Positions 1 through 40,711 of a stretch of DNA of 40,711 nucleotides are shown piece by piece. A program made the translations under genes and the position numbers. The DNA is taken from NCBI GenBank assembly GCA_008636045.1, contig SNRW01000021.1, positions 1-40,711 of the forward strand. Reading direction: 5' to 3'. This DNA is from Streblomastix strix. Taxonomy: Eukaryota. The notes beneath the pieces are model-generated. The model did not search any database. It saw only the letters and a list, made by a program, of their open reading frames with translations, and had not been told where the DNA came from. How positions within the stretch are numbered: position 1 is the stretch's first letter; every line of letters starts with the position of its first letter.

Positions 1-2299
1 TGGATTAATGGATCAATTTAATGCACAACAAGGATTTATAGCATGTGATTTTGAAACACTGAATGATTAATATATTGAGAAAATAACAGATTAACCAGCA
101 CTTCAATCAAATTTATCTAGATTAACATTTGCATAATACAGAAGTGATCCCGAATTAAGACAAATCATATGAATTAGTTAAGAGATGTTATACCCTATTC
201 GATGAATTATCCGATGATTATTAGGAGTAATTATAAAATTATGGATTACCACCCAATTCATCATTTGTTCATCTATGGCTTGCATAAGCATTTGAGTCAG
301 CAGAATAGATATATTAGGGTATGAAGTATGACGATGAAAATATTCCTTTTGACAAATGTGTTAAAGTACTTGGATGGAATAGTTCAAGATTTGATATTGC
401 TCTGTTATGGGATGCATTAGACTGTGAACTTTGGTCAATGAGTGCACCTATTGGCAATCTCAATAATACTAAATCAATTACAGTAACACATAAGAAGTCA
501 CACATGAAACTATAATTCATTGATGCAGAGAATTTATTTGGACCAATGACATTAAAAGCTTGCGTTAAAGATTATGAAGATAAATCTGAGCATAAAGATG
601 TATTTCCTTATGAAATTATTAATTCATGCAATTGGAAGGATGTATTAGTGAAAGCAGAACCATTTGAATATGAAGATTTTAAATCATAGCTCAAAAGAGG
701 TTATTCTATATCAAAAGATGAATACGATTAATATTTGATTGACTTCAAGAGATTCACCAACAGGTTAGAACACCTCAAATACTATAACATTAATGACACA
801 GAGATTATGGTTAAACCATTAATGAACTTAATTGATACGTTTGAATAATTCAATATAAATGAACTAACTTATGATGAATAATCAAACAAAGTGATCTCAT
901 AAAATAATGAAAATGTCACTACACACGTATTTGCTCTTGATGGTAATAGTCTTTATCCAAGATCATATTCATCAGTCAAAAATGAAAATATACCTTGCAC
1001 TGATCATAGAATTTATATGGTATGCAGATCGAGATTTTATTCATTAAAACCATATGTAATAAAAAACTGTATAAATTAGAGAAAGGATATATTTATAGCA
1101 AAAGTCAAAGGCTACTTTCCTAAATCAGAGCACAATAACCTCCTTGCACTACCCCCTATATTTAGAAATATTGAGATTGAAAATAAGGAAGAAGTGATAG
1201 GTGAATATATATATACTCACAAGCTCAAAAACATTCACTTCCAATGACAAAGAAAGATAGAAAATTGACAACATTACTCGACACTAACGACTAATTTATG
1301 GTATTCAATAACTATTATCTTTGGCTACTCATAGATCTCGGCTTCATCATCACTGACTATAAGGCTATTGCAGTCTTTGAGAAAAATGCGGCATATGAAC
1401 CTTTCGTTAGGACAATGATGATTTTGAGAATATAAGCTATATTAGCAGGATCAACTAAAGAGAAATTCTATAAGCTTATAATTAATTCATCGTATGGATA
1501 TGACACATTAAATACAGAGAAATTTGGTAAAATAAAGATGCTAGATAAAGCTGGTACTTTCATCGCATAACATCATCCTAATCACATGGGTACTAAACGT
1601 ATTAGTGCTAACACATTTGCAGTTTAAATTAAGCCTAAAACAGCAAATTGCTTCATATCAATTCATTCGGGAGTCTTTACACTAGATAATGCAAAATATT
1701 GGTATCTCAATTATATATACTACTTCATGTATAAGTGCTTAGACGGCGAACGATTTCATTTTGTTCTTGCAGATACTGATTCAATATATATATCAACAGC
1801 AAGGGACAAAGATAAATATTGTCAATAATAATTTGAGTCAATAGTAACAGATAAGAAATTCTATGACTAACATGTGTACTAATATTTGCCAAATCATAAT
1901 AAAGACATCTATGACTATAAAAAGAAACTTGGATTTGGTTTTGAAAATGAATGATATGTAATTACATCATTAGGACCTAAGTGCTATTCATTGATTGTAC
2001 ACAAATGGAACAAAGAAAAATAATAATTTGAATTTATTCCAAAAATTTCATCTAAAGGAATCAGTAAAACATAAAAAATAACTCATAAGGATTATATCAA
2101 TTTAATTAATAAAGATATAGTGAAAAAAGGCATTAATCGAACACTAAAAATATTTGATAATGTTATTTGCAGCATTCAGGTTGAAAAGTATGCACTAAAA
2201 GGATACAATAATAGATCAATACTATTTAGGAATTAATGTTATTGTCCTTATATTAAAGGGTTGACAGCCAAAAATTATCAAATCAAAGAATATTAATGA
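1..2299 (+). pseudogene. Protein-primed family B DNA polymerase (pPolB), copy 1, 5' partial
   Basis: With TAR=Gln: ExoI IACDFETL (~38-61), ExoII VLGWNSSRFD (~366), ExoIII YYNINDT (~780), ALDGNSLYP (~935), KLIINSSYG (~1472), LADTDSIY (~1770). Frameshift at the ATAT run ~1210 and an in-frame TGA at ~1952; ends at TGA 2297-2299. Confidence 0.93.
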
Positions 2300-2327
2300 A
2301 ATATTATTATTTATTATTTAATCTAAA

Positions 2328-2400
2328 ATGGAAACTATATAACAATATTTAATTCAAATTGCGACTAGCAATAAAAAGAAAAAATTATAATAACTAATAA
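2328..2400 (+). pseudogene. Truncated start of the viral ORF that follows pPolB (METIQQYLIQIATSN...)
   Basis: Same position after polB, same upstream TTTAATCTAAAATG and a similar N-terminus to the ORF starting at 18364 (-). Confidence 0.55.
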
Positions 2401-2403
2401 TTT

Positions 2404-2824
2404 TCACTCATCCTCTACAACATAATCATCTAACTAATTCATGAAGTCATACAGAAATAATCTTGCATTTTCCAATGTCATTGTTTCATTAAATGTTGGT
2501 TATTTTCTTAGTTTTATTTTCTTCATATTATCTTCATTTCATTTCTCTTCTTATGCGCCATTCAGCTATCTCTTATTTTATGCTTTTTCTATATCTTTTG
2601 CAATAGGAATTGTAAATATTTCTTCTCCTTCATCATCTGTAGTGTCAGGAATTTCACTTAATTTACCATTCCAAAATGCTGCATAGCCTACTTATATCAA
2701 TTTCATCATTTAAGCTTTTCTTTATTCAGCCTGCCTTGCAATGAAATATTGGTTGTATGCTTATTTTATTGCTTCACTCAATTTCTTATATATAGCTAGT
2801 GATTTAGCATCTTCTCCAACAAAT
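2404..2824 (-). pseudogene. 3' half of an unknown viral gene split by a transposon insertion
   Basis: FVGEDAKSLAIYKKLSEAIKQAYNQYF...LDDYVVEDE* with one internal TGA at 2539-2541. Joins in frame to 6784-7536 when 2825-6783 is removed. Confidence 0.75.
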
Positions 2825-2990
2825 GGGTCTTTCCATACGAAAATGACAAGAAAAATTCAAATATGTATAAGCAATCTTAAAAATATATTAGTGTTCATGT
2901 TCTCTAACTCCAAAATTGTAATTATTGCTTAAACATTGAGATAAAAAATTTAGATACCATTTTAAAAATGAATCAAATTTATGAAAAAAG
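2825..2990 (+). repeat. Left terminal inverted repeat
   Basis: Reverse complement of ~6610-6775. By hand alignment 51 of the first 60 nt are identical, and similarity continues to ...TTTTAAAAATGAATCAAATTTATG. Confidence 0.88.
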
Positions 2991-3482
2991 TTTTTAAATA
3001 TTTATTTTCTTTGAATAATATTTATTTTTCTAGTATATTATTTTAAATTCAAATATATAAGTAAATTCCTCCAAATATCACATTTACCCAATGAAACAAT
3101 GTTTTTCTAAAACATTCATCAGCATTTACACTACGTTCTATATAAATATAAATTTTCTATTTTATGTTTTTTTAAAAATTATAATGGTATCGTATTTGAA
3201 TTATAAATATAATTTTTACAATATAAGAAATAAGCATTCCATTGTTCATTTTTTTCTTTATAAAATTTACATTTTATCTATCTATATTAGTAGAAATATA
3301 AAATTTATTAAAATATATATATATATATATTATTTAATTAAACAAGTTGGTTTGTGCAGTCTAAATATGATAATTTTTTCATCTTAGAAATTTCTCTTGA
3401 CATTCAATAATTATTATTGTTATTTATAAAAAATAAATTTACTTTTATTTTTAAATTAGTTTTAATAAAACATTTTTATTAA

Positions 3483-4620
3483 TTCAAGTAGAATTTCCAA
3501 CGAAATCCAGTTGTTGTTGCATCAAGCATTATTGAAGTCTGCTGAAATGTGGATTAATATTTGGCTACAGCGATTGAAGCTATATTTCAATATCTTGCAA
3601 TATAGGTGAATGGACAATATTTTATTTATTTTTTTGAATATTTACAAAAATATTTTGTATATTAATTAGGATAAAATAGATGAAACAGTTATTGATCATT
3701 TATTCAAATCGGTAAGACTCATTATTGCACTTTAAAAATGGAGAAGAGCTCAAGAATATTATATATTATTTTATTCTTTTAATATTATATTATGTATTCA
3801 TTTATTATTCAGATTGAAAGAGAGAAAAGAAACAGGGAATAAACTAAGAGAGAAATGGAGAAGGAGAAAGAATAGGTAAAGAAAGGAATTGAAAATTCTA
3901 TACAGGTTCAGTGAAATGCAGGTAATCATATAATGATTATAAATATCTGATATTATATATTCAATATTTTAATTTTATATAAGGATTCACATTCTAACAT
4001 TCATCATTTGCTGGAGAAAATGCAGATGAAGTTGATGAAGCTGAGTTTGGAATTGAGGATAATGAGATTGATGTGAATAATAATGAAAATCAATAGAAAG
4101 ATATAGATAATAATAACACAGAAGCAAGTCAATCTTCATCATCATCTAAATAATCTCTGCTTGAATTTCAGAAACAATCATATTCATTGATTGAATGCAT
4201 CGCTGCATTTCGAGCTATTTCATTCTTGCTTCATGTTATGATATTTGATGAAAGATAGAAAAAAAGGAGAATAAAATACAATAATAAGAAATTGGAGAAG
4301 GATAAGGGGAAATTGAAATTTATTTCTTACTTATAAGCCGTTCGAGTTCGTATTAAACTAATTCTTTTTCCATTTCTTCTTTATCTATAAGAACATCAGA
4401 ATTTTTTAATTGTGCTGTAATCTTTCCTTTCATTGACTTGAAAGGAGAAACTGATGAAGGTTCAGTTTCATCTGATATTATTCAAGCTTAAAGAATAATA
4501 TCTACGATTTCAAAATTAATATATATCTTAAAATTGTCTACTTTTAGTTTTTATACCTTATTATTTAACTTTTCTACATCATATTCTATAATTGTTTGTG
4601 ATAAACTGTTTGGTACTTCA
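3483..4620 (+). pseudogene. Captured host-type gene fragment with retained introns, unknown product
   Basis: Frame is preserved across GT-AG introns 3606-3669, 3712-3812 and 3922-3983 (…ATAIEAIFQYLAIQ/DKIDETVIDHLFKS/IEREKR…/GFTFQHSSFAGENADEVDEAEFG…). Two internal TGA; no start codon identified. Confidence 0.65.
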
Positions 4621-5079
4621 ACGAGTAGGAAGTCCATGAGTCCATGAAACGAGTTGATCCCTAACGATTGCAAATTATGTTTCAGAAGATTGGCATAGTT
4701 ACCAAAGATGGAACCAGAGATAGAGTCTACATCCGACTTCCTATGCTACGGTTCGAAGTAGTTCAGTTTGAATGTAAATTCGCCGGACTTGAAATAGGGA
4801 CCACCATCTTACTACAACTAAAAGTTGTATACAGAAATGAACTCTGGTCGTTTCAAGATGCTTTCTAAGCTCTACAGAATTACTTATGAGGTTTGGCCCA
4901 ATGCACGAGACAGTACTGTATAAATTCTCTTAGTAATTCAAAGCAAACCACCAAAATATACCACTAAAGCCAAATAATATACAGGAGATCTGTCGAAAAA
5001 CTAAAACAAACCAAATCCTATAACTAATTAAGTTAAAAATTCTCCTTGAAGTCTCAAACCATGACCGCTTCACCAATCT

Positions 5080-6160
5080 TTAATTCCTTTTTTATGTTGA
5101 TTAAATTTATTTTTAAAAGTTTTTTCTCTTTGTTCATGCTTCTCTACTTCTCTATGAAGATTTTATTCATCCTATGATAATTGTTCTATTTTTTTATTTT
5201 TAATTTTTCTTCTTTAATTTTAATTTATCAACAAAATATTTCCAAGAACACAAGTCAGTTCTTCTAGTAGGATACACAACATTCTTAGTGATTTGGTAGA
5301 AGAACGATCTTGATATCGAGAGAGAAAGGGAAACAGCTGATTCAAAATTGTATACATTCTATTTTTTATGTAATAACATATTCTTTTCTATATAAATAAT
5401 AAGAAAAAACCTGTGAATTTTGTGGTTCATAGATTGTTGAATGAAGGAAGTTGATCAAATTGTCCTTATTGAATCTGTTGCAGCTGTTTATTTGTCTCAT
5501 TTTTCATTATATATTCAATAACATTTTAGTTTTTCTTAATTTTCAATTCCGTCATTGTTTTTTCTTTATAATTATCATCATTTTTTTAATCAATGAATGA
5601 TAATCTATTTTTTCTTTCCTATAATTTTTTATCACTTAAATTTTTTTTTTTTTCTATTTCAATAATTTGATTTAATGCTATTTATGAGTTAATTTGAGGA
5701 GATCTTGAAGAAGATTCTGGAGAAAATGAGGATGACTTGACTAGACTTGTTCTTTCCGTAATGATAGGTGTTCTTTCTTCATCTTTGTTAAATATTTTTC
5801 TAGATTGCTCAAATTCTTCTTTGTAAATTTCAGCAAACGAATTATCTTCAAGTTCTGCTTTTTATCTTCTTCTTTTTTTTGCTTTTAATTGTTTTTTTAA
5901 ATACTTACTTTATCCATATTAAATATTTTCAATAATTTTCTATTTTAATAATTAAATTTCTTAATTTTTTGCATTCTCGTCATGCAGCTAATGATGATAG
6001 TATGTTTGCTGCTATTGGTTCTAATGAATTTGTGTGAATTCTATTTGAAATTATATATATTTAAATTTTATAATATTTATATTTGAATATTTATTTAATA
6101 GTATAACTAACCTTATATAATAATCTTTGAATCAATATCTATGTACTCTTTATTGAATAA
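5080..6160 (-). pseudogene. Captured host-type low-complexity/coiled-coil gene fragment
   Basis: Minus frame AELEDNSFAEIYKEEFEQSRKIFNKDEERTPIITERTSLVKSSSFSPESSSRSP, with a probable intron at ~6042-6111. Frameshifted. Confidence 0.5.
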
Positions 6161-6609
6161 AATTATAAAAAAGCAATTTTTTCTATAAAAATTTTTAATT
6201 ATTCAATAAAAATTATTATTTATTCATAGATTTTGTTTATTATGTTAAATAAGTTAAATTTAAAAGAAAAAAATGAAGCTTAATATTGTTGCAAGGTCTA
6301 ACGCTGTGATTGCAACTAATTCATTAATATTTTTTCGAAGTTCTTTTGTATTGATTGGCTTATTAGTAATCATCCCTTTTTGGCTGTTCAGTACTATGAG
6401 GATGTTATTGGATAATCAACTTATTATTTCAAATCAACAAATCTAAACTATGTATAAAAGATTGCTCGAAAAGATGTTTTTAATCCCTAATCTAAACATA
6501 ATTCCAAAACTTATTCTTTGATTAAAATATTTGAAAATTGGTTATTTGATATATTTAGTGAAATTTTATCTTTTATAATTTTATTATTTGGATATAGAAT
6601 TGCTTCCGT

Positions 6610-6775
6610 ATCTTTTAACATAAATTTGATTCATTTTTAAAATAGTATCAAAATTTTTGATCGATATTTAAGCAATAATTGCAATTATGGAATAAGATAA
6701 CAGTTTTACTAAAATTATTTTAAGATTGTATATACCCATTTGAACTTTTCTTGTCGTTATCGTATGGACAGAACC
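6610..6775 (-). repeat. Right terminal inverted repeat
   Basis: Reverse complement of 2825-2990. Confidence 0.88.
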
Positions 6776-6783
6776 AAAGAAAT

Positions 6784-7536
6784 GGCTTTAATACGATTTA
6801 TTATAATATTGTGATAACTTTGGTGCAAACAATACCTTTCAAAATTCTCCCTCCAATAACAGAATATACTTAAGCAGCAGTATAACCACGATTTTTCAAG
6901 AATGGTGACAAATCGTATTTTATATAATGTCTATATCCATTTGCAGGCTTATCTTCTTCTTTCCATGCTTTATAACTTTACCAAGCTAAGTCTTCTTTAG
7001 TTTGATTTTCACTATAATATTTAGTTATTCTTTCATGTTCAATAGGAATTGTAATTATAAGACTATCAGCTACTTGAATAAATCCATTCTTATCATATAT
7101 AACAAACTCTGGAAATTTATCTCCTTTAATATCTTCAAATGTTCCTTTTCAATCCAGATATTTTCCTTTTTTATGTGATTTCCATTCGTCAAATGATGGT
7201 TAACTTGACCACATTTTCTTGAATTGAATATCTATATTTTTACTAATCAAATCCATTAATGGAGCACTTGCTTACTATCTTGATTAACATTAATATATTT
7301 TTCGCCTATCTCTTGTTAAATAATCAATTGTTTAATAATCTTCTTTTGCTTCCATCTCCTTTTATTACTATGCTGTCCTTAAAAATTTTTGATTATACTT
7401 ATTATTTGGTTATATTAACACACTATATGTATAATAATTGTTTTTTTTATTGTTTCTGTCCTCTACGAGAGGGATAACCTAATTTATCTGCTACATATGG
7501 TTGTTAATATGAACTTTATTAAGTTTGTTCTTCCAT
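6784..7536 (-). pseudogene. 5' half of the split unknown viral gene
   Basis: ATG 7536 MEEQTQQSSYQQPYVADKLGYPSRRG...EDIKGDKFPEFVIYDKNG...VLKP, with frameshifts and an internal TGA. Divergent from the ATPase. Confidence 0.72.
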
Positions 7537-7568
7537 TTAGTTTAAGCAAAAAAATTGATATCAACTAC

Positions 7569-8385
7569 ATGTCAATCATTAGTTTCAACTATAAATAAAT
7601 GCCTAATCATTCGGTAACGCAATATGTAAATGAATTACTAGATAGTTAAGTCACTAATAGACATGAGATATAAAGTACATTTTAGAAGAAAATTAACTTT
7701 ACGTATAATTCTATTAACTTATTTATTAGATAAAGAGGAAGTGGTAAGTCACATAAAGTATTTATAGAATTAATCAAATTGAGTATAGATTAAGAACTGT
7801 TATACATTACTTATTTATGTTACTGATACCAATAATGATTAAACATATAAGAAAATGAGTGTTTTAATCAACATTCCAACAAAGATTGTCACTTATGGTG
7901 AAATTTATTCTCTACTTAATGATTTAAAAGAAGTTAAAGCAGTTTATGATACAGTAATTGTGAAATATCTAATAAATTAGCATATATAAGATTCAAAATA
8001 GCAAATTCTTTCTACTGTTGGAGCATAAAATTTTAAAATGAAATATCCTCATATTTTAGTTTTTTTTGATAATGCAATGTCAGTGTTTAGAAATAAGTAT
8101 TTATCATTATTCAGAAAGATATTCAAGAAAAGATAGCCAAGAATCACTTGGTTTCTATGCTTATAAGATATAATTGGTTTTGATGCAAGTACAAAAGTAA
8201 ATATAGATACAATATATTTTTTCAGTAGATTCAATAGATAGAAATTTAACTTATTTTATTATTAATCTTCTTAACCATTTGAGAAAGATAAAGTATGGGA
8301 ATAATATTTAAATTTAACAAAGAGATAGGCTTTAATAGTATAATACAGTAATGACGGTACAAAAATAAAGATATTTGATTCATGA
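7569..8385 (+). CDS. A32/FtsK-HerA-like genome packaging ATPase (probably decayed)
   Basis: Walker A LFIRQRGSGKS (first Gly mutated), Walker B HILVFFDNAM (DD>DN), and RQPRITWFLCLQD with the conserved Q encoded by TAA (8164-8166). Apparent frameshift ~7790. Confidence 0.85.
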
Positions 8386-8449
8386 AATTTCATCAATTGA
8401 AAAAAATTTCTTATAATTTAATACACTAATTAATTTATCAAATTATTCA

Positions 8450-9409
8450 TTAACACTTATGGTATCGGTATGAATGCTACCAAATCTGTTGTTAGTCTAA
8501 AGGCTGTCTAATTTTTCATTATTTGTGTGTCACTTTCTCAGAGAGATTACATCATTGAGTTTTATAATACAAAATCTTTTGACACTAAATATCTTTTTTA
8601 ATTATTATATAGTCGTTTAATTCATCAATTCCTTATTTAATACAAGAAACTATTTGAACTCATCAATTGTATCAAATGTTATTAATTCAGATGAATACTT
8701 CTCAAATATTTTCAATTATGGTCGATAATTGTTCAATTTATTAACTATCTTCTATTTTGAGTCAAATATTACTCGACTCAATTTATTTGAAATAAATTCA
8801 TTCTTTTCAAAACACTAAATAGATTTCAAGTATAAATTATATATTATTTTAATCAATTAACTCACCATAAATATTTATCAACCAAAATTATGCGCATCTA
8901 TCATGATTTAATTGACGAAAGTGTTTCTAAGTTCACTATTCATCACATATACCTACAAACTAATCATTATCTTAATCTTCTTATCCAAATAGTGAATGTT
9001 AATAAAGATCTTAACCAACTAAAAACTTATTAGTTCTACAAAATACAAATATTATTTCTTTATTATTTATTGAAATGGCAAATTCTACAGGTAATAGAAA
9101 TTAGTTAGCCCCTTCATCTGTTTGTGTAGTTGAATTTTAAGGTAATATCATCCGATTTCTGTTAAATTATGAGATCATTTTATATTCCAAAAATAAAAAA
9201 ATTTCAATCATTGAGCTGTCCTTATCTTTAAAGATAAACATCACCAATGCGTATTAAATTTGCTACAAATTCAAACATTGAATATATATTTTTTACTTAT
9301 TTTTTCTTAAAGTCTATATTAAAATCTTAAATTATTTGTTTTATTAAATATAATAAATTTGTAGTTATGTTTATGGCTGCATAAATAATTCAAATATTGA
9401 TTTATCCAT
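8450..9409 (-). pseudogene. Decayed unknown viral ORF downstream of the MCP
   Basis: ATG at 9409 in the same TTTAATCTTAAATG context as another viral gene; patchy coding-like frames; no recognisable motif. Confidence 0.4.
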
Positions 9410-9477
9410 TTAAGATTAAATAAAAAAATAAAATATTAATTACTTTATTTGATAAATCAAAAAATAAAATTAATTAT

Positions 9478-11210
9478 TCATCCTTCAATCTATCTAATCA
9501 CCTCATCATATGTGTTATTTACATCACTAACACATGAACCTCCATTAGAAGGTCCAAACAACCAGAATGTATCTTGTATTGAGCACAAGATTGGAGCAGG
9601 TTGCCTTTCAACCATTAGATCAACATTATTGTAACAATCTATTTCACCCTGATAAACTACTGCTCCTCATAACTCTACTGACATATTTTAATTTTAAGTA
9701 TCTAATCCATCAAATGTTAGTGCACCATTACTATTATGTTTGCATTATAGTGCGATCATGAATGAGGTCAGATCAGTGTGAATATTCAATCTCCTTGAAG
9801 CCATGTTTCTTGATGTTTTCAAAGCATCTTCGAATTCATCAATTGCTTGGAATGACAGATCCAAGATACTTGCATTCAATTACGTTTAGAAGAATTATTA
9901 ATCTAGTGTATTCATTGGCGTATCAGGGAAATTTCATCCGCAAGTAGTAACTTACATATTATGATAGCATGGATTCTCAGAACAAGTTGTTGCTCTAGCA
10001 TCTTTAGGAAATAGCAAGCATAAGTCAGTAACATGAGATAATGGAATATTTTATTAAGTTCTTATTCCTGTTGACATAGTACTTTTTGGGAATGACCATG
10101 CTTCAACTCTCTATGAAGGTACAACAAATGGTCTATTAGCATAGAATTCACGAACTCTTTATAAGCAGTCATCAGTTATCTTATAGCCACTCATATTAGC
10201 TGCTGCTTCAGTTACAACGTAATTCTTTATTGATTATGTCACTGGACTAATGCAGTACATCAAATTCTTCATTCCATTATTTGTTATTTTTTTAATACTT
10301 ATTTTTTTAATTAAATCTGCAGTACATTCCATTTGAGTGAATTATTTAATATATTGATTTCCTAAACTCCAATTTTTAAAGAGTTGATCAATATTCTTCA
10401 ATTTATCAGGTCCGCTAGCCATAAGATCAGTCTTAATCATAGTGTAGTATTTAGCCATGCTGAAAATTAGATTAACTTATGCAAATACAAATGCATTGGG
10501 ATTAATTTTAAATTTAATATTCAAATCACCAAATAGTGAATTAGGATAGTCAGTAAACCTACTAAGTAACAGTATATCATCTAAAGGAATTGATAATCTA
10601 AATCTAATTGGCATAGTTTATAGAATAGAAACTTAATCTTTAATAGGTTCTTCTATCTCTTATTGTAATATAAGTTTCACAAACTGATTTATCAAACTTA
10701 TGTATATTTTCATAAAATGAATGAATATGTTTTCAATTATTTTTTTCACTTTTTGGCTTAATAGTATCATAGATAAATTATTCGATAGTTGAATCAATGT
10801 ACAATGTTCCATCAAAGTTTCTTCCTCTATGATAAATACAGTATTCTCTTAAAACTTAACTAGCTGATTTTAATCTAATGAATAATATAGTTCCAATTTT
10901 ATAAGACCCTTCAAATCCTTCAAATTTGTTATCAAATAATATATTTGCAGCAAGTTCTAATGAAATGAATGAATTTTGAATTTATGTTACATCATGATCA
11001 GTGTCAGATAAACTAATTAAAATTACCTTATCAAATAGTGCAATCATCTATGACTCAGGTTTAATTGTTTTGATTGAATAATTGCGTTCTCCATCATTTC
11101 TAAATGCATCAACGAAATTAATTTTTAATGTTGCTTCGACTGTTCAGAGTTATTGCAAATGCATTGACTTATTGAGAAAGCGGTTCATATATTATTTGAA
11201 GCAAAAATAT
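9478..11210 (-). pseudogene. Probable major capsid protein (double jelly-roll) of the Polinton-like virus
   Basis: ~570-codon intronless beta-rich ORF (TDHDVTQIQNSFISLEL...LKSASQVLREYCIYHRGR...PILCSIQDTFWLF...IEG*) inside the ATPase/fibre module. The call rests on size, position and recalled resemblance to metamonad Maverick capsids. Frameshifts present; start approximate. Confidence 0.65.
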
Positions 11211-11252
11211 AATAATCTTGTGTAGTATGTTAAACTTTGAAACGAATTATTT

Positions 11253-11677
11253 TCAAAAATATTCCTCACCAACTTCTTGAATAATGTATGGAGAACTTGT
11301 GTTAAATTGTGATCCATTTACATTTCAGTTTACAGAATTGCAAAATGAGTTCCTATAGTTCTGTTTATATTTCTTGAGATATTCGGATGAAGTCTTACGT
11401 ATCTATTATTTTGAATTGAGTATCTTACTCCAGGTTCATCAATGAAATTCCCTACATTATTTCTAAAATTTGTCAAGTTCATCAATCTGTCTTAACCATT
11501 ATTTGCATATATTGCATCTGAATAACTTGACGCAGCTTATAAGACTTTACTTACTATACGTGCAGCAAGGGCTTCGATAAATGGTTTAAAGGGCATATAT
11601 ATGTGTTAATTAGCCCAGTTAACTCCTTTTCTATATTTTTGTGCAATCTATTTGATTTTATGAAAGATTCCAGCCAT
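11253..11677 (-). CDS. Small viral protein with N-terminal amphipathic basic helix (pVI-like candidate)
   Basis: MAGIFHKIKQIAQKYRKGVNWANQHIYMPFKPFIEALAARIVSKVLQAASS, immediately upstream of the MCP. 3' end uncertain (probable frameshift). Confidence 0.6.
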
Positions 11678-11725
11678 TTTTATTGATGAAAATTAAGTAT
11701 CTTTAGATGCTGATTCGTATTAAAT

Positions 11726-13897
11726 TCATATAAAGAAACTTCCAATAATACAATAATTAACAAACTTATCAGCTTTTAATTCTAATGATATATGAATATA
11801 CCAGCGAACAGGGTTATCTGTATCACCAACCGTGAGATAGGCGAAAACAATATCTTAAATAGGATCAGTGTTGAAATAATATAAAATCATAACAGAAAAC
11901 AATAATGTTCTTTTTGGATCAATTGACTCACTCCTATAAAGTTCATACTATTTAGTTTCAATAATCCTTTTCTATCTCAAATACATATTGAACATGACTA
12001 AATTATTAACAGTATCATCAATAATATAATTCTTAAATTCATTTAAGTCATATGGAGATTAAGCTGATGCAAGTAATTATTCTCTTGATACTTCTGTTAC
12101 TATATATTATAGAAATACCGGTGTTGAAATTGGAACTGAAAGAAGGGTATCATATTACATAATAAAACTATCTATATGAGAAATTGGTTGACTGTTATTA
12201 TTAATATTATTATTTTACTATTCAGCAGGATCAATTAAATAACTTCCCCTAAAGTCACATAAACCCATAGGAAAGTAGCTAAATCCTTAATTCACAATAA
12301 TATCCAGTATGTCATTTTCATTAATCTATTTCATACCAGTTAATGATATATATGAGGCACTTTAAATATCTGCAATTGATCTTACTCCTCCTCCTGCACA
12401 AACAACACTATTGTTATCATATATTTGAACCATTTTTCTAACTGAATGAAAAGTAGTATTAAACGTCTTTTAACCACTAATACTTTGATAATAATCTGTA
12501 TCAACAAAATTTTTATTTTTTTGCTGAAGTTAATGTGTTTCCATCAATTGATATTTCTGTAATAGCATTACATCCTCCAGTTGCTGTTCCAAGAGTTGAG
12601 ATAACATTACTCATTTCTGGTAGTTCTGTATATAATACTTTTTAAGTCAGTTCCATCCCACCAAAAATCACTAACTTCCTTATTAGCGTTATTTAAATTA
12701 TCTACAGTTATTAATTTTGCTACATTTTCCTAATCTTACATCCAATCATTCAATTCATCTAAATTTGAGAAAACATATGCTTTTGACTTTCCAATAGCAA
12801 TATCTCTAACATCTTATAATTATGAGTGTATTATTAATGAACTCACTAACATATCTCCTCCACCTGCAAGAAGAATAGATGCTTCATTTTTACTCAATTT
12901 TGATATGCTTGGACCACTAATTATCTTGAATTATTTTGATCCTGTTATTGTTTGAGCAGAAGTTAAATCAACATAATTCGATAATTCTGCAGCATTAGCT
13001 TTCAGTAATAATATAGCATCATCTTCCTATTTAGAATATGAATCAATTAGTTCTGTTTTATCAGTTTTCAATAGTTAGAGACTATCATCCTCAGGTTTGG
13101 AATAAGTGTCAGTTTTATCAACTTTCAAGAGAAAGAGTGCATCCAACTACTCTTTGTTATAAGATTCCGGTGCATAATTTATAATAATGATTTGTTAATT
13201 AATGTTCTGAACTTATTCAAATAAATCAACTTTAATATATCTACTATTCCCAAATAATGTTTTATCATGAATTTAATTAACATCGGTATCAAGTGCTTCA
13301 CTTTGTGCTATTTATTCAAAAATAAACAACTCAACAGCATATTAAATTTTATTTAGAACTGTTAATAATCCTTTCGACACTGCTTACATCACTCTTGAAG
13401 ATATCTCGTTTAAGTCTAAAATAGATGTTATTTCTCTTACTTTCTACACACATAAATTATATGTATCTCTTAATAGATTAACTTTATTTTCATCAAATGC
13501 GTGAATATTTACACTTCCAGTATTGATTTCAGTTAATGTTATAATACCATCATTCATGAATCTAATGCAGCATGTACTAAAATCTTCATTCAGTTGAACT
13601 AATTATTCATTAATATCAAATATATATACAACAAAACGAATGAGTTAAGATTCAGATAAAATAAAATGAGCTTATTCTTTTAACATATGTTCATCCTCAC
13701 TAATTATATCCAATAATTATTTACAAATTGATGAATCTGCAGTTAATTCATTTTCGATTATTGAGCTTCTTCTTATTCTGCTGGACTGTTATGGAGAATC
13801 AATAGATGTTTAATAATTTTTTTTAAAATGGTGAACATTCTTCTATAATTGTAGGGATTGACGTCTATGATGATCTTGGAGATAGAATTTACGCCAT
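11726..13897 (-). pseudogene. Fibre/tail-fibre-like viral protein
   Basis: Three YxKxExDxLxLLKxDK-type repeats (~12995-13160) and two modules YVDLTSAQTITGSKQF...ILLAGGG and FVDTDYYQSISGQKTF...VVCAGGG, typical of phage fibre shafts. Frameshifts present. Confidence 0.72.
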
Positions 13898-13931
13898 TTT
13901 GTCAGAATAAAAAATTATGTAACACATATTT

Positions 13932-14132
13932 TCAATTAAATATAGATAAAATGTCTTTAGACTGGCATCTTTGATGCAATTGTTCACAGTGATCTTTTTT
14001 ATAAATATCTCTTTCTTAACCATTTATATGTTCATTTATTATATCAAATGCATTGACTATCAAAAACAGATTAGCTATCTCAACTAACGTTATAATTATT
14101 AATGATGTACTAATTATGATTTCAAATATCAT
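13932..14132 (-). CDS. Small (66 aa) viral protein with N-terminal hydrophobic segment
   Basis: MIFEIIISTSLIIITLVEIANLFLIVNAF...SIFN*; intact frame from ATG to TGA. Confidence 0.5.
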
Positions 14133-14149
14133 TTTCAATTAAATAAAAA

Positions 14150-14478
14150 AATAATTATATGTCAATTATTCTTCTGTATGATCTTTTATTCTATGTCAGT
14201 TTATAAGTATTCTAACATAAAACTCATATCATCTTCTTTAAAAATTATGATCAGATAATAATTTCATTAACTATTTTTACGCAATATTATTTTTATTCTA
14301 AATTATGCTTTCTTTTGTGTATATCTTTTCTTCGTTGCTAACTATTGTTTAATTATTGCTTCCTTTCTATCATCATCATTGAAGTATTTATTTAATCTTC
14401 CAACTGATCTCTTTTCAATTAATTAGTCAACATATTCACTTTGAACTTCATTGAATTAATTTCGATTATTGTTTCCAT
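14150..14478 (-). pseudogene. Small basic putative DNA-binding viral protein
   Basis: METIIE...KRSVGRLNKYFNDDDRE resembles a degenerate AT-hook (KRxxGRPxKY). Frameshifted; 3' end approximate. Confidence 0.45.
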
Positions 14479-14506
14479 TTCAATAATTATAATAATAATA
14501 ATAAAT

Positions 14507-15836
14507 TCACAATTTTAATCTAAATTATTGTTTATATTCATTTTCTAACTGATTTATATTTTTTTCCACTAATTTTGTGAAGTATATTGGTAATATTATA
14601 GTTTATAATTCGATGTGTGGATTCAATAATTCAACTTTAACGTAACCATTAACACATTGCATAAATATGCCAATATTATTAAAATTATGTCTAATTTTAT
14701 CAAATAATGTTTCATTTTTGATATATCAATGAATAATAGTAAAAAATTTACTTTTTGATAATTGTTTAGACAGAATTATTTTTATAATTTTCTTATATCA
14801 TTTAATATTTCCTACTAACGAAAGATGTGCTATCCTTCTATTCGCTTATCATTTTGAGCTTACATTGGACTATTCTTATTTTAGTAAGCAAAATGTGGTG
14901 TCCGATTATATAAATCAATAGATTAATACATAAATTATTCAATAGCAAGCTCGTTAATATTATTACCAAATTCATTTCTAATTATTCGAATAATCCTGAC
15001 AATTACTCTATTATGATCAGTGAATAAATTATCTGTGAAGAATTGGTTTATCTTATTTTGTTTTTAGAAATCATTTAGTAATTTTGATGCAAAAGATTTC
15101 TCACTATCTCCTCTGATATCATCAATCCAAACAAATGATATAAGCTATTTTTAGAAAATTAAGAATTAGAATTTATGATTTAGATGATACTGATATTATT
15201 ATCAAATAATTAGTGTTCACATTAATAGCGAATAGATATTGATTTATTTCATATTTCTTTTTCATTATGAATACTTAATCTATATCCCAAGAATTGTTGT
15301 TGGGCGAGAAATATGGCTATTCAAATTTCGCTAGTCTTTTGAATCAATAGTCATGAGGTTCTAGTGTATTAGTTTAAAGATAAATATCTAATTAGATTTT
15401 TGGTTTAATGAGATGATGTATAATAGTAATTTGCTTTACGTATGATATCATACTTTGATTTGAAAAAGAATTGATTTTAAGTTAATTATTGTAATAAATT
15501 ATTATTCCTATATTCCTTATTTAATTTCTTTGTCTTATGTTAAGCAAATCTACTTTGTCGCTGCTCTAAAGAGTAAATTTTCTATGGATATTTCTTGGAA
15601 TACTACAAAATATATTATTCATACTATTTGCTAAGATATTAGTCAACAAAATTAATGTGTTATGCTATTTAATCCAATACTTTGAACTGTTTTTAATTGA
15701 ACATATGATTCAGAATATTGTTATAAAATGATTGTTTCGTGTAAATATTTTCTTATTAAAGCATTGCATTTATTTTTATATTTGGATCTATATCATTATC
15801 TAAACTGAATTATTCCAAAACACTGACTATATCCAT
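14507..15836 (-). pseudogene. Retroviral-type (rve) integrase of Maverick/Polinton type
   Basis: PYFSPNNNSWDIDQVF, YLFAINVNTNYL, IRGDSEKSF, HNRVIVRIIRIIR and YNRTPH. Ends at TGA 14507; start uncertain. Confidence 0.85.
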
Positions 15837-15839
15837 TAC

Positions 15840-16400
15840 CTACTACTTTAATTTATTAAGTTCATTAACAGAAGTAATTAACAAGCTTTGTTTTTTAGCT
15901 TTTGGTTTAGGTATCAAAGATTAAATGCTAGTCAGAGTCTTCAAAATTGGTGAATTAAAATTTATTGGTTAATAGACTTTGAATTATGGATTAATTGATT
16001 TGGATGCTTACTCTGATAAATGTTTTTCGTTAATTCTTTCATATTTCGCTTAACGAATTTATTAATCACTTTACTCGTATATAATGATAAATTTAAAGAA
16101 ATCTGGATTTTCATCCTCAGTCAAACTCTTATATTTATTCCGCAATATAGTGTAATCATCAGTTGTTATGTAAGTAGTATAATATTACTCAATTTCAAGA
16201 ACTCTTTTATCTGAATCCTTATCCAATAATTCCTTCATATCCACCATTAATAATATTGTATTTGTATTACTAAAATCATACAAATAGTTATAAGCTAATC
16301 CATAAGAATATATTTTTCTACTAATTAAGTTGTGATTAGTTTATTTAAGCGATTTAATTTTTAGTAAAGACGCAAAAATACCCAATGAAGTTGCCTGACA
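15840..16400 (-). pseudogene. Decayed viral ORF or integrase N-terminal extension
   Basis: Coding-like minus frame MKELLDKDSDKRVLEIEQYYTTYITTDDYTILRNKYKSLTEDENPDFFKF. Confidence 0.35.
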
Positions 16401-16417
16401 TAAAAACGCCAAACAAT

Positions 16418-17051
16418 TCAATCAATCAAATTGTAGTATCGTTTGAATTTATTGATTTATATAGCTATTTTATGATTATTACCTTCATAAGCATAAACAA
16501 ATAATGCTCCATTTTACTTTTATACATTACTACTTAATATTCAATAATTAAAACCATTATAGAAGTAAAATTTATCTGTTTCCTAACCATTGTAATAAAA
16601 ATCATAATCATAAAAATTATGATGATTACCATAATCATCAATGGTAATAGCTTCCTGAAGGAGTTCTTTTACAAAGTCTTATATAATTTTTTTCTATGTT
16701 AACGTTTATTTTTCTAATTAGAACTATTATCCACTCAGCATAAATTTTATATATTATTATCAGTCTTAATTTAATTTAAAAGATCTTTTTATTTATTATT
16801 AGTTGGATTATTATTTTCAACAAACTATTTTGCAACTTATCTATGTAGTAAATATGCCTAATTATTTAAACGTACTATTAAATATATCCATTGCTGTTTT
16901 TACAAAATCTAGGAATAAATTCATCTTTTTTTCTTCTGATAATCCATAATTTTTATGTTGAAATCTAAAAATTTGTATATGATTTTAGTTTAACGAATTG
17001 AGTCTTTGGCGTTTATGTCATCTACGAGGTTGATATTTCTGTTTATGCCAT
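16418..17051 (-). pseudogene. HNH homing-type endonuclease, paralogue 2 (degenerate)
   Basis: NGYI...LLHRQVAKQFVENNNP...DLLNQIKTDNNIQNLC*VDNSSNQKN. Catalytic His lost, plus TGA and frameshifts. Confidence 0.8.
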
Positions 17052-17174
17052 TTACAATCAGGATAAAAAATAAAAAATAATTATATCTTATTTCTTCTAC
17101 TATTCATTTGCTTAATTTTGATTCGCTTCCTGATGACTCAATTTATTAAGTTATTCAATTTTCAATTGGATTAA

Positions 17175-17762
17175 TCAGAGATTATAATGCCTTTTAAATT
17201 TAATAATATAAATATTTCTTTTATCATAATTTGAATGATATGCACATACAAATAATGATCAATTTCGCTTTTTTTCATTAATATGAAATACTTTCTATTT
17301 TAAGCTATAAAATTAATAAAATTAATCTGTATCTTAACTATTAGAATAGAATTCAAACTAATGTAATCCGTAATCACTAATAGTAATAGTGTCTTCAAGA
17401 ATTTCATCAACATATTCATAAATTATGTCTTTAATATGTTTCGTTTTATTTTTACAATTATCACTTGTTGAAATATACCTTAAATTGCTTAAGCTGTTAT
17501 TTAACTGATTTCGTTCGTTATGATCAATTTATGTCTTATTAATCGGATTATCATTTTCAACAAATTGTTCCGCAATAATTTTACGAAGATCATACATTTA
17601 TCCACCAACATTTCCACGCAAATACCCACACTTATTCTTACTGAATTTAAGAATAAACTCATATTCTCTTCTTTTGATTATCCATTGTTCTTAAGTTGAG
17701 ATCTCAAATTCACTATTAGCCATAAGTGTGACGAATTCTGTTTCTGATTATGTTTCTGACAT
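17175..17762 (-). CDS. HNH homing-type endonuclease (HNH_3/I-HmuI-like), paralogue 1
   Basis: KCGYLRGNVGG...KIIAEQFVENDNPINKTQIDHNERNQLNNSLSNLRYISTSDNCKN; the ATG-TGA span is 196 codons. Confidence 0.85.
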
Positions 17763-17810
17763 TTTCAAATAAGATAAAAATTAAAAATAGTATCTTGTTT
17801 CCTTAATTAA

Positions 17811-17955
17811 TCATTTGCATAATTTCGATTCACAAGCGTATTTGATTATTGCTTCATAGATAGCTTTCCAAATAGCATGCCAATCAATATATAATGATTC
17901 AAATGCTTCAATTGCTAAGACTATATTTGCAGTAATTAGTTCAAAGAGAGTCATT
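17811..17955 (-). CDS. Small unknown viral ORF
   Basis: MTLFELITANIVLAIEAFESLYIDWHAIWKAIYEAIIKYACESKLCK*, with AAAATG start context. Confidence 0.4.
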
Positions 17956-17979
17956 TTGGTTTATGAAAAAATAAACGAA

Positions 17980-18364
17980 TCAATGCTCAAATCTCATCAA
18001 TTAATTCTTATAAACCTTCTATATATTCATCTTTTAACGTTCTATATCTATCAATTGTATTCTACAATCAGTTTTCTGTAGTAGTTTCAACATTCAACCA
18101 ATGTGTCTCTTGTAACAGTCTTTGTTTCAATAACAATCGCATTTTTATTGAACCATTATTCACTTAATTAAAAGTCAGTTCAACAAATTAGATTGTAATA
18201 GTTTTATTAAATTATTAATTTGACTTAACTTTTGAGTTCGTTTTTCATTTACATTAATTCAGTTAATTTTCAAATTATTACAGTTACGATTATATTTCCA
18301 TTAGCTACTTGATCTATTTAGCGTTAGAAGCAATTTCATTTAACTAATCTAATTGATTGTCCAT
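17980..18364 (-). pseudogene. Unknown viral ORF directly downstream of pPolB
   Basis: MDNQLDQLNEIASNAKQIKVANG...; homologous start at 2328 (+). Internal TGA; 3' end approximate. Confidence 0.5.
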
Positions 18365-18421
18365 TTTAGATTAAATAGAAATAATATTAATATTCAATAA
18401 TAATCTTTAATTGTATGATTT

Positions 18422-20965
18422 TCAGTTTGACTAATCTTTGAATGCGTAATCCTTAGCTAATAATCCTTTAATATTAGGACAGCAACATTAATTCCTTAAT
18501 ACTTTTGATTTATTATTGAATCCAGTTAATGTGAACTTTTCTACTTGAATGCTACTCATAACATTATCGTTTATTTTTGATTTTCCATTTGTATTTTTTT
18601 TCATTATATCTTTATTAATTACATTAACGTAATTATTATGAGATATTTATTAAGATTTGCTAATTCCTTTAGATATAATTTTTGGTTTAAATTCATATCA
18701 ATATTTTTCTTTGTTCCATTTGTGTACAATCACTGAATATCACTTAGGTACTAGTGAAGCAAATTGATATCCTACTTTTTTAACTCCAAATCCAAGTTTC
18801 TTTTTATAGTCATAGATGTCTTTACTAGGATCAGGTAAATATTAGTATATATGTTAGTCATAGAACTGTTTATCTGTTACTATTAATTCAAATTATTAAT
18901 GATTGTCTTTAGTAGGATTTTCCGCTATTGCAATATAAATTGAATCAGTTTCTGCAAGAACAAAATGAATTCGTTTGCAGTCTAGACATTTATACATGAA
19001 GTAGTATATATAATTGAGATATCAATATTTCGCATTATCTAATATAAAGATTTCTGATTGAATTGATGTAAAATAAGTAGCATATTTAGGTTTTATTTAT
19101 GCTGCAAATGTATTAGCACTAATATATCTTTTACCATTGTGATTAGGATGAAGCTATTCAATGAAAGTATCAGCTTTATCTAATAACTTTATCTTACCAA
19201 ATTTCAGTACTTAATATATCATATATATGATGCATTAATTATTAATTTATAGAAGTTTTCTTTAGACGATCCCGCAAATAAAGCTTATATTCTTAAGTTC
19301 ATCGTTATCCTAACAAAAGGCTCATATGCAGTATTTTTCTCAAAGACTGCAACAGCTTTGTAATCAGTAATGATGAAACCTAGATCAATAAGAAGCCAAA
19401 GATGATAGTTATTTAACACCGTAAACTAACTATTAGTATCAAGTAACGTTGTAAGTTTTCTATCTTTCTTAGTCATTGATAGTGAATGATTTTATGCAAA
19501 TGAATACATATATTCACCTATCACCCTTTCCTAGTTTTCTATCTCGATATTTTTAAGGATTGTTGGTAATATAAGTAGGTTATTATATTCTGACTTAGGA
19601 AAATAACCTTTGACTTTTACAACAAATAAATCCTTCAGTTAATCTATACAATTTTTAATTACATATGGTTTTTCTGAATAAAATCTTGATCATCCAGCCA
19701 TATAAATTCTGTGATCGATGTAAGGAATATTTTCATTTTTGACGGATGAATATGAACTCGGATAGAGACTATTACCATCATGGACAAATACATGAGTAGC
19801 AACATTTTGATTATCTCATGAGATCACTTTATTTGATTATTCATTATAAGATAATTCATTTCTATACGTTTCACCTGCTATATTCTCTATGAAATGCTGC
19901 TGCAAGACCATCTATAATACATTTTCGAAGTAATTTATATATTCTATCATCACTAATTGTCATTAGTGAATTATGTTTAATTGCATACTATATTATCTTG
20001 ATATGTAATGATGCTATTTTCGGATCTCTATTTGCATGCGCTATACAACATGAAACACATGCTGGCAAACAGTTATCTTTTGTGTGAGGAAGTTCATTAT
20101 TTTATCTATCTAAGCTAGGAGGGCTATCTTAAGTAAATTTAGTACTACAAATTGAAAATATTGATGATTCAAATAACTTTTATAGTGATCATAGTCATCA
20201 GCTGTTACATTTTTATTTGTTTGTCTACCTGCATTATAATGCTATTATTATAATTGTAATACTTATTTTTCCTGTATTATTCTGTTAGTACAAAAGGTTT
20301 CGCTTAAGGATTTGGATTAGTATAATCAGCTTTAATTTCAAAATCTGAATAATATGATTATTTTTATTCATTAATATCAACATAAAATTAAAAAGGACAA
20401 TTAGTTGAATAATGTTTCGTTACATATGCGCATGAAGCTATTGAAATATAGTTTAAGACTTCAATAATAAATTATTCGAATGTATCAATTAAATTCTTTA
20501 ATGGTAAAACCATAATTTCAGAATCATTAATATTTTAATATTTGAGAAATTCTAATCTGTTGGTGACTTTCTTAAAATCAATCAAATATTAATTATATTC
20601 ATCTTTTGCGATAGAATGAACTCTTTTGAGCTATAATTTAAAATCTTCATATTCAAATGGATCTGTTTTCATTAATATTTCGTTCCAATTCTTTGAGTTA
20701 ATAATTTCATAAGGAAATACATCTTTATGTTCAGATTTATCACCATAATCCTTTACACATGCTTTTAATGTCATTAATCCAAATAATTTCTCTGCATCAA
20801 TAAATTATAACTTCATATGAGATTTCTTCAGTGTTAATGTAATTGATTTAGTATTATTGAGATCACCAATAGGTACACTCATTGTCCAGAGTTCACAATC
20901 TATTGCATCCCATAACAGAGCAATATCAAATCTTGAACTATTCCACCTCAGTACTTTAATTTTTC
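18422..20965 (-). pseudogene. Protein-primed family B DNA polymerase (pPolB), copy 2, 5'-truncated, with internal HNH-like module
   Basis: Collinear with copy 1: WNSSRFD, DVFPYE, VHDGNSLYPS, KLIINASY and LAETDSIY. It has ~600 bp (19860-20460) that copy 1 lacks, and several frameshifts and stops. Confidence 0.93.
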
Positions 20966-21285
20966 TAAATATGCACCAATGAACGAAAAGGTGGTCTCGA
21001 CTGATTTTTTGTTATTATGAAATTAATATAAAAATAGATTTTAACTTAAAATATATTAATTATATTAATAATATTTAATATACTATTATTATTATATATC
21101 TGTAGTATATTTCATAGTATTTTTGAATTATTATTATTCTCGAAAATTTATTAAGTTAAAATATTAAAGCAAAATTGAAATATAAGATCATCTCATGTTA
21201 AAGAAAAAATATAAGTATTAAATTCTTGATATGGGAATAAGTTAAAGTTCACAAAAAATTTAAGTAAATTCATGAACAGTTTTAA

Positions 21286-24200
21286 TCATTGTTTATGATT
21301 AATTTTGCGACGACTCTAATACAGAACTTTCATGATCTTCTAACGAATATCGGGGAAGAATTCATGACTTAAACTGCATTATAAATAATTATAAAAAAAA
21401 TAAAAAAATTGTAAAAATATAATAAATATAAATAAATAAACAAACTATGAAACAAAGATCACAAAAAATATACAGCATGCAAAAGAAAGCAATGTCGAGA
21501 CGTAGAATACGAACGACGTAAATGGAATAATAAATTGCATTGTTGTAAAAATTGCCATGAGTGCAAAAAACAATATGAGAGATATAATTACCAAGGTAAT
21601 GAACAGCACATTATGCCATCGAGATTTGTGTAGTGCCATTACAGCTACAACAAGCATAATCTCTATGGATAGTACAGATCCAACATCCATCATACTATCA
21701 GATCGTCCGTTAGCATAGGTTTGCCCATAATTCATCATCAACCGAGTTATAAATATTATTATCAATCCTTGAACTAATCCAAAAAACATCCACTTTAGCA
21801 TCGATCTAACAGAAAATGAGCGGCAATCTTTGTATGTCCGATAAACAGATGGGAAGTTTTAAAGTACAAATGTTGGAAAGTCGCGATCATTTATGCTGAT
21901 GATAAATGGAGGAGCTAGTGTGAAAAGTAACCCAAATAACGTGCAGAACCAAGAATTTAATACAATTTGTGTAGAAAGAAGGTTATAAACAAATTGGTAT
22001 ATAATTGTAGGTACAGTGAATACAACATTCTTGTATAATGAGTATTTGATCAATCCCGCGAGTCTGTACAGATTAATATGACCATGAACTGTTAATCTTC
22101 GTAAATGCTTGAACTAAAGGATAGAGAAATCTGAAGCCTGTGAAATGTATTTAAAAGAAAATATATTAAAAAAACTAAATATATAATAGAAATTATCGCT
22201 TATAACCTATGAGGCAAGTGCACCTTCATGACCTCTGATACCAACACCAACATCCGCTTCTAGAATCATAGATACGTCATTTGCGCCGTCCCCCACAGCA
22301 AGTGATTTAACTTTAGATTTAATCAGTTTCTTTTTCTTTGATTTGCTCTCTGAAAAAGATATGTGCATTCCATACTTCTTCACAAGGCGAAGAAGCATTG
22401 CTTTCTACATTGGTGCCATACGACAGCATATTACACTCTCGCATCTCTAGGCAATCATAAGAAATAGTGCTTTTAATTCAAATTTGCCATTCAGGATTAA
22501 ATTTGCTACAAAGCCATCTATAACAAGACTAAACTTTGACGTACTGTAAGATTTTGCATAGTTTTCTTTTCTATCAATAATTTGCATTTCTTTTTCTTAA
22601 TTGGCCTTTTAACCATCATAAACTATAAAATCGCTATTCTCTGGTATTTTAATACTGTATTCTGATTTAAGTTCAGCATTAACATCATTTTAGTTAATCT
22701 TAAATTACTCTTCTAAGATTTCTCTCATCTGTTTAGAAAGTTATTCTTAATGCTCAAGTAATATTTCAAACTTTTACAATATTTTGTTCTATCGCATTTC
22801 TTATTAATCAGGTTGAACAATTCTGGAATTGATTATATGTTTAGAAAGTTCGATGGATGATGATGCTTTGCTGATTATTCCACAGGACCTTCCAATGTTA
22901 ATTGCAGTGTCCAATTTATCTCCAGTCAGCATCCACAGTGATATTCCACACTATTTTAATAAATTAAAAAGAATATACAAAAATTAATGATAAAATATTG
23001 ATAAAAATTTATATGGTTGAATATTAATAATTTGTCTTTAATATTAATATGAATTTACTGTACAAACTTTTCTAAAGAATTGCAGGGTATCTTTGCACCC
23101 TTCCTGAAGTACATCTTCAATACCAGTGCATCCAACAAGAGTCAACTCTTTTTCCAACAATTCAAATGCTTATTCTAATTTAGACTCTCGATCTTTCATT
23201 GCAACTTCAGCATCTTTATATTATAACTCCCATTGTTAGTATTCAGACCTTGAAATGAGCTTCGTACATATAAGAAGTGTACGAAGTCCAACTTTGGCAA
23301 ATTCATCAACAGCTGAACTGATCTTATTAATATTTTGATGATTTTATTATTATGATGTATCTTGTTGGTTATTATTGCATAGTGGAAGAAGAACTGAATC
23401 TGCACCTTTTGTATAAAGACGGATTGAACCATCAGGAAGTTGGACAAGAACACTCATCCTCTGTCGCTCTGAAGTAAATGGAAGAATTGCAAGAAGATTG
23501 AAGCTGAATTTAGTATTGCTATTTGTAATTGATGTTGGTGTCTTATTATCTTCTTTCCTAACCTTCCTTATATTTTAGCTCTCTGTTTTATTCTGATCAG
23601 ATTAAAGTTCTATAAACATTTGTCTTCCCTTTTTTCCAGCATAAAATATTCCTTTATCACTAAGTGAGTTCAGTAATGCTTCTTCATCTGGAGATGTACT
23701 CATAATTTGGTAAGGAGAAATTATCTTATTAATTTATTATTTTGAGTCAGTATCTGGTGAAGTTTATTATTTGTTGTTATCATCTGATGCATTTTTATTC
23801 TTGTATTTTTCTCCATATTTTGTCTTCTTTATAATAAACATTAGAAACCTGAATAGTAAATCATCTACATTAATATCAATTACACTATATCCTTTTTCTT
23901 TTTCTTCTGAATCATCCTATTTCTAATTTTCTTATTCTTTATGTACTGTAGCTTCATGGCACAACAAGAGACAGTTGAAGAAGTGGAATATATTCGATTG
24001 CTCATTAACTCCTTAATTTGGTTCACCATCATTTGTTTCTTTTTCTTTATCGCTTTCACTGATATTCAAATTATCATTAAGATCTAAAATAGATTAGTTT
24101 CTATTTTCATTTTCATTTTGATATTATGGTTAATCTTTGAGCAAATTAATATATTGATTTGAAAGAGAATCAAAGTTCATAGTTTCTTGTTTGGGTGATG

Positions 24201-38394: not shown

Positions 38395-38695
38395 GTTTCT
38401 AATCTTTGTACCTCTTCGATGCGGAATTATCTGACAAATTTTGATATATAGATTCATCAACATTTTCTTATATCTAGATATGTATTCATGTATCAACGCA
38501 TGATTTTGATATGAGTTTCACACACACATGAGTTTTTCCCCTTAATCTTTTTTATTTCTTATTATTAGAGCTTAAATGTTCAGATTTCAATAAAAATTTC
38601 CTATCATTCGCACATATTCGTATTTTTTATCCGTATGAATATTTAATACTGATTTAGTCAGTTATTTTTTATTCAATTGTTTGTTATCAATTAAA

Positions 38696-40227
38696 ATGAA
38701 CTAAAATCAAAATCATTTACTCAGCGAAGAAGTAGATAAAAGCTCATACAAAATAATCTGGTTTATTTTGTTTAAGATATTTTTTTACATTTTAATTTCG
38801 GTTTTATTTGATTTAAATCAACCAAACATATATATAATTATCAAAATTTAATCATATTTTAACACATTGACAGATGATAATTATGTTGCAAAAATAAACA
38901 CATTTTTTTCATGATTTTTAGGTTTAAATTGACATTATTTTTTCAAAAATTTGCTAATAATTATCTGAGAAACCCAATTAAAATTTTTCATTGAATCTTT
39001 ACAATAATATCCAGGTTATTTTTTGTCTTTAATTCTTTTATGTATCAAATTCATTTATTTTTCAGGTTCAACTGAAGATCGTTATCAATTTTAATGTCGC
39101 TTGCTGCATCATTTAAGAACATTACATAAATACAAACACTTACAGATGATCAGGAAAAGAGTGTAGAGAGTTTGGTTGAAGAATACACACGTCGATTGAC
39201 AGCAGCGAATCTTTCAACTCTTCGGGAGAACTCACTAGCCCTTACATCTGCATGTTAATTGATTGCACTTGGAGAGCTAGGTCTTTATACGGATGAAGAG
39301 TCGTTTTTCAAAAAGTCAACTATGGGTGATTTAGAAAGCTTCCGTCATCTTGTTAATCGTATTAGAGGTGCACTTGGATAAACAACCACACATAAGAATA
39401 ATGATGAAATAAGATCCCAATCTTTCTCACCTGAATAATCAGCTTCTATTCTTGCTGACTATGCCCAGGTTAAGAGAAGATCTGGAATGTCTCCATAAGG
39501 GAATAATAGAAACAATATTTCACCTCTCAGAATACCAACAACAAATACAACTGCATATTAGAGAATAATGGATGAGAAATAAAGATCTGATGAACAGAGA
39601 GCAAAGATGTAGGAAAGAGATTTAAGTCCAATTTGTGTTCATTTCTCACCAATTCATAAATCTAAAGATATGGTTGTTAAGAAAGATGAGATTATTGAAT
39701 AAATTGAGGAAAAGGATGATAATTAAACGATTGATAAATAAAGTCCTTAGAAAAGAAAAAGAAAATATGATGATGATATTATTGAAGATGATAATGATGA
39801 AAGTGAAGAAATATTGGATAATAACATTAAAGTTGATGGAAATAATTTTATTGATGATAAATAAAGAAAAAGAAAAAGATATGATGAATAACCAGATTAA
39901 ATAAATACTTAGCCAAATAATTCTATTTTATAGCAAAAACTATCTTAAATAAATAGTGCATAGAATGAAGAAAACAAATAACAACATAAAGATGGTAATA
40001 ATTAATTAAAATCATCCAATCATATTGATCCATCAAGAGGAAAAGTTAAAGCAAAAGGTAAAGCAAAAAAGACTTCTGCAGCTTCTGCTTCTCTCGCTAA
40101 GCGAAAATCAAAGGAATAAAAACAACAAAATACTCCTGTTTCGTCATAAGAAAGTAATGCATCTTAAGAATCATACTCGGAATGGCGTGCACGCATGCTG
40201 CAGCGATATAAGAAGAATCCTGATTGA
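38696..40227 (+). CDS. Hypothetical protein, multi-exon, low-complexity D/E/Q/N-rich C-terminal half
   Basis: Exons ~38696-38760, 38874-39014 and 39066-40227 are open with TAR=Gln; ends ...RYKKNPD*. Confidence 0.7.
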
Positions 40228-40614
40228 GGACATACTTTTTTTGTTGTACAGCTTTTTTATTCATTGTTTCCAATAAAACTTACAAATGTTTAATTTTTCT
40301 TAGAGTTTATTCAAGAATGTTTGATTGAAATAACAAGTCACATCGATTTCGTTTAATAAATTTGGATCCAAATACTCATTGTTTATATCCAAAATTTATA
40401 TGATATACTCTTTTATTCTTGCATTTACTAATTCAATCTTTGATTTGAACTTAGATTTCATTAGACACTGTAAGTGTTACCAGGAAATCAACAAAAAATA
40501 GCACATTTCCTCCTTAATCCATATACTAATTATATAAACTAACAAAAATTTATGTAAATATAATTGTATTCTATAATAATTGCTAATTTATTTTTATATT
40601 TCTTACTTGAAGAA

Positions 40615-40711
40615 ATGGATCGCAAAAAACCTGTTCCAAGTAAGATTCTGGAGCAAAAGCGATAGGAGTATGCACGAAAAGTTCATCTTGATCACTTGAA
40701 GGCATCTCGAA
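40615..40711 (+). CDS. 5' end of a possible CFAP97-domain (KIAA1430-like) protein
   Basis: MDRKKPVPSKILEQKRQEYARKVHLDHLKASR resembles the N-terminus of CFAP97D-type proteins; truncated by the window end. Confidence 0.45.

Follow-up and report, generated by a model that had tools for sequence, protein, structure and literature searches.

The window, the whole stretch of DNA that was analyzed, comprises 40,711 nucleotides of Streblomastix strix contig SNRW01000021.1 (assembly GCA_008636045.1) and was translated with NCBI code 6. All named protein relatives found for it are from S. strix, and the contig evidence used here (sets X1, X2, and X3) comes from runs with matching DNA, which are termite-gut metagenomes. 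Pattern searches of the DNA flanking a transposon-like insert located family-B polymerase (pPolB) motifs at 378, 783, 939, 1472, and 1772, a Walker A motif at 7737, and an integrase-like tail at 14910; the patterns behind these calls are ones that we take to be characteristic of the respective proteins. Pfam, PHROG, and PDB searches gave no match of note for the motifs. The S. strix protein model P0025 matches five stretches of the window in the same order, both halves of the gene that the insert interrupts included. Maverick/Polinton-type endogenous viruses using the same code have been reported in S. strix, as have capsid-gene-bearing elements (PMC10120064, excerpt). Like these viruses, the flank reads in code 6, bears pPolB, Walker A, and integrase-tail motifs, and keeps the gene order of P0025; unlike them, the window copy is decayed and interrupted (PMC10120064, excerpt). 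We take the flanking element to be a putative Polinton-like provirus. The initial annotation had placed a DNA transposon with terminal inverted repeats (TIRs) in an endogenous-virus gene of a protist with a nonstandard code, a setting with which both the code and the Maverick/Polinton-like flank agree.

The interrupted gene is multicopy and encodes a putative protein. It lies on the minus strand, with its 5′ half at positions 6780 to 7536 and its 3′ half at 2404 to 2824. The homologues are 392 residues long, and the halves match residues 30 to 238 and 254 to 392, in keeping with the earlier reading of the two as one gene. Among 27 S. strix protein homologues, 16 span the insertion site and all 16 are uninterrupted, with 18 residues from GRIxKG to FIGGD in every case; the remaining 11 lack one of the two anchors around the site. 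The empty site, which the initial annotation had proposed to check against uninterrupted copies of the viral gene, is thus confirmed. Apart from the insertion, this gene copy is itself decayed, with TGA codons at 7151 in its 5′ half and 2541 in its 3′ half and a frameshift of its own near 6830. Used as a query, the viral gene found no relatives among the viral contigs of IMG/VR.

Pairwise alignment and blastn defined a left TIR at 2825 to 2990 (plus strand, 3′ with respect to the transposase, starting GGG) and a right TIR at 6612 to 6775 (minus strand, the 5′ end, starting GGT), so that the insert of ∼4 kb runs from GG at 2825 to CC at 6775. The repeats share 135 identical positions over 166 and 164 bases (81% over 167 by blastn, E = 1e-39), which bears out the diverged repeats of ∼165 bp starting GG that had been described; the identity of their tips, put at 51/60, came to 49/60 counted from GG and 50/60 one base out. 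A 23-base tip pattern matched only the two TIR places in the window and had no match in 100 shuffles. The left junction is spanned by a 390-base X1 contig with no differences; since X1 may be the window's own source, this contig is not independent. For the right junction, no spanning contig was found among the contigs listed, and spanning of the junctions, proposed earlier as a check, was thus obtained on the left side only. The insertion is nevertheless real, as the TIRs and the empty site in all 16 spanning homologues demonstrate.

The length of the target-site duplication (TSD) was fixed by comparison with the uninterrupted copies. From anchor to anchor the window has 59 bases where the homologues need 54, and from the conserved YY to FVG it has 34 where 30 are needed, leaving four extra. 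The five surplus bases therefore correspond to a 4-bp TSD plus the separate one-base frameshift near 6830. Contigs with the empty site concur: an X1 contig lacks one base at 6830, in record 15 of X3 a gap of 55 letters separates 2823 from 6835, and an X2 contig joins 2825 to 6788 with seven letters between. Hence the TSD is 4 bp, AAAT at 2821 to 2824 on the left and AAAG at 6776 to 6779 on the right. The two copies agree at three of four positions, a likeness that alone is weak, being reached by chance in 9% of cases. TSDs of 2 bp and 5 bp were also considered and were rejected as misfits to the 34 bases found against the 30 needed. The initial annotation had instead given an 8-bp TSD, CAACAAAT/AAAGAAAT. 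These 8-mers do flank the insert and are 6/8 alike, which ∼1.4% of random local pairs reach, yet the homologue spacing and the contigs contradict a duplication of this length. Removal of eight bases seemed to leave the gene in frame because four too many minus the one extra base makes three. The VLKP|FVGED join reported on this basis is accordingly a coincidence of the 4-bp TSD and the one-base frameshift near 6830: it yields 17 nonhomologous residues as against the 18 of all 16 homologues, and its frame scores −5.4, whereas the frame that matches the homologues, shifted by one base, scores 44.9 (mean).

The minus strand between the TIRs encodes a decayed transposase. Positions 5062 to 4314 match P0001 (S. 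strix EZS28_007468), the query used for the transposase core, with 67% identity over 257 residues (tblastn, E = 1e-102). The earlier statement that the interior holds no clear transposase does not stand against this match. The core, delimited by tblastn, motif positions, and the Atlas, carries DFKEN at 5053, DGGP-FKS at 4808, and FEPQHRKSDVD at 4757, and it is broken by TGA codons at 4940, at 4484, and just before DFKEN, by a frameshift near 5040, and by a 16-codon deletion. Upstream, positions 5063 to 6450 of the same strand likely hold N-terminal exons of the same transposase, with approximate boundaries: KELKIGEAVMV runs straight into DFKEN, and stretches of the form H..E..QR and FPFL..R..CxLxE occur, by eye, as they do upstream of DFKEN in the Sola2 elements DFa-2 and PPa-1. 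A variant contig covers 5409 to 5931 with 69 differences (∼520 bases).

P0001 was also compared with profiles and structures. Its nearest Atlas clusters are eukaryotic DUF7869 (cosine 0.95 to 0.96), one nearby cluster also carries DDE_Tnp_ISAZ013, and among six structure rows the DUF7869/PF30715 models gave TM scores by query of 0.74 to 0.90. Pfam assigned no family to P0001 at E ≤ 1, MULE and IS1595 domains being absent; nothing exceeded the cut-off for any interior frame, nor did the window's transposase piece have a match at E ≤ 0.1 or the models P0005, P0007, and P0025 a family above the cut-off. Sequence searches of PHROG and PDB brought no useful information, folding P0001 from its single sequence gave a poor model (pLDDT 38.9), and P0001 as a query found no relatives in JGI metagenome contigs or IMG/VR viral contigs. 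We conclude from the match and the motifs that this piece reads as the element's own broken DDE-type transposase.

The family of the element was assessed by comparing motif blocks by eye with a published alignment (PMC3627910, supplement). The blocks ELKxGE..DFKEN, LSxVLNHxS, WSDG..FKS.E, and HGKxDVD are common to the transposase and DFa-2/PPa-1; of the Sola2-type DDD/E motifs, DFxEN, SDG..FK, and HGKxxxD are recognizable by eye in the window's transposase core (5053, 4808, and 4757) and in P0001. The Sola2 elements DFa-1/2/3 of Dictyostelium fasciculatum and PPa-1/4/5 of Polysphondylium pallidum have TSDs of the form AWWT, AAAT among them, a second gene, Fanzor, in a variable 3′ part, and TIRs of 12 to 21 bp with termini GA or GT (PMC3627910, excerpt). 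The window element resembles them in its 4-bp AWWT TSD, its transposase blocks, its G-starting termini, and the likely foreign coding DNA in its 3′ part; it differs in its TIRs of ∼165 bp, in a passenger that is a truncated, intron-containing fragment rather than Fanzor1, and in being a dead copy in a code-6 metamonad (PMC3627910, excerpt). Together, the motifs and the TSD suggest that the element is likely Sola2-like, decayed, and formerly autonomous. Sola elements were reportedly defined by Bao et al. in 2009. Sola2 termini read 5′-GRG, which the left terminus, GGG, fits and the right, GGT, does not.

It is quite unlikely, in our estimate, that the transposase instead stems from a neighboring lineage with 4-bp TSDs, Sola1-like or an unclassified DUF7869/PF30715 group, with everything else as in the Sola2-like reading. 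The Atlas gives DUF7869 and PF30715 without a Sola2 label, Sola1 and Sola2 cannot be told apart by DUF7869, and Sola1 TSDs are also 4 bp; against this, the motif blocks and their spacing, ELKxGE before DFKEN included, lie close to DFa-2 and PPa-1.

The assignment to Pack-MULE- or Merlin-type elements made in the initial annotation is contradicted by the 4-bp TSD and by the element's own transposase remnant, and the element is neither. As a full account, this alternative would posit a nonautonomous family with an 8-bp TSD that carries several host pieces and shuttles exons into viral DNA. Several features speak for it: the GG termini, the long TIRs, one real gene fragment, and the 6/8 likeness of the flanking 8-mers; oxymonads are moreover among the reported hosts of Merlin, and S. 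strix is reported to contain remnants of it (PMC8101967, excerpt). Merlin elements combine terminal GG with an 8- to 9-bp TSD and a DDE_Tnp_IS1595 domain (PMC8101967, excerpt), of which the window element has the GG and neither of the others. Pack-TYPE elements are defined as nonautonomous, with no transposase match over 250 bp (packFinder, PMC8903248, excerpt), and by that definition a remnant of at least 750 bp places the element in the autonomous-derived class. Exon–intron DNA, here likely captured, between long TIRs is a likeness to plant Pack-MULEs and Pack-TYPE elements, whereas the 4-bp TSD, the non-MULE transposase remnant, the single fragment, and the lack of an amplified family in the sequences searched set the window element apart (PMC8903248, excerpt).

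Two kinds of data give the 4-bp TSD, and the 8-bp join leaves 17 nonhomologous residues where all 16 homologues have 18. Pack-MULE TSDs range from 8 to 11 bp, and the window element has no TSD of that size; at E ≤ 1, neither the MULE nor the IS1595 domain was found. Recurrence of the TIR with TSDs elsewhere, which the initial annotation had proposed to look for, was not found: the TIR pattern had no further copy in the window and no match in JGI metagenome contigs or IMG/VR viral contigs, and no TIR loose end appeared among the best 12 of 83. Taken together, these results make the Pack-MULE- or Merlin-like family very improbable.

Downstream of the transposase core, on the plus strand, lies a likely captured gene fragment (3436 to 4318), delimited by matches to P0036, exon splicing, and donor-like contigs. 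Its exons, at about 3491 to 3605, 3670 to 3753, 3813 to 3921, and 3984 to 4318, are separated by three AT-rich introns, and splicing of positions 3491 to 4258 gives a single frame that is broken by premature TGA codons at 3543 and at about 3912. Paired one-base indels at 4260 and 4292 follow, and the fragment is cut off mid-exon at 4318. P0036 (S. strix EZS28_054338), an incomplete gene model from a contig of 701 bases, was the sole hit when 1.84 billion representatives were searched with full HMMER, and it has no Pfam family above the cut-off; three exons match it at 81%, 74%, and 67% identity, and the fourth exon gave no match in a word-index search. P0036 has Gly at the fragment's second stop and sets the end of the second exon at 3753, where the window has GA as the donor site of the second intron.

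Contigs from the metagenomes resemble a donor of this fragment. An X1 contig of depth 38 matches 3436 to 3631 with 27 differences and is free of the stop at 3543; for its first 307 letters, no match exists within 2806 to 4400. Another X1 contig, of depth 56, matches 4019 to 4318 (26 differences, five gaps), ends in 261 letters unlike the element, and has the P0036 residue at 11 of the 12 changed positions that could be tested; an X2 loose end carries the frame on past 4318. Among 40 listed of the 103 differences, 24 of 33 changed codons are nonsynonymous, which fits neutral decay of the window copy. High depth at 4251 to 4293 was considered as a measure of the fragment's copy number and was set aside as a 43-base match, with eight mismatches, to an unrelated contig. 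The fragment was likely captured from the host, although the donor represented by P0036 may itself have been carried by an element and not be a host gene. The initial annotation had counted at least two host-like pieces on opposite strands; the plus-strand piece holds up, whereas the minus-strand piece is the transposase.

An element-borne donor is the core of an alternative that we regard as possible though doubtful. Here the insertion is equally Sola-like, but its family would carry the plus-strand gene as a second gene of its own (or the gene would derive from some other repeat), and in this copy an internal deletion at 4314 to 4318 would have removed the facing 3′ ends of both genes. A second gene in the variable 3′ part is known from the DFa/PPa Sola2 elements (PMC3627910, excerpt), and the junction falls within ∼10 codons of the stop of P0001. 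P0036, moreover, has no relatives outside S. strix, lacks a Pfam family, and sits on a short contig, and the donor-like contigs have two to three times the depth of the window contigs, depth not being copy number. A resident gene would, by contrast, need a second break, since the 307 letters of the depth-38 contig upstream of 3436 have no counterpart within 2806 to 4400, and the four exons lack, by eye, the Fanzor motif given in the abstract of PMC3627910.

On balance, we consider it fairly probable that the insert is a TIR transposon of the Sola2 kind with a broken DDE transposase, inserted with a 4-bp TSD into a decayed Polinton-like gene and carrying one intron-containing fragment that it took up from host DNA through template switching. 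In this account, an autonomous copy moved by cut-and-paste into a site reading AAAT. If a break then occurred close to the last codons of its transposase, template switching during repair from a host locus may have brought in about 880 bp of genomic sequence; the introns kept in the fragment argue that copying was not via mRNA. Since the match to the fragment extends to 4318 and that to the transposase reaches 4314, the two share no more than five bases (4314 to 4318), which would represent microhomology. Element, fragment, and viral gene would all have decayed neutrally thereafter. The TIRs diverge from each other by ∼19%, or ∼9% per arm if initially identical, and the fragment from its donor by 9 to 14%; as the two values are alike, insertion and capture would have been close in time, in either order. 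Such capture fits the pattern of single-copy animal Pack-TIRs, which likewise are TIR elements of low copy number that enclose a piece of captured genomic DNA and show short microhomology at a breakpoint; the window element differs in its protist host and in having kept most of its transposase (PMC8277862, excerpt).

Some observations count against this account. The right TSD copy reads AAAG, the TIRs far exceed those of the DFa/PPa elements, and variant contigs of depth 6 to 10 lie along the element; these contigs may stem from another allele or from a sister element. Other copies of the transposase do exist, namely P0001 and two contigs, one with 70 differences over 457 bases (85%) and the one with 69 over ∼520 bases.

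Depth bins, which do not measure copy number, were 37 to 63 for the TIRs, ∼20 for the transposase core, and 560 to 15,700 for the viral flanks. Together with the 16 empty sites in 16 spanning homologues, they offer nothing to suggest that the virus multiplied while carrying the insertion. The initial annotation had envisaged a gene-capturing family that moves host exons into viral DNA; what we find is one dead copy in one decayed viral copy, with every spanning homologue empty. We regard it as unlikely that an undescribed long-TIR Sola2 family of oxymonads captures intron-containing host DNA, keeps its transposase, and transposes the cargo into Polinton-type proviruses. If true, host exons would have a way of entering a lineage of viruses abundant in this genome.

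A literature search, with excerpts of PMC8767320 and PMC5751038 included and Repbase and subscription journals outside its scope, found neither Sola2 nor gene capture described for oxymonads. Capture within an element is unusual for the lineage but is a known kind of event; no new mechanism, active family, or viral transfer of host genes is shown; element, fragment, and viral gene are all decayed. The finding adds an oxymonad to the hosts of Sola2-like transposons and probably also to those of Pack-TIR-style capture, and the nesting of the element within a Polinton-like provirus provides an insertion that can be dated.

The stretch at 361-2379, which resembles the family-B polymerase of Maverick/Polinton-type elements (pPolB), has a counterpart at 18313-20959, where another pPolB-like copy lies in inverted orientation with 79-86% identity to the first. 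Because of this second, inverted copy, the sequence suggests that the window holds two Polinton-like copies, nested or back to back, with a total length of ~21 kb. Within 9619-12370 on the minus strand, three stretches match the S. strix protein model P0025 at 61-72% identity and are candidates for capsid genes of the Polinton-like element. Two related stretches (63% identity) stand in tandem at 16414-17124 and 17163-17831, the second giving a weak, below-cut-off Pfam match to HNH_3 (E = 0.0017). Adjoining the virus-like region is a host gene for a P4-type (phospholipid-translocating) ATPase (21286-24546, minus strand; Pfam E = 5e-42), and a probably coding tandem repeat of 30-base units occupies 34895-35081 (~5-6 copies).

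Along the decayed Sola2-like transposon, variant contigs of low depth (6-10) cover 3105-3282, 3487-3575, 4833-5290 and 5409-5931, with 85-92% identity wherever a value is given. At 3105-3282, the two depths sum to that of the adjacent contig. These contigs may represent a sister copy or a second haplotype.

Ahead of the second catalytic Asp of the transposase, the KWWS of its S. strix relative P0001 is replaced through decay by QLQQ (4811-4822, minus strand), which arose partly via TAG/TAA codons. Since code 6 reads these as Gln, such decay leaves dead frames open, and they can resemble low-complexity host genes.
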